DNA from: a virus
Lineage: Duplodnaviria > Heunggongvirae > Uroviricota > Caudoviricetes
Direction: 5' to 3' (one strand)
Virus record (IMG/VR): IMGVR_UViG_2579778573_000005
DNA: 44,005 nucleotides
Part shown: in pieces, positions 1 to 44,005 of the stretch
Numbering within the stretch: position 1 is the first letter of the stretch
How the letters are laid out: the number at the start of each line of letters is the position of its first letter
The notes under the pieces: model-generated
Told to the model about the DNA's origin: nothing
Database searches by the model: none
What the model saw: the letters and a program-made list of their open reading frames with translations, nothing else
Translations under genes and position numbers: made by a program

Positions 1-271
1 TTACTCCAGAGACAGCCGAACCGAAAAACCGTTTTCAGCGAGCGTCAGACTCAGTGTGTTGATAGTCCAGTCCCGGTCCTCCTCGGTCCCGAAACCTTGA
101 GTTGTGACTTTGCATTCTGCTGTCAGCGACACTAAATCGAGCGTCGCTGGCGTCGTGTACGTCATAGAGAACTCTTTTTTAGCTGCACCGCCCTTGAGCC
201 CTGGTGCAGCTTCTTTCGCTGCGTCGAGCGACGGCTCAACTGCCGGCCATTCAATGACAGGATCGCCGCCA
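1..271 (-). pseudogene. Downstream segment of tail gene D in a second reading frame (open 4-324, stop at 1-3); probable frame-broken C-terminal part of D
   Basis: Minus-strand frame open for ~107 codons directly downstream of the D stop, overlapping the D 3' end; no start codon near the junction (first Met at 165). Confidence 0.35.
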
Positions 272-1045
272 CTACCTTGTCCGCAATTCTTTGATCTGCC
301 CAGTTGCTGTGTCGTGATATTTAATCAGATACGTCGGTTCCGGATTTTCGCCACCGCTACCACTATCGCCACTTTGTCCATTTCTCGAATAGCCCCAGCT
401 GGAGTTATCACGACGAGTTAGCGTGTAGTGCTGGAGCGGAGCACCGCTAACAGATTCGCCCGCGCCGCGCGGCAGGAATATCCAGTACCCGCCCGCGGGT
501 TTACTCACCGCATCGAATCTCGTTGCGAGCCGCGACATCAGGTGCATATCTGACTCGCCGACCTGATCGAGTTGCGTGATAACATTGTCTGCAAACCGCT
601 TTGATACGCGTGGTTTTAGCCCATTATCGCTCGCTATTGTCGCAACGATATCGCTGACAGTGACGTCGCTCCAGGAACGAGTCTTTTTGCTCTGAACTGT
701 CGGAGATCCTTTTGCTGCGTTCATCGGAGCCGCTTTTGCTGTGAAATCAACTACCCGGGGTTCACCGCCACTGCTAGCACCGTCAACGATGTATATCCCT
801 TTATCAATTATCTGATTACCGAAACCGAGCCCAATACTGATTTTTACTCCGCGGGCCGGAATTTTCAGAGTTTCAGAAACTATTGCTACGCGGAGTTCGT
901 CTGTCTGTTTACTGGAGCCGCCGTAATCTGTCAGCGTGATATTGATCAAACCTTTTCTTATTTTATCCGTGATGTTTTTATTATCAGCAGATATATAAAA
1001 ATTAGGTTTCCACGCCTCCACGCCAGTATTTACGTAATCACTCAT
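272..1045 (-). CDS. Phage tail protein D (P2 gpD-like), N-terminal ~257 codons
   Basis: Track ORF 257 aa; last gene of a P2-ordered tail operon; shorter than typical gpD (~350-390 aa). Confidence 0.55.
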   Translation of the reverse strand: MSDYVNTGVEAWKPNFYISADNKNITDKIRKGLINITLTDYGGSSKQTDELRVAIVSETLKIPARGVKISIGLGFGNQIIDKGIYIVDGASSGGEPRVVDFTAKAAPMNAAKGSPTVQSKKTRSWSDVTVSDIVATIASDNGLKPRVSKRFADNVITQLDQVGESDMHLMSRLATRFDAVSKPAGGYWIFLPRGAGESVSGAPLQHYTLTRRDNSSWGYSRNGQSGDSGSGGENPEPTYLIKYHDTATGQIKELRTR

Positions 1046-1048
1046 TCA

Positions 1049-1273
1049 TCAATCCCATAATTGCGTTTCTTTTTTAACCGGCTCTGGTTCGATATCTGGT
1101 AAAACAATTTTTTCTCCAGCACGAAACACGGCACACATATCCGTTACGCCGTAATTCGAAACCTGATATAAAACAGTCTCTGTCGTTTTTGACGCTCTCC
1201 CGTAGACCGCAAGGCAGATCTGATCGAGACGGTCACCGTCCCGTGTAGTGTATGTAATCATTTGGGGCCCCAT
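1049..1273 (-). CDS. Phage tail protein X-like small protein
   Basis: Track ORF 74 aa; resembles P2 gpX-type small tail proteins; sits between U and D. Confidence 0.5.
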   Translation of the reverse strand: MGPQMITYTTRDGDRLDQICLAVYGRASKTTETVLYQVSNYGVTDMCAVFRAGEKIVLPDIEPEPVKKETQLWD

Positions 1274-1434
1274 TAATTAAAAGGATTTCATAATGAGAAT
1301 TAATTTTAGTAGTCGGAGAGGTATTAGTATTTCGGCGTCAAAAAAAATACCATCAGGTTGTTTTACATTTATGTTCGTAGTTTTTTTTATTATTTTTATA
1401 CTTGTTAAGTGCTCTGGTAGCGCTTGATTTTGTA

Positions 1435-1863
1435 TTAATCTAGCGAAGCTCCATAATATTCGAGCGTGAGTGAAAAGTCCTGCGATTTAGGTGTTCCGCC
1501 CATCAAAAAGCTGTTTTGCGTTTCAGTTAGTTCTCGCAGCACCCAGTACCCTTTCACCTCCCCGGTCCCCAGCACTAGCTGCTGGGGTTCTCCCGTGTTC
1601 CCGAGCGCTCGCAAATCTGTCAACAGGCCGACGCCGCACCCGTCAAGAAATAAAGCGTTTATCTTTCCATCGATAGTAATTGTGGGGTTCGGTCGTCCGG
1701 TTATCTGCAACGCGTCGTTTTTCCCGAATCGTGTTTGCTGAGCCCAGCGCCAGGCGTCACTACGTTGCAGTTTGTTGTACGCTACTGTTGATATAGCAAA
1801 AATGAAATCACCCAGGCCGAGCATGATATCCTCAGCACCGTTTATTGCATCACTCATTGTCAC
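1435..1863 (-). CDS. Phage tail protein U-like
   Basis: Track ORF 142 aa immediately downstream of the tape measure gene, overlapping its stop. Confidence 0.5.
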   Translation of the reverse strand: MTMSDAINGAEDIMLGLGDFIFAISTVAYNKLQRSDAWRWAQQTRFGKNDALQITGRPNPTITIDGKINALFLDGCGVGLLTDLRALGNTGEPQQLVLGTGEVKGYWVLRELTETQNSFLMGGTPKSQDFSLTLEYYGASLD

Positions 1864-3500
1864 CCCGCCGCAGCTGGTTTATCAAACATCGCGCCACGAT
1901 TGTACGAACTCGCAGCCTGTCTCAGTCCATCGAGCACCCCCGACGCTGCAGATTGTTGTATTGACTGCGGATCTGTCGCACCGACAATATTGATTTCGAT
2001 TTTATTGTTTTGCTCCGGCGCAGGTGTCGAGACTGCCTGCTTCAACGTATCAATATTTAACGTCGACGAATCCAGTGCTGCAGGCGCGGTATTTTTATTT
2101 ACCATCCCGGATAATGGATTAACAAACGCGAGCATTGATTCTGCCTGAGATTTTGCCTGTTCTTGCCGTTCTGGATGCCGCATATTTTCGACAGCCTCTT
2201 CGGCTTTTGCCTTCGCAATATTATCAGCAGTCAATCCAGCGTTCGGTGAATATTTACCTCCCGAATCCATAAACTCTTGATATGCCCGATTATATTCGTC
2301 ATTATAAGTTTTCTGTTCTTCATCTGATTTTTCATCCGGAATAAGCCACTCCAGTTTCTTTACGACAGCCCATATAATCTTCCCGAATTTGACGCAACCT
2401 TCTCCAAAATTGACGATGCCATCCCACATTTTTTTCATATTTTCTGGTTTTACCCACTCAGTAATTGTGCTGACAAAACCACCCTGATTATCCTTAAACC
2501 AGGATGTAAATGTTTCACGTACTGAGTCAAACGTCGGCGCGAGTTCCCCCCCGATTTTACCGAGTGTATCTGCAAGTCCCGACGTAATAGAGCCCCACAG
2601 ATTTGTCACTGATACATGCGCACGCGCCGCCCCTTCCGCACCCTCTTTTGTTAACAAATTCGACTTTTGCGCGTCAGACATTGTCTGTTCCCAGCTTTTA
2701 CCCGTCGCCTTCATATACGTCATGATCTTATTAGCCTCGCCCCCCATGAGCTGGTCAGCGAGGCTCGCCGCTTGCTTCTCATCTTTCATTTCAGAGATGC
2801 GACGCATAACCTCATTAAACTGTTTTTCCCGATCCCAGCCAGCCATTCGTTTTTTCGTCAGGCCAATTTGAAATAACATGGGATTCAGGCTTTTTTCGTT
2901 TCCGATTTCGCCGATTTTATTTGTAAGTTCTTCAGACAAATCCCCGATATTTTCGCCGTTCAGGCCCGCGGCTTTACCAATATTTTCCCACGCAGCGTAT
3001 TTTTCGACGCCAACGCCGTAGGACTTCGCCAGACCGAGTTTTTCTGACGTCTCTGCATTCATTGCCAGCGCACCAGCTGCAGCACCGCCAATGAGCCCTG
3101 CCGCGCCAAGTGTCCCCCATTTGATACCCCGCCCCGTAGCCCTCACCGCACCTGCGGCGGCTCGTCCGCCCCATTTTGCAGCTCCTTTTGCGCGACCCGT
3201 CCACTTCTCCAGCCGCTGTTTTTTAGCAAGTTGAGTATTCAGCGCCTCCTGGTCCTGCGTTGTCGCTTTTATTCGACGGTCCAGCTTTTGATACTGAGCA
3301 GATAAATCAGAAACGTCTTTACCTGCCAGTTTCATTGCTGCGATTTTGTCTTTTAATTTATCCTGACTTTTCGTTAATTTCCCGACAGTAGACGACGTCT
3401 GCCGAATCGCATCATTGAGTTCTGTTGTACCGCGACGAAACGACGGGTCTATTCGCCCACCGAATACAACCTGCGTTTTAAAGTTTTGAGAAATAGCCAT
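1860..3500 (-). CDS. Tail tape measure protein
   Basis: Track ORF 546 aa; Gly/Ala-rich and coiled-coil-like segments; position between chaperone E and U. Confidence 0.65.
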   Translation of the reverse strand: MAISQNFKTQVVFGGRIDPSFRRGTTELNDAIRQTSSTVGKLTKSQDKLKDKIAAMKLAGKDVSDLSAQYQKLDRRIKATTQDQEALNTQLAKKQRLEKWTGRAKGAAKWGGRAAAGAVRATGRGIKWGTLGAAGLIGGAAAGALAMNAETSEKLGLAKSYGVGVEKYAAWENIGKAAGLNGENIGDLSEELTNKIGEIGNEKSLNPMLFQIGLTKKRMAGWDREKQFNEVMRRISEMKDEKQAASLADQLMGGEANKIMTYMKATGKSWEQTMSDAQKSNLLTKEGAEGAARAHVSVTNLWGSITSGLADTLGKIGGELAPTFDSVRETFTSWFKDNQGGFVSTITEWVKPENMKKMWDGIVNFGEGCVKFGKIIWAVVKKLEWLIPDEKSDEEQKTYNDEYNRAYQEFMDSGGKYSPNAGLTADNIAKAKAEEAVENMRHPERQEQAKSQAESMLAFVNPLSGMVNKNTAPAALDSSTLNIDTLKQAVSTPAPEQNNKIEINIVGATDPQSIQQSAASGVLDGLRQAASSYNRGAMFDKPAAAG

Positions 3501-3608
3501 CGATTTTCATGACCTCGTTTACATAGAAATTAAAAACCCGGTACGGCAGGTCCATTTGCGTATCGGGCGGGATGGCAAGTTTTTTCGCAATAAACGGAAT
3601 CAGAATAA

Positions 3609-3890
3609 CTATATCTGATGTCGGTCTTTCGGAGGCTTTACCAGTTCGTTAAATGCGGCCTCCATTTGATCGTAATCGCACGCAGGCAGTGCATATAAAT
3701 CCTCACGCTCCAGATTTGCCAGGCGCGCCAGCATTGTCGCTGTCCGCTCTTCAAGACCACTTTTATCGTTACTGAACATAATGCGGTCGCGTAATTTTGG
3801 TTCGCGAATAGTAATTGTATCGCGGCTCTCCCCCTTAATAATAAACGGGCGAGAGAGCGTAATAGTCATACTGTCTAATAATGATTCCAT
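3609..3890 (-). CDS. Tail assembly chaperone (P2 gpE-like)
   Basis: Track ORF 93 aa between tube and tape measure genes; a -1 frame extension ORF (3478-3648) overlaps its 3' end. Confidence 0.45.
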   Translation of the reverse strand: MESLLDSMTITLSRPFIIKGESRDTITIREPKLRDRIMFSNDKSGLEERTATMLARLANLEREDLYALPACDYDQMEAAFNELVKPPKDRHQI

Positions 3891-3902
3891 TTTATTTGCC
3901 TT

Positions 3903-4415
3903 TTAATATACATGGAGAATACGAGCAACGCCCGCAAGAACGTCAACACCATTAATTACTCGTTTCATTTTTGCAGGATGAATCTCGTAAATAATTTTTC
4001 CATTTTGAACTCGTTTATAATAGCTCGGCGCAATCGTTACTGATTGCCCAACTGCTGATTTTGAATCAGTCCCCTGCGCGTCATCAGTAATCGCCGTAAT
4101 AAGCCCCTCATATGTATCAATACGTTCAAAATTGACACCGTAATTGTCAGTATATGCACTTCGAATTTCGAACCTTGTTTTAGCACCTGGTATTAATCCC
4201 AAATACCCCATCACACCAGAATCGGAGCCAGAGACTTTAAAACTGGCTGACATTTTCTCCATTCCCCCGTCCAGAGTGATAGCTGTATCCATAGCGCCCG
4301 TCTTAAAATCATCTTCGATTATTTTCATATCGACGGGAGTGTATTCAGTGCAATTTAAAACTCGTTCTCCCTGGACGAACAACGCAAATGCACGATAGGT
4401 GTTACTATCTGCCAT
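3903..4415 (-). CDS. Tail tube protein (P2 FII-like)
   Basis: Track ORF 170 aa directly after the sheath gene. Confidence 0.6.
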   Translation of the reverse strand: MADSNTYRAFALFVQGERVLNCTEYTPVDMKIIEDDFKTGAMDTAITLDGGMEKMSASFKVSGSDSGVMGYLGLIPGAKTRFEIRSAYTDNYGVNFERIDTYEGLITAITDDAQGTDSKSAVGQSVTIAPSYYKRVQNGKIIYEIHPAKMKRVINGVDVLAGVARILHVY

Positions 4416-4432
4416 ATCAATTCTCCAGATTA

Positions 4433-5935
4433 TTAGACTGTTTCTTTAAAAAGAGAGGCCAGAGCTTCAACTGTGTAATCATTATTAATGCGGTACATTA
4501 ACGTAATTGTTTGTGCCGGGGATTTCGGTCCAAAGTCAACATTAATATAAAGATTACCAGCGGCCAGACTTTCTTTTGTATTTAACTCTTCATCTAACCA
4601 CGCCCGTCCTCCGTTAATCGCGCCCTGCTCCTCTAATTTATGCAGATACGCGTTTATCGACTCTACAACGTCTGTTCCGAGGTGCAGGTCTATCGGGCGA
4701 TCAATAAAATCGGTCATCATTGCCCGGGCTATTGAATCCTCAATTACGTCAGCTGTCCGACGAACGCATTCAAAGGACCATTGGGGACTGAGGCTACACA
4801 GATAGTTACCCCAGTGTCTGAATCCATCATAGCGAATAATTGTGCTGACCTGGCTGGCGTTCAGCAGATTTGCTGTGCAGTTCGTTTCACCGATTATAAA
4901 ATCATCGACTTGTTCGAGTCCTGTAATTCCGTAGATATTTTGATTCGATTTGCTCCACCAAAACCCTTTTTCGTTATCAATTCTGGCTCGTAAACCAGCA
5001 GCGATAGCTGAATACGGACGAGATAAACCACTAACATCACTCGTAGAATAAACACGAGGGCGCAGAATTTCCATTCTGCCGCCGTACCTCTGACGACGAT
5101 TTACAACGTCAGCAGGCGTAGCGCCTCGCGGTGAATCGATATATCCAACGCCTCGTAATTTATTTGTCACCACTTCAAGTTGTTCTGCAATATAATCGTT
5201 AGCACTATAATCTGGAGCGATTAAAATTCTCGGCGTTACTTGATTTATTTGCGCAGACGTCAACAATGCGTTAATCCCGTTAACGACGTTCTGCCGCATT
5301 TTTGTTTCGTCGCTGTCCTCTTCGACGCGGACAACAACAATAATGGCATCCTCCTGATTTAGTATTTCAGATACAGCGGGAGGAAGGGTTCCAGACCCAC
5401 CGAGCAATCCAGCTTTTTTTTGACTGCCTGCAATTAACGTCGGAACATTATATTTGAACGATTCGTCTTTACCACCGGATAAATTTGTTGGGGGGAGCGC
5501 GAATACAGTCCCCGTTCCTGCGTGATCACCACCGAATGTGACGTTAATATATTCTCCAATCTGGAGTCCTTCTTTATACTGCTGGTTCTGATCGTACATT
5601 TTTGACGGGGTCATGGCACCGTCCGTGATCATTGTTAATTTTCTCGAACCGTCGGGCAGTGTGCTGTATCCTGGAGTTGCTACATTCCCGTTAATTCCCA
5701 AATCAACAATTTCAACAATCCAGTTGTTTCCGTCGGCCCCTGGCATGACAGTCGAAAACTCAACAAGATTGTCTGCGAGCTCTGATCCCCATAATAGTGA
5801 TGCACAAGTTGGGTAGCTGGAATCGGGAGCAGTACCAACAATCCCAATCACGGAAATATCTACTGTGTTGATCTCTTTTGTGCCGTCGTCGTATTCGAGC
5901 GTGCGAATACCGTGTAAAAAATTAGTTACGCTCAT
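4433..5935 (-). CDS. Contractile tail sheath protein (P2 FI-like)
   Basis: Track ORF 500 aa; N-terminal region resembles P2 FI sheath. Confidence 0.8.
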   Translation of the reverse strand: MSVTNFLHGIRTLEYDDGTKEINTVDISVIGIVGTAPDSSYPTCASLLWGSELADNLVEFSTVMPGADGNNWIVEIVDLGINGNVATPGYSTLPDGSRKLTMITDGAMTPSKMYDQNQQYKEGLQIGEYINVTFGGDHAGTGTVFALPPTNLSGGKDESFKYNVPTLIAGSQKKAGLLGGSGTLPPAVSEILNQEDAIIVVVRVEEDSDETKMRQNVVNGINALLTSAQINQVTPRILIAPDYSANDYIAEQLEVVTNKLRGVGYIDSPRGATPADVVNRRQRYGGRMEILRPRVYSTSDVSGLSRPYSAIAAGLRARIDNEKGFWWSKSNQNIYGITGLEQVDDFIIGETNCTANLLNASQVSTIIRYDGFRHWGNYLCSLSPQWSFECVRRTADVIEDSIARAMMTDFIDRPIDLHLGTDVVESINAYLHKLEEQGAINGGRAWLDEELNTKESLAAGNLYINVDFGPKSPAQTITLMYRINNDYTVEALASLFKETV

Positions 5936-6321
5936 TTTATTCCTTCTCTATTTTCACCAATTCGCGTCGCTATTGCTTCTTTAAGCTCGGCCAAATTTTC
6001 GATTTGCGCGTCAGATGCGGTTCCGGCATCTACTGCACACTGAATTGAGAATGCCTCAATTGACAGATCGCCAACAGTCCGTAATGTAGTCTGGAGTTTT
6101 TGCGTCTGCTCTTTTTTTACAAATTTAGAAATGCTCCCATAATCCCCGCTCAGCGCTCTTTCATATAAAACCCTACCGTGTTCCTCGCAATCATTTTTCA
6201 TTGCGGTGAATGGAATGTCGTTTCCAATCCCGTCAATATCGCAAATAATATTTATAGATAACCCATGCTCGTCATTAAAAACAGGGTTTGTTATTTTTCT
6301 AAATGAATCAACGCTTATCAT
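5932..6321 (-). CDS. Putative tail fiber assembly protein (positional)
   Basis: Track ORF 129 aa immediately downstream of the tail fiber gene, overlapping stop/start. Confidence 0.35.
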   Translation of the reverse strand: MISVDSFRKITNPVFNDEHGLSINIICDIDGIGNDIPFTAMKNDCEEHGRVLYERALSGDYGSISKFVKKEQTQKLQTTLRTVGDLSIEAFSIQCAVDAGTASDAQIENLAELKEAIATRIGENREGIK

Positions 6322-7505
6322 TACGCAATCCTAATAGCTAAAAAACAGGCAGTCCCAATATCACCGACTCCACCGGGTGAATACGCCATGGCTCGCCATG
6401 AGCCAATAAGTGGTGTGTCATAAAATGGTTTTGTGGCAATATCCGTGTTATATGAACCGGTATTATTTATACTAGCGTAATATAAATCCCCTCCAGCCCA
6501 TATGGAGCCCGGGAGTATTTGTGGTGCATGATTAATAGCGACAAGCGCATAAGTACCAACCGCGCCAACAACACCTATTTCCGGTGATGGGTCCGGTGAA
6601 AGACTTATATCTATGTTGCCATTTTCATCCGGCGACTCCCCGTTAATCGTTTTAACCGGTTTAAGATTAGCCTCATTCCAGTATTTATACGTCTGCCCGC
6701 CGCACAGTAACACCAGGCCATCATAGTGAACTCCGCGTAATCTATAAAAAACCTTCTGATTGTTTTCTCCACGGGTCGAAAAATCTAAATAATCGCCCGA
6801 CACATCTGATAAACCAGCAAATGAAAACAACGTCAAATCAGTGCCCGGTTTGTTTATATTTATTTGTTTTTTAGAGGATAAAACGTCTTCAAAAATCACA
6901 TCATCTTTAAAAGTATTTGGATGAGTAAATGCATTACCCTTATCTCTATATGCAACGTCCCCATCTATACCAATATTTTTCCGCGCAGCCTGCTGAGCAG
7001 TTTCACCATTTGCGGGAATTTCAGATAAGTTTTTACTTATCTGCAAATATTTTTTGTCAGCTTCCTCGGGAGTTACGTAGTTGTCATATACTACAACATT
7101 AACCGTAGATGTGCTGGACACCGCGAGTGTGTATTTATACGTGATTGAAATCAGCGCACCGTTGCTGTCCGTAGGTTTTAAAATGTCCGGCGAGCGCGCC
7201 ACAGAGTACAGCTCGCCTTTATCTGTTAATATCCCCACCTCACGGATAGTATAGCCCCCAGTGTCTGGCGGTACGTAAAGTGTAAAGATAACCTGGTTAC
7301 CGCTATTTTCTGCGGATTTAATATCCCCACGATACGTCTCGTGAATTAATGCAGTTCGTGCCGGGTCCGGTGTTACGTCGTCGTTTCCGTTTGCGTCGCC
7401 AATAACGAATTTATTCAGCACCACGGGTACACCCGATGCCAGCGCAGCGGCTTCAAGTTGTGCGCCACGGTCTGTCAGTACTGCGTAAATTTTATTTTCA
7501 GCCAT
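6321..7505 (-). CDS. Tail fiber protein (P2 gpH-like N-terminal domain)
   Basis: Track ORF 394 aa; N-terminus resembles the conserved N-terminal domain of P2 H-type fibers. Confidence 0.65.
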   Translation of the reverse strand: MAENKIYAVLTDRGAQLEAAALASGVPVVLNKFVIGDANGNDDVTPDPARTALIHETYRGDIKSAENSGNQVIFTLYVPPDTGGYTIREVGILTDKGELYSVARSPDILKPTDSNGALISITYKYTLAVSSTSTVNVVVYDNYVTPEEADKKYLQISKNLSEIPANGETAQQAARKNIGIDGDVAYRDKGNAFTHPNTFKDDVIFEDVLSSKKQININKPGTDLTLFSFAGLSDVSGDYLDFSTRGENNQKVFYRLRGVHYDGLVLLCGGQTYKYWNEANLKPVKTINGESPDENGNIDISLSPDPSPEIGVVGAVGTYALVAINHAPQILPGSIWAGGDLYYASINNTGSYNTDIATKPFYDTPLIGSWRAMAYSPGGVGDIGTACFLAIRIA

Positions 7506-8124
7506 TTGGCCCTATCTCCACATTTAAACTAACAATTGGTGAGCCCGATATATATAGCCCGCCGTTAATTTTTACACCGCCGTCGCCGTCTGCTGGGACG
7601 TTTACGCCTATTTTCGCGTAAGGTGTACCGGCTATAAAAAACTCACCATCGACACCCGTTTCGAAATTTATTTCTTTTAATAAGGAACGACAATTTTTTG
7701 CATCAAATATTTGTGCAATAAATGTATTCAATAGTTCTAAATCTAACCCCATGCTTTTTAGCAGATATATTTTAATTGCGAATGTATACGGGTCGTCCCT
7801 GGGCGTGGCTTCAAACCACTCTCTCATTTTGCTCTCAAAGCCAACAGTTAATAACGCTCGTTCAACAGCTCCACGCGTTCCGCGGTGCTTATTCTGCCAC
7901 GCAGCTGCTTTAATAATTTCGCGTTTTTGCTGCTCACTCCAGTCGGGGTTCCAGTAGGTGACCGCGTACTCCCACGCCAGCCACGGCAACAGATTTGCAG
8001 GGCACAAATCGGGATTTTTAATAATTCGAATATCGCCAGGCAGATCGCCGACGTGAGATAAAACAACCTCAAGCGCCCTCTCAGGGGTTATTGCGTTCGG
8101 AGGCAGTACGCTTTGACTTGTCAT
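7498..8124 (-). CDS. Baseplate/tail protein I-like
   Basis: Track ORF 208 aa; position after J in P2 order. Confidence 0.6.
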   Translation of the reverse strand: MTSQSVLPPNAITPERALEVVLSHVGDLPGDIRIIKNPDLCPANLLPWLAWEYAVTYWNPDWSEQQKREIIKAAAWQNKHRGTRGAVERALLTVGFESKMREWFEATPRDDPYTFAIKIYLLKSMGLDLELLNTFIAQIFDAKNCRSLLKEINFETGVDGEFFIAGTPYAKIGVNVPADGDGGVKINGGLYISGSPIVSLNVEIGPNG

Positions 8125-8126
8125 GG

Positions 8127-9047
8127 CTACCCCATTTGCACGCTGAGTTTGATTTCTGTGCAGTACGGAGCCTGCCCGACGCCAGCGATCACATCCTCTG
8201 TTGGCGATATCAGAATCACACGTTCAGTGCCGTCACGATGTATCGCGTCGTAAATTCCTGACAGAGCTGCCGTCGCTCCGATTTTATGTTGCGTATCCAC
8301 ATATATCGCCAAATCGCTCTGAGCACCGTTAAGCAAAACGTTCTGGTCGGGTCCGAGCCCGGCTACGATAACGGCCTCAACCCGGTAATTCAGGTTCGAC
8401 GCAGGTTTTACAGTCACGAAATCAGTCAGCGGTCGAGTATCGTCAGGAGACAGGGCCGCATTCACTGTATTCAGTAGTGATTGAGGCGGAGTGCCGTCGC
8501 CGGTTCGCGACAAGACATACATATCGACGTATCCAGGCTGGGTCACCGGCGGGCCGTACGCCTGAGCTGACAGAACGTCGGGATCACTCGACAGCGCGAA
8601 ATAGTTATAGGCGTTCGTACTGCCGGCAGTATTCCGCGCATACCATGATAGCTGTATTCGGTGTCGATACTCGTCGTCACTCTCGTAAACAGCCTCAGTC
8701 GGGGGAATTACATCGGGATTAGCTGGCGTTATCAACAGCCGCAGGCAGTCAAAATTAGCGCCAATCTGGTCGAGGTCACTCCCCTTTGCAAACGCGAGCA
8801 ATACAGCGAGCATCCCCTGATTTACCCGAGCTGTAATAATGATTTCTCTGTATGCAACTATTTCCAGCAGTTTAACGGCCGGGTCTGACTCCAGGAGTGC
8901 GTTAAATTGTGGATATAATATCTGCAGCTCTGACAGTAGATTAGATTTAACATCTGAAAATAACGGGGTTTTAACGAATGCTGGCGGCGGCAGCAGACTC
9001 ATATCAATAGTTTTCACTATCGAATTCTGAACTGTTGATGTTATCAA
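8127..9047 (-). CDS. Baseplate protein J-like
   Basis: Track ORF 306 aa; position and size match P2 J. Confidence 0.75.
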   Translation of the reverse strand: MITSTVQNSIVKTIDMSLLPPPAFVKTPLFSDVKSNLLSELQILYPQFNALLESDPAVKLLEIVAYREIIITARVNQGMLAVLLAFAKGSDLDQIGANFDCLRLLITPANPDVIPPTEAVYESDDEYRHRIQLSWYARNTAGSTNAYNYFALSSDPDVLSAQAYGPPVTQPGYVDMYVLSRTGDGTPPQSLLNTVNAALSPDDTRPLTDFVTVKPASNLNYRVEAVIVAGLGPDQNVLLNGAQSDLAIYVDTQHKIGATAALSGIYDAIHRDGTERVILISPTEDVIAGVGQAPYCTEIKLSVQMG

Positions 9048-9433
9048 AATATCAGCTCCATATTATTAAACTCTAATCGCTGTTGTGTTTCGATATCTGT
9101 TGCGATAATTAATATTGTTATTTTCCCGATATCCACTGCTAACACATTTATTCTGTCAATTCTGACGCGTGGTTCCCATCGTGCTATTGCGCCAGCGCTT
9201 TCCATGATTATTCGCATAGCAAGCGACGGATCTGTGGGATTATCAACAAGATCAAATAATTTGCTGCCATATTCCGGCAGCATTACACGCGTCCCCAGCG
9301 GGGTCGTTAAAATATCAACGATAGACTGACGAATGTGATCAGTCCCCGATAAAAGTTTACCGGTGTTACGGTCCATTCCAAGCATCTTTACGCCATTGGT
9401 TGGTTCGGTTGTTGAGTTTCCCCGTCCGGACAT
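9044..9433 (-). CDS. Baseplate protein W-like (gp25 family)
   Basis: Track ORF 129 aa; central region resembles P2 W; true start probably the internal Met near 9385. Confidence 0.75.
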   Translation of the reverse strand: MSGRGNSTTEPTNGVKMLGMDRNTGKLLSGTDHIRQSIVDILTTPLGTRVMLPEYGSKLFDLVDNPTDPSLAMRIIMESAGAIARWEPRVRIDRINVLAVDIGKITILIIATDIETQQRLEFNNMELIF

Positions 9434-10305
9434 ATATGAGTGTGTCCGTTATACGTTGTGCGGACTTCAGTTATTGTGCCTTGTCGGTCCTGCACCTCTT
9501 GCCCTGCTAACACACTACCGCGAGTTGTGATATTACCTGTTCCACCGTTATCTCCAGTGACAGAAATATCGTTACGGAATGTCGCTAATTTATCTACTAC
9601 TAATGTCTCGGTAATATGCGTTGGACCAGCTAGTGTTATACCACCCGGAGCCCACGCGCTGATTGTTTGAGCTGTCAGCGATATTCTGTTCGCAGCAGTA
9701 ACACTAACAGAACTCGTTGCTATAACGTTCACTAAATCAGCATGTGCGTTAATTGTATCTGTCGCTGTGACATTAATAATATCAGCGTCTGCGTTAATTA
9801 ATTTCCCACCATGGATATTAACTACATTTTCGCTATTAATAGTAACATCTGCGCGTCCAAATATTTCTATTTCAGACTCACCGAGTATTTTTACCACGCC
9901 GTCCGGTACGCCCTGCCATGTCAGAGTGTGATTTTTTGTGTTATACGTCATCGTAGCCCCGTCACAGTATGCAGTGACATGATCATGGGGGTCATTGCTT
10001 GGCGGAGCTTTGTCGTCAATGTGCAGCCCGAGCATAACTACACCGTTCCGCGTATCCCCACCCTCAGAAACAACAGTAACGGGATCGCCCACTGATGGTG
10101 CGCTCCAGTCGACGCGTTCTGAGGTGGCGTGAGTAAACCACTGCAGCCAGCCTGACTGGTGTTCGCCACCAAATGAGACTCGGCAGCGTGGAGGATTCAT
10201 TTTAACTGCAGCTATCGTGCCGCGTTTAACTGCGTCACGCAGCCTGCGCGCGTTCTCCGCTGCAGCATATTCATCGTCCGATTGGGCCATAATAGTCGCC
10301 CTCAT
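9388..10305 (-). CDS. Baseplate spike protein V-like
   Basis: Track ORF 305 aa; N-terminal region and C-terminal His-rich tip resemble P2 gpV. Confidence 0.8.
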   Translation of the reverse strand: MRATIMAQSDDEYAAAENARRLRDAVKRGTIAAVKMNPPRCRVSFGGEHQSGWLQWFTHATSERVDWSAPSVGDPVTVVSEGGDTRNGVVMLGLHIDDKAPPSNDPHDHVTAYCDGATMTYNTKNHTLTWQGVPDGVVKILGESEIEIFGRADVTINSENVVNIHGGKLINADADIINVTATDTINAHADLVNVIATSSVSVTAANRISLTAQTISAWAPGGITLAGPTHITETLVVDKLATFRNDISVTGDNGGTGNITTRGSVLAGQEVQDRQGTITEVRTTYNGHTHICPDGETQQPNQPMA

Positions 10306-10807
10306 GTTCTGCGCCGATATCTGGTGCTATTCCGACGTATATATTTTTCAGGGTCCCCTGTGAGGGATAATCGAAAATATCTGGACCAACGCCTACAACC
10401 TGCGTGAACGACACGCACTGAACTGAATGCGAACCGACTGACTGCCCGTTTTTAATCCAGTCGCACGGTTCCGCGTCGCTGAATTTTGCCGGTTTAGTTC
10501 CGGGACCGAACATTCGCCCATTGATCCAGCTCGTCATATAGAGCGCTGCATTCTGCGATTTCAGTCCGTACTGATCAGCTGCAAATTCACGCAGCAAATA
10601 CAAATTACACGACAGCTCGACTGACTGAATTGAGCCTGGAACCGATTCGTCACTCTGTGACCAGTTGCTGATTTCCAGGAACAGAGCTGGCGTTTCAAAT
10701 CCAGCCGGAATTTCCGGATAAATTCCGAATGTTTTGATGAACGGTATTTGTAAAACCGCGCCTTTAACGCGATCAAGATATTCGTCAAATGCATCCAGTC
10801 CGCTCAT
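10271..10807 (-). CDS. Putative tail completion protein (positional)
   Basis: Track ORF 178 aa between head genes and baseplate V. Confidence 0.35.
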   Translation of the reverse strand: MSGLDAFDEYLDRVKGAVLQIPFIKTFGIYPEIPAGFETPALFLEISNWSQSDESVPGSIQSVELSCNLYLLREFAADQYGLKSQNAALYMTSWINGRMFGPGTKPAKFSDAEPCDWIKNGQSVGSHSVQCVSFTQVVGVGPDIFDYPSQGTLKNIYVGIAPDIGAEHEGDYYGPIGR

Positions 10808-11484
10808 AATCGTTTACCTGTTTTTGGGTCTACGTGGACATTACCTTTCACGCGACCGCGCAAATCTTTCTCAAAAAAGCCCATAAAAACAGGGCCAATG
10901 TTTTCAAAAATATAATCATCGATAGCATCCTCCAGCGCGTCGTGCACAGGTACGCGAGCCTCTTCGATTCCTCCGCGATCCAGTCGAATCCAGACACTTT
11001 TCGCACCGTAGCGTTTCGCTACGAATGAATCGGGCCAACTCATCATCGCCAGCCCTGCACTTTTGGGTGTAAAAGTTGCCCCTCTAGCGCCTTTTTTGGT
11101 TTTCAAAAACAGGCCGGTCTCAAGATCGCGAGGCTGTTTTTGCCTCCGTGGATTTTGTAATCGCCCCTTTAGCTCAGATACCCGGAAATCATTCAGACCG
11201 TACCAGAGCTTGGCGCTGCTCAGGTCTCCTGCCCCTTCTTTTGTAAAATTACGGCGCTTAATGAACGGCTTGATTCGTTTATCTACGGCCTTATGATTTT
11301 TAGCTGCCAGTGCAGTCAAAATCATTCCTGCTGAAATTCGGTGCATATGTTTTGCAGTTCGGTTCAGCGCCCTGTTGTATACCATTAACATTTGATGTTG
11401 CGTCGCGCTGATTTCGACTCTGAGCTGCTCCAGCGCCGAAACATCGATATCGAACATCTGCGCGTTACTACGTAAATCGGCCAC
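10804..11484 (-). CDS. Putative virion morphogenesis / tail completion protein
   Basis: Track ORF 226 aa; operon position. Confidence 0.4.
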   Translation of the reverse strand: MADLRSNAQMFDIDVSALEQLRVEISATQHQMLMVYNRALNRTAKHMHRISAGMILTALAAKNHKAVDKRIKPFIKRRNFTKEGAGDLSSAKLWYGLNDFRVSELKGRLQNPRRQKQPRDLETGLFLKTKKGARGATFTPKSAGLAMMSWPDSFVAKRYGAKSVWIRLDRGGIEEARVPVHDALEDAIDDYIFENIGPVFMGFFEKDLRGRVKGNVHVDPKTGKRL

Positions 11485-11515
11485 GGTTCCCCCTTAAGTG
11501 GGACCGAGGTCCCAC

Positions 11516-11896
11516 TTAGTATTTTGAATACTCGCTGTTTTCGCTGGACGTGTGAGGCTCTAAAAAAATATTCGTGAGCCCTGTGCCATCAGGTTGAGGC
11601 TCTTTAACCACGTAATCGGTCCAGCCAGACCAGGTAACAGAGCCGTCAGGTTCGATGCTGCGCTGCTTTGGAACCTGGACGACGTCACGCGCAACAACGC
11701 CAGCGACGTCGTCCGAGAGCGCCGTCAGGCTCGTTACTGTACCGGTAATAAAACCAGCGTGAGGAACGTCAACGCGCGCGTAAGGCTCGTTGAAAATAGC
11801 GATAATGGGGTCGGTTTTACCGCGTAATTTAACGGGCCGTCCCCACTCACGGATCATCTCCTCGTCGCCGGCCCGGAGGTCATCGTAGTAGCTCAT
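11516..11896 (-). CDS. Putative head-tail joining protein
   Basis: Track ORF 126 aa downstream of capsid gene. Confidence 0.3.
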   Translation of the reverse strand: MSYYDDLRAGDEEMIREWGRPVKLRGKTDPIIAIFNEPYARVDVPHAGFITGTVTSLTALSDDVAGVVARDVVQVPKQRSIEPDGSVTWSGWTDYVVKEPQPDGTGLTNIFLEPHTSSENSEYSKY

Positions 11897-12312
11897 AGAG
11901 CGTAAACGTGATCAGCTGCGATAAGGTCTGCGACCTCCGGTGAATCAACAACAATTTCACGGCCTGCGGCAACAATCTCGCGAACGCGACGCCCGTTCAC
12001 GTAGTGATAAACGTCCAGCGTGTTACGCAACTTGACGCGGCGCGTAGCCGGTGCGAGCTCCTGCTCTTGTGACTGTGAAACGATAGCGCTCGCGATTGAT
12101 TGAGCGAGTTCATTATCGGTCCCGGACGCAGTATTCACTGTAATCTCGATGCCTCCCGCGTCACCGGATTGCTCGTTCAGAATATCGAGCTCTGACTCAG
12201 CGCCGGCAACGATTGATTCCAGTTCCGCAATAGTCCCGCTGCGCGGTAATTCGCGACCGAGCTGAGCGCTCAGATCGTCAATACGCGCCAGCAATTCTGT
12301 TTTTGTGCTCAT
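11893..12312 (-). CDS. Head-associated protein of unknown function
   Basis: Track ORF 139 aa directly after major capsid gene. Confidence 0.3.
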   Translation of the reverse strand: MSTKTELLARIDDLSAQLGRELPRSGTIAELESIVAGAESELDILNEQSGDAGGIEITVNTASGTDNELAQSIASAIVSQSQEQELAPATRRVKLRNTLDVYHYVNGRRVREIVAAGREIVVDSPEVADLIAADHVYAL

Positions 12313-12324
12313 GTTGATTCCTTA

Positions 12325-12349
12325 ACAAAAAAGAGCCTTTCGACTCTTA
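12325..12349 (-). terminator. Intrinsic-terminator-like hairpin (GAAA loop plus T-run) at the major capsid gene stop
   Basis: Minus strand AAGAGTC-GAAA-GGCTCTT followed by TTTTG; overlaps the capsid stop codon. Confidence 0.5.
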
Positions 12350-13381
12350 CGCGATTTTTACGACAACGAACGCGTCGGCGTCCGTGAGGACCATTGCTGG
12401 CGCGGATTGCGTCATTGTTTGCGTCACTGCCGGATCACCGGTAGTGGTCCAGACTTTTGGATAGCGCGTCGCTTCGGAAATACCCTCTTTCAGCGCGTCT
12501 TCGTCCTGAATTGCGCCATAAGTGCGGAGCCCGCGGTTTTTTGTGTTGCCAAGGATCATCGTGTTATCCGGCATATAACGCGTTTCAGTGTCTGTTACCG
12601 GGTCGAGGTATTGCCCTTTGTAGACAAACAGCGCAGTGTCGCCGTAGTAGCCTTTAAAGCTGACAACGTCGCCCAGGTTTTTCAGCGCGACCTCGAGCTG
12701 GCTGTTTGAGCCACGGCGCGTATCCAGTGCCGTCCAGAATTTTTTAAAACGCTTCAACTGCTTCCAGGCTTTACCATCCATGATGATCACGTTAACCGCA
12801 CCGGAGGCGAGGTCCGCGTAGGATTCAATATCGTCGCTCGGGTCATACGTTTCCGCGTCCTGAGTCGACCAGGCTGTCGAACCGGACTGAGTGACGTTAT
12901 TCGTCGCGCTGCGGCTCATGTCGATCTCATAGGTCTCGATATTGCTGCCGGAAACAGTGTATTTACCGTACAGAACAGCCTGTACCGCCTGGAACTCTTC
13001 GAGCTGGCTGATGCTCAGTTCCTCATCAAGCAGGTTCTGCATGATGATTTTTGCACGACGTTCGACCGGCGTTTCCGGCTGGCCAATCTGCTCACCGGCT
13101 GCGCGCTTGATGCTCATATTCGGATTGATCGTGTGCTTGGGTTTCGTGTAACCCGGTTTGAAATGGTTCGTTGAATAGCCGCGAGTGCGGTCAACTTTGC
13201 CGGTGATCATCGGCGCGCAGTACACGGCCATGTTCACTTTTCCCGGGATTTTATCCAGAAAAACCTCTTCGCTCGTAAACGTGTAGGTCTCACGGAAAAA
13301 CAGCTTTAAAAACAACGGATTGAACTTAAATACCTGCTGTGTCGCGGTAATCAGTTCTGACGTAGTAAACGAATCGCTCAT
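12347..13381 (-). CDS. Major capsid protein (lambda gpE-like)
   Basis: Track ORF 344 aa; long stretches match lambda E (e.g. FKF.PLFL.LFFRE, PGYVKPKH-like, TRRGSNS). Confidence 0.85.
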   Translation of the reverse strand: MSDSFTTSELITATQQVFKFNPLFLKLFFRETYTFTSEEVFLDKIPGKVNMAVYCAPMITGKVDRTRGYSTNHFKPGYTKPKHTINPNMSIKRAAGEQIGQPETPVERRAKIIMQNLLDEELSISQLEEFQAVQAVLYGKYTVSGSNIETYEIDMSRSATNNVTQSGSTAWSTQDAETYDPSDDIESYADLASGAVNVIIMDGKAWKQLKRFKKFWTALDTRRGSNSQLEVALKNLGDVVSFKGYYGDTALFVYKGQYLDPVTDTETRYMPDNTMILGNTKNRGLRTYGAIQDEDALKEGISEATRYPKVWTTTGDPAVTQTMTQSAPAMVLTDADAFVVVKIA

Positions 13382-13394
13382 TTATATATCCTGT

Positions 13395-13420
13395 TATAAA
13401 AAAACCGCCCGGAGGCGGCT
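13395..13420 (-). terminator. GC hairpin plus T7 run between decoration and capsid genes
   Basis: Minus strand GCCGCC-TCCG-GGCGGT followed by TTTTTTT. Confidence 0.45.
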
Positions 13421-13439
13421 TGTTTTGAGTTTTTTGCTA

Positions 13440-13769
13440 TCAGCCGACGCTGATCGGCGTACCCGCAAATGCTGATTTGCGTTTAGCTACGTCGGTAACC
13501 GTACCCCAGTTAATCGCCGTGTAACGGAACGAGCCTGATTTATAGTACGAGCAGTCTGCAGAACTGGAGCCAGTATTAACTGCGGTGGCAGTGAGGCCAA
13601 TAGCTTTACCGACTGAGCCGTCCCAAACCTTAAACGTCCCGACAGTAGCGTCGAGCATAATCGGTGTCAGCCGGGGTACGTTGATCCCGCCCTGAAAATG
13701 ACCGACGGTCGTGACAACAAGGTCAGGCCCAAGAATAAAATCGTCCGGGCTATACGTTTCTGTAGTCAT
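13440..13769 (-). CDS. Head decoration protein (lambda gpD-like)
   Basis: Track ORF 109 aa between protease and capsid genes. Confidence 0.5.
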   Translation of the reverse strand: MTTETYSPDDFILGPDLVVTTVGHFQGGINVPRLTPIMLDATVGTFKVWDGSVGKAIGLTATAVNTGSSSADCSYYKSGSFRYTAINWGTVTDVAKRKSAFAGTPISVG

Positions 13770-15076
13770 TATTCATCCCCTAAAATTGAACGCCCTGCAG
13801 CAACCAGCATCGAGACGTTTGCGGTTGTTCCTGTTGCCGTAGTACTGCCAGCATCCTGAATAGTCGCTGGTGATTCAGTGCTCATTAGTGTATCGAGCGC
13901 CGTTTCTGTCCGCGCCTGCGCCGTTTTAGGTGCTGCAGCGAGGACTACCTGCGCCTGCCCGACCGTCATCCCGGGGACGCCAGCGAGCGCTTTTGCCTGC
14001 GCCTCGCGCCCAACAGCTTCGGGACAATTGATGATGGCCATCACACGCGCCAGTTCGCTTGATGCGGCGTCCGCGCGAATCTGCTCCGTGTTAAACTCAA
14101 CCTGCGCGACAGTAGTCGTGGTCGCGGTTTGTTCTGTGGTCGTGGTCTCCGCCGTGGTTTCTGTACCAGACATAAAGCGCTCCATTTTTGGTTTCAGTGC
14201 GTCGGCCATCACTGCGATAGCGTCCGCGTAATTAACGAGTTGATCAGCGAGACCAGATTTAATCGCGTCCGCGCCGATAAATACTGCAGCTTCCGTGGCC
14301 AGCACCCTGGATTTTTTCAGCCCGGTATAATCCGAGACTTTTTGCGCGAACTGCTCGCGCGTGCTGTTAATACTCAGCTGGAATTCGTCGCGAACGTCGC
14401 CTGGCAGCTGGGAATACGGGTTCCCGTCAACTTTGTGCGCGCCGGCGTAAATCAGCGTCACGTCGACGCCAGCAATCTCCAGCGCTTTTTCGACGCAGCG
14501 GTGAGCCATCAGGACACCGATTGAACCAACTGTGCCTGTCTGCGTTATCAGCCGGCGCGAACACGCTGACGCCAGCAAATAGGCAGCGCTGCAGGCCGTA
14601 TCGCTGGCCAGCGCCCACACAGGTTTTTGCTCTCGCGCCCGGGCGATTAAATCAGCAGTATCAAACGCGCCGGCGACTTCACCGCCAGGGGAGTCAATAT
14701 CAAGCAGGACCCCTCTTACATCGGGATCAGAAATCGCCTGCTGCAGGCGTTTTGCGATTCCGTTGTAACCGCTCATCCCGCTAACTGGGTTGATATAACC
14801 CAATTTATGAACCAGCGTCCCGGTAACCGGCAGAACGGCTATACCACGCTCCACGCGATACGATTTCTGGCGTGTTCGCTCGCTGCTGTCCCACCCCATC
14901 GCGAGCGCGTTCATTTCGTCGCTGTTCATTACCTCTCCAGACGCTGTATCAATCAGTCGCCCGGTACCGAACCGGTCGCTCAGCGCCGAAAAAAATACCC
15001 GCGCGTAGGTGGGCTCCAGCAAAAGCGGTTGATTGAACGCCCTGGCGGCGAGGTGCGGAAAATTGTTCCACGGCAT
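13769..15076 (-). CDS. Prohead protease / scaffold (S49 peptidase family, lambda gpC-like)
   Basis: Track ORF 435 aa; SppA-like central region; Ala/Thr-rich C-terminus. Confidence 0.75.
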   Translation of the reverse strand: MPWNNFPHLAARAFNQPLLLEPTYARVFFSALSDRFGTGRLIDTASGEVMNSDEMNALAMGWDSSERTRQKSYRVERGIAVLPVTGTLVHKLGYINPVSGMSGYNGIAKRLQQAISDPDVRGVLLDIDSPGGEVAGAFDTADLIARAREQKPVWALASDTACSAAYLLASACSRRLITQTGTVGSIGVLMAHRCVEKALEIAGVDVTLIYAGAHKVDGNPYSQLPGDVRDEFQLSINSTREQFAQKVSDYTGLKKSRVLATEAAVFIGADAIKSGLADQLVNYADAIAVMADALKPKMERFMSGTETTAETTTTEQTATTTTVAQVEFNTEQIRADAASSELARVMAIINCPEAVGREAQAKALAGVPGMTVGQAQVVLAAAPKTAQARTETALDTLMSTESPATIQDAGSTTATGTTANVSMLVAAGRSILGDE

Positions 15077-16650
15077 CAGTTACCTCCCCAGCCGTTATCG
15101 TTGGTATTTGAGGGGTGAGATACAGACCATGACGGTTCGCTCAGCCCCATTTCACGCCGGCGCTGAATTTCGTATTCCTGCTGCTCCATAACCTCCTCGT
15201 AATCCTGTCCCTGCAGCGCCAGTTCGTTCTGATACGTGCTGAGGCCAGTTGTGATGCGCATGGCGCTCTCCTGAACCTCTTTCAGCCCATCAATCGCCAT
15301 GCGACCAGCGCCGATCCAGAGCGCGTTCGTCCAGGAGTTCCGCGCCTCATAAAACGACCGGACAGCTGAGCGTGGCAGGGTGATAATTCCGCGTGCCAGC
15401 GCCTCTTCAAACCAGCAGCAGAACATCAGCGACGCCTGTCGCGCGGCGATAAAACGTCGACGCCCCATGAAAAATCGCCAGCTGACGTTAGCACTGGCCC
15501 GGGCGCTGGAGTAACTGACCTGGCTGTAGTCCCGGCTAAGTTCTTCGTATGACGCGCCAACGCCAGCTGCAACGTAACGCAGGAGTGATTTTTCCAGTGA
15601 ACTAAAACCAGCATCAGCATTCTGAGCGGTCTGTAAACTGAGTTTGTCGCCGGGATGCAGGTGGGGAACTTTCACACCACCGAGCTTGATATTTGCGCCG
15701 TTGTAGTACGTCACGTAACTCTGAATAAACGAATTCAGCGGGTTCGAGTCGATATCAGTACCCGCGCCGGCGATATATTCAAACGCCTGCTGGCTGTCGA
15801 GCTCTGATTCGATTGTCGCGGCATACATCGCCTTCACAATGGCGCTCTGCAGTTGTGTTTGCTGCAGTGTGTCGAGCATTTTCAGGCGCTCCATGACGCT
15901 GTAAAAAATATTGTCCCCGCGGGTCTGTCCGTCCTCGAGCGGCTCGAATATGTGGATGAATGCGTGTCTGCCGCTGCTGAGCTGTGCTGGGATACGCCGG
16001 CATTTACCGACTCCGCCGAGAGGGTAAGTATCCTCGGCTATCCAGTACCCGACCGCGGCCCCGTTTTTATCGATATCAACACCGGCGCGGCGAAATTGAG
16101 TGTCAGCTGCGTAACCCGGATTTCGAATCCGTTTCGGTGAGACCATTTTGAATCGCGTCCGAAAAACGCTGCCGGCACTACTCTCCCAGACTGGTTGTAC
16201 GCAGGTTTCACCGTTGAAAGCGTGAGTAGCCACGCCCTCGCGGATCATCATTGTGAACGTCCGTTTCCGCTCGATATCAATCGTGCAGTGAGGGTCCTCG
16301 GCGTATTCAGTCCACGCTACCTCGACGTCACGCGCCAGCGCCCTGGCGTCCTCGCGAGATATGCCGAGGTAACGCCAGTTAGGGCGATAACTCAACTTAA
16401 ACAGATTGCCGACGATATGATCCTGGTGCAGCTGCACGGCGTTCGACGCGACGCCGTTATTGCGAACGAGATCGTCTGCTCGCGCGTTACCGCGATAAAA
16501 ATTCGGCAACAGTGCTGCGTCGGCGCTCTGCTGTGGTGCGTTCCAGTCAATCAGCTGGCCACCGAAACCGGGACCGCCGCCGTTATACCCCGCGTAACGG
16601 CGTAGTGGCGTTTTACCGTCAGGCCCGAGCAGCTGCTGCGGAGCAGTCAT
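15076..16650 (-). CDS. Portal protein (lambda gpB-like)
   Basis: Track ORF 524 aa between W and protease. Confidence 0.75.
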   Translation of the reverse strand: MTAPQQLLGPDGKTPLRRYAGYNGGGPGFGGQLIDWNAPQQSADAALLPNFYRGNARADDLVRNNGVASNAVQLHQDHIVGNLFKLSYRPNWRYLGISREDARALARDVEVAWTEYAEDPHCTIDIERKRTFTMMIREGVATHAFNGETCVQPVWESSAGSVFRTRFKMVSPKRIRNPGYAADTQFRRAGVDIDKNGAAVGYWIAEDTYPLGGVGKCRRIPAQLSSGRHAFIHIFEPLEDGQTRGDNIFYSVMERLKMLDTLQQTQLQSAIVKAMYAATIESELDSQQAFEYIAGAGTDIDSNPLNSFIQSYVTYYNGANIKLGGVKVPHLHPGDKLSLQTAQNADAGFSSLEKSLLRYVAAGVGASYEELSRDYSQVSYSSARASANVSWRFFMGRRRFIAARQASLMFCCWFEEALARGIITLPRSAVRSFYEARNSWTNALWIGAGRMAIDGLKEVQESAMRITTGLSTYQNELALQGQDYEEVMEQQEYEIQRRREMGLSEPSWSVSHPSNTNDNGWGGN

Positions 16651-16880
16651 AATCGAACTCCCACGGGCCGACGGCGTCCCGTACTCAGACCGAGCTGTGA
16701 TTTCAGCTCGATAATGTACGTTCGGAGCTGCTCAATACTCGCCTGCGAGTATTGATAGCTCCGGTTATTTCCTGCTGAATCGCCGTGAGACAGCGACACG
16801 GTCGATTTACCCGTTAATAATTTGTGCAGAGCGATTTCCGCTTCCAGCAGTCGTTCTGTTAAAACCTCGCGCGACGTCAT
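16647..16880 (-). CDS. Head-tail joining protein W (lambda gpW-like)
   Basis: Track ORF 77 aa; resembles lambda W. Confidence 0.6.
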   Translation of the reverse strand: MTSREVLTERLLEAEIALHKLLTGKSTVSLSHGDSAGNNRSYQYSQASIEQLRTYIIELKSQLGLSTGRRRPVGVRL

Positions 16881-18841
16881 TAGCTCCCTCCGAGCATTCT
16901 GGCCATCTCCTCGAGAGACAGTTTGTTTTGTGATTTTTTCCGTTGCTCAGCGAGCGTCTCGAGATTGAGCTGGAAACGAATTTTACTGATACGCAGCGCT
17001 GCCAGTCCGTACACCCAGCAGTCGAGCGCCTCATTTCGCCGGCCCTGGTTGTCCCAACGATAAACGACGCGACCGTTAATGAGTTTCGGGATCAGAACCT
17101 CGGAGACGAGCTGTTTTGCCTCTGTCGTGCTGAATATTTCGTCGTCGTTGGGAAAATGAATCGCACCTGGTGTCGCCGATTTGGAGTCGGGTTCCAGCTG
17201 CAGGCGCATTGCGAGCAGGTCTTTCGCTGTATCTGTCCCAATCAACGACAAATACACTTTATTCGCGTTACGGGTACGAGGCATATTTACGACCGGCTGG
17301 CCGTATGAGCTCGCGCCCTTGATTGGAATGACCCACAGCGGACCGAGTTTCAGCGAGCGGTTATAAACGACCTGCGCATCTATACCACCGGTATCCCACG
17401 CCCAGCGACTGACGCCGATTGTGGTCCCGTCGCTGCGCCGGTATTGTTTGCGAATCACTCCGTCGACGCGCTGCAGCGTGTCCTCCTCGTCGTAGCGACC
17501 GAGGACGATTGTTTTATCAATCAGCCAGCACTCCTCCTCGGCTCCCCAGCCCCACACATAACACTCGTAGCGCCCGGACGTCTGAGAGTCGATGCCGCCG
17601 GTTATATAAACAACACCGTCAGGAACCTGGCTGGCGTATTTTTCCCGGCGATTAACCAGAATATCGTGCTCCAGCTGCTCGCTGGCCACGTCGCTCCAGA
17701 GTTCGCCGAGCGTCGTGTTATGAAACGTCTTTTCCTTGAGCGGGTCGCCTTTCGCTTTCAGCCACTCGCTGACAATCTCGCCCCATCCATCGAGGTTTAG
17801 TGAATACAGGGCGTTTATCACGATCGCAGCGTGTTTCGGCGCGCGAACGACGCCACCGTCATGATCAAAAAAATGAATGCCGTCTCGGGTCCAGGTGCAG
17901 TCCTCGGCTATCCAGCGCCCCCCGAACTCCATTTTTTCGAGATCGCGATAGTAAAAATGTTCCGGGCAGTGGCAGCACTGGTAATACGCGGACGACGATT
18001 TCGCCTCATTGGTCTGCAGGCTGTTATCCCATTTGAGGCCGTATTCGATACCGTCGAAACCAAATACCAGGACCTGCTCCTCGCCACAATGCGGACATGT
18101 CAGGTAAAAACGAAACGTCAGATCGGCAGCGTCTTCGAGCATTTCGATATGACTTTTGCCGGTAACGGTCGGCGTCGAACCAAAAATCGCCTTCGGGTAC
18201 GCTGCCCCTTTAATTCGAACGAGCGCCAGTTCGATGGGCGAGCCCTCGCCTTTGCCTTTTTTGGCAACTTCCAGCGGCCAGCCGTCAACTTCGTCACCCT
18301 CGACAACCTGTTTCGTTAGTCGCCGGAAATTTCCTGGTGCACTCGCGCCGCGAAAATCAAGAATCGCGCCGCTCATTTCTTTACGCTGGAGATTGTTACG
18401 CTCGTTGCTTTTATCCCAGTCGGGGAAAATTTTCTGAATCACTGGCATTTCGGCGATAGCGGGGTCAACCTCGTCGGCGACAAATCCATCCGATTCGTCA
18501 TCGATAGGCTGATAGACCACGGCACTACGTTTTTTGTGCTCAGCGAAATAGAGCAGCGCCGCGACGAGTATTTTTGTATAACCGAGACGAGCTGATTTGC
18601 GAACAGACACGATTTTTATCGCGTCGTTCGTCATCATATTGAGCATCACTACCTGGACCGGCTGAGTCGTCCAGTGCCCAGCGATGTGGCTGGAGCCCTC
18701 AGGGAGATAAAAATATTTATCAGCCCACTCAACACCCGTCATCGGTATCGTCACGCGCAAGGGATTCAACCCTGTCGAGATCGCGTTCGATATCGCTGAC
18801 ATCGTAATCGCTGAAGTCGATTCGTATGTCTGACAACTCAT
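16880..18841 (-). CDS. Terminase large subunit (lambda gpA-like)
   Basis: Track ORF 653 aa; VEWAD..YLP, CPHCGEEQ and KGAS.YG.PV..MPR motifs match lambda A. Confidence 0.9.
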   Translation of the reverse strand: MSCQTYESTSAITMSAISNAISTGLNPLRVTIPMTGVEWADKYFYLPEGSSHIAGHWTTQPVQVVMLNMMTNDAIKIVSVRKSARLGYTKILVAALLYFAEHKKRSAVVYQPIDDESDGFVADEVDPAIAEMPVIQKIFPDWDKSNERNNLQRKEMSGAILDFRGASAPGNFRRLTKQVVEGDEVDGWPLEVAKKGKGEGSPIELALVRIKGAAYPKAIFGSTPTVTGKSHIEMLEDAADLTFRFYLTCPHCGEEQVLVFGFDGIEYGLKWDNSLQTNEAKSSSAYYQCCHCPEHFYYRDLEKMEFGGRWIAEDCTWTRDGIHFFDHDGGVVRAPKHAAIVINALYSLNLDGWGEIVSEWLKAKGDPLKEKTFHNTTLGELWSDVASEQLEHDILVNRREKYASQVPDGVVYITGGIDSQTSGRYECYVWGWGAEEECWLIDKTIVLGRYDEEDTLQRVDGVIRKQYRRSDGTTIGVSRWAWDTGGIDAQVVYNRSLKLGPLWVIPIKGASSYGQPVVNMPRTRNANKVYLSLIGTDTAKDLLAMRLQLEPDSKSATPGAIHFPNDDEIFSTTEAKQLVSEVLIPKLINGRVVYRWDNQGRRNEALDCWVYGLAALRISKIRFQLNLETLAEQRKKSQNKLSLEEMARMLGGS

Positions 18842-19295
18842 TTAAGGCTATCGCCAGCTCCTCTCGTAATACACTGCTCGCCTCTTGCGGCATCTCCGGC
18901 CAGACCTTTTTCAGGCGTGGTGGCCACGACTCGACGCGGGTACGTAATTCAACGGCGACGCGAGATACAGCGACGCTAATTAATTCAATTGGCGCGTAGC
19001 GTTTAGCGAGAATGCGGCGTTTTACTCGTGCCATCAGGATTCGCTCCTGTCGTTCCTCATTTTTCAGCCACTGCTCGCGATTTTTTTCGGGAGAATTGTC
19101 CCCCGCTTCCGGTTCGTCATTACTAGTTGTGTCGCGTCTATTGCTCCGGAGATAACGAATATAAAAATGGCGCCATGCGTCTAGCTCCCAATCACCACGT
19201 CCTTGTGGGACTGGTGCTCCCGGAAGTTTTGCGAGATCGCGCAGACGACGATCAGATAGCAGTAAATGTGCTGCAACCTCAGCCTGACTTGCCAT
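18729..19295 (-). CDS. Putative terminase small subunit (positional)
   Basis: Track ORF 188 aa upstream of and overlapping the large terminase. Confidence 0.45.
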   Translation of the reverse strand: MASQAEVAAHLLLSDRRLRDLAKLPGAPVPQGRGDWELDAWRHFYIRYLRSNRRDTTSNDEPEAGDNSPEKNREQWLKNEERQERILMARVKRRILAKRYAPIELISVAVSRVAVELRTRVESWPPRLKKVWPEMPQEASSVLREELAIALNELSDIRIDFSDYDVSDIERDLDRVESLARDDTDDGC

Positions 19296-19440
19296 TAAAA
19301 ATCCTCACCGGAACCGGAAATACCCAAAATGAAAAAATACTAAAAACGAGCGAGTTTTTGCGCGTCTACCGACCCTCGGTGTTTTGGATTTCGGAAAGGA
19401 CCCGCGACCAGGGGGCTATCTCCCTTTCAGGACAGGAATT
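19296..19440 (-). promoter_or_regulatory. Candidate cos region
   Basis: Non-coding stretch upstream of terminase genes; minus strand carries GGTCGCGGGTCCTTTCCG and TTTCCGGTT, which resemble lambda cos-proximal sequence as recalled from memory. Confidence 0.35.
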
Positions 19441-19648
19441 AGGGGCTCGCATCAGGTTCATCAAACTCAACTGTAGCCTCGCGGCGTACTTGTTTGCATA
19501 CATCAGCTTTGTGTATCTGATTATCAGCGTAAGCTTTCACTTTGGCAGCGAGCCATCCTTTTGTGCTGTATCGATAGACTACCGAACAAGTTTTCCATAT
19601 ATGTATATATCTTGAACTTATTGATATCATTACAGAAAAACAACAACC

Positions 19649-19909
19649 ATGAGAACGCAAAAAATGAACAGAGAAAAAATTGAAGCCTTAATGAGCGTAA
19701 TATTAAAAGAAGCTGACCCAAAAAAGTTTCCTGAGAAGTTATCAGAGGACGCCATCGTATCTTTTTATCGTGCGAACTCCTCTTATCTAAATTGTTCAAC
19801 TTTAAGAGAATGGCTAAGCGGCGAAGCAGAGCCTTCAGATGAGATACTTCAGAAGATTATGGTTCAGAACAACTGGCGCGCAACAAAATGGTCAAATCAG
19901 TTACCTTAA
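19649..19909 (+). CDS. Opposite-strand AT-rich small ORF (moron candidate), unknown function
   Basis: Track ORF 86 aa; likely start at internal ATG 19664; lies between terminase and lysis genes. Confidence 0.4.
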   Translation: MRTQKMNREKIEALMSVILKEADPKKFPEKLSEDAIVSFYRANSSYLNCSTLREWLSGEAEPSDEILQKIMVQNNWRATKWSNQLP

Positions 19910-19923
19910 TCTGTTGAATGTGT

Positions 19924-19947
19924 GCCGCCTTAAAACAAAAAGGCGGC
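19924..19947. terminator. Hairpin between convergent genes
   Basis: GCCGCCT / AGGCGGC inverted repeat with 10-nt loop; no strong U-tract. Confidence 0.3.
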
Positions 19948-19968
19948 CTCTCGTTAAAGTAAATTACC

Positions 19969-20163
19969 CTATTTTCCACCAAGGCATGAAGCCTCTGCCC
20001 CGGTTGAATCAATACAACCACCGTTCGCAGTAGTAATCTTCGTACCCGGCGCGATCATCACGTGTTTAATACTGCTGCCGTCAGCGCGAGTCGCTTCGGT
20101 GTATGTCGAATGTGTGCAGCCTGCCAGCGTGAAGAACGCGACAGCTAAGAGAAGTTTTTTCAC
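19969..20163 (-). CDS. Small lipoprotein (possible Rz1-like outer-membrane spanin)
   Basis: Track ORF 64 aa; signal peptide with LAGC lipobox; last gene of lysis cassette; GTG start. Confidence 0.5.
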   Translation of the reverse strand: MKKLLLAVAFFTLAGCTHSTYTEATRADGSSIKHVMIAPGTKITTANGGCIDSTGAEASCLGGK

Positions 20164-20170
20164 GTTTTAC

Positions 20171-20650
20171 CTACGCTTCTGAGATAGATTTCTCAGCATT
20201 CACCAATGGAAGTGATTGTGGAACATCCGTTTGACCTGCTGGCCAGCGGTAGCCTGTTACGCGGGAACGAGGAAAAGCTTTGATATTTACTTCATCTGCC
20301 TGGTTGCCCCCCAAAATCATTAAATCCCCGGCGGCATTTTTCCCGACAACAAAGCCGACGTGACCACCGCCAGACCGAGACAGAATAGCAATGCATCCAT
20401 AGGCGGGTTCCTTCAGTTCATTACCCCAATCGAGATAAGAATTCGCAGACTCAAAACGCGTTGAGCGAATACCCGCACGTTCCAGCATTGCCCCGGTGAA
20501 AGCAGCGCACCACGGTGTTTCGTCATCCTTAATGCCGCCGCGTTTGATATCTTTCCAGTACTGCACAATTTCTGCAGCATGTTGCTTCCCTTTCATTTCC
20601 CGAATGCCGAGGTTTTTTCGAGCCTCGATTAGCCATTTAGGATCCGTCAT
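20171..20650 (-). CDS. Putative endolysin (cell-wall hydrolase)
   Basis: Track ORF 159 aa between holin-like genes and lipoprotein; Cys-containing PWCAAF motif. Confidence 0.45.
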   Translation of the reverse strand: MTDPKWLIEARKNLGIREMKGKQHAAEIVQYWKDIKRGGIKDDETPWCAAFTGAMLERAGIRSTRFESANSYLDWGNELKEPAYGCIAILSRSGGGHVGFVVGKNAAGDLMILGGNQADEVNIKAFPRSRVTGYRWPAGQTDVPQSLPLVNAEKSISEA

Positions 20651-20922
20651 TACCTGTCTCCTGTTATTTTTGAAATATTCCCTCGTGCCCGCCAGACAGC
20701 AATACAGATGGTGAGGTTGAGAAAGAACTCTGCGGGATCAACCTGCGTATATTTCCCGTAAAAAATTCGTAGGGCTATCCACGCAGCAGACAGAATCGCG
20801 AGGTAAGCAGTTAGTGAGATGAAAAAACGATAGCGGCCTGTTTTTTGAAAAAACATCAACCGTAGTGCCAACATCAGACAAATAATTGCATTGGCATTGA
20901 TGAGGACAGAGTGCAGGGTCAT
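20650..20922 (-). CDS. Holin/antiholin-like small membrane protein
   Basis: Track ORF 90 aa; hydrophobic segments; 1-nt overlaps with flanking genes. Confidence 0.45.
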   Translation of the reverse strand: MTLHSVLINANAIICLMLALRLMFFQKTGRYRFFISLTAYLAILSAAWIALRIFYGKYTQVDPAEFFLNLTICIAVWRARGNISKITGDR

Positions 20923-21305
20923 TATTTCATCCCCTTATCTGATTTCCATAAACGAGCTTGTGACATGATCCGCAACAGTGATGTAACGCTGATTACTGAT
21001 GCAACCAGTGCACCAATGGCGGGAGAGACTTTTACTGTTACGGGAGGGTTCAGGTGACTCAGCACCGCGTTCAGAATACCGGTAATGATGGCTGACGCTG
21101 TCTCAGCGCAATACACACCGCCAACAAACGAAATGAGTGCGAAAATAACCTGCTTCCAGAATCGATGCTGCCCGGACGACAACACATAGAGAGCTGCGCC
21201 TGCCAGCGCACAGATCATCACTGCAGGTGTTGCCTCAGGAAATAACGCAGCAAACGTCACCCCCGCCGAGCCAGCAGCAACGCCAGCGGTTAGAGGTTCA
21301 GACAT
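20922..21305 (-). CDS. Holin-like membrane protein
   Basis: Track ORF 20922-21386; likely start at internal ATG 21305 preceded by AGGAAA; three hydrophobic segments. Confidence 0.5.
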   Translation of the reverse strand: MSEPLTAGVAAGSAGVTFAALFPEATPAVMICALAGAALYVLSSGQHRFWKQVIFALISFVGGVYCAETASAIITGILNAVLSHLNPPVTVKVSPAIGALVASVISVTSLLRIMSQARLWKSDKGMK

Positions 21306-21389
21306 GATTTTTCCTGATTCAGAAACGACAAAACCCCGCCGTGGCGAGGTTCTTAGAAATTTGGCAACATACCAAATTAGCGTCAAATA

Positions 21390-21425
21390 TGGCCTATTTT
21401 GTTCGTTTTTGCAAGCATTATACGC
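21390..21425 (-). promoter_or_regulatory. Candidate late promoter / Q-utilisation region
   Basis: Minus strand TATAAT at 21417-21422 immediately after the Q-like gene stop and upstream of the holin gene. Confidence 0.4.
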
Positions 21426-22089
21426 AAACGTCGTCTAAATGGTTCTGATAATGATGCAAAGTTGCAAGAAGTGCCACTTCATCAAGTGCTCTCACCGCCT
21501 CTTTCATTCCTACCCAGTGCAGGGAGTATGTTTCGCACCAGGTGGAACGAGAAACCGACAGCATTCCTGCTAGGGTAGATCCGGCCATCTCCTTAAAATC
21601 CTCGCGTTTATTTGCTGCTGCGACCGCCTGCACGGACAACCACACCAACGAAAGCAGGCGCTTAACTACTTTTCTCTGAGTTGACGCGGGGATGTTTCCT
21701 TTATAGCGACTCCAGACAGCCTCACAAATAGCTGTTTGGTGTTTGAATGCCAGGTTACCACCGTAGCAATAACGCAACCACGCTTGCTGACTTGCATCCA
21801 GCGAGTTCACAGAACGCCGCCAGGATGAATCAGCAAATTCAAAATCACTCATCGGCGGCGCGGGGCGACGTCTGCTGAAACTTTCCAGAGCGTAAACTGG
21901 CGTAACCAGAGCATCAACGGTCCGGTCCTCCAGCTGCACACGGTGAATATGTTTGCGTGGGTATGCGTTTTTGTCTGCCGGTGGGTGCTCACACAATGCT
22001 TCCAGTTGCCCCTTAGAACCACCAGACAAATCCCGCAATGCAGCGCGCAGTTTTATGCGGGTATATTCCAATAAATACTCGTTACTCAT
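21418..22089 (-). CDS. Putative late antiterminator Q-like protein
   Basis: Track ORF 223 aa; between a ybcO-like gene and the lysis cassette. Confidence 0.45.
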   Translation of the reverse strand: MSNEYLLEYTRIKLRAALRDLSGGSKGQLEALCEHPPADKNAYPRKHIHRVQLEDRTVDALVTPVYALESFSRRRPAPPMSDFEFADSSWRRSVNSLDASQQAWLRYCYGGNLAFKHQTAICEAVWSRYKGNIPASTQRKVVKRLLSLVWLSVQAVAAANKREDFKEMAGSTLAGMLSVSRSTWCETYSLHWVGMKEAVRALDEVALLATLHHYQNHLDDVCV

Positions 22090-22382
22090 CAGATAAACTC
22101 CTCATCGCGCCAGATAGCCAGTGTTCTGAAAACTCCCTCAGCGTGCATCAACAACAATGAGTCGTGCTCGTAATCCGTTTTTGTACGTCCGTCGATGGCA
22201 TCGTGACACGCACTGCAGGCGATAGCGCCCTGCATATCGTGAGGTTTGATGGCTGTGCCGCACGTTCCGGCGAGACGATAATGAGCCAGTACGCTGGTTT
22301 CAGGATTGTGATTGCACACACCGGGGATACGCACAGTACAAGCGCGACTGCGTGCAGCTTTTCTCAGGTCGATTTTTTTCAT
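22089..22382 (-). CDS. DUF1364 family protein (YbcO-like)
   Basis: Track ORF 97 aa; resembles E. coli YbcO (RIPGVCN.NPETSVLAH, IACSACHD motifs). Confidence 0.6.
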   Translation of the reverse strand: MKKIDLRKAARSRACTVRIPGVCNHNPETSVLAHYRLAGTCGTAIKPHDMQGAIACSACHDAIDGRTKTDYEHDSLLLMHAEGVFRTLAIWRDEEFI

Positions 22383-22975
22383 GATGTGTAATCCAGCAGC
22401 TGCGCGGCGGCATTTTCAGCGGCCTCCTGAGAGGCAAATGTGCGGAACAAAATATAATTCCACAGCACATCTAAAACGGCTGAATACAGTTGACCGAACT
22501 CAAGATCGTCCATCGCTGCAAACGAGATTGAACGAGGTACGCGCATCAAACTGCCGTCTGGCATCTGATGAACGTCATAAAACCCAGCTTCCATAATCGC
22601 CCATGCGCGAAACGCCTCGAACGACTTCACCGCACTGATACTCCCCGCGCGCTTTTCCGACTCATCGAGAAGATACTGATCAGCCAGCTCTGCCATGACA
22701 TCACCGTGTCCACCGTAATACGCCAGTAACTTAACGTAGCCGTGAACCAGTTCGCGCTCCGCAGGAGAAATAGCCCCTCCGGACGGATGCCAGTAATCAA
22801 AGCCCAGGTTGAGAAGTGAGAAAAATTTACGATGAAACGCGGGATTACGCGCCTGTTTGAAATCTGCATACACAACAGCACCTGGTTTGACTCGTTCAGT
22901 CAACCAGCGTTGCGTGTCTGGTGTCGCGGGTATTAGCGAACCGCCGGATACCCTGATAAATGAATGCTGCGCCAT
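22379..22975 (-). CDS. nin-region protein (DUF1367-like)
   Basis: Track ORF 198 aa. Confidence 0.45.
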   Translation of the reverse strand: MAQHSFIRVSGGSLIPATPDTQRWLTERVKPGAVVYADFKQARNPAFHRKFFSLLNLGFDYWHPSGGAISPAERELVHGYVKLLAYYGGHGDVMAELADQYLLDESEKRAGSISAVKSFEAFRAWAIMEAGFYDVHQMPDGSLMRVPRSISFAAMDDLEFGQLYSAVLDVLWNYILFRTFASQEAAENAAAQLLDYTS

Positions 22976-23052
22976 GGTTAACTCCAGGTGGCGCGGCAGT
23001 GTTCAGAAAATGGTGCCGGGTGTTCAATCCAGCACCGATATTATACCGTGTT

Positions 23053-23232
23053 TTACGCGTCAGGGGGTGTAATAGTATATCCAGCTATTTCTGCCAACTC
23101 GAGAAACGCCATCAGGCTGGCAATCCGCTCATCATCGGTCAGAACACGCACACCAACGATGTGTCCGTCCTTACGCTTGATAACAGCCCGGCATGTTTCC
23201 GGTAGTTCGCCTATAGATTCTTGAATATTCAT
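23053..23232 (-). CDS. Small protein under a LexA box (candidate SOS-inducible antirepressor)
   Basis: 59 codons from ATG 23232 (track ORF extends to a TTG at 23253); G-rich RBS; LexA box 20 bp upstream. Confidence 0.45.
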   Translation of the reverse strand: MNIQESIGELPETCRAVIKRKDGHIVGVRVLTDDERIASLMAFLELAEIAGYTITPPDA

Positions 23233-23252
23233 GTCTTCCCCCCAATGCCACA

Positions 23253-23272
23253 ACCTGTATATTTATACAGTA
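23253..23272. promoter_or_regulatory. LexA (SOS) box
   Basis: ACCTGTATATTTATACAGTA = CTGT-N8-ACAG with AT-rich spacer, near-perfect match to the enterobacterial consensus. Confidence 0.65.
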
Positions 23273-23383
23273 TTTTATGGCATTTGTCATAACGCCAAAT
23301 ACAATGAGGGAATAATGAACAATTATATTCACGTCGTGAATTTTATTAAACGGTTTTATAGGGGATTAAACCGTTTATGGTCA

Positions 23384-24025
23384 TTATTTATCACTCCTGT
23401 AAATTGGAATTAACCATTTTCTAATCGTCGACGCTGCAGGTGGGTCAGAGTATTTCGCCACAAAAATACCGGATATGTATTGCACGCCACGCGATAATGG
23501 CGCTGTCGGGTTTTCAGTAAAAAAACGATCAGCCAGTTCAATGGCTTCGCTTTTTAATCTGTGCTGTGGTCGTCCTCCGCCCTTTGTTCCCAGGTATCGC
23601 GCCAGTTGTTTGAAACGGTAGGCGATGATTAACGGTCGCATCATCATATTGAAAAAATCGCGGGCATCGTTGTCAGCGCCTTGCGCTATCAACAGTGCAA
23701 AAAACAGATACGGGATTATGTACACTTCAGGAGATATACGAACCCGTTCACAAGTTGGTGGAGCCAACTCAATAAGTAAGTCAGCCAGCGGATTCCCCTT
23801 TTCTCCACGTTTGTAATAGCGATACAGCGGCCCGATATCAAGTTCACTCACGTCGATTTCAGGATGCCCGGCAACGACTGTACGTATCTCTTCTGCCAGA
23901 GCGTCAAATATTGCCCCGGTCCGTTCAAGATAGAGCCTCCGGGTCGAACCGCGATCATCCAACGCCCGTAACATATCTAACCGGCTAACGAAAGTTTCAG
24001 GCCAGTCCTCATAGAAGGTTTTCAT
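23384..24025 (-). CDS. Hypothetical protein (213 aa)
   Basis: Track ORF 23384-24061 starts at GTG; internal ATG 24025 has a GAGGT RBS. Confidence 0.45.
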   Translation of the reverse strand: MKTFYEDWPETFVSRLDMLRALDDRGSTRRLYLERTGAIFDALAEEIRTVVAGHPEIDVSELDIGPLYRYYKRGEKGNPLADLLIELAPPTCERVRISPEVYIIPYLFFALLIAQGADNDARDFFNMMMRPLIIAYRFKQLARYLGTKGGGRPQHRLKSEAIELADRFFTENPTAPLSRGVQYISGIFVAKYSDPPAASTIRKWLIPIYRSDK

Positions 24026-24047
24026 AATTACCTCGAATAATAAAAAC

Positions 24048-24062
24048 TGCACTATTTGCACA
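24048..24062. promoter_or_regulatory. Palindromic operator-like site 1 (TGCA-C..TGCAC type)
   Basis: TGCACTATTTGCACA in the 5' region of the 213-aa gene. Confidence 0.35.
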
Positions 24063-24268
24063 ATTTATTATTCGTTTTCACGCCGCTGAGTTCTATAAAA
24101 AAGAAAAAACCTCCGAGGCAGGGTTTTGTTATGGCTCGTTAAATCATCATCCAACTTTTTAGACTGAACGGTGATACTTGCAAATATTTGAAAATATGGG
24201 CTGGAACCCTATCTTATGATGTGCCTGGTAATTTATATTGTTGGGTCTTTATATCATGAGGAATCACT

Positions 24269-24502
24269 ATGGGTACGTTAGGCAACCAGCCGTGCAGAAG
24301 TCGTTATGAGTTCGATGATTTTAATTTAGCCAATCGAGCTGCGGCTCTTACTAAGTTAGCAAAAGAAACTGGTGTATCGGTGGATACCTTAATCAAACTT
24401 GAAATTGCTATGCAACTGAATCGGCTCAACTCCATCCTTATCGAAAACGGTGACAAGATGGACGAGAATCTGGCAGGTATTGGCGAGATACTGCAGAAGT
24501 GA
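24269..24502 (+). CDS. Small putative HTH DNA-binding protein
   Basis: Track ORF 77 aa; GAGGAA RBS; helix-turn-helix-like LTKLAKETGVSVDTLIKLE. Confidence 0.35.
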   Translation: MGTLGNQPCRSRYEFDDFNLANRAAALTKLAKETGVSVDTLIKLEIAMQLNRLNSILIENGDKMDENLAGIGEILQK

Positions 24503-24811
24503 GAGTAGCCCCTCTTCTGAGGGGTTGCACATTTAAAATATTAAGGGCGGTCTTCTTCACGTACACAGTCACCTGGTCGAATCGTTCACGCATACTGAGT
24601 ACAAAAAATCTCAACGATAAGATCAGGTTAGACCTGTATTTTCCAGAAACATATAGACGCCTAAAAAAACACTAAACTCATGATTATCATGTATGTTTTT
24701 ACTGGAAACATTGAACCATCCACAATACAGCGTAAAAAGCAAGCAATTCACAAGATTTTAAAGTGATTTATCTGGAAGACTTTACTACTAACAGTTAATA
24801 TCGTACCAGAA

Positions 24812-24826
24812 GTGCAGAATTTGCAC
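24812..24826. promoter_or_regulatory. Palindromic operator-like site 2
   Basis: GTGCAGAATTTGCAC (perfect 5-5-5 inverted repeat) ~75 bp upstream of the peptidase gene. Confidence 0.4.
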
Positions 24827-24900
24827 TTTTACAGGAATGTGGTACGGAACATGCTGTCTATATTTCAACCAATAATCGTAATGCAGTAACTGGAGGAGCT

Positions 24901-25389
24901 ATGGCTACCAACCCAAGAGAGCACGCCCGGCGAGTGCTGGACACGTTCTGGTGCGGGCGTGGTTTCCCTGTTGATCCAGCGAAAATTGCTCACGACATGG
25001 GATTAGATGTTTTTATTACCGATCTTCCTGGGAAAGTTTCTGGCGCACTGATTAAACAAAAAGATCAAGATCCAGCGATCTTTCTAAACAGTGATGACAA
25101 CAAAGTTCGTCAACGTTTTTCATGTGGGCATGAGTTGGGGCATTACATCGCCCGGCAAGCATCGCATAGCGATGAATATGAGTACGTTGATTTACGTGGC
25201 GAAACCGCAAGCGCCGGAACGCATCCTGATGAAATTTTTGCAAACAAGTTCGCAGCAGAACTTCTGATGCCGGTAGATGAGGTCAGAAAACTGCACGCTG
25301 ACGGTCAACCAAGTTATATAATGGCGCATTATTTTGGCGTATCTGACGATGCGATGACTTATCGTTTAAAGAACTTGAGGTTGGGGTAA
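24901..25389 (+). CDS. ImmA/IrrE-family Zn-metallopeptidase (COG2856/DUF955-like)
   Basis: Track ORF 162 aa; HELGH (HEXXH) motif and downstream EIFANKFAAELLMP motif typical of ImmA/IrrE; GGAGGAG RBS. Confidence 0.8.
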   Translation: MATNPREHARRVLDTFWCGRGFPVDPAKIAHDMGLDVFITDLPGKVSGALIKQKDQDPAIFLNSDDNKVRQRFSCGHELGHYIARQASHSDEYEYVDLRGETASAGTHPDEIFANKFAAELLMPVDEVRKLHADGQPSYIMAHYFGVSDDAMTYRLKNLRLG

Positions 25390-25398
25390 CGCTTTAAA

Positions 25399-26004
25399 AT
25401 GCCATCGGATGACGATTTTAACAGCCGTTTCAAACAGGAAGTAGCACGCAGACTGAAGGATTCCCTCAACCTACACCGTCAGTTAGCAGAAGAGGTTGAG
25501 CCGGAGGACGATGAAACTCCGGTTCAGTCTCCTGACGAAGCTTCACCTCAGCCAAAGGTTTCGCACGCCCCCAAAAAAACGGCTGTCCGTATTCGCGGAA
25601 TAGCCAGAAAAAGAGCTGCCGAAGCTCGCAAAATGGCTGTAGCTGCGTCTAGCAAAAGAATTCCAACTGCTACACCCTCTCAACAAGTCACCCGTACTGA
25701 GAGTAAAATCTTGACCGAGTTCACATCTGTGAAACAGGTGAATTCACTTGATACCGAGCATGAGCGCAAACAACTCAACAACAAAGATTTTGAAGCAGAA
25801 ATCGCTCTAAAAAAACGATACGGGAAATGGTTCCTGATTATCCTTGCTTTCCAACTTCTGATAATGAATGGTGTATTTATTGCCGACGGCGCAGGTAAGC
25901 TGGAATTTGAGGATTTAACACTACAGTTGTACATGGGCGGTACTTTGACAGAGGTATTCGGCCTCGTGCTGGTCGTGACAAAATACCTTTTTAAACGCAA
26001 GTAA
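25399..26004 (+). CDS. Membrane-anchored protein, unknown function
   Basis: Track ORF 201 aa; 10 bp after the peptidase gene; charged N-terminal region, two C-terminal hydrophobic helices. Confidence 0.6.
   Translation: MPSDDDFNSRFKQEVARRLKDSLNLHRQLAEEVEPEDDETPVQSPDEASPQPKVSHAPKKTAVRIRGIARKRAAEARKMAVAASSKRIPTATPSQQVTRTESKILTEFTSVKQVNSLDTEHERKQLNNKDFEAEIALKKRYGKWFLIILAFQLLIMNGVFIADGAGKLEFEDLTLQLYMGGTLTEVFGLVLVVTKYLFKRK
25933..26004 (+). repeat. Direct repeat copy A (last 24 codons of the membrane protein gene)
   Basis: 72 bp, ~90% identical to 30609-30680. Confidence 0.8.
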
Positions 26005-26028
26005 CTCTCTCGGTCCAACAGTCTTTCG

Positions 26029-26050
26029 AAGGCCCTGATCAAAGGGCCTT
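26029..26050 (+). terminator. Hairpin after the peptidase/membrane-protein operon
   Basis: AAGGCCCT-GATCAA-AGGGCCTT, 8-bp stem; weak T content downstream. Confidence 0.4.
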
Positions 26051-26249
26051 GATAAATTAGCAGTGCGTTGAAAACAGATAGTTATTCCCATCAGTTCCAA
26101 CGTAATACACATCAAAAAAATCACCATTCTTTTGCTCTAACGTCAACACCTACCCTTAAAAAAATAATTCTCCAAGAATGAGAAAGTTATTGTGTGTATT
26201 AGATAAGATATGAGCTGACACATCTATGGCGTGGAGCCAAATTTAATAT

Positions 26250-26281
26250 GACAGTCCGCTCTGTGCCATAAGCGGACTGTC
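26250..26281. terminator. 10-bp perfect inverted repeat hairpin between convergent genes
   Basis: GACAGTCCGC ... GCGGACTGTC with 12-nt loop. Confidence 0.35.
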
Positions 26282-26466
26282 AATAAACAGATTCACTTGT
26301 AAATCTTGAAGCTATACATATTTACTTTCAATGATAAATAAAAGAACTATCCAAAAATCACTGAGAGCATATTTTAACTAACCCTCCGCTACTATTAACA
26401 TAAATTTCACCCAACCATAATTAAATTGATACATATAGCAACTTACCTTGATACGAATCATCTGGG

Positions 26467-27165
26467 TTATATTTTTCCATATTTTTTTCCGTCAAATCGA
26501 ATCATGCCAGGATCAAGAAAATTAATTAAATCGATTAACGCGTGCTGTATTCTGATTAGCCTTTCTTTATAAATTCCGATATCTCTTGTCATATTTATCA
26601 CTTCATTGTTTAAATCTAAAAAAAATGGCTCATTGATAAAGCAATTTTCCTTTGTGAAACTGCCGTAACCTATGCAATCAAATCCAGTATCTGTTGATAT
26701 CAGCATCTTTTCTGCAATAGCTCTCTGCTCTCCTATGAAAAACATAAAATACTGACCAAAGACGTCTGTTTGGATTAATGAGTTAATATTGTTCTGTAAT
26801 CTAATAAACTCCCTCATTTTTTTATTTTTTTCTAGGCTAAGGTATTGAATGTCTATGCGGGCAGCTTCTGTCCATGCAAAAAACTGGGAAAAAAGAAAAA
26901 CAGTATTGTTGATAACATAATCTTGTTGGCGCTTATTCCCATTATGATAAAACTCTTCAATGAACCCCAATTCTAATATATTATAAATACGGCTTTGTAA
27001 GTCTGAAGCTGAGCGAATTAACGGTTCAATATAGTACTGATGTTTTCTCCTTACATCCAGTGATTCATTGAGCTTGTTTATTCTATTCTGATTATAAGTA
27101 GATATAGCAATAGAGATTATAGCTATTGCACCACTAATAAAGCTTGAAATTAATGCCGTACCCAT
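26467..27165 (-). CDS. AT-rich gene for N-terminally membrane-anchored protein, unknown function (accessory candidate)
   Basis: Track ORF 232 aa; one N-terminal hydrophobic helix; markedly lower GC than flanking phage genes. Confidence 0.55.
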   Translation of the reverse strand: MGTALISSFISGAIAIISIAISTYNQNRINKLNESLDVRRKHQYYIEPLIRSASDLQSRIYNILELGFIEEFYHNGNKRQQDYVINNTVFLFSQFFAWTEAARIDIQYLSLEKNKKMREFIRLQNNINSLIQTDVFGQYFMFFIGEQRAIAEKMLISTDTGFDCIGYGSFTKENCFINEPFFLDLNNEVINMTRDIGIYKERLIRIQHALIDLINFLDPGMIRFDGKKYGKI

Positions 27166-28305
27166 CTAAAAGTCCTTTGATTCTTGCTTGGTTAACAAAA
27201 TGACATAATTTTATTTAATGCCATAACAACTTAACAATATATCATAATATGATTATTATGGTGTAGCTTGTCGCATCTACGCTCCATTACAAACAGATGT
27301 AAGATATAACCTATATGTTTTAGCCAGCAAATTCGAAAGCATTCAAAGTAGTCTCATCGAACTCTCGAAACCCTATGTCTTCGGGTATAAAATATTTAAA
27401 TCCATTTGCATAATATCGACTCATGTTTATTATATTCTCCCCATTCACCATTAAGATTTGACATTATTTTCAACAATCGGTTATTGCAAGATTGAAATAT
27501 ATTTTTACTTGACACAATATTCCATGTAGCCCAGCGATTCGACTTACCCCCAACTATACGGACAATCTAAATTAAATCGATGATTTTTTGATACATTCTC
27601 CTCTCTCCATTACTTTATGTTTTTGTTCCCCAAAAATACCTTGCTCTCTAAAAAATAATTGTTCTTTAAGTTCAAAATCGAGATCTACATGAGCGTTAGA
27701 TACAAAGCTAATATGTTGAAATGTCTTTCCCCCCCCCATAACGGCATTGTTATCTAAACTATGTTACACAAATATAATATTACCCTTTCAACGTAATCCA
27801 AGAATAAGATTAATGCCATTATATATATCATAAATATGATATTTTGTATATTTTTATCATTTAGCCTTGATTGTACTAGGTGTACTCTCAACGAAGTAGG
27901 GAAAGTCTGTTCCTCGCTCACAGCTGCCCTTCAGTAAGCGAAAAAATGCCTACTCGGTGCCATATACAGCCATTGTTATTAACAGCAGGGAATAATTCAA
28001 AACTGAAATTAAATATCTACCTTTTACAGTAGAAATAGTTCCTCCAGGACACTATCCATTGCCGGGCACAATCACTCGGGGTATAACGATATAAAATATG
28101 TTCATGATAGTGCAGGTTCGTATATTAAGTTCAGCAGCGAAAACATGCCTTACAGGTTTCCGGTTTTGGGAGCGTCGTTACAGGATCCTGCGCATACCGT
28201 TCCCATCTGTTGAATTAAAGGTTTCACAGCCTTTGCCGATATCACCTTTTACCTTACCTGTGATGCGTTCAGTGCTGAAGTGGTCAACAAAAACTGGCCA
28301 CCGAG

Positions 28306-29453
<1,148 letters not shown>

Positions 29454-29606
29454 TATGGCACCTGTGTTGTTCTGAGGTGAGCATATCACCTCTGTTCAGG
29501 TGGCCAAATTCAGTAAACCACTTCATGCTCAGCGTTGTTTACTGTAGCTCTCGGGACTGATTACAGACCGCGTCTTAAAAACCAATCCTTACTCTAAAGG
29601 GAATTC

Positions 29607-30530
29607 ATGAGATTAAAATACTCAGTACTCTTACTCGCCATTGCCCTTACAGGCTGTGATAACAAAAAAGATGAGATCGGTTGTTCTTCGGAAATAACCC
29701 AGTCAGCTCTCATGGATTTATTAAAAAAATCTGCTTATGAAGGACTCTCTGAACAGGTCGATAAATACCCTGATGTCACTAATCAGACCAAACGAAGCAC
29801 ACTGGACAAGATCAAACTAGCCATCTCTGAGATCTCCACAACATCAAGTGACACGGGCAGCACAATGAAAACTTGTGAAGGGACCGTGACGATGACTCTA
29901 TCTGCGAACGAGTACGTCCAGCTTTCAGATGCTTACAGAAAGAATTTTAATCGTAATCTCGATAAGCAAATGGAAAGCCTGTTTTTGGAGAACAACGCAA
30001 ACGCCTTTTCAAAACGTATCACCTACACCGTGCAGGCGACCGACGATCAGAAAAACGTTTTTGTAAAAACCTCTACTGATAATCCGATATCAGTGGGCGC
30101 CGCTTTACTGACATCGCTTTCCATTATCACCCCGATCGTTGAGCAGCAGAAAATCCAGCAGGCTAAGGATGCCCAACAGAGTCAAATTGAAGCGGAACAA
30201 CAGGTGCAACTCAGGGCGCAAGAACAGGCTAAGTATGAGGCGGAGAAGCAAATAGAGAGACAGGCACAACTTCAGCCGCAAAAAGCTGACAACCTTGATC
30301 AGTCCCGAATGGCATTTGCGAATGCCGACTCTGATTTGAGTACCGTCTGGAGCAAGTTAACCCCGGCGAAGAAAAAAGATTTGCTGCCTTCTCAGCGTCA
30401 GTGGATCAAAACTAAGGATGCTATGTGCGGTAAAGTTTCAATGCAGGGAACAGATGCTGAAGTCAAGAAAATGGTCGACTGCCAGACGCAAATGACCCTT
30501 TCAAGAATCGCTTTCCTCAGAAACCAATAA
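29607..30530 (+). CDS. Lipoprotein with DUF1311 (LprI-like) C-terminal domain
   Basis: Track ORF 307 aa; signal peptide with LTGC lipobox; Gln-rich coiled region; C-terminal QRQWIK..DAMCG..VDCQ pattern. Confidence 0.55.
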   Translation: MRLKYSVLLLAIALTGCDNKKDEIGCSSEITQSALMDLLKKSAYEGLSEQVDKYPDVTNQTKRSTLDKIKLAISEISTTSSDTGSTMKTCEGTVTMTLSANEYVQLSDAYRKNFNRNLDKQMESLFLENNANAFSKRITYTVQATDDQKNVFVKTSTDNPISVGAALLTSLSIITPIVEQQKIQQAKDAQQSQIEAEQQVQLRAQEQAKYEAEKQIERQAQLQPQKADNLDQSRMAFANADSDLSTVWSKLTPAKKKDLLPSQRQWIKTKDAMCGKVSMQGTDAEVKKMVDCQTQMTLSRIAFLRNQ

Positions 30531-30543
30531 CTGAAGTCTCCTT

Positions 30544-30579
30544 CAAGCTGGCGCCAGGTGTTAACCTGGTGCCAGCTTA
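30544..30579 (+). terminator. Long hairpin after lipoprotein gene
   Basis: ~15-bp imperfect palindrome centred on GTTAAC; no U-tract. Confidence 0.3.
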
Positions 30580-30608
30580 GTCATCAAGTGCATATGTAAC
30601 TGTTTTAT

Positions 30609-30680
30609 ATGGGCGGTACTTTGACAGAGGTATTCGGTCTCGTGCTGGTCGTGGTCAAATACCTTTTTAAGCGCAAATAG
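30609..30680 (+). repeat. Direct repeat copy B (orphan copy of membrane-protein gene 3' end)
   Basis: Would encode MGGTLTEVFGLVLVVVKYLFKRK; 6 mismatches to copy A. Confidence 0.8.
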
Positions 30681-30704
30681 AGTATTTCCGCCCCAAACAA
30701 CCTG

Positions 30705-31541
30705 TCAAAATGCTGAATTAGCAACGGATATAGCCGACTTTTTCCCCATTACCATCAATTTATCCAGTGTCATACTTCGCAGATTGTCGCTGTGGATCAC
30801 CAGATACCCTGCCCGCTCAGCGATCTCTTTGAAAGCGTCAAAGGTCATCAGATGTTCGCCTTTGGCAACATGGCGCATCCCGGTCACTTTTCCATTTTTG
30901 ATAGTGGTGATAAAAGAAAAATCTGGAATGGTTGGGTGATTTTCATCGAGTAGCAGGCAGTGGATGTATTCAATCGCCTCTAACATTTGCGTCTGTGACA
31001 GTTGTTCTATGTGAGAGACGGCGAAGCGTTGATGAATCATGGTGTAGGCATCGGGATACATCATGCCTTTCTTGCCGACCAGTATATTAACGGCATCACG
31101 CAAGGGAGTACGGTCATCGGTAGTTGTACTCCGCCTCTCTGGACGCTGGCTAAAATAACAATCTTCCAGCTTTTCGAAAACTTCCCAGGCCTGTTCTGTT
31201 TCCAGCATTTTGGCATGGCGAGCTGCGCCGCGTTCTGTCCAGAGAATGAGGGATCGGGTATGTTTAGCAACTGACTGACTATCTGTCAGTCTGTTTTTGA
31301 AGTCGCGTAATTCATTACCTTCCAGCTTAAAAAAATGCTTTCCTACGACAAATCTGGCGATGTTGCGCTTGAAGTTTTGCTGGATACCATTTACTTCCGT
31401 GCCATACAAACTGGCAAGCAATTCAGTAGTGATGACGGGAAGTTGGTTATGATGTAGCGGAGAAAGGGATTCCGCAGATATTTGGACTGTCATCGCAGTG
31501 GCCTCACTTAGTGTTTTTTTCATCACCACCAGCGACGCCAA
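30705..31541 (-). CDS. Phage antirepressor-like protein (ORF6N-type N-terminal domain)
   Basis: Track ORF 278 aa; start uncertain (internal ATGs at ~31523 and ~31493). Confidence 0.45.
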   Translation of the reverse strand: MASLVVMKKTLSEATAMTVQISAESLSPLHHNQLPVITTELLASLYGTEVNGIQQNFKRNIARFVVGKHFFKLEGNELRDFKNRLTDSQSVAKHTRSLILWTERGAARHAKMLETEQAWEVFEKLEDCYFSQRPERRSTTTDDRTPLRDAVNILVGKKGMMYPDAYTMIHQRFAVSHIEQLSQTQMLEAIEYIHCLLLDENHPTIPDFSFITTIKNGKVTGMRHVAKGEHLMTFDAFKEIAERAGYLVIHSDNLRSMTLDKLMVMGKKSAISVANSAF

Positions 31542-31765
31542 TCATCTGGTGGTGAGCTGTGCAGGGTTGGCGTAACCGGCTAAGTGAACCCGGCGCTTCC
31601 ACAGAAGCCCCCACACAGCCCACCATAATGCGAATGTGGCCGTGCCTAACACATAAAAAAACCGCTAACGCGGCTATGCGTCACTTAGATATCCGGGACG
31701 CCAATCCCGGCAACCGATTTTGCGGCTGCGCGGAAACTATAGCCCCGGACTTTTTCTAAGTCAAT

Positions 31766-31987
31766 TCAATCAACTTCAAACCTCCGGTGTTCACATTCCA
31801 TACACTCAACGGGAACATCATCGCGATGCAAGTCCACATATCCGACCCGCTTATACAACTCAATAATGTCCGGTAACGTGACCAGATGTTTTTCCGGTTC
31901 CAACACCTCAGCCCGGGTTACTTTGTAATCTGAAATATAGAGCACTATCCGCCCGTTCCGTGGTAACTCCAGTTTATCGCCAAACAT
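31766..31987 (-). CDS. Hypothetical small protein
   Basis: Track ORF 73 aa; operon context. Confidence 0.3.
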   Translation of the reverse strand: MFGDKLELPRNGRIVLYISDYKVTRAEVLEPEKHLVTLPDIIELYKRVGYVDLHRDDVPVECMECEHRRFEVD

Positions 31988-32174
31988 GTCCTTTCCCTCC
32001 GGGAAACCAATGATATTGACGATATTACACCCACAACGATTCGTTTTACGTCACTCCGCAATCACCATACATCCGTACCAATCCGTACATTCCCACCACA
32101 AAAACGATATTTGACAGGCACTGGTAATAGATTTTTAACGCGTGCTATTGCCTTGCGACGTATTTTCAATTCAC

Positions 32175-32399
32175 TCATACAGCCTCCCTGCTCTCAAACG
32201 GACGAATATTGGTTGGTTCTCCACACGGAATAGCCCAACCCAGCCAGGTAAATATTTTCAGGTCACACATCGCGTCATACCGTTCGCCAGGATTCACATC
32301 CACCATGCTGCAGGCAATTTCATATTGTTCACCATTATCAGTCAGTGCGATCTGGTCATTAATAAACCGGGGCACAAATGCAAGAAAAAGTTCTTTCAT
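32175..32399 (-). CDS. Hypothetical small protein
   Basis: Track ORF 74 aa; stop/start overlap with neighbour. Confidence 0.3.
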   Translation of the reverse strand: MKELFLAFVPRFINDQIALTDNGEQYEIACSMVDVNPGERYDAMCDLKIFTWLGWAIPCGEPTNIRPFESREAV

Positions 32400-32707
32400 G
32401 AAATTCTCCGCTCAAAATAAACAAACTGATTCACCGCTCCGATCGGCATTTCGAGTTTTTCTGCGATATCCTGGCGATTAATACCCGACTGATGTAATTC
32501 CCTTGCCAGCTCGATATCTTCCTGGAGGTATTTCACTGACTGGTGATAATTACCCCGCAGATACATACAGATTTTCAGCTCGCGCGCTTTTGTGCGTACC
32601 GCTGCACCGGTTCTGCCAATAAGCTGCCCTATACGTTCAACTGTCATGCTGCCCGCACATTGTTTGATGATTACGACTTCCGCACGCACCCACCGTTTGT
32701 ATTTCAT
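32396..32707 (-). CDS. Putative DNA-binding protein
   Basis: Track ORF 103 aa; two HTH-like segments. Confidence 0.3.
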   Translation of the reverse strand: MKYKRWVRAEVVIIKQCAGSMTVERIGQLIGRTGAAVRTKARELKICMYLRGNYHQSVKYLQEDIELARELHQSGINRQDIAEKLEMPIGAVNQFVYFERRIS

Positions 32708-32940
32708 TGTTCCATCACCCCTCTCCAGTAGTTCAGACGCTCTCTGAAAAATTCCCGGTACGTATCTGGCGTCATTCCGATTTGCTCAATCACGCTTCCC
32801 CTCGGAATACGTTTCTCAAAGAGTTGGCGGATCAGCGCCGCCGCTCGCATGTCGTAGTGCTCTTTAAGCTGGTATTCCTGGGGCCATTTGGCGCGGTTGT
32901 GTGGTAAGCCGGGCGGCAGGTAATCTGATTGCCCGGCCAT
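32704..32940 (-). CDS. Hypothetical small protein
   Basis: Track ORF 78 aa. Confidence 0.3.
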   Translation of the reverse strand: MAGQSDYLPPGLPHNRAKWPQEYQLKEHYDMRAAALIRQLFEKRIPRGSVIEQIGMTPDTYREFFRERLNYWRGVMEQ

Positions 32941-32941
32941 A

Positions 32942-33352
32942 TCACGCCCCTTTCTTTGCTATCGGAGTGATGGAACTCAGCAGCAGGCGGCAGCGACCAG
33001 GCGCGCCAATGCGCTGCCCGGTTATCTTGTCGTAAGTTTCATGCGGTGAGGCACACCAGGTTGTCGCTGTTTCGTGGAGTTTCACTTGCCGCTCACCATT
33101 TCTGCGAATCGCGATCCCGGTGTGCGTTTTGCCCTTACGTTTCACTGCTGGCGCTGCGGCTACGGATGCCTGACGGGCAGGCTTAGCAGGGGTTGAAAAA
33201 TTGCCTGCTTTAGGTCTTGGCACAAAAACCGCGCGAGTGCGCGCACGTGGCCCGACGTTCATATTCCACAAAATGACGTCGAGATAGTTTTTACCGTCGT
33301 CTATGTGTCCTTTGTCCGACGGGTACTCTAATTTGCCTGGAGTGGTGGTCAT
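32942..33352 (-). CDS. Hypothetical protein
   Basis: Track ORF 136 aa. Confidence 0.3.
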   Translation of the reverse strand: MTTTPGKLEYPSDKGHIDDGKNYLDVILWNMNVGPRARTRAVFVPRPKAGNFSTPAKPARQASVAAAPAVKRKGKTHTGIAIRRNGERQVKLHETATTWCASPHETYDKITGQRIGAPGRCRLLLSSITPIAKKGA

Positions 33353-33390
33353 TGGTCTTTCCTCGGTTATTTCACGCTGGTCAGGCGTGG

Positions 33391-34833
33391 TTAAAATTCA
33401 TTTGTGCGAGAATTATCGCTACGGGAATAACGTTTATTTTTTTCTGAGCGGTCGTTGGTAAGGCGATAAACCTCCTCATCGCTGATATCAATAACTGAGC
33501 CATTTTTCATCAGGGCATAGGCTGTTCCCGATGGTCCTTCGCGGTTCAGACGTAGCAACATTTCCATGAGATTTGGGTCGGCATTTTCGTTATAAACAGC
33601 ATCACGATAGAGGCCAATCCAGACATCGCAATCTTGTTCGATCTGCCCGGTATCTTTACTGTCGCTCGGGTTAGGCCGCTTATCGGCACGTTCTTCAAGC
33701 TTTCGGTTGAGTTGCGTCAGCAGGACCACAACACAATCCAGCTCTTTTGCCAGGTTCTTCAAACCGGTTGTGATATCGCCATACGCAATATCCCTACGCT
33801 CTGCCGATTCGGTCTTCATCAGCGTCAAATAGTCAATTGCCACCAGGCCAACCGAGCCACGCATCCGTTTAACTTTTCGACATTCAGCGACAATATGCGC
33901 AAGGGTTACACCTGCCGTGCTGTCAATCATCATGTTGGATTCGGCAATCTCCCCCGCCTTTGCTATTGCGAGACTCAATTCAGATTCATCGTTAGGGCCA
34001 AGATAAAAAATCTCCGAATTGACCTTTGCTTCCTGCGCAACCATGCGTTCAATGAGACTTCTGTCAGTCATTTCCAGGCTAAATACCAGCGTCGGCAAAC
34101 GATGATTCAGAGCAAAATGCACCGCAATTTTATTAAACGCGGCTGTCTTGCCCATTTTTGGCCGGGCACCAATAACGACCAATGAACCTCTTAACGCCTG
34201 CTTTGGTGCCATTAAGCGATCAAGGCTTTCGATTCCGAGCGTTAGTCCGGCTGCATGTGCTGGATCATTGAAACGGCGCTCAAGGTCATCTATCCAGTCA
34301 TCGACGACTTCACTTGCCGGACGCAAACCGCCCTTATGCCCGGTACGGGAATGTTCGGCCACCTGCCCAATCACTTGCTGAACGGCGGTGATCCTGTCAG
34401 TAGCAGTCATATCTGCAGGCTGGATCATAATCTCCAGACAAGAATTCAACTTTTCCACGGCATAACGAAGAATGGCTTTTTCACGTACAATTTTCGCGTA
34501 GTTGACCATTGAGGCCGGAATCGCCGCCTTACTCATTTCAGCCAGGTATGCGAATCCCCCCACGCGCTCATACAGCCCCTTCGATTCCATCAGTTCGGTC
34601 AGTGTTATCAGGTCAGTTGGTTTATCAGCTTGAAATAATCCTTTGATCTCCCGGTAGATAACCTGATGCGCATTGATATAAAACGTTTCCGGTTTCAGTA
34701 ACGCAAATACCGCATTGGTTCTGTCGTGGTCGGTATTCAGCATCAGACAGCCCAGAACAGCCTGTTCTGCGTCAACGCTGTACAGTGCAATCGCGTTATT
34801 TATCATTTGCGCGTTCTTCCTTGACCGAAACAT
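33391..34833 (-). CDS. Replicative DNA helicase (DnaB family)
   Basis: Track ORF 480 aa; N-terminal EQAVLGCLML and RecA-like ATPase core (GARPKMGKT); start probably ATG 34806. Confidence 0.85.
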   Translation of the reverse strand: MFRSRKNAQMINNAIALYSVDAEQAVLGCLMLNTDHDRTNAVFALLKPETFYINAHQVIYREIKGLFQADKPTDLITLTELMESKGLYERVGGFAYLAEMSKAAIPASMVNYAKIVREKAILRYAVEKLNSCLEIMIQPADMTATDRITAVQQVIGQVAEHSRTGHKGGLRPASEVVDDWIDDLERRFNDPAHAAGLTLGIESLDRLMAPKQALRGSLVVIGARPKMGKTAAFNKIAVHFALNHRLPTLVFSLEMTDRSLIERMVAQEAKVNSEIFYLGPNDESELSLAIAKAGEIAESNMMIDSTAGVTLAHIVAECRKVKRMRGSVGLVAIDYLTLMKTESAERRDIAYGDITTGLKNLAKELDCVVVLLTQLNRKLEERADKRPNPSDSKDTGQIEQDCDVWIGLYRDAVYNENADPNLMEMLLRLNREGPSGTAYALMKNGSVIDISDEEVYRLTNDRSEKNKRYSRSDNSRTNEF

Positions 34834-35551
34834 AGCAGCGTTCGGTAATCAGATAATCAAGATTTTTACGCCGCCAGAATCCTCCCCTGCCATTTGGCCT
34901 GTCCTCCAGCATCCAGCGACAATTGCCACCGATAAATTCCAGATAGGCCCGCCAACGGGACTCATTGAAATTGAATTTTTTCCAGAAAGTGCGAAGGTGT
35001 TTTTTTCTGCCGTCAGTGAGGATTTTCACTGGTGGCATCTCTGGCAAAATCTCGTGATAGGTATCGAGTATCACCTGATAATTTATTCTCTGGTCGGCAG
35101 GTTGTTGGGTGTCGGCGTCAGCCGATTCACCATCAGTAATAATCTCTGTAGTATTCTCTGTAAGAATGTTTGTTGGTTTTCCACGTACAGGCCTGGTGGT
35201 TTTCCCCTCACCTGTATGTGGTTTTTCCGCATCCTTGTATGCGGACGTAAGTAGCTGGCACAACACATCATTATCGATTTTGTAGTACAGCCTGGCAGGC
35301 AAGCCCTGTTTACGTTCCAGCAAGACGCCGAGACCACGTAGTTTTTTGCGCGCGCCCTCCTGCTCGTATCGTGAAAGCCCTGTTTCCTCTTCCCACTCAT
35401 CCTGGGTTTTATATACCCAGCCGTCGTCAGTTGTTCTGTTTGTCCAGTACGTCAACTGCGACAGAAACAATGCGGCAGTCACGCCCATTTCAAGACGGAT
35501 AAAACTTCTCTGGAAGGCTATGGGTCTATCAAGTAACGGGAGGATGTTCAT
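34796..35551 (-). CDS. Replication initiation protein (lambda O-like role)
   Basis: Track ORF 251 aa upstream of and overlapping the helicase gene; contains iteron-like repeats. Confidence 0.5.
   Translation of the reverse strand: MNILPLLDRPIAFQRSFIRLEMGVTAALFLSQLTYWTNRTTDDGWVYKTQDEWEEETGLSRYEQEGARKKLRGLGVLLERKQGLPARLYYKIDNDVLCQLLTSAYKDAEKPHTGEGKTTRPVRGKPTNILTENTTEIITDGESADADTQQPADQRINYQVILDTYHEILPEMPPVKILTDGRKKHLRTFWKKFNFNESRWRAYLEFIGGNCRWMLEDRPNGRGGFWRRKNLDYLITERCYVSVKEERANDK
35174..35240. repeat. Three iteron-like direct repeats (TGGTTTTCC ... TGTATG, ~22-bp period); candidate origin
   Basis: Repeats start near 35174, 35197 and 35218, inside the initiator gene, next to an AT-rich stretch. 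Confidence 0.4.
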
Positions 35552-35772
35552 ATGCCCAAAGCCTCTGAGAGAACGCGACAGCCAGCCTCATAGGCAGCGC
35601 CAGAGAGATTTTGCTCACGCAGTTTCGCTTTTTCTTCTTCGTACTTTTCCCATACAGAACGTGCAGCTGCGACGCGGCCATCGAATATGGGGCGGATCTC
35701 TGCAACATGTGCCGGGCGTCCATTCAGGTGCCAGCCGTTACGCCAGGTAATGCGGTCAATATGTCTTAACAT
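35548..35772 (-). CDS. Hypothetical small protein
   Basis: Track ORF 74 aa. Confidence 0.3.
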   Translation of the reverse strand: MLRHIDRITWRNGWHLNGRPAHVAEIRPIFDGRVAAARSVWEKYEEEKAKLREQNLSGAAYEAGCRVLSEALGI

Positions 35773-35811
35773 CGGTCTTTCCTCGGTATAAGTTAAACGC
35801 TGGTCAGGCGC

Positions 35812-36288
35812 TCATGCATGGTGGTCTTGCGCAGTGCGTATCACTGCTCCTCGCGTCGCTACCAGCGCCGCTATTGCTTCGTCAATTTCCTGAATAGTTA
35901 ACTCTGGCGCGAAGTGGAGATGTACAGCGTTAATCGCTTCCACCCCTTCTTTTGCCGCCAGCGTTGCCAGCAAAACGGGATCGCCCGGCGACTCCAGACG
36001 TGCCCGCCGTTCTGCGGGTAGCACGGCTTTCATCACACTGGCCAGCACCTGAGTTTTTCGGCGCGCCGCCGTTGTCTCGCCACGTAACCAGCGAAAGATT
36101 TTCTGCCGATTGTTGTTGATGGCTCTCCAGTCCACGTTGCCGTCCGCGTCCTCAAATTCATGTAGTCTCAACTCATCATTGCGTCCCTGACTGAACCAGG
36201 CCCGGCAGATTTCAATCGTGACGAGTTCCTGCCCTGCCCTTGCCGCCCAGGTCAAAATCTCTTTTTGTAATTCCTCTTGGTTTTCCAT
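35812..36288 (-). CDS. Putative CII-like lysogeny regulator
   Basis: Track ORF 158 aa immediately downstream of cro. Confidence 0.4.
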   Translation of the reverse strand: MENQEELQKEILTWAARAGQELVTIEICRAWFSQGRNDELRLHEFEDADGNVDWRAINNNRQKIFRWLRGETTAARRKTQVLASVMKAVLPAERRARLESPGDPVLLATLAAKEGVEAINAVHLHFAPELTIQEIDEAIAALVATRGAVIRTAQDHHA

Positions 36289-36346
36289 AGCGTCTCCTGT
36301 CGCTAAAAATTGATTACGCTTAATCAGATTTGGGGCTCACCAACAG

Positions 36347-36577
36347 TTAAGCTGCTTCCGTTTTAGGCAAGCTGTCATCTGGGTTTGGGTAAAGATCCGG
36401 TCTAAGATCATGAGGGGTCACGCGCCATTCAAGAGCTTCAGATGTGCGCAAAACCTCTTCACCGGGAACCCGTCCTTTGAACCAGAGGCTTACCGTTTGT
36501 GGTTTTTTCCCTAATCGCCGCCCTAACTCGGATTGACTCATTACGGAAAGAATTTTGTCTTGCAGTTGTTTATCCAT
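36347..36577 (-). CDS. cro: Cro-like HTH repressor
   Basis: 76 codons from ATG 36577 with AAGGAG RBS (track ORF extends to a TTG at 36613); HTH QSELGRRLGKKPQTVSLW; divergent from the repressor gene. Confidence 0.6.
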   Translation of the reverse strand: MDKQLQDKILSVMSQSELGRRLGKKPQTVSLWFKGRVPGEEVLRTSEALEWRVTPHDLRPDLYPNPDDSLPKTEAA

Positions 36578-36602
36578 ATGGACTCCTTGTGTCCGCGTCA
36601 TC

Positions 36603-36642
36603 ATTACAAACAATAACTGTAATTACAAATTATATTTGCAAT
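36603..36642. promoter_or_regulatory. Rightward operator region: two overlapping ATTACA-N9-TG(T/C)AAT sites plus pR -10
   Basis: ATTACAAACAATAACTGTAAT (36603-36623) and ATTACAAATTATATTTGCAAT (36622-36642); minus-strand TATAAT at 36629-36634. Confidence 0.5.
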
Positions 36643-36675
36643 GCTCCCTACAATTAAACCTTGTATCCTTACGGT

Positions 36676-37089
36676 ATGAACACAAAAACGAAAAACATGG
36701 CTTTTGCTAGCCGACTACAACGGATTCTAAAAGACTTAGGCTGGTCTCAATCTGAGTTAGCTCGCCATATTGGGGTTACGGCTCAATCAGTTCAGGCATG
36801 GTGTAATGGGGTAACTCCAAGAAAAGATAAATTAGACAAGCTAGCAAAAGTGACCGGATACCCTGTTCATTTTTTCTTCATGAATGAAGGGGAATATTTG
36901 GATGAATCCACACTACACCCGGGTAATTACAATCAAGAACTAACCCCGCAAGAACAGGCTCTACTGCAACTATTCAGAGGACTGCCTGAGAGCGAAAAAA
37001 ATAAATTAATCAATGAGCTAAAAGAAAAAAGAGAGCACTTCGATCTACTGCTAAAAGAACTACTTGAAGCCAAAAACCAGACAAAATAG
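36676..37089 (+). CDS. Prophage repressor (CI-like, HTH only, no S24 peptidase domain)
   Basis: Track ORF starts at TTG 36661; first ATG 36676; HTH WSQSELARHIGVTAQSVQAW. Confidence 0.65.
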   Translation: MNTKTKNMAFASRLQRILKDLGWSQSELARHIGVTAQSVQAWCNGVTPRKDKLDKLAKVTGYPVHFFFMNEGEYLDESTLHPGNYNQELTPQEQALLQLFRGLPESEKNKLINELKEKREHFDLLLKELLEAKNQTK

Positions 37090-37207
37090 TTCAGTTCAAA
37101 TTTCCAGGCCAGCCGCTGCTGGCATGCAACTTTCCCCTAACACAAAAACACCTTTACACAGTGAATATTTTTTTGCCCCTCACTACAAATTATTTTTTAA
37201 AAACACA

Positions 37208-37236
37208 TTGACCATTACAAATACAAATTGTAAAGT
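37208..37236 (+). promoter_or_regulatory. Candidate early-left promoter pL with embedded operator
   Basis: TTGACC-17-TAAAGT; the 17-bp spacer is an ATTACA-N9-TGTAAA site (37214-37234). Confidence 0.5.
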
Positions 37237-37804
37237 CACTTTCATCAACAACGCTTACCCAGCGGCAGTTGTTCAGAAACACGTTCTGACAGCCGGAAAG
37301 ACGGCACCAAATTTTGCGCGTCGGCGCCAACACGGTGACAGAGGGAAAGACTTCACCGGCATATGGCACATGTGTCGAAGCGGTCTGGATGGAAGCGGAG
37401 CCTTAACGCGTTGTCTCCATAGCAGGTAGCCGGAATGTGCAAGCCACAGCCAGGTATGAGCGATTGATTCACCATCAAGGCGATACGGTGTGACCACCAG
37501 GGAAGAGTCCTGGCTACAACACGAGAGCGCACTTCATCGACTCAACTTTGAGCTTTGTCGTTAAATTTTGAAATGGCGGAGTGCGCTCCCGGTTGTGGTG
37601 AACAGGTGTTTAACGGGAACTCCCTGCCCGTTACCCGGTTCGATTCCGGGCGCCCATCATCAATTTGCTGTGTTTAGTCTTTGCCCAGTCCGCACGATGG
37701 GCCATTTTTTCACACAGCCAGGTTTTATCGCTGTGCCTGAGTCCCCAACAGGAGAGGCCAAACCCGCAGCGTGACACCAGGGAAAGACCGGAGGAAGTAC
37801 CACG

Positions 37805-37871
37805 CCTGACCAGCGTTGACCATGAGCCTGACCAGCTCAAAACAGGAAAGACCAGCCCGGGCCTGACCAGC
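37805..37871 (+). repeat. Three direct copies of CCTGACCAGC within ~70 bp
   Basis: Copies at about 37805, 37827 and 37862 in the ORF-poor leader. Confidence 0.5.
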
Positions 37872-38099
37872 CCTGTACGGTCGTAATGGAAACATAACGA
37901 CGCCGGAAACGTAACCGGCACCCTTTAGATAGCAAAAGACCCGCACAAGGCGGGCCAGTTACCCCGAACGGCGACCAAACCATTCGGATTTATCACAAGT
38001 GACCAAACTTGTGATGAGGAAAGACCAACGACACTGACGCTATGGAAGCTGATCAATATTCGCTGATCGGCTCTGAGTATACATTACCAAGGAGTCGCT

Positions 38100-38420
38100 A
38101 TGGAAGCGCGCACCATCCCAGTAACACTCTTTATTCATTATGCAACTTCAACTTTCAGCCACGAAAAGCTGCTTGTTGCGACTGTTGATATGTCAAAAAA
38201 TTTTCCAGACAGGTACATCCTTCTGGAAAGCCGCGAAATTGAAATTACCGTTAACCAGCCCGAGCCAATCGACATCATCGGTTTACAGGTCGAGCAACTG
38301 CGTGAACAAAAACAGAAAACAGTCGCCGACGCCCAACAGCGTATTGCTGCTATCGATGACAAAATCCAGCAGTTACTTTGCATCGAATACACGCCAGATA
38401 CCGATGAGCTCCCCTACTAA
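38100..38420 (+). CDS. Hypothetical early protein
   Basis: Track ORF 106 aa; AGGAG RBS. Confidence 0.45.
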   Translation: MEARTIPVTLFIHYATSTFSHEKLLVATVDMSKNFPDRYILLESREIEITVNQPEPIDIIGLQVEQLREQKQKTVADAQQRIAAIDDKIQQLLCIEYTPDTDELPY

Positions 38421-38450
38421 AAACCACTGACCTGTAATGAGGAAAGACCA

Positions 38451-40667
38451 ATGACCATTTTTAACGGCTTGTTAGAAGCGAAAAAAGGCGCGCTCAAAAA
38501 CGGCGCGATCCCGGCGCTGGCCATCGCCATCGCCGCCCCTAACAAAAAAGTTGCCGAGAACATCATCATCGGCAAATTGTGGGAAGCCTACCCTGACCAC
38601 GGCGACAACTATTTCAAACCTAAAATCTGGGAAGATGCCCCGGGCCAACCGCGCCCAGGCGTCGGTGAGTTTGATGAGACGTTTGCCACAGAACACAGTT
38701 TTGATGGCGAAAAATGGGTAGTTAACACTCCTGTTGATTCAGATTGCAGTTCAGCAGATATCTCACAGGTTAGCGACCTGATGAAACTGCCGGCTCGTGA
38801 ACGATTCGCCGCCGTTCTGCTGTTCAGCCACGACGCCAACGAAGTCGACAGTGAATTGCTTGTGCAGACGCGTGAATACCTGGAGATGCTCGATAACAGT
38901 GATACTGACAGTGAGGATGAGGTTGACGCGTTTAACCGCATCGTTCTTGATGCCATGGTGGCGTGTAAGCCCATCGAGTACATGCATATTGCTGGATTGA
39001 ATAATCTGGTACATGCAATTTTGGCAAGTTGCGATACCCAGGAACAAAACCCGACCAGTTGGACTATCTCCAAATTTATAAAAAAATGGGTAGAGAATCC
39101 CGGTAAACGAGATGAAATGCTGCCGGAGGTAAAACCAGAAACAGCATCCGCACGTCCTTACAAACAGACTCACGCCACTCTGGATCGTGAAATTGCCTGC
39201 GCCCTGTTACCTGTTGCCCCGGAAAAAATCACCCCCAGCATCCTGAAAGCGGCAGACGAAATAATCAGTCAGGACAGGGAAGATTTTAAACGCTGGTCAA
39301 TGGCCTTGCGCACAACGGATCAGATCCTTGCCTATGACCGCGCATCAGTATTCGGTGTTATTCAGAGCGCCCCCGCAAAAGACACGTACCACTTCCCACA
39401 ATCCCTGCGCAGTCACATCGACAACTGGCTGCAAGCTAACGGGCAGCGTGATGCAAATGCTGTTGAAGAGAAGCCAAAGGAAGCAGCACCCAAGGATGAT
39501 GTAAAAGTCACCAACCACGGCGGCGGACGATTCTCAATTGATGGGATGATGTCAGAAACACCCTCAAATCAGGGCGAAAAAAGCGAAGCTGCAAATGCTG
39601 GAGAACGTAGTTTGCAGCAGTTGCGTGAGCAGTTTGTCACGCCTCGCCATGTGTATGACGTACCTGAAAATAACGCCGTATCACAGAGGGAACCTGCAGC
39701 TATTACCCTGGCAGAAGAGACTCCTCCACAAGAACAACTTAGCGAGCAGGTAAAGGATCTGGTGCAGAACGTTGACGCGCTGGTTGAGCGGATCCATGCC
39801 GAAGAGCACAAGCGGCAGAATGCAATCTCAGCTATCGAAACGGAGTTAAAGGACTCAGATGACACGGATAACCTGGCATTGTGGAAGAACGTATTCAAAA
39901 CCGATGAGCGCTTCACCAGTGCTTTCTCTCAGAATGGCGGCGGCACATCCATCAACGGCACTTATATAGCGATGAAAGCGACTCGCGAATTTGGGCCATT
40001 TGGTATTGGCTGGGGGGTAGAGGTGCTGGAGGAGCGCTTTGATAAAGGCGCACCAATAGTTCGCAAAAAACAGGTTGGTGAAAAAATAGAATGGGATCTG
40101 ATTCAAGACGGTGTTGGCGGGTACCTATGTGAAATGCACCACACCATGAAAGTGAGAGTCTGGTACATATTGAATGGGGTACGCGGTGAGTCCGAGGCTT
40201 ACGGATGCACACCTTATATCTACGACACTAAATACGGACCAACAAGCGACGGCGAAGCACCGAAGAAATCCTGGACGGATGCTGTTAAGAAAGCGCTATC
40301 CCCTCTCGGATTCAGCGCCGATATTTTCATGGGCCTGTACGACAATCCGGAATACCGCCAGAGGAATAAAGCTGAGTTTGATATCAAGAATGCCAGCGAG
40401 AATGCGGAAGATGCTACCCGTCTGCGTAAGGAACTGGATGAGAAGCTTATCAACGTTGCCAATACGCTGGCCGCCGCGGTAACCGCCAACGAAGTAAACA
40501 AGGTATTTGGCCTCATCGCCCGCGAAGTGGATGTACACAGGAAAGCAGCGGAAACCAAAGGCGATAAAGAATATTCATCGTATCTGGGATCACGTCTGCG
40601 CCGTATCACCGACATTAAAACTGAACGCCTCGCCGCCCTTACCGCTGCACAGGAGCAAACAGCATGA
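38451..40667 (+). CDS. Large early protein of unknown function
   Basis: Track ORF 738 aa; GAGGAAAGACCA RBS module; acidic N-terminal half; no family recognised by eye. Confidence 0.5.
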   Translation: MTIFNGLLEAKKGALKNGAIPALAIAIAAPNKKVAENIIIGKLWEAYPDHGDNYFKPKIWEDAPGQPRPGVGEFDETFATEHSFDGEKWVVNTPVDSDCSSADISQVSDLMKLPARERFAAVLLFSHDANEVDSELLVQTREYLEMLDNSDTDSEDEVDAFNRIVLDAMVACKPIEYMHIAGLNNLVHAILASCDTQEQNPTSWTISKFIKKWVENPGKRDEMLPEVKPETASARPYKQTHATLDREIACALLPVAPEKITPSILKAADEIISQDREDFKRWSMALRTTDQILAYDRASVFGVIQSAPAKDTYHFPQSLRSHIDNWLQANGQRDANAVEEKPKEAAPKDDVKVTNHGGGRFSIDGMMSETPSNQGEKSEAANAGERSLQQLREQFVTPRHVYDVPENNAVSQREPAAITLAEETPPQEQLSEQVKDLVQNVDALVERIHAEEHKRQNAISAIETELKDSDDTDNLALWKNVFKTDERFTSAFSQNGGGTSINGTYIAMKATREFGPFGIGWGVEVLEERFDKGAPIVRKKQVGEKIEWDLIQDGVGGYLCEMHHTMKVRVWYILNGVRGESEAYGCTPYIYDTKYGPTSDGEAPKKSWTDAVKKALSPLGFSADIFMGLYDNPEYRQRNKAEFDIKNASENAEDATRLRKELDEKLINVANTLAAAVTANEVNKVFGLIAREVDVHRKAAETKGDKEYSSYLGSRLRRITDIKTERLAALTAAQEQTA

Positions 40668-41233
40668 GCACTGCTATCGCTATTGCAAAAGAATATGCCA
40701 GTCTGATTGACCTGTTAGAAACCGCCGATGAACTGACGCCAGAGATGATCGCCGACACGCTTGAAGGCATGGAAGGAGAACTGGGAGACAAACTGGACGC
40801 CATGATGGTCATCTGCCGTAATTTACAGGGCAATGCCAATACCTGCGCTGAAGAAATGTCTCGCCTGGCAACCCGTAAGACGTCCTTTGAAGGCAAGGAA
40901 AAAGCAATTCGAAAGCATATGCTCACCTGCCTGCAAGCTGCTGGCCTGGATAAACTGAAAACCGCAAAAAACACATTTACTGATGCACAGGGGGCTATCC
41001 GGGTAATTATCGATAGCAAAGATAAGATCCCGGATGAGTATGAGGGCGTGTCACTTGTTGATGTAGAAACGGTTATTACACCAAACAAGCGAGCCATTAA
41101 AGAAGTGATTGAATCTGCGGAGGCGGTTGCCGCCGAAATACTGGCGCGTGGAGAAACACCACCAGCCGAGTTATTAAACCCGGTACCAGGCGCACATCTG
41201 GAACGCGGCGAACGGTCACTGAGGATACGCTAA
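40664..41233 (+). CDS. Gp157-like protein (siphovirus Gp157 family resemblance)
   Basis: Track ORF 189 aa; N-terminal pattern EYASLIDLLE...ADTLEGMEGE. Confidence 0.4.
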   Translation: MSTAIAIAKEYASLIDLLETADELTPEMIADTLEGMEGELGDKLDAMMVICRNLQGNANTCAEEMSRLATRKTSFEGKEKAIRKHMLTCLQAAGLDKLKTAKNTFTDAQGAIRVIIDSKDKIPDEYEGVSLVDVETVITPNKRAIKEVIESAEAVAAEILARGETPPAELLNPVPGAHLERGERSLRIR

Positions 41234-41415
41234 TGCTTAAACTCACATTAAAGCGTGGTGACGCGGTTCACCTGGTACTTGCCGATGGTACCAATGGCAT
41301 TATTGAAGCACGGAGCCGCTGCGAACTTGGGCTACACCTGCCAGAAAACATTAAGGTCACTCGGGAGAAATCGGCATTCACCCCACAAGAACTGATTACG
41401 CCTAATCAGAAATAA
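41233..41415 (+). CDS. CsrA/RsmA-like small protein
   Basis: Track ORF 60 aa, translationally coupled (TAATG); ungapped alignment to E. coli CsrA matches L2, L4, T5, G9, G33, P37, V42, R44, E45. Confidence 0.4.
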   Translation: MLKLTLKRGDAVHLVLADGTNGIIEARSRCELGLHLPENIKVTREKSAFTPQELITPNQK

Positions 41416-41464
41416 AAACTCACCATCGCTAGCATTGCGATTCACCAGACACCGGAGGATCACA

Positions 41465-41689
41465 ATGCTGCGATGGCAACCGGGAGCAACTCTGCTCTCC
41501 GCATTTGATATCAAAATTGGTCGACTGTCGGCCAGCGTCAGGAAACAGACTTTGACCGAGTCTGATATTGCCCGTGCCTGCCAGAAGGCAGATGACGCAA
41601 TAAGCTACATAATGAGGAAAGACCATGAAAAGCGATCACGACATAATCACCAGAGAAGAAATGGTCGAGCTGACGGGAAGCCCACTTAA
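41465..41689 (+). CDS. Hypothetical small protein
   Basis: Track ORF 41435-41689; ATG 41465 with GGAGGA RBS; 3' end overlaps next gene. Confidence 0.3.
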   Translation: MLRWQPGATLLSAFDIKIGRLSASVRKQTLTESDIARACQKADDAISYIMRKDHEKRSRHNHQRRNGRADGKPT

Positions 41690-41888
41690 ATCAAAGCAAT
41701 GTGAGGCTCTTCGCCGGGCTGGAATTTTCTTCATGGAAAGGGCTGACGGACACCCAAAAACAACCTGGGGCCATTTCATGAACCCAATAAAATTTCGCAA
41801 TTTACAGGAGGTGACGACGCGAAAAGATGATGAACCTGATTTTGGAGCAATATTTAATGGCCGGAAAGAGAAAGAACCCAGCAGATAA
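41625..41888 (+). CDS. DUF4224-like protein upstream of integrase (possible excisionase/directionality factor)
   Basis: Track ORF 87 aa; IITREEMVELTG...RRAGIFF pattern; GAGGAAAGACC RBS module. Confidence 0.5.
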   Translation: MKSDHDIITREEMVELTGSPLKSKQCEALRRAGIFFMERADGHPKTTWGHFMNPIKFRNLQEVTTRKDDEPDFGAIFNGRKEKEPSR

Positions 41889-42873
41889 CTGGATGCCGCC
41901 TCGTGTTTACCAGGGCAAAGCGGCCTACGAATTCAGGAATAAAGATAACAAAGCGATACGCCTGTGCGCATTGGATGCACCACGATCAGCCGTATGGCTG
42001 GCATATGAAAAAGCGGTCGGTGACGAAAAAGAAAGAAATACTTTTCAGGCGCTCACGGAACAATTCATGACCTCCCCTGATTTTATGGATTTGGCAGTCG
42101 AAACCCGGAAAGACTACACAAAATATTCCGGAAAAGTTCTGCCTGTCTTCGGGAAGATCGACCCGGATAAAATCAAACCTGAACATATTCGGCGCTATAT
42201 GGATCAACGCGGTTTATCAAGCCGAACTCAGGCAAACAGGGAAAAAAGCTTTATGTCCCGGGTATTCCGTTGGGGTTATGAACGAGGTTATGTTCAGAGG
42301 AATCCTTGTCAGGGAGTTAAACAGTTTAAAGAGAAAGCTCGCGAACGTTATATTACGGATGAAGAATATCAGGCCGTTTATGAAGTGTCTCCTGATGTTG
42401 TTCGCGTAGCAATGGAGATTGCCTACTTATGCGTGGCCAGACAGAGTGATGTACTTTCATTGCAGAAAGACCAGCTGTTCGATTCCGGGATCTACATTCG
42501 TCAGGGAAAAACCGGCGTTAAGCAAATCAAAGCCTGGTCGCCTCGTCTGCAGAAAGCGATAGCTCTGGCTCGTTCTCTGCCATTAAAAACGGGAATCAGT
42601 AGCCTGTTTGTGATTCATCAAACTACCGGTGGCAAGTATACCCGTGATGGTTTTAACTCTCGTTGGCGTGATGTCAAAGCGGCAGCACAGGAAAAATATC
42701 CTCATCTGCAAATAGACTTCACATTTCATGATCTGAAAGCAAAAGGTATCTCTGATCTGGAAGGCAGCCTGGAAGAGAAGCAAGCAATTTCCGGGCATAA
42801 GAACCCGCGACAGACAGCAGCATATGACCGGAAAGTTAAAGTAGTGCCCGTAGTTGGTGGCCAGAGAAAATGA
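41857..42873 (+). CDS. int: Tyrosine integrase
   Basis: Track ORF 41827-42873; likely start ATG 41857; ends 130 bp from the tRNA-Leu 3' end. Confidence 0.8.
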   Translation: MAGKRKNPADNWMPPRVYQGKAAYEFRNKDNKAIRLCALDAPRSAVWLAYEKAVGDEKERNTFQALTEQFMTSPDFMDLAVETRKDYTKYSGKVLPVFGKIDPDKIKPEHIRRYMDQRGLSSRTQANREKSFMSRVFRWGYERGYVQRNPCQGVKQFKEKARERYITDEEYQAVYEVSPDVVRVAMEIAYLCVARQSDVLSLQKDQLFDSGIYIRQGKTGVKQIKAWSPRLQKAIALARSLPLKTGISSLFVIHQTTGGKYTRDGFNSRWRDVKAAAQEKYPHLQIDFTFHDLKAKGISDLEGSLEEKQAISGHKNPRQTAAYDRKVKVVPVVGGQRK

Positions 42874-42878
42874 ATGAT

Positions 42879-42913
42879 GATGCGTCCAGAGAAAAATCAT
42901 CTTCGGACGCATC
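42879..42913. promoter_or_regulatory. 9-bp inverted repeat in the int-tRNA spacer (att-region element or int terminator)
   Basis: GATGCGTCC ... GGACGCATC with 17-nt loop. Confidence 0.3.
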
Positions 42914-42933
42914 TTCGGAAATGAGAAAGAAGA

Positions 42934-42960
42934 TACAAAAAAACCACCCGAAGGTGGTTT
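42934..42960 (-). terminator. Rho-independent terminator downstream of tRNA-Leu
   Basis: Minus strand AAACCACC-TTCG-GGTGGTTT followed by TTTTT. Confidence 0.65.
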
Positions 42961-43003
42961 CACGACACTGCTTATTGCTTTGATTTTATTCTTATCTTTC
43001 CCA

Positions 43004-43090
43004 TGGTACCCGGAGCGGGACTTGAACCCGCACAGCGCGAACGCCGAGGGATTTTAAATCCCTTGTGTCTACCGATTCCACCATCCGGGC
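43004..43090 (-). tRNA. leuZ: tRNA-Leu (anticodon UAA)
   Basis: 87-nt reverse complement reads GCCCGGATGGTGGAATCGGTAGACACAAGGGATTTAAAATCCC...CCA with long variable arm. Confidence 0.9.
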
Positions 43091-43102
43091 TCGGGAAAAA
43101 AG

Positions 43103-43176
43103 TGGAGGCGCGTTCCGGAGTCGAACCGGACTAGACGGATTTGCAATCCGCTACATAACCGCTTTGTTAACGCGCC
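43103..43176 (-). tRNA. cysT: tRNA-Cys (anticodon GCA)
   Basis: 74-nt reverse complement reads GGCGCGTTAACAAAGCGG...GATTGCAAATC...TCCA. Confidence 0.9.
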
Positions 43177-43229
43177 AAATTCTTCAGGCCTTTCAGCCAG
43201 ACATCCGCTGACGCCGATGCCTTTTAAAC

Positions 43230-43305
<76 letters not shown>

Positions 43306-43378
43306 ATTCATCAAGCAATCAGTTAATCACTTGATTTTATTATCGTCTGGCAATCAGTGCCGCCGTTCGATGCGTTGC

Positions 43379-43406
43379 ATTCTACTTACCTGGCGCGATG
43401 AGTCAA
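43379..43406 (-). promoter_or_regulatory. Promoter of the tRNA-Gly/Cys/Leu operon
   Basis: Minus strand TTGACT-16-TAGAAT ~75 bp upstream of tRNA-Gly. Confidence 0.55.
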
Positions 43407-43456
43407 CGATATTTTTCACCACTTTTGATCGTTTGCTGAAAATTGCGCCGAAACGA

Positions 43457-44005
43457 TCACTGATCAAGCAAATCTGCACGCGCAGCGCTCAAATATTGCA
43501 ACATTGACCACAGAGTCAGTACCGCAGCCACAAAGAAAAGTGCAATACCGGCGTACTCAACCCAAATATTCGGACGCCACAGCAGCCATGCCAACGCCAC
43601 CATCTGGGCAGTGGTTTTCACTTTTCCAATCCAGGAGACAGCCACGCTACTGCGTTTACCCAACTCCGCCATCCATTCGCGTAGCGCAGAAATAATAATT
43701 TCACGGGCGATCATCGTTGCTGCCGGTAAGGTCACCCACCAGCTGTGGTAATGCTCGGTTACCAGCACCATGGCGATAGCCACGAGAACTTTATCTGCGA
43801 CAGGGTCAAGGAAAGCACCAAACCGGGTACTCTGATTCCAGCGGCGTGCCAGAAAACCATCGAACCAGTCAGTCACCGCCGCGACGCAGAAAATGAGCGC
43901 GGCGGCAAACGGCGACCAGGTGACAGGCAAATAAAAGACCAATACAAAGAATGGGATAAGGATGACACGGAACAGTGTAAGCAACGTAGGGATATTAAAT
44001 TGCAT
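43457..44005 (-). CDS. pgsA: CDP-diacylglycerol--glycerol-3-phosphate 3-phosphatidyltransferase (host)
   Basis: Track ORF 182 aa, complete; CDP-alcohol phosphotransferase motif D..DG.LAR.....[11 protein letters not shown]. Confidence 0.9.

Follow-up and report, generated by a model that had tools for sequence, protein, structure and literature searches.

Within the replication initiator gene of an E. coli prophage we found three direct repeats which are very probably the iterons of an in-gene replication origin of the type known from lambda and P22. The repeats are followed by an AT-rich segment and an imperfect palindrome. Judging from sequence comparison, the complete element at positions 35108–35233 of the window, i.e. 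the whole stretch of 44,005 nucleotides analyzed, is likely to be the vegetative (theta-type) replication origin of the prophage. The initiator gene was called as an open reading frame of 756 nt on the minus strand (34796–35551) encoding 251 amino acids. The iterons occupy nt 319–386 of the gene (amino acids 107–129) and the full element nt 319–444 (amino acids 107–148), in the part of the gene which codes for the interdomain linker of the protein.

The core GGAAAACCA (coding strand) is present three times between 35166 and 35233 with a period of exactly 23 nt, and not of about 22 bp as an earlier note on this DNA had stated. All three units lie on the minus strand: iteron 1 (GATGCGGAAAAACCACATACAG) at 35212–35233, iteron 2 (GTGAGGGGAAAACCACCAGGCCT) at 35189–35211 and iteron 3 (GTACGTGGAAAACCAACAAACAT) at 35166–35188. 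The core of iteron 1, GGAAAAACCA, is in third-codon-position phase, the core of iteron 2 starts at a second and that of iteron 3 at a first codon position. On the coding (minus) strand the hexamer GGAAAA is found with its first base at nt 324, 347 and 370 of the gene. Read on the plus strand, the array shows TGGTTTTCC at 35174–35182 and 35197–35205 and TGGTTTTTCC at 35219–35228. The TGTATG arm which had been described as part of each repeat does follow copies 2 and 3, but after copy 1 it is replaced by the inverted form ACGTACA. The iteron unit comprises about 22–23 bp and its core is partly dyad-symmetric (TGyGG-AAAA-CCAsCA). The phage in the window has only three iterons, which are imperfect, and their partial dyad symmetry is weak (arms of 4–5 nt), unlike that of many arrays in the initiator family, which are clearly symmetric around an A-tract (TGGTCAAAATGACCA, TGGCGGAAAGCGCCA, TGGCGGAATCCGCCA).

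As an array we scored three copies of a 9-mer with at most one mismatch, a period of 18–26 nt and steps equal to within 1 nt. Such a triple occurs once in the 44-kb window, and no comparable array was detected elsewhere in it. The triple turned up in one out of 500 dinucleotide-shuffled windows and in none out of 5000 codon-shuffled versions of the initiator gene, so the presence of three direct repeats in this gene is confirmed and is not random. Tandem Repeats Finder reported nothing between 34500 and 35900, since the units have diverged too far on either side of the core. The exact sequence TGGTTTTCC has only three copies in the 44 kb when both strands are considered. The third copy (36278–36286, plus strand) is located about 1.05 kb from the array on the start codon of a cII-like/YdaT gene, where it reads ATGGAAAACCAA on the coding strand. 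This isolated core could be due to chance or could be a regulatory initiator site.

A repetitive peptide linker of low complexity (G/E-K-P/T, T-E-x-T) might also have given rise to the repeats as a mere by-product. The encoded segment is indeed rich in Lys, Thr, Glu and Pro and predicted to be disordered, and 12-nt ACAGAGA repeats located directly behind the iterons are in frame in the window (TEN TTE II). However, owing to the 23-nt period each core is read in a different frame, so that a peptide repeat does not account for them, and the codon shuffles described above, which retain no array, likewise argue against such an origin. Conservation points in the same direction. We compared six homologues with N-domain identities of 66–80%, which represent related and not independent lineages. 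Among them third-codon-position identity is 0.32–0.66 over codons 1–100, which encode the folded domain, and 0.63–1.0 over codons 101–137, a stretch with more variable amino acids; compared to the folded domain, the linker hence has better conserved synonymous positions and a less conserved protein sequence. Within the array of these diverged homologues the cores are kept and the spacers vary. In addition, the CAGAGA repeats show periods of 10, 11 or 13 nt in some other members of the family, and a purely peptide-based cause is therefore ruled out for them. On the basis of codon phase and synonymous-site conservation we rejected the peptide-repeat reading, which appears hardly credible. The substitution patterns show a constraint on the repeats that acts on the DNA and not on the protein. 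Such embedded DNA signals may be tolerated at this place because the encoded linker is predicted to be disordered.

The AT-rich stretch noticed next to the repeats is real. It extends from 35132 to 35173 (minus strand), has a GC content of 29% and is proposed here as the DNA-unwinding element. It represents the 42-nt segment with the lowest GC content of the gene and ranks within the lowest 3.9% across the window. With 71% AT over 42 nt its AT-richness is moderate; the AT-rich tract of lambda contains about 80% AT. Directly after iteron 3 the segment carries two 12-nt repeats on the minus strand, TACAGAGAATAC at 35151–35162 and TACAGAGATTAT at 35139–35150. These are the only two exact copies of ACAGAGAWTAY in the window. 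Third-position identity in the AT-rich segment reaches 0.87–1.0 among the diverged homologues. In 35 of the 77 loci of the initiator family the arrays are followed by pairs of CAGAGA spaced 10–13 nt apart, compared to none of the 77 in either of two controls. Repeats of the form ACAGAGAnTAC span the loci L006 to L141 at about nt 390–550 of the gene, and the CAGAGA repeats are kept at protein identities of 35–50% in hosts from Enterobacteria to Chloroflexota. The AT-rich tracts of both lambda and P22 contain similar repeats (ACAAAAGACA). In a full-text literature search the repeat strings turned up solely in unrelated primer sequences, and no paper describing ACAGAGAnTAC repeats was retrieved.

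The AT-rich segment is followed by an imperfect palindrome, GGTGAATCGGC-TGAC-GCCGACACC, at 35108–35131 (minus strand), located at the start of the C-domain module. Across 11 distinct sequences, a small sample of related loci (the equivalents in L004–L044), 87% of the cells are paired. The central pair is A-T in seven, G-C in two and T-A in two of these sequences without any mismatch, and the exchanges affect synonymous third positions of Ser and Ala codons. In the same 11 sequences the palindrome tracks the type of the C-domain, even when it is combined with a different N-domain (L019, L026). Loci with a P22-type C-domain show a palindrome of their own at the same place (CCCCCTTACCCCC-AAAGGGGG, CCCCC..GGGGG), which is also present in P22.

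Related loci were taken from viral contigs and from one genome per species. Homologues with 35–55% identity possess their own arrays of 3–5 copies at the same position of the gene, mostly with a period of 23 nt and sometimes of 24 nt. An array of at least three copies was detected between gene nt 241 and 600 in 42 of the 77 loci, in none of the 77 equally long upstream controls and in five of the 77 downstream controls. No array was found by this strict criterion in the other 35 of the 77 surveyed loci. Hosts of the family include Enterobacteria, Aeromonas, Acinetobacter, Betaproteobacteria and Chloroflexota.

Several of these loci are mosaics. L008–L012 and L084–L087 combine the N-domain of the window and iterons of the GGAAAACCA type with a C-domain of the P22 gp18 type (hhalign probability of 96.8% against P22 gp18), and the identity of their helicase with that of the window amounts to only about 28%. 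Conversely, L019–L080 have the C-domain type of the window and a helicase 45–70% identical to it, along with unrelated N-domains and unrelated repeats, e.g. four copies of GTGGTGCAnnTCCTGCACC or repeats of 11 nt similar to the ones in phage L. Because of these mosaic loci we assign the iterons to the N-domain and the helicase type to the C-domain, as the two-domain model of the lambda initiator predicts. N-domain homology stops at amino acids 136–140 and C-domain homology starts at amino acids 121–141.

Such a junction might by itself keep the DNA alike. Homologous exchange of N- and C-modules could maintain a boundary sequence in which the repeats have no function: module swapping takes place exactly at the linker, and the most conserved DNA, beginning with TACAGAGA, sits at the junction. 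Part of the DNA conservation could indeed be due to recombination at this point. Conservation is periodic, however, with cores kept and spacers variable, which is not explained by a conversion tract, and distant homologues with different repeats share the 23-nt period and the position. Furthermore, the CAGAGA repeats persist from Enterobacteria to Chloroflexota and the changes in the palindrome are compensatory. A pure gene-conversion or boundary reading was thus judged unlikely on account of the periodic conservation and of distant lineages which keep the same grammar with different repeats, and functionless repeats would be very improbable. The computational tests of codon phase, synonymous conservation, linker position, covariation with the N-domain and flanking elements all favor the interpretation as iterons.

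For the proposed origin we envisage the following course of events. Dimers of the N-terminal winged-helix domain of the initiator would bind the three iterons of 22–23 bp. The resulting nucleoprotein complex would destabilize the adjoining AT-rich segment with its ACAGAGAWTAY 12-mers, and the C-terminal domain of the initiator would recruit the DnaB-type helicase of the phage, the product of the adjacent gene. Iteron binding, unwinding, helicase recruitment and origin activity are inferred.

As the main alternative, the initiator might bind the repeats chiefly for purposes of regulation or competition, such as autoregulating the early operon, titration or excluding related phages, and replication would start elsewhere in the prophage. 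In lambda the iterons by themselves suffice for a replication-silencing phenotype even when the AT-rich part is missing (PMC3349717), the lone exact core at the cII-like start codon (36278–36286) would suit a regulatory site, and covariation with the N-domain indicates binding specificity and not the firing of an origin. Yet iterons followed by conserved AT-rich 12-mers and a palindrome reproduce the layout of characterized origins. Moreover, the 44-kb window offers no second comparable array, and neither DnaA boxes nor further origin-like features were noticed in its replication region. We regard a mainly regulatory role as improbable and favor the function as an origin.

At the level of the family, the data might point to a distinct and widespread group of initiators whose origins follow a common grammar: lineage-specific 23-bp iterons, the invariant ACAGAGAnTAC and a palindrome belonging to the C-domain and helicase. 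We put this forward tentatively, as a possibility with somewhat less than even chances. ACAGAGAnTAC with its period of 10–13 nt would then be a specific element for unwinding or single-strand binding which goes beyond mere AT-richness, and the palindrome would belong to the C-domain/helicase module and mark the site of helicase loading. In the literature searched we found no description of a conserved unwinding code that is tied to an initiator family and separable from a helicase-linked palindrome.

The initiator protein itself has no match to a Pfam family (E ≤ 0.01) or to NCBIfam. In the AlphaFold2 model it consists of an N-terminal domain (amino acids 1–106, window positions 35234–35551, minus strand) with a predicted winged-helix fold, a disordered linker (amino acids 107–153 approximately, pLDDT below 50 for amino acids 109–153) and a helical C-terminal domain (approximately amino acids 158–250). 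In Foldseek the N-domain matched winged-helix proteins, among them two plasmid initiators (4pt7 and 5kbj) and DnaD-N (2v79); these matches are generic, with high probabilities and weak E-values of about 0.02–0.03. A search of PDB sequences with the profile of the initiator family identified no solved relative. A nucleotide search of a phage collection with the initiator gene did not identify a close phage, the best matches covering 37–41% of the gene at 65–72% identity. RefSeq labels of the protein are inconsistent, mostly “hypothetical protein” and in some cases “replication protein” with a shorter CDS. An example is L147 (NZ_CP023849.1, 2501–3193), where the CDS of 693 nt begins at an internal start. 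In the viral contig L005 (2452–3042) the initiator is cut off at about amino acids 183–196 through a frameshift. The annotation of the RefSeq stretch that we checked has no rep_origin or other origin feature.

We compared the element with known replication modules. [quoted passage not shown] A mid-O position of iterons and AT-rich tract is likewise given in PMC7466680, according to which Stx phages have six iterons and three suffice in lambda. P22 gene 18 contains four repeats of about 20 bp and gene 18 of phage L six 11-bp repeats, each distinct; the initiators of P22, L and lambda have their own iterons inside the coding region (PMC8022706).

The earlier statement that the iterons of lambda also lie inside O holds true: they are located at O nt 349–433. 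The P22 rep_origin covers nt 353–497 of gene 18, and the window element with gene nt 319–444 takes a comparable place. As in lambda and in the Stx phages 933W and P27, the element is situated in the middle of an initiator gene which belongs to a cro-cII-O type of early operon. Its iterons fall into the same range (about 18–23 bp with an A-tract in the center and inverted arms, spaced 20–24 bp), and the AT-rich region adjoins downstream in the direction of transcription. The two-domain organization of O with an N-terminal DNA-binding domain and a C-terminal domain that recruits the helicase machinery is likewise shared. Position in the mid-gene linker, at least three units of about 18–23 bp placed some two helical turns apart, with an A-tract and inverted arms, and an adjacent AT-rich region, as seen here, are characteristic of in-gene lambdoid origins. 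In contrast to lambda and its relatives with four to six iterons, the window has three, and the neighboring gene encodes the phage’s own DnaB-type helicase instead of a P-type loader.

The designation of the gene as O-like stands with respect to its architecture and to its PHROG matches (families 345, 9773 and 1347, “replication initiation O-like”), but not with respect to homology: the protein has no match to Phage_rep_O (PF04492), and comparison with lambda O was not significant in BLASTP (E = 3.4) or by hhalign profile comparison (probability of 0.07). Membership in the lambda O family was rejected because of the lack of detectable homology and of a P-type loader.

By its partner gene the closest analogue is the P22 18/12 module, the module of phage L being parallel. 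In P22, too, the initiator gene is followed by a phage gene for a DnaB-type helicase, and mid-gene repeats precede an AT-rich stretch with purine-rich repeats (two copies of ACAAAAGACAATAT) and then a palindrome. The two differ in the iteron core (TCGGTAAAAC in P22 versus GGAAAACCA in the window), in copy number (four versus three), in C-domain type and palindrome, and in the helicase, which is about 28% identical to gp12. In a single BLASTP comparison with P22 gp18 the initiator gave a collinear alignment of 223 amino acids with 22% identity at a marginal E-value of 4e-4. The profile of the initiator family matches gp18 strongly only via the alternative “RepO” C-domain of other members. Since homology to O is undetectable and similarity to gp18 marginal, the functional analogy rests on architecture.

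Iteron plasmid initiators (RepA_N, 4pt7 and 5kbj; Rep_3) share the winged-helix fold and the presence of repeats beside an AT-rich region. The window differs from them in that its helicase is encoded by the phage and its repeats are located within the gene; plasmid iterons are located outside the rep gene. Assignment to Rep_3 or RepA_N was rejected since there is no Pfam match, fold similarity is only weak and the repeats are inside the gene.

An in-gene origin is the ordinary arrangement for phages of this kind, and as a concept it adds little beyond lambda and P22. Modestly newer is the family level, with a strict 23-bp period, an invariant ACAGAGA and a helicase-linked palindrome in a family that has no curated model. 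The interpretation as an origin gives a probable start site of replication for a prophage present in 416 of 5426 complete E. coli genomes, including O25b:H4 (ST131-type) clinical isolates; the initiator gene was found with at least 99% identity in 415 of these 5426 genomes. The mosaic loci can be regarded as a natural experiment in modular initiator evolution, with N-domain and iterons as one unit and C-domain, palindrome and helicase as another. For this Pfam-less family a rule for origin annotation would be an array of 23-nt period followed by CAGAGA repeats at about nt 300–500 of the gene. As a candidate minimal origin, the element might also be used in vectors or to gauge prophage induction.

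The position of the initiator gene upstream of a DnaB-type helicase gene, as pointed out earlier, is supported by Pfam matches of the latter, which encodes a full-length helicase, to DnaB_C (2.4e-62) and DnaB (3e-26). The helicase gene is located at 33391–34833 on the minus strand, its start is overlapped by the end of the initiator gene on the same strand, and its product presumably acts together with the C-domain of the initiator. No gene for a lambda-P-type loader is present between or directly after the two genes. Upstream of the initiator gene a 74-aa open reading frame, the cII-like/YdaT gene and a cro-like/YdaS gene are located on the same strand, and a gene for a cI-like HTH protein is divergently oriented on the other strand. 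The order cI-like, cro-like, cII-like, small open reading frame, initiator and helicase is that of a lambdoid early-right operon. Scanning 33300–37200 for sigma-70 promoters and terminators yielded background levels and no oop-like feature, and a search for DnaA boxes gave none in the vicinity of the replication genes.

The window as a whole represents an E. coli prophage. A tyrosine integrase gene (41827–42873, plus strand) adjoins a tRNA cluster of Leu(taa), Cys(gca) and Gly(gcc) at 43004–43305 (minus strand), and the region 41827–43305 is probably the prophage end with the attachment site. Rfam matches at 31545–31742 (minus strand) comprise the C4 antisense RNA (75 bits), its a1/b1 targets and isrK. 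They are situated directly 5’ of an anti-repressor (Ant) gene at 30705–31541 (minus strand). C4 antisense RNA and Ant constitute an antisense control module like immI of P1/P7 within a lambdoid prophage. Just 3’ of the replication genes a protein resembling DNA polymerase III theta is encoded at 32704–32940 (minus strand). On the plus strand the window further encodes an exonuclease-family protein of 738 amino acids (PHROG 2489, 38451–40667) and a Mu Gam-like end-protection protein (40664–41233).

Follow-up and report, generated by a model that had tools for sequence, protein, structure and literature searches.

The immunity region of the prophage

The window (the whole stretch of DNA under analysis, 44,005 bp long) contains a prophage integrated adjoining leuZ-cysT-glyW that is frequently found in E. 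coli genomes of the ST131 type; its share among complete E. coli genomes, ST131 strains included, is about 8%. ORF calls and Pfam searches gave the leftward gene order YdaS (Cro), YdaT (CII), an O-like gene and DnaB. The genes are arranged as in a lambdoid switch, with repressor and cro divergent and the cII analogue and the replication genes located downstream of cro. The 98 bp region between repressor and cro harbors three palindromic sites (oR sites a, b and c, centres 19 and 25 bp apart) and a second cluster (oL sites d and e, 32 bp apart) lies ~590 bp (about 0.6 kb) from oR, at a promoter that follows the repressor gene, in agreement with the placement proposed in an earlier note on this DNA. 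The features of the region are listed in Table 1.

Table 1. Features of the immunity region, with their positions in the window.
Feature	Position	Strand	Description
cII analogue, 158 aa, YdaT family	35812..36288	-	Pfam YdaT_toxin, E 2e-15
Candidate YdaT-type (CII-like) site	36310..36327		TTGATTACGCTTAATCAG; between cro stop and ydaT start
cro analogue, 76 aa, YdaS family	36347..36577	-	Pfam YdaS_toxin, E 7.7e-9
oR site a (first site of the earlier note)	36603..36623		ATTACAAACAATAACTGTAAT; perfect ATTACA-N9-TGTAAT; 17-bp core TACAAACAATAACTGTA at 36605-36621
oR site b (second site of the earlier note)	36622..36642		ATTACAAATTATATTTGCAAT; right half TGCAAT; minus-strand TATAAT (36629-36634) central
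oR site c (new)	36647..36667		CCTACAATTAAACCTTGTATC; perfect TACAA-N7-TTGTA core; over the probable repressor promoter
Candidate -10 of the repressor maintenance promoter	36664..36669	+	TATCCT; transcription would start at the A of ATG 36676 (putative +1)
Repressor gene, 137 aa	36676..37089	+	HTH_3 domain, linker, C-terminal helices; no peptidase domain
oL site d (new, weak)	37182..37202		ACTACAAATTATTTTTTAAAA; left half good, right half degenerate
PL-like promoter	37208..37236	+	TTGACC (37208-13), 17 bp, TAAAGT (37231-36)
oL site e (third site of the earlier note)	37214..37234		ATTACAAATACAAATTGTAAA; right half TGTAAA; covers the PL spacer and runs 4 bp into the -10
Untranslated leader of the PL-like transcript	37243..38099	+	~860 nt; RprA-3'-end-like element with intrinsic terminator at 37602-37712

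A promoter scan called the PL-like promoter as the sole sigma-70-like promoter in 36300-38150, and in relatives it is conserved as TTGAC(C/G)-17-TA(A/G)A(G/T)T. It begins 119 bp past the repressor stop codon (120 bp had been given before); site e, said to fill its 17-bp spacer exactly, does cover the spacer but also runs into the -10 hexamer. For cro two promoter candidates were considered, both of which fail the scan: one with -10 TATAAT (36634-36629) and a poor -35, the other with an extended -10 TGtAATGAT (36608-36600) and -35 TTGTAA. The minus-strand TATAAT that the earlier note had pointed out is real, being read as ATTATA on the plus strand at the centre of site b. The hexamers TGTAAT and ATTACA themselves resemble -10 hexamers.

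YdaT has been described as the functional equivalent of CII in prophage CP-933P, and TTGATTACGCTTAATCAG is the sole match in the window, at up to one mismatch, to the motif TTGATT-N6-AATCAA taken from the same work (PMC9986795). The position of this candidate site is suggestive; the statistics alone are weak, as at least one match was found in 23 out of 100 shuffles.

Definition and statistics of the probable operator motif

The three ATTACA-N9-TGTAAT palindromes from which the earlier note had started were read directly at their positions, site a with no mismatch and sites b and e with one mismatch each. At this threshold (up to one mismatch) no other match is present in the window, where 0.08 would be expected, and at least three matches were obtained in none of 100 dinucleotide shuffles; allowing two mismatches added only two further matches, which is at chance level. 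The exact shorter form TACA-N9-TGTA occurs 4 times in the window, compared with 0.5 expected, and site c accounts for one of these occurrences.

Moreover, we constructed a weight matrix from relatives only (Salmonella, Serratia, Klebsiella and a metagenome, with repressors 65-88% identical). Its best four matches in the window were sites b (28.2), a (23.0), e (21.9) and c (16.9), and a score of 21.9, which sites a, b and e attain, was reached in 0 of 500 whole-window shuffles. The score of site c was equalled by the best match of 15 of the 500 whole-window shuffles and by 0.16% of local AT-matched shuffles, while site d, scoring 12.0, is at chance level genome-wide (179/500 shuffles) and has P=0.013 against the local AT-matched null. 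Altogether five matrix matches scoring at least 12 fall within 249 bp of regulatory DNA, where 0.013 would be expected, and the AT-matched local null gave P≤0.013 for each site. Other matrix matches were discarded as chance: those at 6238 and 7040 are both inside long ORFs, and that at 24862 is 19 bp upstream of an ORF, yet with a chance-level score.

Five sites, and not three, are present, the additional ones being c in oR and the weak d in oL. The consensus ATTACA-N9-TGTAAT also turned out to be too wide, since the outermost two bases of either half vary (ACTACA...TGTAGA at oL in relatives, CCTACA...TGTATC at site c) and the conserved core is TACAA-N7-TTGTA. Sites a and b, previously described as overlapping, share just the outer, non-conserved AT; their 17-bp cores (that of b at 36624-40) sit 2 bp apart.

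Conservation among relatives

The same five sites with the same spacings (19, 25 and 32-33 bp) were found in lineages whose repressors are 65-88% identical. Between the divergent genes one dyad-symmetric operator is repeated three times (36603, 36622 and 36647), with fixed spacing in five lineages and a presumed overlap with the promoters; a second cluster of the same operator is located at an early promoter beyond the repressor gene, with both d and e conserved in relatives. Site a has an orthologue in all five lineages, and its variants in diverged E. coli copies and viral contigs differ at site positions 9-10 only. Site b lies 19 bp from site a in all lineages, displaying the symmetric variant AATGCAAAT-N3-ATTTGCAAT in relatives of 65-68% repressor identity. 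Site c is at a constant 25 bp from b, its right half and the following CCT being invariant in the five lineages. In oL, alignment of site e showed invariant half-sites and a freely varying centre, and the CTACAAAT box of site d is kept 32-33 bp upstream of it in all relatives.

When the orthologous columns were compared, 4 out of 50 (8%) varied in the core half-sites, against 14/35 in the centres and 9/20 in the outer flanks (40-45%; Fisher P ~1e-4). Conservation in phages with the same repressor was a comparison on which the earlier note had staked its proposal; position, spacing and half-site sequence are kept in every such relative.

Searches with wider scope returned few additional loci. 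The locus had no Megablast match among 50,697 deposited phage genomes, this set including distant protein-level relatives only. A profile search of genome contigs with the repressor alignment yielded, apart from the Serratia locus already known, two irrelevant HTH matches only. In viral contigs, the 14-mer AAACCTTGTATCCT retrieved mostly chance matches, identical copies of the prophage alone being left after filtering, and a 19-mer degenerate pattern yielded, besides near-identical copies, the Klebsiella type and a single distant relative rich in AT (L150). L150 keeps the oR layout and is regarded as a lead only, because a clean PL palindrome is absent from it.

The repressor gene and its product

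The repressor had been described as a protein of 142 aa, but that ORF opens with TTG, while the ATG at 36676, giving 137 aa, is the start conserved in all relatives; a second ATG at 36697 (the PGAP start) reads CTA in the Salmonella relative. The candidate -10 TATCCT is invariant in five lineages, and the 6 nt before the ATG, devoid of a Shine-Dalgarno sequence, are the most variable of the region. The same geometry (-10, 6 nt, ATG) is also seen in the Klebsiella phage and in Gifsy-2, and the arrangement suggests that the repressor gene is probably leaderless, as are paaR2 of CP-933P and lambda cI (PMC8630535). In L150 the ATG is ~27 nt from the -10, thus a leaderless arrangement is not universal. 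Both the -35 and the -10 of the repressor promoter are poor.

Pfam matches of the repressor were to HTH families only. The AF2 model consists of helices up to residue 68, a low-confidence linker (75-89) and helices 91-100 and 105-136; Foldseek comparison of this model with the PDB returned generic HTH domains only, and nothing informative for the C-terminal helices. Repressors of the S24 type have a C-terminal peptidase domain with a Ser/Lys dyad and an Ala-Gly cleavage site. The features of such self-cleaving LexA/S24-type repressors (lambda CI, P22 C2, 434 CI) are lacking here, as there is no S24 domain and the C-terminal part of the model is formed by two helices.

Operator specificity co-varies with the repressor. 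The helix GVTAQSVQAW is invariant wherever the operators are the same, AQSVQAW being paired with the operator TACAAAT..ATTTGTA; a relative of 39-42% identity with the helix SPQAVQQW has TACAAG-N5-CTTGTA at oR and oL alike, and Gifsy-2 (helix SHTSVRKW) has the unrelated GAACYTTTRGTT (GAAC..GTT) at both, its copy in the PL spacer being preceded by another ~33 bp upstream. The Klebsiella phage likewise has a second copy of its own palindrome ~33 bp upstream of the site in the PL spacer. The same helix is thus found with the same operator, and where the helix has changed the palindrome has changed at oR and oL together; in the more distant relatives, Gifsy-2 included, the layout is kept with both palindrome and recognition helix changed.

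Nature of the palindromes

The sites might be operators of a protein other than the repressor (Cro/YdaS only, YdaT or a factor of the host), with the repressor itself having another target, which we consider quite improbable. The recognition-helix region of Cro, GK(K/R)PQT(V/I)SxWF, is conserved in the family and wherever the sites are, co-varying with the operators as the repressor helix does, and therefore comparative data alone do not separate Cro from the repressor; in addition, the exact sequences bound by PaaR2 and YdaS in CP-933P are still to be settled (PMC8630535). However, these genomes have no second repeated motif common to oR and oL, the YdaT motif is different and occurs a single time, elsewhere, the HTH of the repressor is 434-like with the core ACAA...TTGT resembling 434 operators, and a repressor without an operator at PL or PR would not confer immunity. 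In lambda, 434 and P22, repressor and Cro share their sites. This is also the case for the repressor and Cro of CP-933P (PMC8630535).

A region with 64% A+T, in which the sites overlap every candidate promoter element and TGTAAT equals TATAAT at 5/6 positions, lends itself to a second reading: the palindromes would be mainly promoter architecture, that is, back-to-back -10-like hexamers (TGTAAT/ATTACA, TATAAT) and UP-like AT-rich DNA conserved for RNA polymerase. Part of the conservation could in fact reflect promoters rather than operators, given that the intergenic region is short and crowded with promoter signals. As an account of the whole, this is even less probable than the former: the palindrome recurs in the PL-like spacer, where the sequence preference of RNA polymerase is small; its half-sites are symmetrically conserved while centres and flanks drift; the palindromes of the Klebsiella phage (TACAAG..CTTGTA) and Gifsy-2 (GAAC..GTT) are unlike a -10; changes occur jointly at oR and oL, and jointly with the recognition helix; and the significance of each site persists against the AT-matched local null. 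Finally, although short AT-rich palindromes are common and the weak fifth site does not exceed chance genome-wide, chance matches in AT-rich non-coding DNA are effectively refuted by the motif counts, the relatives-only matrix and the shuffles, together with the orthologous sites in four genera.

We interpret the five 17-bp sites as the operators through which an integrated lambdoid prophage runs its immunity switch, and assign a probability of roughly 0.8 to the switch model as a whole. By its sequence, this is a lambdoid switch with three oR and two oL sites that belongs to the YdaS/YdaT (Cro/CII) type, in which the palindromes are very probably the sites bound by the repressor and Cro of this lambda-like E. 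coli prophage, silencing the virus. Dimers of the 137-aa HTH protein would occupy the strongest sites, a and b, covering the leftward cro promoter region, and from site b (centre near -44) the repressor may also stimulate its own weak promoter. Site c (centre near -19, over the -10 of the repressor promoter) could serve for negative autoregulation or be the preferred target of Cro. Site e, aided by site d, would silence the rightward early operon (leader RNA, exonuclease, xis/int). In the lytic state, Cro, whose recognition helix is related (PQT(V/I)S-W vs AQSVQ-W), would occupy the same sites.

The operator consensus TACAA-N7-TTGTA and the five-site map proposed for this prophage are testable and set its immunity group; homoimmunity becomes predictable for related prophages of Salmonella, Klebsiella and Serratia, and the map is of value for annotation and experimental design.

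Induction

Induction probably proceeds via an antirepressor and not by self-cleavage of the repressor: a repressor with no autocleavage domain should be relieved by an antirepressor, as in the Gifsy phages, whose non-cleavable repressors of 136 aa bind the right operator until LexA-controlled antirepressors release them (PMC3121763). Two candidates are proposed for this role, a 59-aa gene (23053-23232) that directly follows a perfect LexA box and an Ant-type antirepressor (30705-31493) preceded by a P1-like C4 antisense RNA. The perfect LexA-box core CTGTATATTTATACAG is 23 nt upstream of the 59-aa ORF, in a nin-like region (exact CTGT-N8-ACAG is expected 0.57 times by chance). The product of this ORF is similar to the C-terminal portion of Ant (37% over 38 aa, E 4e-7) and showed no detectable similarity to the Gifsy antirepressors GfoA and GftA. 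C4/isrK RNA was found upstream of Ant; LexA boxes and operator sites were both searched for in the C4-Ant module and neither was found.

An RprA-like element in the PL leader

No gene is annotated in 37090-38099, where the structured leader of the PL-like transcript is located. Rfam gave a below-threshold match to RprA in this leader (37.4 bits, E 0.011), and chromosomal rprA displays 84% identity with 37665-37714. A terminator-like hairpin (37688-37702) is followed by a T run, and a 17-nt block is invariant among chromosomal rprA and the prophage leaders of E. coli, Klebsiella and Serratia. The first intrinsic terminator of the leader (~37688-37710) closes a copy of the 3'-terminal ~50 nt of RprA, an sRNA of the host, corresponding to the RprAproc segment; RprAproc is a processed form of RprA that is active alone. 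It is conceivable, if rather unlikely, that the element is freed from the PL transcript, so that the immunity repressor would directly control an RNA mimicking (or acting as a decoy for) an Hfq-dependent regulator of the host; if true, derepression would rewire RprA-controlled host circuits ahead of lysis. Although a by-product of the operator analysis, this leader may be more interesting than the switch itself. A T-arm-like GGTTCGATTCC at ~37640 was discarded as part of a tRNA, ARAGORN calling none and the Rfam tRNA-Sec match reaching 19 bits only.

Comparison with known systems

The nearest solved relative of the DNA-binding domain is the N-terminal domain of the phage 434 repressor (E 6e-6, 36% identity in the Foldseek alignment). 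Operators of 434 are 14 bp long, ACAA-N6-TTGT; the half-site core ACAA/TTGT is shared, whereas the geometry is not, despite the homologous domain, the spacing here being one base longer (ACAA-N7-TTGT). The first glutamine of the 434 recognition helix is alanine in our repressor, and the C-terminal domain of the 434 repressor is cleavable.

Rac shares the gene trio (RacR/YdaS/YdaT) and the divergent arrangement, but is a defective prophage; RacR, absent among the homologues retrieved for the repressor, has been classed with the small non-cleavable repressors (Lemire et al.). The PaaR2/YdaS/YdaT module of CP-933P from E. coli O157:H7 is of the same type, with an HTH repressor facing ydaS-ydaT (PMC8630535, PMC9986795); there, PaaR2 and YdaS both bind several oR repeats, and a PL-type promoter has similar operators (PMC8630535). 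A candidate YdaT-type site, TTGATT-N6-AATCA(G), also occurs in our prophage. The operators of CP-933P are, however, 18-bp palindromes of the GTTTAGTAA type, and PaaR2 heads a toxin-antitoxin operon (paaA2-parE2) which is absent here.

The closest characterised homologues over the whole length are the repressors GfoR, GtgR and GfhR of Gifsy-1/-2/-3 (PMC3121763); in tblastn, identity to those of Gifsy-1 and Gifsy-2 was 33.3% over 93% of the query (E 5e-11). They are also small (~136 aa), with an HTH followed by C-terminal helices (LLxLF..PE.EK motif) and no cleavage domain. The isrK/C4 RNA present in the window is also known in Gifsy-1. Because neither the recognition helix nor the operator sequence is the same, heteroimmunity would be expected, and Gifsy-2 has a P22 C1-like protein where the CII analogue here is YdaT.

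With respect to lambda, the oR/oL logic invoked in the earlier note holds for the operator layout and does not extend to induction, as the repressor of 137 aa is without the S24 autocleavage domain. Other differences are the unrelated operator (TACAA-N7-TTGTA here, TATCACCGC... in lambda), an oL with two detectable sites instead of three, an oR-oL distance of ~0.6 kb instead of 2.4 kb, YdaT as CII analogue and the lack of an evident N-like gene after PL. Shared with lambda are the divergent repressor and cro genes, the three intergenic operators over both promoters, the further operator cluster at PL, a promoter that follows the repressor gene and points the same way, and, probably, the leaderless repressor gene. 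The site centres would be at about -19, -44 and -63 from the repressor start, those of OR3, OR2 and OR1 in lambda being at about -19, -42 and -66. The arrangement is of the ordinary textbook kind and leaves the understanding of such switches unchanged.

Prophage context

The window is an integrated lambdoid prophage (see table). Of 5,426 complete E. coli genomes, 474 contain the 1.85-kb stretch around the sites, many being O25b:H4/ST131; the 701-bp immunity core is found in 437 genomes. Among deposited phage genomes no DNA-level match to the immunity locus was found. The repressor relatives, obtained by searching 5.8 billion proteins, form a narrow family (88% identity in Salmonella, 67-68% in Serratia and a metagenome, 67% in Klebsiella), and the loci of the close relatives all share the gene order of the window. 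In all close relatives the space between repressor gene and oL holds a 157-aa gene without a Pfam hit (3427-3900 in the Salmonella locus L002, 3410-3883 in L005, 3431-3904 in L008) and a strong terminator, at the position that corresponds to lambda rexAB. The window has 92 bp unrelated to that stretch and no clear terminator; because it is without both elements, its oR and oL lie only ~590 bp apart (~1,045 bp in relatives).

Features of the prophage and its immunity region
Feature	Coordinates	Strand or direction	Remark
59-aa ORF	23053-23232	-	phrog_340, function unassigned
Strong LexA box, CCTGTATATTTATACAGTA	23253-23273	-	ahead of 59-aa gene; perfect core CTGTATATTTATACAG at 23255-70
GGAAAGAC outside leader	27723, 33355, 35775	-	
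ORF6N/Ant antirepressor gene	30705-31493	-	
P1 immI-like module	31545-31742	-	C4 antisense RNA, a1/b1 targets, isrK, then Ant gene
CII analogue	35812-36288	leftward	158 aa, YdaT-family
O-like protein and DnaB helicase genes		leftward	
YdaT-like site, TTGATTACGCTTAATCAG	36310-36327		between cro stop and ydaT start
Cro analogue	36347-36577	leftward	76 aa, YdaS-family HTH
Putative operator site a	36603-36623		
Putative operator site b	36622-36642		
TATAAT	36634-36629	-	
Putative operator site c, CCTACAATTAAACCTTGTATC	36647-36667		
TATCCT	36664-36669		
Repressor gene	36676-37089	rightward	HTH_3 protein
Stretch unrelated to relatives	37090-37181		92 bp
Putative operator site d, ACTACAAATTATTTTTTAAAA	37182-37202		
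PL-like promoter	37208-37236		TTGACC-17-TAAAGT
Putative operator site e	37214-37234		
5' hairpin	37243-37300		
Leader without annotated gene	37243-38099		~860 nt
GGAAAGAC in leader	37295, 37344, 37781, 37845, 38018	+	
tRNA-like segment	37560-37665	+	
RprA match	37602-37712	+	
Match to chromosomal rprA	37665-37714		
GGAAAGAC outside leader	38441, 41616, 42107	+	
Host tRNA genes Leu-Cys-Gly	43004-43305		adjoin integrase gene

Putative operator sites and their predicted recognised unit

Reading the sequence directly, we found the three ATTACA-N9-TGTAAT palindromes exactly where the earlier note had placed them (sites a, b and e); with up to one mismatch allowed, no further match occurs in 44 kb, where 0.08 would be expected by chance, and none of 100 shuffles yielded three. 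The minus-strand TATAAT and the TTGACC-17-TAAAGT promoter were likewise confirmed, the latter as the only sigma-70-like site in a promoter scan of 36300-38150. Site e does cover the promoter spacer, but it also takes in four bases of the -10, and the overlap between sites a and b, though real, is confined to the outer AT.

The earlier note had named missing conservation in phages with the same repressor as a refuting outcome; instead, the palindromes are present at the same spacing in the intergenic region of each relative. A weight matrix built solely from the relatives' sites and scanned across the whole window ranked 36622 first (28.2), followed by 36603 (23.0), 37214 (21.9) and 36647 (16.9); no whole-window shuffle reached 21.9, and 15 of 500 reached 16.9. 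The original set of three holds but was incomplete, having missed site c, the fourth in rank, and a fifth box, site d. Site c is among the just four exact TACA-N9-TGTA matches in the window, and its right half shows no variation across five lineages. The score of site d (12.0) is at chance level genome-wide and gives P=0.013 versus an AT-matched local null; its position, 32-33 bp upstream of site e, is fixed in every relative.

Over the five orthologous sites, variation affects 4 of 50 columns at the core positions (3-7, 15-19), versus 14/35 in the centres and 9/20 in the outer flanks (Fisher P about 1e-4). Since the core columns vary least, the predicted recognised unit is TACAA-N7-TTGTA; the outer AT...AT, which had been counted as part of the consensus, varies, the relatives showing ACTACA...TGTAGA at oL. 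Two E. coli copies stand out as the most diverged (97.9% and 98.7% identity over 701 bp); of the site positions, only 9-10 of site a are changed in them and in the viral-contig variants.

The palindrome co-varies with the repressor's helix, which speaks against mere promoter elements. The HTH segment GVTAQSVQAW is invariant in four close relatives. In the CI of a Klebsiella phage (39-42% identity) it reads SPQAVQQW, and the palindrome there, TACAAG-N5-CTTGTA, has the same outer core and is present in three copies in oR and two at PL. Gifsy-2 GtgR (33-34% identity) has the helix SHTSVRKW and the unrelated palindrome GAACYTTTRGTT, one copy lying in the PL spacer and a second ~33 bp upstream. The Cro helices co-vary in the same pattern. 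Co-variation of this kind is classically the mark of an immunity-specificity module.

Repressor and proposed mechanism

All lineages keep the ATG at 36676 as start, for a protein of 137 aa; the start chosen by PGAP, at 36697, reads CTA in Salmonella. Among solved structures the N-terminal domain of the 434 repressor comes nearest (E 6e-6). Pfam detects HTH families only, and in the AlphaFold model (mean pLDDT 73) a five-helix HTH is joined through a low-confidence linker (residues 75-89) to two C-terminal helices, and there is no peptidase fold; Foldseek of the model returned HTH domains only. The Pfam result and the model without peptidase fold place the protein as a predicted member of the Gifsy-type small non-cleavable repressors. 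[quoted passage not shown]

An invariant TATCCT is followed by six highly variable bases without a Shine-Dalgarno and then by the conserved ATG, a geometry that probably reflects a leaderless mRNA whose first base is the A of the ATG. Transcripts without a leader have been demonstrated for both CP-933P paaR2 and lambda cI (PMC8630535). The same layout of -10, 6 nt and ATG is also seen in the Klebsiella phage and Gifsy-2, and is absent from the distant relative L150. Assuming a leaderless start, and counting from it, the centres of sites c, b and a would fall near -19, -44 and -63; the offsets of lambda OR3, OR2 and OR1 from PRM are close to these. Site c would then autorepress, or be the preferred site of Cro, and site b could activate the repressor promoter. 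The cro promoter might pair the TATAAT with a poor -35 that falls within site c; alternatively, it might consist of an extended -10 TGtAATGAT (36608-00) and a -35 TTGTAA (36628-23) with site a in the spacer. Either candidate would be covered by sites a and b. At oL, site e would block the PL-like promoter.

The YdaT-like site is the sole match in the window, with one mismatch, to the published site of YdaT (the CII analogue), TTGATT-N6-AATCAA.

Leader and RNA elements

The PL-like promoter is followed by the gene-free leader, in which a match to the host sRNA RprA scores 37.4 bits, under the Rfam threshold (70 bits); at 84% identity over 50 nt, the leader is also matched by chromosomal rprA from essentially all E. 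coli genomes. A 17-nt block, TTGCTGTGT(G/T)TAGT(C/T)T, is invariant among rprA, the window and Klebsiella and Serratia prophage leaders, and the terminator stem after it differs in sequence in each while keeping self-complementarity. This part of the leader is a copy of the RprA 3' end (seed block plus terminator) and corresponds to RprAproc, a processed form made of RprA's final 47 nt that has activity of its own (PMC9262595). In relatives the element lies at about 4150-4205 (L008), 4150-4200 (L011) and 4850-4915 (L005); it is absent from the Salmonella relative. The literature searched holds no mention of an RprA-like prophage RNA, and this candidate RNA may be more interesting than the operators.

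The window contains 11 copies of GGAAAGAC, with 1.4 expected, every one of them running in the direction of early transcription, on both arms. Three (33355, 35775 and 38441) lie 2 nt ahead of a start codon and so look like ribosome-binding sites; the copy at 41616 is 1 nt before the DUF4224 ATG and that at 42107 is inside the integrase gene. The five leader copies, in a gene-free stretch, are also present in relatives, often as loops of GC hairpins (e.g. GCCGG-GAAAGA-CCGGC), and may either be left over from deleted small genes or act as a signal at the RNA level.

Ahead of the RprA-like block lies a tRNA-like segment (about 4340-4432 in the Salmonella locus) consisting of a stem-loop, CCCGG-TTCGATT-CCGGG and CGCCCATCA. 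Its first stem shows a compensatory change between the window and the Salmonella relative (ACGGG/CCCGT vs GCAGG/CCTGC), and ARAGORN called no tRNA in it; the segment might be a structured RNA module, or what is left of a former attachment site. Over its first ~50 nt (CATCAACAAC...GTTGTTCAG...ACGTTC) the PL transcript folds into a hairpin, kept even in Gifsy-2 and the Klebsiella phage (L015 2545-2600; L016 2505-2560) despite different operators and downstream genes. This hairpin may act in the manner of nut or put, or affect RNA stability.

Induction candidates

The LexA-box core lies 23 nt upstream of the 59-aa ORF, whose product resembles residues 199-236 of the ORF6N/Ant antirepressor (37% identity, E 4e-7) and shows no detectable similarity to Gifsy antirepressors. 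The gene is a candidate SOS-controlled mini-antirepressor for the predicted non-cleavable repressor. The deposited record of Escherichia phage vB_EcoM-705R4 (ON470624.1, 27 kb) encodes the 59-aa protein at 100% identity, but the immunity region finds no match in it; the record may represent an incomplete genome of the same prophage type, or else a mosaic relative.

The Ant gene is preceded by a P1-type C4/isrK antisense RNA (75-80 bits; Rfam 53-80 bits across the module). The C4-Ant module has its own promoter, TTGACT-17-TATAGT, and neither a LexA box nor a TACAA-N7-TTGTA site.

Comparison with known systems

An operator sequence and site map for this immunity group was not found in the literature searched; the kind of system is thoroughly known, and our repressor-binding and promoter assignments are putative. 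By its layout the locus would work like lambda oR/oL, its gene content is of the same YdaS/YdaT type as CP-933P and Rac, and its repressor appears to be of the Gifsy non-cleavable type with a 434-like HTH.

Follow-up and report, generated by a model that had tools for sequence, protein, structure and literature searches.

What is encoded by the 0.9 kb gene-free stretch that lies downstream of the early-left promoter, pL, in an E. coli prophage? The prophage is widespread in the ST131 pandemic lineage, and we analysed its leader within the window, the whole 44,005-nucleotide stretch of DNA, and against related phages. PGAP annotates zero features from the repressor gene to the gene for a 106-aa protein. 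The longest ORFs in the leader are 73 aa on the plus strand and 96 aa on the minus strand, while in shuffled leaders the median is 87 aa and the 95th percentile 137 aa. When the leader is aligned with that of a 72%-identical relative, 22 of 25 indels are not a multiple of 3, and protein-level conservation of the ORFs is absent in the relatives compared. A normal-sized protein at this position was found neither in the 72%-identical phages nor in more distant ones with shorter leaders. With no PGAP CDS, ORFs at chance level, frame-breaking indels and ORFs that are not conserved as proteins, the leader is noncoding, as a sequence-only reading of this DNA had described it. That reading had also considered a frameshifted copy of a normal protein gene; the relatives compared encode no such protein, and a protein-coding or frameshifted gene was rejected on the ORF lengths, the frame-breaking indels and the lack of conserved ORFs. 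With slightly better than even confidence, we read the leader of the repressor-controlled early-left operon as modular, noncoding RNA, which would include a large trans-acting RNA and a mimic of the small RNA RprA. The transcription start, 3' ends and processing given below are deduced from sequence.

The promoter and the first part of the transcript comprise the following features:

37208-37236, plus strand: pL promoter, TTGACC-17-TAAAGT
37215-37233, plus strand: operator TTACAAATACAAATTGTAA inside pL
37243-37356, plus strand: 5' leader
37247-37273, plus strand: hairpin AACAAC/GUUGUU in the 5' leader, from alignment with relatives
37292-37305, plus strand: hairpin GCC[GGAAAGAC]GGC in the 5' leader, from alignment with relatives

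By its sequence, pL is a real-looking, repressor-controlled promoter. It is the sole sigma-70-like site in a scan of positions 36000-39000, and the operator pattern TTACAAA-N5-WYTGYAA occurs exactly three times in the window (0.19 expected), twice between cro and cI and once overlapping pL. In an alignment with six related phages, among them relatives whose promoters and operators differ, conservation sets in at the transcription start and runs through the 5' leader. The second of its hairpins is lengthened on both sides in relatives, to GCCC[GGAAAGAC]GGGC; a second GGAAAGAC at 37344 and a 22-nt direct repeat, D4, are also found here.

Next in the leader is a large structured domain, which we call R1:

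37357-37595, plus strand: R1 structured RNA domain of ~240 nt, seven helices and a pseudoknot (covariance model and covariation)
37357-37529, plus strand: helices H1-H6 with pseudoknot CACC/GGUG (covariation)
37518-37533 pairing with 37580-37595, plus strand: long-range closing helix H7, enclosing a variable insert (covariation)

The R1 covariance model finds one copy in the 44-kb window, at 139 bits (E = 4e-43). For H1-H6, 97.9% of cells are paired and 12 pairs are changed on both sides (0 of 500 shuffles; slid controls at most 49.5%), and the corresponding values for H7 are 93.3% and 8 pairs (0 of 500 shuffles). U-G pairs that are invariant or frequent identify plus as the RNA strand. Structural support rests on covariation, since folding the core as a single sequence yields no greater stability than folding shuffles (z = -0.6 on the plus strand and 0.0 on the minus strand) and is uninformative. 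A kissing interaction of the H2 loop UUCC with the H6 loop GGAA was dropped, as its variants do not covary in the alignment. The unpaired segments show extreme conservation, which suggests a conserved host partner. A structured RNA had been among the possibilities raised by the sequence-only reading, although the fold is more elaborate than was visible to it. The Rfam search that it had proposed as a check gave no family for R1 and, in the leader, only a weak sub-threshold match to RprA. Specifically, Rfam 15 had no match (E <= 1) to 37357-37595 in the window or to R1 in six other loci that carry it, and at permissive thresholds the same seven regions returned tRNAs and the weak RprA match, with C4 and isrK elsewhere. 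A literature search with the exact sequences of the conserved blocks gave unrelated C. elegans papers and nothing else, and keyword searches on antiterminator RNAs of phages, on RprA-like small RNAs of prophages and on recent motif-discovery papers turned up no match.

R1 belongs to a large unannotated RNA family of temperate enterobacterial phages. It is present in more than 120 IMG/VR viral contigs, in 23 Enterobacterales genome loci, in 231 plasmid records, in phages P1, P7, D6 and SJ46 and epsilon15-like phages, and in 1833 of 5426 complete E. coli genomes (about a third); among the E. coli matches listed, 0 of 40 had R1 annotated. In 24 of 55 contexts the ORF next upstream of R1 has an HTH_3 domain, accompanied in 22 of these by Peptidase_S24 (CI/LexA type), and all but one of the S24-sized upstream ORFs are on the strand of R1. 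The genes downstream are diverse. A tRNA-Arg lies directly 3' of R1 in about 30 loci, where one or two terminator-like sites follow, mostly two. In about 30 loci, including those of epsilon15-like phages, R1 stands by itself as an autonomous unit that has a tRNA and is followed by terminators, antisense to the terminase and portal genes. P1-like phages have a tRNA-Ile 5' of R1, and in P1 itself R1 is unannotated and lies 2.4 kb into the ban operon, between trnI and ban and right before ban. Both the ban operon of P1, which has a dicF-like region and tRNAs, and the dicB operon of Qin, which has DicF, resemble the present arrangement, in that a repressor-controlled promoter transcribes small RNAs and tRNAs together with early genes that lie behind them. 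Unlike DicF, however, R1 is much larger and pseudoknotted.

Two further elements follow R1:

37596-37664, plus strand: tRNA-like remnant, with an anticodon-arm-like hairpin AACGGG/CCCGUU and a T-arm look-alike CCCGG-UUCGAUU-CCGGG (MFE fold z = -2.1)
37665-37712, plus strand: RprA-3'-like small-RNA module, with seed UUGCUGUGUUUAGUCUUUGCCC, terminator hairpin and U6 (Rfam RprA match)

Neither ARAGORN nor Rfam calls a tRNA at 37596-37664, and their only tRNA calls in the window are three host tRNAs at 43004-43305. A real tRNA-Arg(UCU) occupies the position of the remnant directly after R1 in the ~30 related loci; the alignment of the segment to tRNA-Arg was uninformative. The Rfam RprA model (RF00034) matches 37602-37712 with 37.4 bits, a match that is limited to the last ~47 model positions, and the gathering score of 70 bits is reached neither here nor in one relative, L001 (50.2 bits). 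The conserved 3' seed of RprA, GCUGUGUGUAGUCUUUGCC, followed by an intrinsic terminator, is present in the window with one G to U substitution in the seed (GUGUUUAG vs GUGUGUAG), and the terminator-like site is at 37688-37702 with a T-run. The 5' domain of RprA (the first two hairpins plus the rpoS/narP-pairing region) is lacking, and the 5' two-thirds of the model aligns poorly, with mismatched pairs, to the tRNA-like segment. In seed and layout, UUGCUGUGU(G/U)UAGUCUU(U/G)GCC followed by a terminator hairpin and U-run, the module is nearly identical to the 47-nt processed 3' form of RprA, and these processed last 47 nt are active on their own (PMC9262595). It differs from RprA in that only the 3' third matches, the 5' part being replaced by the tRNA-like segment, and in that it is phage-borne, controlled by pL and the repressor, and fused to a large structured RNA upstream of it. 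In 24 of 144 distinct loci R1 is followed by this seed, with terminator stems that vary, and the seed is also found in relatives without R1. Pairing of this seed with the GGAAAGAC boxes (AGUCUUU/AAAGACU) was rejected: it amounts to only 5-7 bp, is weaker where the seed of relatives is UCUUGG, and is probably coincidental; motif enrichment does not follow seed presence outside this phage group. Neither the RprA-like module and its terminator, nor the tRNA-like segment, nor the wide distribution of R1 had figured in the sequence-only reading.

By sequence and comparison, a pL transcript would carry, in order, the short conserved leader, R1, the tRNA-like remnant, the RprA-like last ~47 nt with seed and terminator, and ~390 nt of degenerate cassettes described below. 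We propose that upon induction most pL transcripts would end at 37712, giving an RNA of ~470 nt. Processing of this RNA would probably yield two products, a stable structured RNA and an Hfq-type small RNA, and the latter may mimic RprA by acting in trans on host mRNAs. The recombination and integration genes would be expressed by those polymerases that read through. Since the scan of 36000-39000 found no second promoter past the RprA-like terminator, the early-left genes would rely on this read-through, a situation that suits an antitermination role at least as well. Our best guess for R1 is a stable early RNA that works in trans by engaging a conserved component of the host, and the main rival for its role is a put-like antiterminator.

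According to this rival, which we consider unlikely, R1 would be a cis-acting processive antiterminator like the put RNA of HK022: its nascent fold would bind RNA polymerase, take it past the RprA-like terminator, let it escape Rho on the 0.86 kb untranslated leader and substitute for the missing N. Its location is suggestive: in 22-24 of 55 contexts R1 opens the early-left operon, directly behind a gene for a cI-type repressor, the position of nutL and N in lambda. In P1, on the other hand, it is placed 2.4 kb into an operon. The intrinsic terminator between pL and the first gene, with no second promoter found, would call for such an activity, and yet relatives of the same operon that lack R1 still keep the RprA-like terminator and the downstream genes. 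Protection of the leader would likewise be needed, because Rho quickly terminates long untranslated RNA (PMC7665894), whereas read-through would be harmful in the ~30 autonomous loci where R1 is antisense to the terminase and portal genes. HK022 is itself a lambdoid phage without N, and its structured putL RNA also lies just downstream of pL, ahead of terminators (PMC9378689). By contrast, put is ~70 nt with two stems, against ~240 nt with seven helices and a pseudoknot in R1, and HK022 has put at both early operons, whereas R1 is present once, with no copy in the early-right operon, and in other phages also as a stand-alone unit. No blocks common to R1 were found in the HK022 pL and pR regions, in which putL and putR were located by position, and the R1 model had no match in HK022 loci L127 and L128. 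The extreme conservation of the unpaired segments, which suggests a conserved host partner, is in keeping with a put-like role too.

The absence of an N-like antiterminator gene, already remarked on in the sequence-only reading, held up among the early-left products, another point in favour of a put-like R1: Pfam gave no family for the 106-aa, 738-aa and 60-aa products, and the others are Gp157 and DUF4224. In PHROGs the early-left products are unknown or exonuclease. Antitermination mediated by boxA was rejected, as the leader contains no good boxA (CGCUCUUA / UGCUCUUUAACAA) beside a boxB-like hairpin, the best matches being 6/8 and 8/13. In other family members the 3' strand of H7 has a boxA-like look, which is contradicted by its covarying pairing. 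A bolder and, in our estimation, improbable reading is that R1 represents a new phage RNA class acting directly on a conserved host machine, whether by making RNA polymerase termination-resistant in N-less lambdoids, as a ribozyme, or as a decoy that binds a host factor of RNA processing or defence. R1 would then be a mobile noncoding cassette across lambdoid, P1-like and epsilon15-like phages, fused here to an RprA mimic, and induction would both redirect the RprA regulon of the host and permit early-left transcription.

The remainder of the leader is dominated by repeats, which recur elsewhere in the window:

37295, 37344, 37781, 37845, 38018, 38441, 41616 and 42107, plus strand: exact copies of GGAAAGAC
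35782, 33362 and 27730, minus strand: exact copies of GGAAAGAC
37805, 37827 and 37862, plus strand, and 35799-35808 and 33376-33385, minus strand: exact copies of CCTGACCAGC, five in total
38451 and 41625, plus strand: GAGGAAAGACC(A)ATG starts of the 738-codon gene and the DUF4224 gene
35772 and 33352, minus strand: GAGGAAAGACC(A)ATG starts of two early-right genes
37779-37873, plus strand: three geneless cassette copies, with CUGACCA-loop hairpins at 37802-37816, 37823-37839 and 37859-37873
37779-37789 and 37845-37853, plus strand: (G)GGAAAGACC, interleaved with the geneless cassette hairpins
37902-37919, plus strand: hairpin GCCGG-AAACGUAA-CCGGC (GCCGG-GAAAGA-CCGGC in relatives)
37938-37956, minus strand: G+C-rich hairpin, terminator-like on the minus strand only, with a stem that covaries in relatives
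37993-38030, plus strand: vestigial gene start, consisting of a hairpin (loop GACCAAA), GAGGAAAGACCA and ACG; relatives have ATG and a ~37-codon ORF
38063-38084, plus strand: 22-nt block CTGATCGGCTCTGAGTATACAT just upstream of the ribosome-binding site of the 106-aa gene, identical in relatives that are otherwise ~72% identical
38430-38453, plus strand: functional cassette part GAGGAAAGACCAATG at the start of the 738-aa gene
41614-41627, plus strand, and 35770-35811 and 33350-33389, minus strand: other functional cassette copies

The 11 exact copies of GGAAAGAC compare with 1.37 expected in the window, and 0 of 100 shuffles reach 11; each copy of GGAAAGAC and CCTGACCAGC is in the sense of its own early operon. 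Motif positions and counts given in the sequence-only reading were accurate to within 1-3 nt, except that a copy placed near 37305 is really at 37295, and its three direct copies of CCTGACCAGC were exact. It was also right that the same block serves as the start region of the 738-codon and DUF4224 genes, and the repeats are kept in related phages. As read from the sequence, the GGAAAGAC(C) and CCTGACCAGC repeats each form one half of a single cassette, namely a hairpin with a CUGACCA loop and a covarying stem, then 10-16 nt, then GAGGAAAGACC-ATG. The window contains five such invariant-loop hairpins (0.1 expected), all in operon sense, with stems that are different yet complementary. Relatives keep the cassettes, with AUGACCA and CUAACCA as variants of the loop, and show the same motif enrichment, which is limited to this phage group. 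Because the cassette forms the translation start regions of four real genes, the GGA repeats are mainly a stereotyped ribosome-binding cassette. On the same motif evidence, the stretch 37713-38099 is made up of degenerate geneless copies of this intercistronic cassette. At the vestigial start the ATG is changed to ACG at 38028, where phage BUCT708 has an annotated 37-aa CDS, and a 26-nt repeat, D2, is common to this start and the real start region at 38430-38455.

Gene start regions that share the cassette are probably controlled together, by an RNA-binding factor. The leader cassettes would be leftovers of recombination between cassettes and possibly decoys for this factor. The leader repeats may form a protein-binding array. 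Small invariant-loop hairpins in both early operons are also seen in the nut systems of lambda and P22, and the CUGACCA loop recalls the P22 boxB loop, GACAA. In contrast to nut, which occurs once per operon, the hairpins number five or more and are located shortly before ribosome-binding sites, and neither N nor a convincing boxA accompanies them. A parallel in arrangement is offered by the start-associated sequences (SAS, with an extended form, ESAS) of cluster K mycobacteriophages, an asymmetric Shine-Dalgarno-containing repeat found a few nt before the ATG of non-structural genes, in one orientation and in one phage group only; about half of its copies are preceded by an inverted repeat, and a bound host or phage factor has been proposed (PMC3203893). 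The cassette resembles SAS/ESAS in its four GAGGAAAGACC(N)ATG starts, single operon sense and phage-group specificity; this is an analogy between unrelated sequences and not a homologous family. It differs in its unrelated host, in that the upstream inverted repeat is an RNA hairpin with covarying stems and an invariant loop, and in the several geneless copies stacked in the pL leader.

The GGA motifs had been suggested, as speculation, to be targets for the phage's own CsrA-like protein, for which we assumed the 60-aa ORF at 41233-41415 to be the candidate. It has no Pfam CsrA match and no BLASTP alignment to E. coli CsrA, hhalign gives a probability of 3.5%, CsrA is not among its PDB sequence or Foldseek matches, and tblastn of CsrA against the whole window had no match. 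With six independent tests negative, a phage CsrA-like protein was rejected. The protein is predicted to be beta-rich, with a four-strand beta pattern compatible with CsrA but not diagnostic, and it co-occurs with the cassette-rich phage group. It is in our view quite improbable that the leader serves a CsrA-type protein, of host or phage, as a GGA-rich sponge or loading array and that this protein also controls the GAGGAAAGACC ribosome-binding sites. CsrA represses translation by binding over the Shine-Dalgarno sequence, and the motif, which is 8-fold enriched and conserved, overlaps the Shine-Dalgarno of four genes, but an AGGA-type Shine-Dalgarno contains GGA in any case. Similarly, the CsrB and CsrC sponges are untranslated RNAs with repeated GGA, some of it in hairpin loops, and in the leader GGA lies in or at the edge of loops in GCC[GGAAAGAC]GGC (37292-37305), in the H6 loop GGAAGAG and in CCGG[GAAAGA]CCGG of relatives. 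A few motifs are presented in loops in this way and the others lie in ribosome-binding sites, a role in which most copies double. The density is low, with just ~5-8 sites in 860 nt. Moreover, neither the invariant AAGACC of the cassette nor its separate CUGACCA loop is known to belong to the CsrA consensus.

That the leader is a decayed or frameshifted protein gene, with repeats that are chance or functionless remnants, is very improbable: one cassette is indeed a dead start where relatives keep a 37-codon ORF, and the tandem cassettes resemble the residue of gene deletions between repeated junctions, but ORF poverty without a normal-sized protein extends across the 72%-identical phages and the distant relatives with shorter leaders, indels break the reading frames, the RNA helices covary and the motif counts are far over chance.

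R1, whose fold covariation supports, has a complexity at the level of riboswitches or ribozymes, and about a third of complete E. coli genomes contain it without annotation, as do P1 and epsilon15-like Salmonella phages. If truly undescribed, it would be among the commonest uncharacterised structured RNAs in the best-studied bacterium. Its usual place, first transcribed from pL in N-less lambdoids, opens to direct test the old question of how such phages bring polymerase past early terminators and across long untranslated leaders. The hairpin and GAGGAAAGACC cassette is an enterobacterial counterpart of the mycobacteriophage SAS in a genetically tractable host. Finally, a phage copy of the active end of RprA suggests that prophage induction, or a leaky pL, feeds the host Rcs/RpoS-linked RprA network.

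The prophage is lambdoid and integrated beside the E. coli leuZ-cysT-glyW tRNAs and pgsA, and the 1.36 kb around its leader, the gene-free ~0.9 kb between pL and the gene for a 106-aa protein, recurs without change across many genomes of ST131 type; 476 of the 5426 complete E. coli genomes carry it. The immunity region and the promoter upstream of the leader are as follows:

36347-36577, minus strand: cro-like gene
36697-37089, plus strand: HTH repressor gene
37208-37236, plus strand: pL promoter, TTGACC-17-TAAAGT, the sole sigma-70-like promoter within 36000-39000

The operator TTACAAA-N5-WYTGYAA occurs in only three copies, two between cro and the repressor gene and one inside the promoter at 37208-37236, which is therefore a repressor-controlled pL. 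A promoter scan of 36000-39000 detected no second promoter for the early-left genes, and in an identical copy annotated by NCBI, the stretch from the repressor gene to the 106-aa gene (38100) is free of features. The 738-aa early-left protein (38451-40667) has no Pfam family; it matches PHROG families labelled exonuclease and is followed by a Gp157-family gene, which probably makes this a recombination module.

The sequence-only reading had described the leader as ORF-poor and without coding signal, and this description holds. The longest ORFs are 73 aa (plus strand) and 96 aa (minus strand), compared with a shuffled-leader median of 87 aa, and in comparison with relatives that share ~72% identity over the whole leader (five IMG/VR contigs and Stenotrophomonas phage BUCT708), 22 of the 25 indels have lengths that would break a reading frame, not being multiples of three. 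Comparison with these related phages revealed no leader ORF conserved as a protein; the repeat cassette units described below are kept. Together, ORF lengths, frame-breaking indels and lack of ORF conservation rule out a gene here. Versions of the operon that are further removed (52-59% identity in the 106-aa protein) have a shorter leader that is just as ORF-poor.

Within the leader we found a structured RNA of ~240 nt, named R1 (37357-37595, plus strand), whose hand-derived structure was tested on 41 non-redundant representatives (alignment A3). It comprises six helices (H1, H2 base, P3, H4, H6 and a possible loop-linker pairing, GCAC/GUGC, that shows no variation), a pseudoknot of CACC in the H4 loop with GGUG downstream, and a seventh, long-range helix:

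37518-37533 with 37580-37595, plus strand: helix H7, CAAC..GAGAGCA with UGCUCUC..GUUG, supported by covariation

In the six helices and the pseudoknot, 97.9% of cells are paired, against no more than 49.5% after the partners are shifted by 1-3 columns, and both-sided changes occur in 12 of 32 pairs (77 cells); the observed values were reached by none of 500 shuffles. The pseudoknot also covaries (C-G to A-U in three sequences), and H7, which encloses a variable insert and shuts the domain, is 93.3% paired with both-sided changes in 8 of 16 pairs (0/500 shuffles). The earlier suggestion of a structured RNA is thus backed by covariation in both helices and pseudoknot. The U-G pairs that are invariant or common would be C-A on the opposite strand, and the RNA is therefore the plus strand, in the sense of pL. 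The unpaired stretches AGCGGUC, GGUAGCCGGAAUGUGCAAGCC, UGGCGAU, GGUGUGAC and loop GGAAGAG are almost invariant. As a separate observation, the 3' strand of H7 reads CAGUGCUCUUUCC in loci L022, L058, L069, L174 and others, closely resembling the ribosomal-operon boxA, UGCUCUUUAACAA; we rejected a boxA reading, because this strand is base-paired and covarying and the window copy, AGUGCGCUCCC, is unlike boxA.

The family is widespread. By blastn, ~37357-37528 is common to very different phages, namely the epsilon15-like podoviruses SPN1S, Tyrion and phiV10, P1, P7, D6, SJ46, mEp390 and Klebsiella phages, and the R1 region also occurs in 231 plasmid records, most of them P1-like. The P1 copy is part of the C1-controlled ban operon, with trnI on one side and ban on the other. 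The invariant 19-mer GGTAGCCGGAATGTGCAAG is present in at least 120 IMG/VR contigs, and of 5426 complete E. coli genomes, 1833 gave a blastn match to one variant used as query, with up to four copies per genome. The R1 covariance model detects a single copy in the window, scoring 139 bits, and none in HK022. It also matches 23 genome loci, 22 of them from Enterobacterales genera. The remaining one, L181, has the best score of the genome loci (185 bits); it is a contig of just 1753 bp, labelled as belonging to a Bacillota MAG, and is probably enterobacterial phage DNA that was binned there as a contaminant. No annotation covers R1 in the phage records inspected, P1 included, or in complete E. 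coli genomes (0/40 among the matches listed). An Rfam structure search of the leader, the check that the sequence-only reading had pointed to, yielded a sub-threshold match to RprA and no family for R1 (Rfam 15, E <= 1, window and six other loci), and literature searches, with the sequence itself included, found no published description. R1 is a widespread and apparently undescribed structured RNA.

Among 55 non-redundant R1 contexts, the nearest upstream ORF encodes an HTH_3 domain in 24, joined by a Peptidase_S24 domain (CI/LexA type) in 22 of them; with a single exception, the S24-sized ORFs share R1's strand, the same arrangement as in the window. In five contexts, from epsilon15-like phages, the nearest upstream ORF is the portal gene on the opposite strand. 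The genes downstream are diverse (SieB, excisionase, DnaB, Tad2-like, HNH and others). In ~30 loci, tRNA-Arg(UCU) lies immediately 3' of H7, its acceptor strand overlapping the conserved GUUGUGG, and is followed by terminator-like sites, usually two, while in P1-like phages tRNA-Ile(CAU) lies directly 5' of R1. Many family members, among them loci L014 (~5000-5130), L012 and L054, have a second conserved domain in place of tRNA-Arg, in which GUUGUGGUGA and UCACCACAAC are paired and enclose a hairpin (loop RGGCUGA) and a T-arm-like GCCGGAGAUCRGCACCGG; no Rfam family matches it. L014 also has C4 antisense RNA and isrK matches above gathering scores (2538-2726, minus strand) ~2 kb upstream of its R1 copy, and the immunity region of such prophages is thus surrounded by several genes for noncoding RNAs.

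Directly downstream of R1, we found two further RNA-like elements:

37596-37664, plus strand: tRNA-like remnant, with an anticodon-arm-like hairpin and a T-arm look-alike, CCCGG-UUCGAUU-CCGGG
37665-37712, plus strand: RprA 3' mimic, matched by the Rfam RprA model

The remnant occupies the position of tRNA-Arg in relatives, and no tRNA is called at 37596-37664. The RprA match (37.4 bits; gathering score 70) has its strength wholly in the last ~47 positions, consisting of UUGCUGUGUUUAGUCUUUGCCC, a hairpin and U6; the relative L001 scores 50.2 bits. The seed CUGUGU(G/U)UAGUCUU with a terminator is found 3' of R1 in 24 of 144 distinct loci, and ~20 of 33 relatives without R1 keep the seed. The terminator stems vary with compensation and the seed is constant, a pattern typical of Hfq-type small RNAs. 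RprA itself is processed, and the resulting 3' piece of 47 nt, present beside the full-length form, is a regulator in its own right (PMC9262595).

The repeats noted in the sequence-only reading are real: GGAAAGAC has 11 copies in the window against 1.37 expected and CCTGACCAGC five exact copies, all oriented with their own operon (plus in early-left, minus in early-right). CCTGACCAGC corresponds to the loop and 3' flank of a hairpin (five copies, 0.1 expected) whose loop, CUGACCA, is invariant and whose stems differ yet are complementary (ACGC/GCGU, UGAGC/GCUCA, GGGC/GCCC, UGAGCGC/GCGUUUA, CACGC/GCGUG). The units are arranged as follows:

35772 and 33352, minus strand: gene starts with the full cassette (hairpin, 10-16 nt, GAGGAAAGACC(N)ATG), two of four real starts
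38451 and 41625, plus strand: gene starts with the box without a clean hairpin, the other two
37713-38099, plus strand: geneless stacked cassette units in the leader

The GGA repeats are thus mainly a stereotyped ribosome-binding cassette, a fairly ordinary identity. Gene starts of relatives bear equal units (stems such as GGCGC/GCGCC), and the copy at 38016-38030 has ACG in the window and ATG with a ~37-codon ORF in relatives. Two GGAAAGAC copies in the 5' leader are hairpin loops, GCC[..]GGC in the window and GCCC[..]GGGC in relatives. Only the window's phage group is enriched in GGAAAGAC (~10 copies per 9-14 kb); other loci with R1 or the RprA-like seed do not show this. The closest published parallel is the start-associated sequence (SAS) and extended SAS system of cluster K mycobacteriophages (PMC3203893).

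Several side observations concern the same region. AGUCUUU of the RprA-like seed (37665-37685) is complementary to AAAGACU/AAAGAC of the GGAAAGAC boxes (6-7 bp here, 5 bp in relatives), probably by coincidence; judging from this pairing, the RprA-like RNA or host RprA could contact cassette ribosome-binding sites via the seed. CRISPR-annotated features in two other E. coli genomes, NZ_CP019392.1 and NZ_ABACVG020000001.1, match ~37778-37821 and ~37999-38031 at 95-100% identity, which suggests spacers acquired against the repeat-cassette region. Read on the minus strand but not on the plus, 37938-37956 is a G+C-rich hairpin followed by a T-run and resembles a terminator of leftward transcription; its stem covaries among relatives, one subgroup has flanking A- and T-runs that would make it bidirectional, and no minus-strand promoter was found nearby. 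Lastly, the 22-nt block CTGATCGGCTCTGAGTATACAT (38063-38084), with GATC and a TATACA box, is unchanged in relatives ~72% identical elsewhere; it lies directly 5' of the 106-aa gene's ribosome-binding site, within a small ORF (38042-38188) that overlaps the start of that gene.

The GGA motifs had been proposed as targets of the phage's own CsrA-like protein, an idea that the searches do not support. The 60-aa ORF at 41233-41415 begins MLKLTLKRGD and has a superficial CsrA likeness; its product matches nothing in Pfam, does not align with E. coli CsrA in BLASTP, reaches 3.5% probability against CsrA in hhalign, and has no CsrA among its PDB sequence matches. Its AlphaFold model (pLDDT 76, four predicted beta strands) gave no Foldseek match at E <= 0.001 and no CsrA in the top 50, and tblastn of CsrA against the window found nothing. 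The protein belongs to a small Enterobacteriaceae-only family, phrog_2482, with 16 invariant residues; as it co-occurs with the cassette-rich phage group and has no known relatives, it is a candidate RNA-binding factor. Host CsrA may bind the GGA motifs.

We propose that upon loss of the repressor pL would transcribe the leader, and that a large share of transcripts would stop at the terminator at 37712, giving a ~470-nt RNA with R1 and the RprA-like small RNA, which processing would probably separate, as RNase P would do with tRNA-linked copies. The main rival explanation is that R1 is a put-like cis antiterminator: it is placed after pL, N is absent, a terminator precedes the early-left genes, and a long untranslated leader must escape Rho (PMC7665894). 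However, R1 lacks any likeness to put and is present in one copy only. We favour R1 as a trans-acting stable RNA, because it is autonomous in many phages, where it ends in terminators and is sometimes antisense to structural genes, and because relatives of this very operon do without it. The RprA-like RNA would act on host RprA targets, read-through would reach the 106-aa, exonuclease-like, Gp157, DUF4224 and integrase genes, and the cassette-bearing genes would be co-regulated at translation initiation by a putative factor. The leader is thus richer than the sequence-only reading had it: it hides a structured RNA that is widespread and apparently undescribed, together with the active end of RprA in a phage copy.

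Follow-up and report, generated by a model that had tools for sequence, protein, structure and literature searches.

The longest open reading frame of the 44-kb window (the whole stretch of 44,005 nucleotides that was analysed) probably codes for a phage recombination protein of modular build. Its working end would be a single-strand annealing domain of the Rad52 superfamily (aa 471-632), behind which comes a three-helix C-terminal region. The 738-aa product is a fusion of separable modules, a point missed by the first-pass annotation, which had described an early protein of no recognisable family. That description stands for the full-length protein in the local Pfam-A copy, the PDB sequence search and PADLOC, none of which gave a useful match. 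It fails for PHROGs, where phrog_2489 covers the protein end to end, for the N-terminal YdfE_N module and for the Rad52 fold of the C-terminal region. The features are listed in Table 1.

Table 1. Features of the 738-aa gene and its operon neighbours, with positions in the window
Feature	Position	Strand	Basis or remark
Upstream ORF, 106 aa, same operon	38100..38420	(+)	phrog_2479, function unassigned
Whole ORF, 738 aa	38451..40667	(+)	ATG start; RefSeq WP_000151806.1, "hypothetical protein"; phrog_2489
N-terminal alpha/beta domain, aa 1-92, part of YdfE_N module	38451..38726	(+)	AF2 pLDDT about 80-90
Acidic helical domain, aa 107-225, part of YdfE_N module	38769..39125	(+)	Charge profile, AF2
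Helical domain, aa 234-335	39150..39455	(+)	PRK09709, phrog_607/2082, BLASTP to Rac RecE
Predicted disordered linker, aa 337-430	39459..39740	(+)	pLDDT below 50
Linker motif HGGGRFSIDGMM, aa 356-367	39516..39551	(+)	Consensus G-G-x-F-S-[IV]-[DE]-G-[LM]-[LM]
Second short conserved linker motif, SNQGEK, aa 372-377	39564..39581	(+)	
Long helix leading into annealase domain, aa 432-468	39744..39854	(+)	AF2 model
Rad52-like annealase core, aa 471-632	39861..40346	(+)	
FGPFGIGWG, aa 514-522	39990..40016	(+)	Aligned with RAD52 FGYNGW, end of helix before long beta-hairpin
Most conserved block, KKSWTDAVKKALSPLGF, aa 605-621	40263..40313	(+)	Invariant columns, hhalign
Three long C-terminal helices, aa 633-738	40347..40664	(+)	AF2; candidate oligomerisation or partner-binding domain
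Sipho_Gp157 family gene, 189 aa	40664..41233	(+)	Pfam E=9.2e-29; start overlaps ORF stop (ATGA)
ORF 3' of Gp157, 60 aa	41233..41415	(+)	phrog_2482; weak CsrA-like signal

Operon, prevalence and the proposed Gp157 partner

The gene belongs to an E. coli prophage integrated at tRNA-Leu (leuZ), adjoining pgsA. It lies in the leftward (pL-side, recombination/integration) operon, upstream of xis-int, in the order cI-like repressor, a gap of ~1 kb, orf106, the 738-aa ORF, Gp157, orf60, excisionase (DUF4224), integrase and tRNA-Leu. The replication operon occupies the other strand, and the prophage has its own DnaB-type helicase. A Shine-Dalgarno-like sequence, GAGGAAAG, is found 6 nt 5' of the start codon. 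The 738-codon frame has exactly the limits and strand given by the first-pass annotation, and its place in the early-left operon, immediately 5' of a Gp157-like gene, is borne out by gene order and by the Pfam match. It was called the largest non-structural protein; it is in fact the largest of all ORF products in the window, the runner-up measuring 653 aa. An Rfam scan of the operon gave nothing beyond tRNAs and one sub-threshold RprA-like match. At the place corresponding to the upstream ORF, the Salmonella and Yersinia loci carry an ORF of ~107-111 aa, the likeness being one of position and size only.

Of 5426 complete E. coli genomes, 428 (~8%), ST131 among them, carry at least 80% of the surrounding 7.4-kb region (36000-43400), in which the ORF lies. 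In Salmonella, orthologues turn up very often, and Yersinia and other Enterobacterales have them too. Each of the 80 related viral loci has the annealase ORF (80/80), and dN/dS is 0.19 for one close pair and 0.08-0.55 wherever dS is unsaturated. The ORF is thus a maintained gene under purifying selection; with its presence in every locus and dN/dS below 1, a pseudogene or decaying remnant was ruled out.

Coupling to the Gp157 gene is tight. Adjacency had been recognised before, and the position was correct, but the extent of the linkage had not been seen: the stop of the ORF and the start of the Gp157 gene share an ATGA overlap, and the Gp157 gene is directly downstream in 75/75 viral loci with enough downstream sequence. 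It also follows stand-alone homologues of the Rad52-like domain. The literature puts sipho_gp157 next to the annealase genes erf and sak4, at the place otherwise taken by Mu gam (PMC8093625). We propose that Gp157 is an obligate partner or accessory factor of the annealase. The PHROGs label of Gp157 as a Mu Gam homologue found no support, Mu Gam being phrog_491 and not phrog_253, with a BLASTP E of 1.4. An hhalign comparison of Gp157 with Mu Gam reached a probability of 0.7% over 17 columns, from a profile shallow enough (Neff 1.95) for very remote homology to stay conceivable. The PDB sequence search with Gp157 gave no match.

The Rad52-like C-terminal region

Profile search and structure prediction, which the first-pass annotation had asked for, gave an empty full-length Pfam result but a clear Rad52 fold in the C-terminal third. 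The AF2 model of aa 461-738 has a pLDDT of 91.6. In this high-confidence prediction, residues 471-738, including FGPFGIGWG, form an annealase core of Rad52 type and, after it, three long helices; the closest structural matches are human RAD52, yeast Mgm101 and the Sak protein of phage 80alpha. When the entire 738-aa model was compared with the PDB using Foldseek, the sole significant matches were five RAD52 chains (E ~2-5e-5, probability 1.0). Against BFVD, all named significant matches were Rad52/59/22, RAD52-like or "DNA repair" proteins; weaker ones (E 0.01-0.2) were Erf, SSAP and Bet. The secondary-structure order predicted in the AF2 model, b-b-a-b-b-b-a, agrees with the annealase core as described in PMC11611040. 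The full-length model has a pTM of 0.34, too low to fix how the domains are placed relative to one another.

The Gly-rich C-terminal motif of the earlier description, which could not be placed at that time, is present, and glycine makes up 11.8% of residues 471-640. The core, with a pI of 6.2, is not basic overall, and it is the best-conserved region of the protein. An internal start yielding a stand-alone annealase was ruled out from the sequence alone, no in-frame Met being found near aa 460-475.

At the sequence level, Pfam Rad52_Rad22 (PF04098) is hit at E<=1 by 31 of the 37 family members, with 8.3e-5 as the best value, and any other Pfam family recurs in three of these members at most. 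The 738-aa protein itself scores 13.4-13.5 bits (E ~0.07), under the gathering threshold of 20.3 bits, and therefore represents a separate subfamily and not a member of PF04098 as now defined. For aa 451-738, there was no Pfam match to RecT/Redbeta (PF03837), Erf (PF04404) or Sak3/DUF1071 (PF06378), even at E<=10, and a PDB search by sequence with the family profile did not retrieve RAD52. In hhalign, RAD52(1-212) was aligned motif on motif over 127 columns with E=6.4e-4, at a probability of only 28% and with a single RAD52 sequence that is approximate, its K152/R153/R156 numbering agreeing with the literature and errors being possible elsewhere. The KKSWTDAVKKALSPLGF block falls on RAD52 K144...T148 D149...K152 R153...G159, the helix lining the ssDNA groove. 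K605, K606 and K614 are invariant and K613 is nearly so (at least 90% conserved); K613/K614 are aligned with the DNA-groove residues K152/R153. Identical residues were not found in this alignment for RAD52 R55, Y65 and R156.

Stand-alone homologues of the domain, 240-280 aa long, exist in many phages. They sit in recombination/replication modules with Gp157, SSB, NinB, NinG, RdgC or nucleases, and one of them is annotated as a putative SSAP. Literature searches returned no description of the fusion or the subfamily, and no biochemical or genetic evidence for any subfamily member.

The N-terminal YdfE_N module and the linker

Precomputed annotation lists Pfam YdfE_N (PF27430), as presence alone, for a protein of identical sequence (P0069) and for every orthologue. 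The module is assigned to aa 1-335 and is shared with the non-catalytic N-terminal part of RecE. Its first domain, aa 1-92, is second in conservation after the Rad52-like core, divergent orthologues being 44-70% identical in it. The Foldseek search of the full-length model gave no significant PDB or BFVD match outside the Rad52-like part, aa 1-92 included. The region most widely shared with RecE-like "exodeoxyribonuclease VIII" proteins is aa 234-335, which corresponds to the non-catalytic RecE residues ~262-370. NCBIfam PRK09709 (exoVIII) matches aa 233-336 with E=1.9e-12 and 46.1 bits, short of the equivalog cutoff of 1269 bits, and BLASTP to Rac RecE pairs aa 243-308 with 263-332 (E=0.007, about 70 residues, 26% identity).

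A highly acidic N-terminal half had been reported. The acidity is real and the contrast overstated: the whole protein is acidic (pI 5.04, net charge -32), with values of 4.89 and -20 for residues 1-370 and of 5.22 and -12 for residues 371-738. The excess is concentrated at aa 61-180.

The linker (aa 337-430) is the least conserved region, with 24-40% identity among divergent orthologues. Both of its short motifs recur across fusion classes, HGGGRFSIDGMM being found in the annealase, PDDEXK, DEDD and unknown-C-terminus classes. In other phages, the YdfE_N module is joined to PD-(D/E)XK nucleases, DEDD exonucleases or other C-termini. The N-terminal domain of RecE is dispensable for the nuclease and has no assigned function (PMC11611040). 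From this distribution we infer that YdfE_N is a portable, non-catalytic targeting or regulatory module for recombination enzymes. More speculatively, and with low probability, the module and its linker peptides could form a portable adaptor that brings whichever recombination enzyme it carries (5'-3' nuclease, 3'-5' exonuclease or annealase) to a single shared target, a host or phage partner or a DNA structure, such as the replisome, a host helicase-nuclease or a DNA end; here, adaptor-annealase and Gp157 might be a complete two-gene recombination system that has no phage exonuclease and borrows host resection.

Function, alternatives and significance

Several annotations would make the protein a RecE-like exonuclease (exodeoxyribonuclease VIII), resecting dsDNA ends 5'-3' for a separate annealase. 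PHROGs families phrog_2489, 7838, 607 and 2082 carry the exonuclease label, the NCBIfam exoVIII profile is matched as given above, tblastn retrieves RecE-like genes of E. coli prophages, and some GenBank names read "exonuclease family protein" (P0070). However, the RecE-type similarity is confined entirely to aa 42-336. Its counterpart in RecE is ~262-370, away from the nuclease domain (564-866; PMC11611040), to which nothing was aligned. The 46-bit exoVIII score is far from its cutoff. No DUF3799/PDDEXK match was found for the protein, whereas true RecE-type relatives do match DUF3799, and Foldseek found no nuclease fold in the full-length model. The prophage also has no separate annealase gene. 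Since phrog_7838 is made of the Rad52-like domain only, its label looks like a propagated error, and in the 738-aa protein, which has no nuclease domain, the PHROGs term is a mislabel. With similarity only in a non-catalytic region and neither nuclease domain nor fold, the exonuclease reading, already largely refuted, was rejected as very improbable.

It is unlikely, though less so, that the Rad52-like domain is real and serves mainly in replication. It would then act as a mediator, or handle ssDNA, when the phage genome undergoes recombination-dependent replication or fork restart, and the N-terminal module would dock it on the replisome of phage or host (DnaB-type helicase, SSB, clamp). In S. 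aureus, phage replication is reported to require Sak-type annealases (PMC5499656), stand-alone homologues adjoin SSB and replication genes, the prophage encodes its own DnaB-type helicase, and the conserved short linker motifs are of the kind used for docking. The gene is nevertheless placed in the leftward operon, away from the replication operon on the other strand, and no canonical clamp- or SSB-binding motif was identified. This role overlaps the annealase explanation and is not opposed to it, because the annealing chemistry is identical. A primary role in host manipulation appears improbable: YdfE_N would then be the main functional part, as an anti-defence or host-takeover factor or a binder of DNA ends or host nucleases, and the enzymatic domains would be interchangeable cargo. 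The module is conserved, combined with at least four unrelated C-termini, and acidic, a frequent property of DNA mimics and nuclease inhibitors; aa 1-92 rank second in conservation; and in linear-linear recombination full-length RecE does not behave like the isolated nuclease domain (PMC11611040). Yet each cargo domain identified is an enzyme of DNA recombination, which favours a role specific to that process; the Rad52-like core is more conserved than any other region and works as a stand-alone gene in many phages, and the module gave no PADLOC or other matches.

For the preferred reading, a Rad52-type annealase, the mechanism is drawn by analogy with RAD52, Mgm101 and Sak. The annealase domain would oligomerise, bind ssDNA in a groove walled by the conserved K605/K606/K613/K614 helix, and anneal complementary strands without ATP. 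The annealase and Gp157 would be made together, through translational coupling and invariable adjacency, and the flexible linker would tie the annealase to the YdfE_N module. The protein is likely to work without a dedicated phage exonuclease; as none is recognisable in the prophage, resection would presumably fall to the host, or else the site of action would be ssDNA at replication forks. An induced prophage could thereby recombine independently of RecA, so as to circularise its genome, carry out repair and recombination-dependent replication, and make exchanges with other lambdoid phages. The analysis itself shows the predicted fold, the conserved residues, the modular build, the link to Gp157 and purifying selection; annealing, oligomerisation and the parts played by Gp157 and the N-terminal module are inferred from these.

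In comparison with human RAD52's N-terminal domain and with yeast Mgm101 (PF04098), the Rad52-like domain shows only 16-19% identity, and the protein, known here from sequence and predicted fold, is of bacterial-virus origin, with longer beta-hairpins, a different C-terminal three-helix region and a 470-residue N-terminal extension. Sak-type annealases (lactococcal ul36 Sak; staphylococcal 80alpha Sak, DUF1071/Sak3) and P22-type Erf are stand-alone proteins of 170-270 aa, whereas the 738-aa protein carries YdfE_N. In Firmicutes gp157 lies upstream of the annealase gene; here it is downstream and overlapping. RecE of the Rac prophage and lambdoid RecE-like proteins have the same non-catalytic N-terminal region, and RecE, also large (866 vs 738 aa), is encoded at the same operon place just 5' of xis-int. 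The C-terminal PD-(D/E)XK nuclease domain of RecE is replaced by the annealase, and the ORF is followed by the Gp157 gene instead of a recT-like gene.

P22 Erf with Abc1/Abc2 is an exonuclease-free phage recombination system, in which an annealase lacking its own 5'-3' exonuclease is accompanied by small accessory proteins. The prophage locus is alike in both respects, with small proteins encoded beside the annealase, and homology to Abc1, Abc2 or lambda Gam was not detected in the neighbouring genes. Use of host RecBCD by the prophage system is a conjecture only.

These results provide a testable function for a common "hypothetical protein". They expose a spreading annotation error, in which PHROGs families of Rad52-like annealases go under the name "exonuclease" and the region covered by Pfam "Exonuc_VIII" is not catalytic. 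The N-terminal part of RecE belongs to a module combined by phages with several recombination enzymes, which offers a comparative handle on its role; the adaptor reading, if true, would explain the long-puzzling N-terminal two-thirds of RecE. A Rad52-type annealase native to E. coli, with Gp157 as a fixed partner and no exonuclease, is a candidate for a new recombineering tool. In enterobacterial prophages, the 738-aa annealase is a likely driver of mosaicism.

Prophage setting of the 738-aa protein

The window is an E. coli prophage whose early genes are lambdoid and whose late genes are of the contractile-tail type. It sits between yecA and the tRNA cluster glyW-cysT-leuZ, which adjoins pgsA. 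The first-pass annotation had placed an early ORF of 738 codons correctly (38451..40667, + strand, ATG start); it is the longest of the whole window, with a runner-up of 653 aa. The "highly acidic N-terminal half" was overstated: the protein is acidic, but over its entire length (pI 5.04), and the excess peaks at aa 61-180. Its RefSeq name is hypothetical (WP_000151806.1).

The ORF sits in a recombination/integration operon. The order of this leftward early operon on the + strand is a cI-like HTH repressor, a gap of ~1 kb, a 106-aa ORF, the 738-aa ORF, Sipho_Gp157, a 60-aa ORF, a DUF4224 excisionase-like gene and the integrase. The Gp157-like neighbor that had been noted is indeed a Sipho_Gp157 gene lying directly downstream, and the two genes are translationally coupled. 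No exonuclease and no second recombinase are listed in the prophage annotation, the nin-like region holds only DUF1367 and DUF1364 genes and Q, and the operon proteins have no match among defense-system models. Of 5426 complete E. coli genomes, 428 contain at least 80% of the region 36000-43400. Many E. coli genomes carry it otherwise identical but split by an IS1, IS150 or ISEc52 insertion; nine of its ten best matches are two pieces with a transposase in between.

Two other parts of the prophage deserve mention. No gene is annotated at 37090-38100, the ~1 kb separating the repressor from the first leftward ORF. A sub-threshold RprA-like Rfam match (37602-37712, + strand; 37 bits versus a gathering score of 70 bits, E=0.08) ends there at a terminator-like hairpin (37688-37702), and - strand terminator-like hairpins cluster at 37848-37956; this stretch could contain an sRNA, an antitermination element or nothing at all. 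At 26000-28000, a low-GC island (0.33 versus ~0.48 for the prophage) overlies two genes on the strand opposite to their neighbors, one hypothetical and one for an ImmA/IrrE-family metallopeptidase (16749-17852 in the compared record L010, window ~26154-27257), and looks like acquired cargo.

Features of the 738-aa protein, its operon and a Yersinia orthologue
Feature	Position	Strand	Remark
cI-like HTH repressor	36661-37089	+	leftward early operon
Sipho_Gp157 gene	40664..41233	+	ATG overlaps stop of 738-aa ORF (ATGA)
Alpha/beta domain	aa 1-92		full-length AF2 model
Helical domains	aa 107-225 and 234-335		full-length AF2 model
Disordered linker	aa 337-430		full-length AF2 model
Linker motif HGGGRFSIDGMM	aa 356-367
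Linker motif SNQGEK	aa 372-377
Long helix before the annealase	aa 432-468		full-length AF2 model
Yersinia orthologue gene	L092 4001-6211		Yersinia intermedia CP119768.1

The C-terminal Rad52-type domain

In tblastn searches of phage genomes, aa 472-664 match stand-alone proteins of ~200-270 aa from Pseudomonas, Vibrio, Sulfitobacter and Pelagibacter phages, which indicates that the 738-aa protein is modular. One stand-alone homologue is annotated as putative single-strand annealing protein (SSAP), and a protein search with aa 461-738 returned many more, of ~240-280 aa. The most conserved block of a 37-member alignment reads DGEAPKKSLTDAxKKALSxLGFSADIFxG. Searched singly, 31 of the 37 members match Pfam Rad52_Rad22 at E<=1 (best 8.3e-5), and no other Pfam family recurs in more than three. 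The window protein itself reaches 13.4 bits, below the threshold of 20.3 bits. Judged from sequence, this annealase subfamily escapes current Pfam thresholds; its profile has no match among PDB sequences.

The profile and structure-prediction checks proposed in the first-pass annotation lead to a Rad52-type annealase fold in the C-terminal third. The AlphaFold2 model from the family alignment has a pLDDT of 91.6 and a pTM of 0.71. With the full-length model, the only significant Foldseek matches are RAD52 chains (E=1.8e-5 to 4.6e-5, probability 1.0). All named significant matches in a viral structure library are Rad52/59/22, RAD52-like or 'DNA repair' proteins, with Erf, SSAP and Bet as weaker ones (E 0.01-0.2). 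The full-length model has strands at 489-492 and 498-501, a helix at 503-514, three long strand pairs within 521-599 and a helix at 603-619, an element order over aa 489-619 that equals the b-b-a-b-b-b-a topology of the annealase core (PMC11611040).

The Gly-rich motif FGPFGIGWG, reported earlier, is present at aa 514-522. An approximate hhalign comparison with RAD52(1-212) covers 127 columns (E=6.4e-4, probability 28%) and pairs this motif with FGYNGW, Y584-G585 with Y126-G127, K605 with K144, T609-D610 with T148-D149, K613-K614 with K152-R153 and G620 with G159. Of the lysines, K605, K606 and K614 are invariant, and K613 is almost invariant. The domain has a Rad52 fold with a conserved lysine-rich groove helix. 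From sequence and modeling, aa 471-632 are assigned with high confidence as a predicted Rad52-superfamily annealase domain, and we consider a Rad52-type annealase fold very probable.

The annealase ORF is present in all 80 related loci. A 99%-identical pair gives a dN/dS of 0.19, and values lie at 0.08-0.55 where dS is unsaturated. Among divergent orthologues, identity is highest in the Rad52-like core (51-72%), followed by aa 1-92 (44-70%), and lowest in the linker (24-40%).

The N-terminal module and the exonuclease labels

The PHROGs family phrog_2489 ('exonuclease') matches the whole protein, whereas RecE-type families match aa 232-333 only. The NCBIfam exonuclease VIII model aligns aa 233-336 with its positions 262-370 of 877 (46 bits versus a cutoff of 1269), and BLASTP aligns only aa 243-308 with residues 263-332 of Rac RecE (E=0.007). 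The RecE nuclease domain comprises residues 564-866, the remainder being 'of unknown function' (PMC11611040). The 738-aa protein is not a RecE nuclease. Its orthologues bear the recent Pfam family PF27430 (YdfE_N).

An exhaustive HMMER search with aa 1-460 against 1.84 billion representative proteins gave only 144 representatives. Of the 84 with at least 450 aa, 24 end in the Rad52-like domain, and the C-termini of the other 60 were clustered. Fourteen fall in a cluster whose scanned members bear a PD-(D/E)XK nuclease (DUF3799), the true RecE type; 10-11 are DEDD 3'-5' exonucleases (Rv2179c-like), 21 share one C-terminus that matches no Pfam family, one is a RecT fragment and several are unique. 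The class of homologue P0220 (21 representatives, 513-702 aa) is the largest YdfE_N fusion class after the annealase class. Its C-terminal region has no Pfam match, belongs in PHROGs to phrog_26058 of unknown function and, by analogy, may be another recombination effector.

In the full-length AF2 model (pLDDT 74.6, pTM 0.34), neither a nuclease fold nor any other significant match turned up for the N-terminal domains, whether in Foldseek against the PDB or in the viral structure library. The annealase is flexibly tethered to a module that nucleases carry in other phages; the N-terminal half, portable between effectors and predicted to be non-catalytic, is a module that RecE shares. Both linker motifs recur in fusions of the annealase, nuclease, exonuclease and unknown types, a pattern suggestive of docking peptides.

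The Rad52-like annealase domain makes up the whole or the end of the families phrog_2489 and phrog_7838, yet both carry the label 'exonuclease'. The stand-alone 249-aa homologue P0041 matches phrog_7838 at E=1.1e-98, and the label is already spreading to GenBank phage annotations, such as the Vibrio phage D79 series (L009 3564-4334). Pfam PF06630 'Exonuc_VIII', a name prone to cause mis-annotation, covers the first ~200 residues of RecE-like proteins, their non-catalytic N-terminus (~4-170 in P0228, P0274 and P0313); the nuclease is a separate C-terminal DUF3799 domain.

Yersinia orthologues (37-43% identity) carry the NCBI name 'transcription termination factor' and an extra Pfam family, YdfE_C. 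The Yersinia intermedia CP119768.1 prophage occupies the same chromosomal site (by pgsA-uvrC), with the same gene order but with a full LexA-like repressor (HTH_3 + Peptidase_S24).

The proposed Gp157 partner and mechanism

The N-terminal extension is present in 78 annealase ORFs of the 80 best-matching IMG/VR loci. All 75 loci whose downstream sequence is long enough have a Gp157 ORF starting -39 to 0 nt from the annealase stop; the remaining five end within ~0.6 kb. Stand-alone homologues are followed by Gp157 in several contexts, and others adjoin SSB, RdgC, DEDD exonucleases or a putative nuclease. By this gene order, Gp157 is a fixed partner of the annealase. In Firmicutes phages, sipho_gp157 lies beside erf and sak4 in the same position as Mu gam, DUF2483 or DUF1351 genes, which the study's authors took as implying analogous function (PMC8093625).

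The 'Mu Gam-like end protection' label that PHROGs gives this Gp157 family is unsupported: Mu Gam falls in another PHROG, and comparison of both proteins gives a BLASTP E of 1.4 and, in a shallow profile comparison (hhalign), 0.7% probability. The sole aligned stretch, Gp157 aa 173-189 (window 41180-41230; PVPGAHLERGERSLRIR) with Mu Gam 89-105 (KVKTANLVTGDVSWRVR), is not significant; these 17 C-terminal residues may be the source of the label, or chance. The 60-aa ORF after Gp157 (41233-41415, + strand) shows weak similarity to CsrA in Pfam (E=0.097, aa 1-45 on profile 1-45 of 53). Genes annotated CsrA-like or 'carbon storage regulator' also occur in the operons of stand-alone annealase homologues in Pseudomonas phage phiC725A and Vibrio phage VvAW1, and a small CsrA-like protein may be a companion of the annealase recombination module.

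We propose a mode of action like that of RAD52, Sak and Erf. The C-terminal domain would oligomerize, bind ssDNA and anneal complementary strands without ATP, leading to RecA-independent recombination for circularization, repair, recombination-dependent replication and mosaic exchange. Other Rad52-like phage recombinases have been shown to act in this way (PMC3945230). Gp157 would act as accessory factor, the N-terminal module would target or regulate the enzyme, and either resection would be host-supplied or the protein would work on fork ssDNA. Taken as a whole, this explanation seems to us reasonably probable.

Given the genomic position, an annealase is unsurprising. Its fold and chemistry are known, but the protein lies outside Pfam Rad52_Rad22 as now defined, and also outside RecT, Erf and DUF1071. 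A literature search of incomplete coverage found no published description of the subfamily or the fusion; the subfamily is unrecognized, the domain architecture new and the Gp157 partner fixed. Phage recombination and recombineering specialists would find three points of interest: the module shared with RecE-type proteins, the mislabeled database families and the exonuclease-free layout.

Follow-up and report, generated by a model that had tools for sequence, protein, structure and literature searches.

CsrA is a master regulator of E. coli that acts post-transcriptionally, and phages and plasmids are known to carry csrA alleles. The protein has a β-β-β-β-β-α architecture in which β1 and β5 of opposite subunits bind RNA, with L4 and R44 being the residues most critical for this binding (PMC7652899). 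Phage-borne csrA alleles are an established phenomenon, and 30 of them have been collected through PSI-BLAST taken to convergence, a set from which Pectobacterium phage ZF40 is absent (Sobrero & Valverde 2020, PMC7366521). Supplementary Table 7 of that report contains a divergent group composed of the proteins of Bcep22, BcepIL02, DC1, Parlo, PEp14, Pavtok, SopranoGao_25, Skulduggery and Ralstonia GP4. Clear CsrA homologues, retaining 48-91% identity to E. coli CsrA, are present in 88 phage records. Those of the Pseudomonas F116/phi297 RsmM type and of Vibrio VvAW1 reside in temperate phages, as does the gene described here, and the VvAW1 csrA likewise follows an exonuclease gene in the early region. 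While these proteins are annotated as CsrA, the protein described here escapes BLAST-level searches. A literature search turned up no experimental work on phage CsrA-like proteins. Finding a CsrA on a phage would not in itself be novel; the novelty lies in an unannotated and widespread family that appears to belong among these proteins.

The stretch of DNA analyzed here (the window, 44,005 nucleotides, IMGVR_UViG_2579778573_000005) is an E. coli prophage whose integration site adjoins tRNA-Leu/Cys/Gly-pgsA-uvrC-uvrY. An initial annotation had proposed that a small gene in its early-left operon encodes a CsrA/RsmA-like protein. By our analysis, this protein belongs to a family, PHROG 2482, that is probably a new branch of the CsrA fold and has diverged strongly; its closest detectable relatives by profile comparison are the Bcep22/Parlo-type regulators.

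A constrained 60-codon gene at the end of a three-gene block

The small gene occupies positions 41233-41415 (+ strand, 60 codons) and encodes MLKLTLKRGDAVHLVLADGTNGIIEARSRCELGLHLPENIKVTREKSAFTPQELITPNQK. The 60-codon reading frame given by the initial annotation agrees with both the ORF call and the purifying selection described below, and the TAATG junction that it had reported with a Gp157-like gene is also present. The ATG of the small gene (41233-41235) and the TAA stop of the Gp157 gene (41231-41233) have one base in common, and the upstream gene (40664-41233, + strand) is identified as Sipho_Gp157 / Mu Gam-like by Pfam PF05565 (E = 9e-29) and by PHROG 253. Reading of the sequence places a Shine-Dalgarno motif, GAGGA (41221-41225, + strand), within the 3' end of the Gp157 gene at a distance of 7 nt from the ATG. 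The block begins with a gene for a 738-aa YdfE/RecE-like protein (38451-40667, + strand; PHROG 2489 'exonuclease'), on whose homologues the Pfam domains YdfE_N/YdfE_C are precomputed and whose end overlaps the Gp157 start by 4 nt.

The small protein matches the PHROG 2482 profile over its full length (E = 2.3e-36, residues 1-60 against profile positions 1-61). This family is annotated without function, and the PGAP name for WP_000916334.1 is hypothetical protein. Eight homologue comparisons were used to evaluate selection on the gene; dN/dS was 0.10-0.20 in the four for which it was computable, synonymous sites being saturated in the remaining four. These low ratios mark the small protein as constrained, and both the length and the start of the gene are kept down to 37% identity. 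The small gene is therefore real and its protein is under purifying selection. It is the last cistron of the YdfE/RecE-like - Gp157 - small-gene block and is translated from the early-left transcript.

Comparison with canonical CsrA

An ungapped comparison with E. coli CsrA (a sequence identical to PDB 1y00) gave identities at M1, L2, L4, T5, G9, G33, P37, V42, R44, E45 and Q52. All nine positions listed by the initial annotation are thereby reproduced, M1 and Q52 being additional, and the agreement exceeds chance by shuffling. Shuffling the sequence 100,000 times while keeping M1 in place yielded 4.9 identities on average; at least 11 identities had P = 0.004, and the BLOSUM62 score had P = 1.3e-4. 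These values are valid for one pre-specified comparison, CsrA having been chosen here after the match was seen. The small protein thus resembles canonical CsrA/RsmA/RsmE (PF02599; PDB 1y00, 2jpp) in length, in those nine identical residues and in the L4/R44 pair, yet it differs in lacking R6 and the C-terminal helix of CsrA and in showing no significant direct sequence or fold match.

The HMM search that had been put forward as a check of the CsrA assignment gave a match below the threshold. Pfam CsrA (PF02599) is the sole Pfam match of the small protein, in the register 1-45/1-45, with a score of 13.1 bits (E = 0.097) against a gathering threshold of 27 bits, a threshold that is reached by neither the small protein nor any other member of the PHROG 2482 family. 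The same profile is the only or best Pfam match, in exact register, for 10 of 21 family members at 12-19.6 bits, the best of these scores corresponding to E = 9e-4, while the six most divergent members gave no Pfam CsrA match. An NCBIfam search of the small protein returned nothing, BLASTP against E. coli CsrA gave no alignment at E <= 100, and neither phmmer nor the family HMM recovered a CsrA among PDB sequences. When the family HMM was run against 1.84e9 representative proteins, the 16 matches were all family members or repeats and included no CsrA. Purpose-built local HMMs ranked the small ORF first of the 331 ORFs in the window, but at only about 7 bits, a score that carries little weight by itself.

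Profile-profile comparison was carried out with hhalign against a canonical CsrA alignment of 35 sequences, made up of PDB, Bacillaceae and gammaproteobacterial entries together with six clear phage CsrAs. The latter were added for diversity, as the gammaproteobacterial copies are 85-100% identical and the Bacillaceae and gammaproteobacterial set collapses to three clusters at 80% identity. The family matched this alignment with 9% probability (P = 0.0036); its score was reached by 3 of 400 column shuffles, and P = 0.0075 was the lowest value among 40 real decoy profiles. In these comparisons the direct link between the PHROG 2482 family and canonical CsrA is not significant, and the direct tests taken alone would lead to rejecting the CsrA interpretation.

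These results bear most heavily on the reading that the small protein is a functional CsrA/RsmA orthologue, capable of complementing a csrA mutant and of being titrated by CsrB/CsrC. Such an orthologue would explain the CsrA-like length and the identical L2, L4, T5, V42, R44 and E45 on the β1 and β5 edges. Nevertheless, we consider it very improbable given the Pfam score (13.1 versus 27 bits) and the loss of R6, I47 and the whole helix. The clear phage CsrAs, at 48-91% identity to E. coli CsrA, do not include the small protein, and PSI-BLAST taken to convergence over viruses did not retrieve its ZF40 homologue, gp05 (PMC7366521).

Relationship to Bcep22/Parlo-type phage regulators

The divergent Bcep22-like group behaves differently from the PHROG 2482 family with respect to canonical CsrA. 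Pfam CsrA scores on Parlo, DC1, Bcep22 and GP4 are 29.8-39 bits, above the cut-off, while those of PEp14 (19.2 bits) and SopranoGao (14.4 bits) fall in the same range as the PHROG 2482 family. The profile of the group matches solved RsmE (E = 1.6e-9) and CsrA (E = 2e-7), and hhalign aligns it to canonical CsrA with 97% probability (P about 1e-11). PF02599 is found on most of the 120 relatives listed among the 454 matches of the group, several of which are named CsrA-like regulator. Judged by these profile matches, the Bcep22-like group belongs to CsrA.

In hhalign, the PHROG 2482 family in turn aligns with the Bcep22-like group at a probability of 89-90% (P = 1.6e-6 to 2.3e-6, score about 32), and a 102-sequence version of the group gave 90.1%. 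The column-shuffle null of this match had a mean of 9.9, a standard deviation of 2.3 and a maximum of 18.3, none of 400 shuffles reaching the real score, and 40 real 60-column decoy profiles made from syntenic phage proteins scored at most 13.0. Two segments align separately and collinearly, columns 1-14 with P about 1e-6 and columns 28-48 (β4-β5) with P about 3e-4 to 1e-3, the first 14 residues supplying most of the score. At the level of single sequences, BLASTP of the small protein against Parlo gave E = 0.002 with 27% identity over 49 residues. By this evidence the Bcep22/Parlo-type regulators are the closest detectable relatives of the PHROG 2482 family.

Comparison of the two groups demonstrates several common features. 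Both consist of proteins of about 60-65 aa with N-termini of the form MLKL(D/T)(I/L)(K/R)xG(E/D)xhxh (MLKLDIKPGESVKIGD... in the Bcep22-like group and MLKLTLKRGDAVHVVLPDG... in the PHROG 2482 family), both have a hydrophobic residue at the position of CsrA R6 followed by a basic residue at position 7, and both share a ...L.h.hP..V.h.R segment containing the R44 equivalent, with neither retaining the canonical EEIY helix. In a joint alignment of 125 sequences G9 never varies, and conservation reaches at least 90% at L2, L32 and R44. Despite these likenesses, pairwise identity between the groups is only 13-29%. The PHROG 2482 family, unlike the Bcep22-like group, has a β2-β3 connection that is 4 residues longer, an invariant D18 and a near-invariant G19, and it carries P at position 37, where the Bcep22-like group mostly has D. 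Genomic context also differs. In the two relatives examined (about 60-kb phages), the Bcep22-like gene is flanked by the portal/scaffold and major capsid genes, while the small gene lies in the early-left recombination/excision region between Gp157 and xis-int and not in a late structural module. The location of these relatives in the late structural module is therefore uninformative on the small gene.

The link through the Bcep22-like group changes the reading of the direct tests. The initial annotation had held that the absence of any CsrA family hit, combined with a predicted fold unlike CsrA, would speak against its assignment; read narrowly, the direct searches come close to that outcome, which is averted by the bridge through the Bcep22-like group. 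Of the label "CsrA/RsmA-like" itself, remote homology or a shared fold probably stands, based on the hhalign bridge and the five-strand model described below, whereas the fuller reading, a CsrA/RsmA family member that would retune translation, is not borne out by the PF02599 threshold, the helix or R6. We regard remote homology of the PHROG 2482 family to CsrA as fairly likely.

Predicted fold and CsrA RNA-binding residues

Two AlphaFold2 models of the small protein were generated. The family-only alignment gave a pLDDT of 76.7 and four strands. The joint alignment gave a pLDDT of 86.5 (39 residues at 90 or above) and five strands (2-6, 11-15, 21-25, 30-34 and 41-45), a model that leans on the CsrA-family rows by which that alignment is dominated; the fifth strand, 41-45, appears only with this alignment. 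We take these five strand positions to coincide with β1-β5 of CsrA. Residues 1-46 are collinear with the CsrA β1-β5 core, and the Pfam and hhalign matches to CsrA end at residue 45-48. Neither model contains a C-terminal helix, and fold searches with models built without the joint alignment gave no match to solved CsrA structures. The CsrA fold for which the initial annotation proposed a structure prediction may be recovered in part, five strands being obtained with the joint alignment while the C-terminal helix is missing and the fold searches are negative.

The small protein retains L2, L4 and R44. Among 29 family members R44 is present in 27, and position 4 is L in 23 and I in 2, with L4 varying in the divergent members. 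The position of CsrA R6 is occupied by L in the small protein and in 25 of the 29 members, I47 is missing, and G33 varies among family members.

The reading of the small protein as a diverged CsrA-fold protein, closest to the Bcep22/Parlo type and RNA-binding by inference, is in our estimate evenly poised between right and wrong. The RNA-binding function taken by itself, for which the argument comes from sequence, is possible at somewhat less than even weight. If the reading holds, the protein would form an interdigitated homodimer as CsrA does, and the paired β1/β5 edges would bind single-stranded GGA-type purine motifs in RNA. Being made from the early-left transcript, it would act post-transcriptionally after infection or induction on host Csr targets, phage leaders or both. 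The nearest candidate target on the phage would be a hairpin that begins 8 nt past the small-gene stop and lies ahead of orf54-xis-int.

Gene neighborhood and distribution

In all loci recovered with DNA, the Gp157 gene is directly 5' of the small gene and the gene order is YdfE/RecE-like (about 700 aa), Gp157, small gene, xis and int, an order that extends to the most divergent members (37-39% identity). In most loci, an ORF of about 54-69 aa also separates xis from the small gene. In the window, the excisionase gene (DUF4224; 41625-41888, + strand) is supported by Pfam PF13986 (E = 1e-14) and PHROG 1266 excisionase, and the tyrosine integrase gene (41827-42873, + strand) by Pfam Phage_integrase and annotation, with the PGAP start lying about 30 nt further inside. 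Loci differ in their xis family (DUF4224, Exc or HTH_17), in the integrase and in the integration site. Because the block is invariant while xis, int and site vary, the small gene is linked to the YdfE-Gp157 block.

This linkage raises the question of whether the small protein could be an all-beta protein that is unrelated to CsrA or only convergent with it, serving as a protein-contact accessory of the YdfE/RecE-like - Gp157 recombination/end-protection module. The invariant YdfE-like - Gp157 - small-gene block amid changing xis/int families and integration sites would fit such a role, as would the overlap of the small-gene start with the Gp157 stop, the sub-threshold direct similarity to CsrA, the negative fold searches and weak SH3_2 matches in four members. 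Against it, the profile match to genuine phage proteins of the CsrA-like type greatly exceeds both shuffled and real nulls and comprises two collinear segments, and R44, L2 and G9 line up. The synteny is moreover compatible with an RNA-binding role, as the clear CsrA of Vibrio phage VvAW1 also adjoins an exonuclease gene. We therefore consider the accessory role, the main rival, unlikely, and the diverged CsrA fold is retained as the preferred reading. Other families considered from motif and gene position (AbrB/SpoVT, KOW/SH3 and the Lar/RalR type) yielded only the weak SH3_2 matches (E 0.04-0.23) and no other family.

Of 5426 complete E. coli genomes, 509 (about 9%) contain the 1.3-kb segment that surrounds the small gene, and in 426 of the 509 the match covers at least 80% of this segment. 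The PHROG 2482 family itself is small: it forms 29 clusters at 90% identity, and a search of 1.84e9 representative proteins gave about ten at 50% identity. Its members come from Salmonella, Klebsiella, Citrobacter, Enterobacter and Yokenella, as well as from Pectobacterium phage ZF40 (gp05, 43% identity) and two Stenotrophomonas phages, and the family is confined to temperate phages and prophages, most of them from Enterobacteriaceae. A megablast search against phage genomes gave no match, and a literature search found nothing on the small protein or on ZF40 gp05.

The family is invisible to standard annotation, with a PGAP name of 'hypothetical' and no Pfam assignment, even though about 9% of the complete E. 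coli genomes carry it, as do prophages of Salmonella, Klebsiella, Citrobacter, Enterobacter and Pectobacterium. If RNA binding proves true, many clinical strains would carry a second, helix-less CsrA-fold protein, turned on together with the early-left operon upon induction or infection. If the protein does not bind RNA, the family would illustrate the extent to which a sequence pattern like that of CsrA can diverge or be imitated.

Putative regulatory elements within and downstream of the small gene

Phage lambda uses a CII-dependent pI/pRE logic, which YdaT carries out in Rac and CP-933P (PMC9986795, PMC11879457), and a pI-type promoter predicts an activator box upstream of xis-int. An inverted repeat resembling a YdaT box, CTGATTACGCCTAATCAG (41392-41409), lies within codons 54-59 of the small gene and agrees with the consensus at 10 of 12 positions. 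A second box, TTGATTACGCTTAATCAG (36310-36327), is located between the cro-like and ydaT-like genes and agrees at 11 of 12 positions; neither repeat is assigned to a strand. The YdaT box consensus is TTGATT-N6-AATCAA (PMC9986795, PMC11879457), and the DNA under the tail codons of the small gene forms a palindrome, TGATTA-N4-TAATCA, that matches it. A YdaT-family gene is annotated in the prophage. The putative int-side box at 41392-41409 is kept in 8 of 9 related loci, and both putative boxes are present in all related loci that span both regions.

A -10-like hexamer, TAGCAT (41430-41435, + strand), is positioned exactly 21 nt past the box at 41392-41409. Analysis of nine loci found a TAnnnT hexamer at exactly this distance from 12 of 13 putative YdaT boxes (TAAGCT/TAAATT on the cro side and TAGCAT/TAACAT/TACCGT on the int side), a spacing that places the box center near -41.5. 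The second box (36310-36327), with TAAGCT located 21 nt downstream, is pRE-like. The YdaT box that adjoins ydaT in Rac switches on a reverse promoter from which the repressor gene is transcribed (PMC9986795, PMC11879457). The locus likewise resembles the Rac/CP-933P YdaT logic in having a box next to ydaT that is oriented towards the repressor gene, and it parallels lambda pI in having a second putative box upstream of xis-int with the same box-to-hexamer spacing. By analogy, the box at 36310-36327 would be the counterpart of pRE and the box inside the small gene the counterpart of pI, the latter driving a predicted YdaT-dependent pI-like promoter with a start near 41442. We did not find an int-side YdaT box described in the two reports on YdaT (PMC9986795, PMC11879457). 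The likeness to lambda CII/YdaT logic concerns these neighboring regulatory elements and not the small protein.

The int-side box also affects how the C-terminal tail of the small protein is to be read. Each residue of the conserved LIxxNQK tail is encoded by one codon in 8-9 of 9 loci, while other conserved residues use 2-4 codons. The conserved tail is thus largely a DNA-level constraint and not to be read as a protein motif; its interpretation as a protein docking motif was down-weighted in view of the synonymous-site conservation and the YdaT box. Because the helix is absent and the tail is largely imposed by the YdaT operator, only the β-core (approximately residues 1-46) should be read as the functional protein module.

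Taken to its extreme, the same observation would mean that the reading frame is kept mainly by overlapping regulatory DNA or RNA (the YdaT box, the promoter and the hairpin) and that the protein has little function, a view that the single-codon use of I55, N58, Q59 and K60 on the YdaT-box palindrome in 8-9 of 9 loci would support. We find this most improbable for the gene as a whole, since constraint on the nucleotides themselves is confined to about 18 nt at the 3' end, conserved residues elsewhere use 2-4 synonymous codons with a whole-gene dN/dS of 0.10-0.20, and length and start are kept down to 37% identity.

The RNA downstream of the small gene contains a conserved hairpin (41423-41476, + strand) that starts 8 nt past the small-gene stop and pairs the Shine-Dalgarno sequence (GGAGGA) and AUG of orf54. 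Folding of RNA 41405-41480 produced a hairpin of 23-24 bp with an MFE of -30.4 kcal/mol (z = -7.5), whose 3' arm holds both the GGAGGA and the AUG (41465). The hairpin was obtained in all 11 related loci folded, with differing sequences and with compensatory changes in 6 of 18 consensus pairs, and Rfam contains no known RNA family at this position. Most loci have an ACGGAG- or GGGGA-type Shine-Dalgarno sequence in or beside the hairpin loop, an appearance that any Shine-Dalgarno sequence could give. The hairpin is a plausible nearest RNA target for a CsrA-like protein.

The -10 hexamer (41430-41435) sits in the 5' arm of the hairpin, and a transcript from approximately 41442 would therefore be without that arm, leaving the orf54 Shine-Dalgarno sequence and AUG free. 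On early-left read-through RNA, as judged from sequence and spacing, the same elements would be closed in the hairpin. A more speculative model combines these elements with the small protein, which would gate the decisions on lysis or lysogeny and on excision by binding the GGA/Shine-Dalgarno hairpin loop and thereby setting orf54-xis-int translation from read-through RNA, from which YdaT-driven transcripts would escape. We consider this model improbable, along with its alternative, in which the small protein would heterodimerize with host CsrA and poison one RNA-binding face. The small gene is interwoven with an apparent int/xis control region consisting of the YdaT box, the -10 hexamer and the start-sequestering hairpin, and these interwoven elements offer a compact model for the separation of establishment from excision in YdaT-type lambdoid phages. 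The reading frame whose start is paired in the hairpin, orf54 (41465-41626, + strand, 54 aa), belongs to PHROG 27062, which is annotated without function. Its stop overlaps the start of xis (ATGA), and homologues are called in the related loci L091, L099, L102 and L104.

Sequence constraint in the tail of the small gene

The last codons of the small gene (41233-41415) appear at the protein level as a conserved C-terminal motif. Within codons 55-60 (41395-41412), however, I55, N58, Q59 and K60 are each written with a single synonymous codon in 8-9 of the nine homologous loci, despite the saturation of synonymous sites outside this tail. Therefore, the C-terminal motif is, at least partly, the result of a DNA-level constraint. 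A YdaT-box-like palindrome of the TTGATT-N6-AATCAA type occupies 41392-41409, within codons 54-59 of the gene, and a second copy is located at 36310-36327, in the interval separating the cro-like gene from the ydaT-like gene. A TAnnnT hexamer follows each copy at a distance of exactly 21 nt, an arrangement found in 12 of 13 boxes from nine loci. Based on this layout, the boxes at 41392-41409 and 36310-36327 look like parts of pI-like and pRE-like promoters, respectively, which would need the CII analogue YdaT. No description of an int-side YdaT box was found in PMC9986795 or PMC11879457.

A conserved hairpin downstream of the small gene

A long and near-perfect RNA hairpin (41423-41476, plus strand; -30.4 kcal/mol, z = -7.5), for which an Rfam search matched no family, starts 8 nt downstream of the stop codon of the small gene. 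The hairpin is retained with compensatory changes in phage ZF40, BUCT708, Klebsiella, Salmonella and other loci. Base-paired within it are the Shine-Dalgarno sequence and AUG of the next open reading frame (41465-41626), whose stop codon overlaps the xis start. In P0001, a 91-residue metagenomic variant of the small protein, the normal stop codon is read through (...NQKKKLTIASIAIHQTPEDHNAAMATG...) into the hairpin region, which is probably explained by a point mutation or else by faulty assembly.

Genomic context

The first gene of the block (38451-40667, plus strand) encodes a 738-residue RecE-like protein assigned to PHROG 2489 (exonuclease). A Pfam search with this protein returned no match; its homologues match the YdfE_N and YdfE_C families together with a weak Exonuc_VIII match. 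This large and poorly understood protein is accompanied by a Gp157 partner in every case. The prophage adjoins tRNA-Leu(taa)/Cys/Gly-pgsA-uvrC-uvrY (43004-44005 of the window and beyond; 8405-11948 of locus L001), and an identical integration site is used in L091 and L104, two loci carrying the small-gene family. The uvrY product is the response regulator driving csrB/csrC. The putative CsrA-like gene thus lies approximately 5 kb from a Csr-system regulator gene, a proximity that is probably coincidental.

CsrA-type genes in other phages

The divergent Bcep22/Parlo-type gene (4001-4198; Parlo-type contigs L096 and L097 and Burkholderia prophage L098) has, in the two relatives examined, the portal/scaffold genes on one side and the gene for the major capsid protein on the other. 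This late structural context suggests a role in translation or assembly of the capsid module; literature searches found no experimental work on the gene. The Bcep22-like proteins of Skulduggery, Bcep22 and GP4 display weak N-terminal matches to FlbT, a flagellar translational regulator (PF07378, E down to 0.002), beside their CsrA matches, hinting that CsrA-like proteins and FlbT may have a b1-b2 motif in common. Vibrio phage VvAW1 (L085) encodes a clear CsrA homologue (151-363; 57% identity to E. coli CsrA) whose gene overlaps a DEDD exonuclease gene at the end of the latter, a further example of a CsrA-type gene joined to an early nuclease/recombination module.

Follow-up and report, generated by a model that had tools for sequence, protein, structure and literature searches.

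The right end of the window, the whole stretch of 44,005 nucleotides of DNA analyzed here, sets a phage integrase gene directly against a bacterial tRNA-Leu gene. This arrangement raises the question of where the phage DNA ends, where it was joined to the chromosome, and which of the two partners provides the 3′ end of the tRNA and the terminator behind it. Comparison with empty sites and related phages makes it very probable that positions 42874-43090 are the attR of a ~44-kb temperate phage integrated in leuZ by its own tyrosine integrase, an exchange in the anticodon loop being the likeliest route.

The int-leuZ junction and its second copy

The window derives from an Escherichia coli prophage that is frequent in ST131-type genomes and lies beside pgsA-glyW-cysT-leuZ. 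ARAGORN identified three tRNA genes on the minus strand, all of them confirmed by Rfam, with pgsA to their right. The gene nearest to the phage is leuZ (43004-43090), an intact tRNA-Leu (UAA; anticodon taa) that is also recovered by Rfam (43007-43090) and by its cloverleaf fold. It is followed by tRNA-Cys (43103-43176) and tRNA-Gly (43230-43305). leuZ is the last gene of the glyW-cysT-leuZ operon and its 3′ end is at 43004. An Rfam scan of 42500-43500 at E ≤ 1 returned nothing besides the three tRNAs that reaches threshold; weak matches to STnc130 and sroD on the terminator and trailer fall far under their gathering scores.

The preliminary description of this region reported convergent integrase and tRNA genes separated by 130 bp, with a 9-bp inverted repeat and a rho-independent terminator for the tRNA operon in the spacer. 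The gap between the int stop at 42873 (plus strand) and the leuZ 3′ end at 43004 (minus strand) is exactly 130 bp, and both elements are present. The inverted repeat pairs 42879-42887 with 42905-42913. The intrinsic terminator of the operon occupies 42933-42961 on the minus strand according to the terminator scan and the fold, and the scan places its hairpin at 42961-42940, with nine pairs and a 4-nt loop followed by TTTGTATCTT.

Prophage-free genomes were used to locate the junction. The pgsA-glyW-cysT-leuZ locus was matched in all 5426 complete E. coli genomes, and the window integrase gene sits beside leuZ in 433-434 of them. In the prophage-free genomes sampled, the match to the window begins at 42933-42935. 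K-12 C600 is perfectly identical to the window from 42935 rightward and unrelated to the left of this position, where its sequence leads to yecA. The alignment with a prophage-free locus, which had been proposed as a check, thus upholds a junction at the tRNA.

A search of the window with the yecA-side flank of K-12 gave no match, and the window holds a single copy of the block at the junction, 42935-43059. To read the second copy, which falls beyond the window, we turned to genomes that match the window exactly at its ends. This copy is found at 4967-5091 of the SK1144 locus and at 1570-1694 of the H105 locus, on the yecA side, and both copies are identical to 42935-43059 at 125 of 125 positions. 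The H105 sequence is 100% identical to window positions 1-1500 and has its yecA-side copy 807-931 bp leftward of window position 1; SK1144, whose prophage likewise ends outside the window, has its copy beside yecA at the same distance. The preliminary description had predicted that the other att site lies beyond position 1 and had named a direct repeat at the far prophage boundary as a second check; the 125-bp repeat beside yecA bears out both. Joining the yecA flank of attL to one block and to the right flank of attR rebuilds the K-12 empty site. The boundaries of this ST131-type prophage are fixed in this way, with the attR copy of the 125-bp identity block common to attP and attB at 42935-43059, as defined by the repeat and by the start of K-12 homology, and attL 807-931 bp left of the window. 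The length of the prophage is ~43.9 kb, including an ISEc52 element.

The block consists of the terminator (42940-42961), a 69-bp trailer and the 3′ 56 nt of leuZ. Read on the tRNA strand, it runs from tRNA position 32 to position 87 and on through the trailer to the terminator hairpin and its T run. Its right edge at 43059 corresponds to tRNA position 32, one 5′ anticodon-stem base beyond the 7-nt loop, and its left edge coincides with the terminator's end. In attL the block breaks off at the anticodon loop and gives way to phage DNA. leuZ is full-length after integration, and a displaced 3′ fragment remains at the far end of the prophage. The terminator had been described as a phage-side element. 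It is carried by the phage, but it is not specific to it: the same terminator stands in the K-12 empty site, and two copies exist after integration because it is part of the shared block.

No virion genome of the window phage was present in the phage collection searched. The collection does contain 100% matches (vB_EcoM-569R10 and similar entries) that start ~800 bp before the block and run into the far arm with the int side unmatched. These matches were considered as a free-phage attP and set aside, since with the int side missing they resemble the integrated attL arrangement.

Position of the strand exchange

Both block copies of the window phage and the K-12 site are identical at 125 of 125 positions. 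The crossover cannot be read from sequences that do not differ, and relatives were used instead. A search of sequenced phages with the reconstructed attP recovered mEp390, Fostie and Pectobacterium phage ZF40. All three have the order excisionase, integrase, short tandem repeats, terminator hairpin, trailer and 3′ part of a tRNA-Leu, and in all three the similarity to leuZ ends at one common point, ...GGGATTTTAAAT. The block edge lies at this same anticodon-loop boundary in the window phage and in 4-5 sequenced or integrated relatives. In the GenBank record of mEp390 the stretch is annotated as a putative attP.

The relatives' blocks have diverged from the E. coli sequence in a particular way. 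The T stem in their attP carries a compensated change from C61-G75 to U61-A75, and the terminator hairpin is kept in mEp390, Fostie and ZF40 with altered loops or compensated stems; in ZF40 both strands of the stem have changed together. Such changes are those expected of phage DNA that enters a working tRNA gene and operon terminator, and the compensated T-stem pair together with the kept hairpins exemplifies selection on the tRNA sequence that these phages carry. Hybrid leuZ genes with U61-A75 in place of C61-G75 were also observed in E. coli chromosomes, in two mEp390-like lysogens (L011, L012) and in strains XD35 and 1008S19, as a compensated change brought by the element.

The diverged alleles allow the crossover to be mapped in lysogens of mEp390-like relatives. 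Two E. coli strains were used: MB20, which has a 5.7-kb remnant, and 2017C-4173W12, which has a full ~43-kb lambdoid prophage. Their integrases are 63% identical to that of the window and have the same orientation beside leuZ; they are 99% identical to each other, and the two integration events may not be independent. In both strains the copy on the int/tRNA side has all of the phage-type alleles, namely those of the terminator loop, a 2-bp deletion, the spacer changes and the compensatory T-stem pair at 43016 and 43030, out to window-equivalent 43030. The copy on the yecA side has K-12-type alleles throughout. This split places the crossover between window-equivalent positions 43031 and 43060 and shows directly that the terminator, the trailer and the tRNA's 3′ part all come from the element. 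The supply of these parts by the prophage, which the preliminary description had suggested, is thus backed by the 125-bp repeat, the attP of the relatives and the alleles in lysogens of a related phage; integration in leuZ itself is backed by the repeat, the empty site and the relatives' attP. The description had put the crossover in or near the tRNA 3′ end. Integration in leuZ holds, but the exchange is most likely not at the 3′ end: the interval mapped in the relatives begins ~27 nt and ends ~56 nt inside the gene from that end.

[quoted passage not shown] The anticodon stem-loop (43047-43063, with the loop at 43052-43058 and the anticodon at 43054-43056) was detected as an inverted repeat, coincides with the block edge and is the only symmetric element in 43031-43060. 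The likeliest site of exchange is the 7-nt anticodon loop, ~50 nt inside leuZ. This loop is favored because the block of every family member ends there and because the interval offers no other symmetric element; the assignment draws on homologues with 63% identity and on where the block ends.

The other places at which the strands could have been exchanged were weighed against these data. T-loop and 3′-end subsites are common among other integrase subfamilies (PMC4383910), the T stem-loop is within the identity block, and the window phage's own identical copies allow any point in 125 bp. A crossover at or just past the 3′ end of the tRNA (in the T-loop, the acceptor/CCA junction or the trailer), with the repeat on the anticodon side as extra homology, is nevertheless very unlikely. 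Position 43030, in the 5′ strand of the T stem, carries the phage allele on the tRNA side and the host allele on the yecA side in the related lysogens, and the exchange must therefore have taken place 5′ of the T arm in the tRNA. The anticodon-loop block edge common to the window phage and its relatives is likewise what is expected of a functional edge. Integration downstream of leuZ, in the terminator or between genes, with the hairpin as the symmetric core and the tRNA uninvolved, is barely credible. The homology to empty sites does break at 42935, directly beside the terminator hairpin, and this hairpin is a perfect 8-bp inverted repeat. However, the repeat runs 98 bp past the hairpin into the tRNA, and in the relatives the terminator-loop and spacer alleles are phage-type on the tRNA side, which puts the exchange to the right of them.

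An exchange in the anticodon loop leads to the following proposed mechanism. The attP would have its 125-bp host-identical block, with the terminator, trailer and leuZ 3′ 56 nt, directly downstream of int. The strands would most probably be exchanged within the 7-nt anticodon loop, at the end of this block that is farther from int. The host leuZ would keep its 5′ part and receive a 3′ part, trailer and terminator from the phage, and both the tRNA gene and the termination of its operon would thereby be preserved. The host's original 3′ part and terminator would be moved ~44 kb away, to lie beside yecA as attL. Repeats of CATCTTCGGA in the spacer would act as probable arm-type sites and the product of a DUF4224 gene as the probable excisionase. 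We infer from these comparisons that the integrase of the window phage is active in recombination at leuZ and that phage DNA makes up leuZ from 43004 to 43059 as far as the crossover. Carrier strains would then owe the 3′ part of leuZ and the glyW-cysT-leuZ terminator to the phage.

The integrase, the probable excisionase and the spacer

The tyrosine integrase is encoded on the plus strand at 41857-42873 and has 338 residues counted from the RefSeq start. The longest open reading frame begins at 41827, and 41857 is likely to be the true start according to RefSeq annotation of an identical prophage and the N termini of the relatives. The protein matches PF00589 (catalytic domain), PF22022 (central domain) and the PHROG integrase family phrog_1 (E = 2e-51), and its catalytic and central domains align to structures of lambda Int. 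The mEp390, Fostie and ZF40 integrases show 63-64% identity to it. Upstream, the plus-strand gene at 41625-41888 encodes a DUF4224 protein (PF13986, E = 1.1e-14) that matches phrog_1266, "excisionase" (E = 5e-35). In mEp390, Fostie and ZF40 the counterpart upstream of int bears the annotation excisionase, and the DUF4224 product is probably the excisionase of the window phage as well.

The alignment to lambda Int shows one departure in the active site. The motif FHDLK (codons 42724-42738; residues 300-304 from the 41827 start) aligns with FHELR of lambda, so that a lysine replaces the catalytic Arg311, the second arginine of the R-K-H-R-H/W-Y signature. The other signature residues are seemingly present. 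The lysine is found in six of six family members (the window phage, mEp390, Fostie, ZF40, MB20 and 2017C-4173W12). The second catalytic arginine is near-universal in tyrosine recombinases. No Pfam family for an arm-binding domain matches the N-terminal residues 1-82 of the integrase; MPPRVYQGKAAYEFR in the protein resembles the N terminus of lambda Int, by eye alone.

The spacer between int and the identity block contains two overlapping features. An imperfect hairpin at 42876-42916, found by the repeat search and by folding, is built around the 9-bp inverted repeat, in which GATGCGTCC (42879-42887) pairs with GGACGCATC (42905-42913) within 17-nt arms at 42876-42892 and 42900-42916. The second feature consists of two 10-bp direct repeats in tandem, CATCTTCGGA, on the plus strand at 42898-42907 and 42910-42919, which are perfect and spaced 12 bp from start to start. 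The right arm of the hairpin coincides with the junction of the two direct repeats.

The stability of the hairpin invites the view that it is the key element of the spacer, as a stabilizer or processing site at the 3′ end of the int mRNA or as a back-stop terminator, and that the direct repeats are incidental. Its predicted folding energy is -21.4 kcal/mol (z = -4.3), and none of 200 shuffled sequences folds as stably, which takes the structure beyond chance. It is equally non-random on the minus strand (z = -4.5), where it precedes a moderately U-rich stretch. Despite this strength, such a role for the hairpin is unlikely. There is no comparable hairpin at the equivalent place in mEp390, Fostie, ZF40 or MB20 (z = +0.5 to +1.1), and it was not taken as the key element because of this lack of conservation in four relatives. 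The terminator scan did not call it, and its right arm is formed by the junction of the direct repeats. The hairpin may still act as a second stop for transcription running on from the tRNA operon, or form a structure at the 3′ end of the int mRNA. A sib-like retroregulator was also considered for it and rejected: its place on the int side of the crossover keeps it joined to int whether the phage is integrated or excised.

The direct repeats are the feature that recurs. Tandem repeats of 8-12 bp occupy the same place in all relatives examined, with a sequence that differs from phage to phage, and each relative's own motif is found again in the other attP arm. There it is inverted at +42 from the block edge in four of the four relatives and direct at ~+105 in mEp390, ZF40 and 2017C-4173W12, though not in Fostie; these copies have at most one mismatch. 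The other-arm copies of the window phage, at positions 1737 and 1799 of the H105 locus (+43 and +105), have two mismatches each. Repeated motifs in both arms of attP are the typical look of arm-type integrase binding sites. The CATCTTCGGA repeats are probably the arm-type binding sites of the int-proximal arm of attP, judging from this pattern. They lie ~140-155 bp from the presumed crossover, farther than the int-proximal sites of lambda attP lie from theirs.

Taken together, these features permit a broader proposal that is possible, if doubtful: the integrase family would recombine at leuZ with a lysine for the second arginine and with fast-evolving arm-type sites unusually far (~140-155 bp) from the crossover. 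The long spacing would arise because the 3′ part of the tRNA, the trailer and the terminator that the phage carries lie in between. If true, the family would be a natural variant of both tyrosine-recombinase chemistry and attP architecture.

Relation to other elements and further features of the prophage

An element that integrates in a tRNA gene restores its target and displaces a fragment of it, and among the recognized crossover subsites is the anticodon loop (PMC4383910; bioRxiv 10.1101/2020.11.02.365908). The passages of the Islander paper (PMC4383910) that relay the classification of Williams 2002 describe an anticodon-loop class in which the block starts at the anticodon loop and takes in the rest of the gene to its 3′ end, the target is regenerated beside int and the displaced 3′ fragment is at the far end, as in the window prophage. 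The window block extends 69 bp further than in that class, past the gene to the terminator; it is 125 bp long, and its kind is not unusual. The window site is a textbook anticodon-loop tRNA att site with a lambda-like int-xis module, and this kind of site is already known. A search of the literature on leuZ and ST131 found no published description of the site of the window prophage. The significance of the result beyond annotation is small; mildly unusual are the lysine for Arg311 and a 125-bp block long enough to hold the whole terminator.

The closest described example is mEp390 (NC_019721), whose attP (21481-21601) is already annotated. It has the same excisionase-integrase-attP order as the window, and its integrase is 64% identical to that of the window, FHDLK motif included. 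The mEp390 attP contains a leuZ-like terminator, the trailer and the tRNA-Leu 3′ part up to the same ...TTTTAAAT boundary, with tandem repeats between int and the block. It differs from the window phage in that its block deviates from E. coli leuZ at several positions, the compensated T-stem pair and the terminator loop among them, whereas the window block is host-identical at 125 of 125 positions, and in that its arm repeats are AATGGCGAA, unlike those of the window. Outside this module mEp390 is a lambdoid phage whose tail is of the siphovirus type, whereas the tail genes of the window prophage are of the P2-like contractile kind. Lambda itself, with a heterobivalent integrase and arm-type sites, is a more distant parallel. 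The catalytic and central domains of the integrases align, the excisionase gene, a probable one in the window phage, lies upstream, and short motifs recur in both arms at fixed positions; unlike lambda, the window phage targets a tRNA gene and not an intergenic site, has a lysine for Arg311 and gives no Pfam match to an arm-binding domain.

Integration at leuZ is frequent, and integrases of at least three unrelated types use the site. Additional copies of the block were counted at ~1,700 among 5,425 complete E. coli genomes, and an integrative element at leuZ has been reported in O145:H28 (PMC7067040). P4-like, P2-like and mEp390-like elements share one anticodon-loop boundary at the five hot-spot loci compared. 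The other elements at E. coli leuZ include islands with P4-like integrases (XD35, 1008S19) and a P2-like prophage (FSIS11705876, O157-type), which share their attB and the block edge at the anticodon loop with the window prophage; their integrases are unrelated or only remotely similar to that of the window. In the 1008S19 island the block beside the tRNA is of the element type and the one beside yecA is native. XD35 has the element-type block beside leuZ, and a second copy was not found in the stretch examined. The P2-like prophage of FSIS11705876, unlike that of the window, has its int at the yecA end.

Two lesions mark this copy of the prophage. Relative to the near-identical SK1144 prophage, positions 28277-29521 are a ~1.25-kb insertion, annotated in matching genomes as the IS3-like element ISEc52; a query spanning it was covered to at least 80% in only five of 5426 genomes. 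The last tail gene (2-1045, minus strand) has a 1-bp insertion relative to SK1144 at ~278, which reduces its product from 347 to 257 residues. This gene is annotated as a VgrG/Pvc8-family protein in SK1144 and as late control D in TUM2367, and the window-identical genomes listed mostly annotate a short "hypothetical protein" in its place (774 bp in H105). Given ISEc52 and the frameshifted tail gene, the window copy may be defective and may have lost the ability to form virions.

The prophage is a mosaic. Positions 1-21000 encode a P2-like contractile tail, with a tail tube, tail protein X and late control D-type proteins, and positions 21000-42900 form a lambdoid early region with a Q antiterminator, a replicative helicase, an ImmA/IrrE peptidase and a YdaT-family toxin. 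The early region also contains a 738-residue open reading frame (38451-40667, plus strand) that encodes a hypothetical protein and lies upstream of a siphovirus Gp157-family gene.
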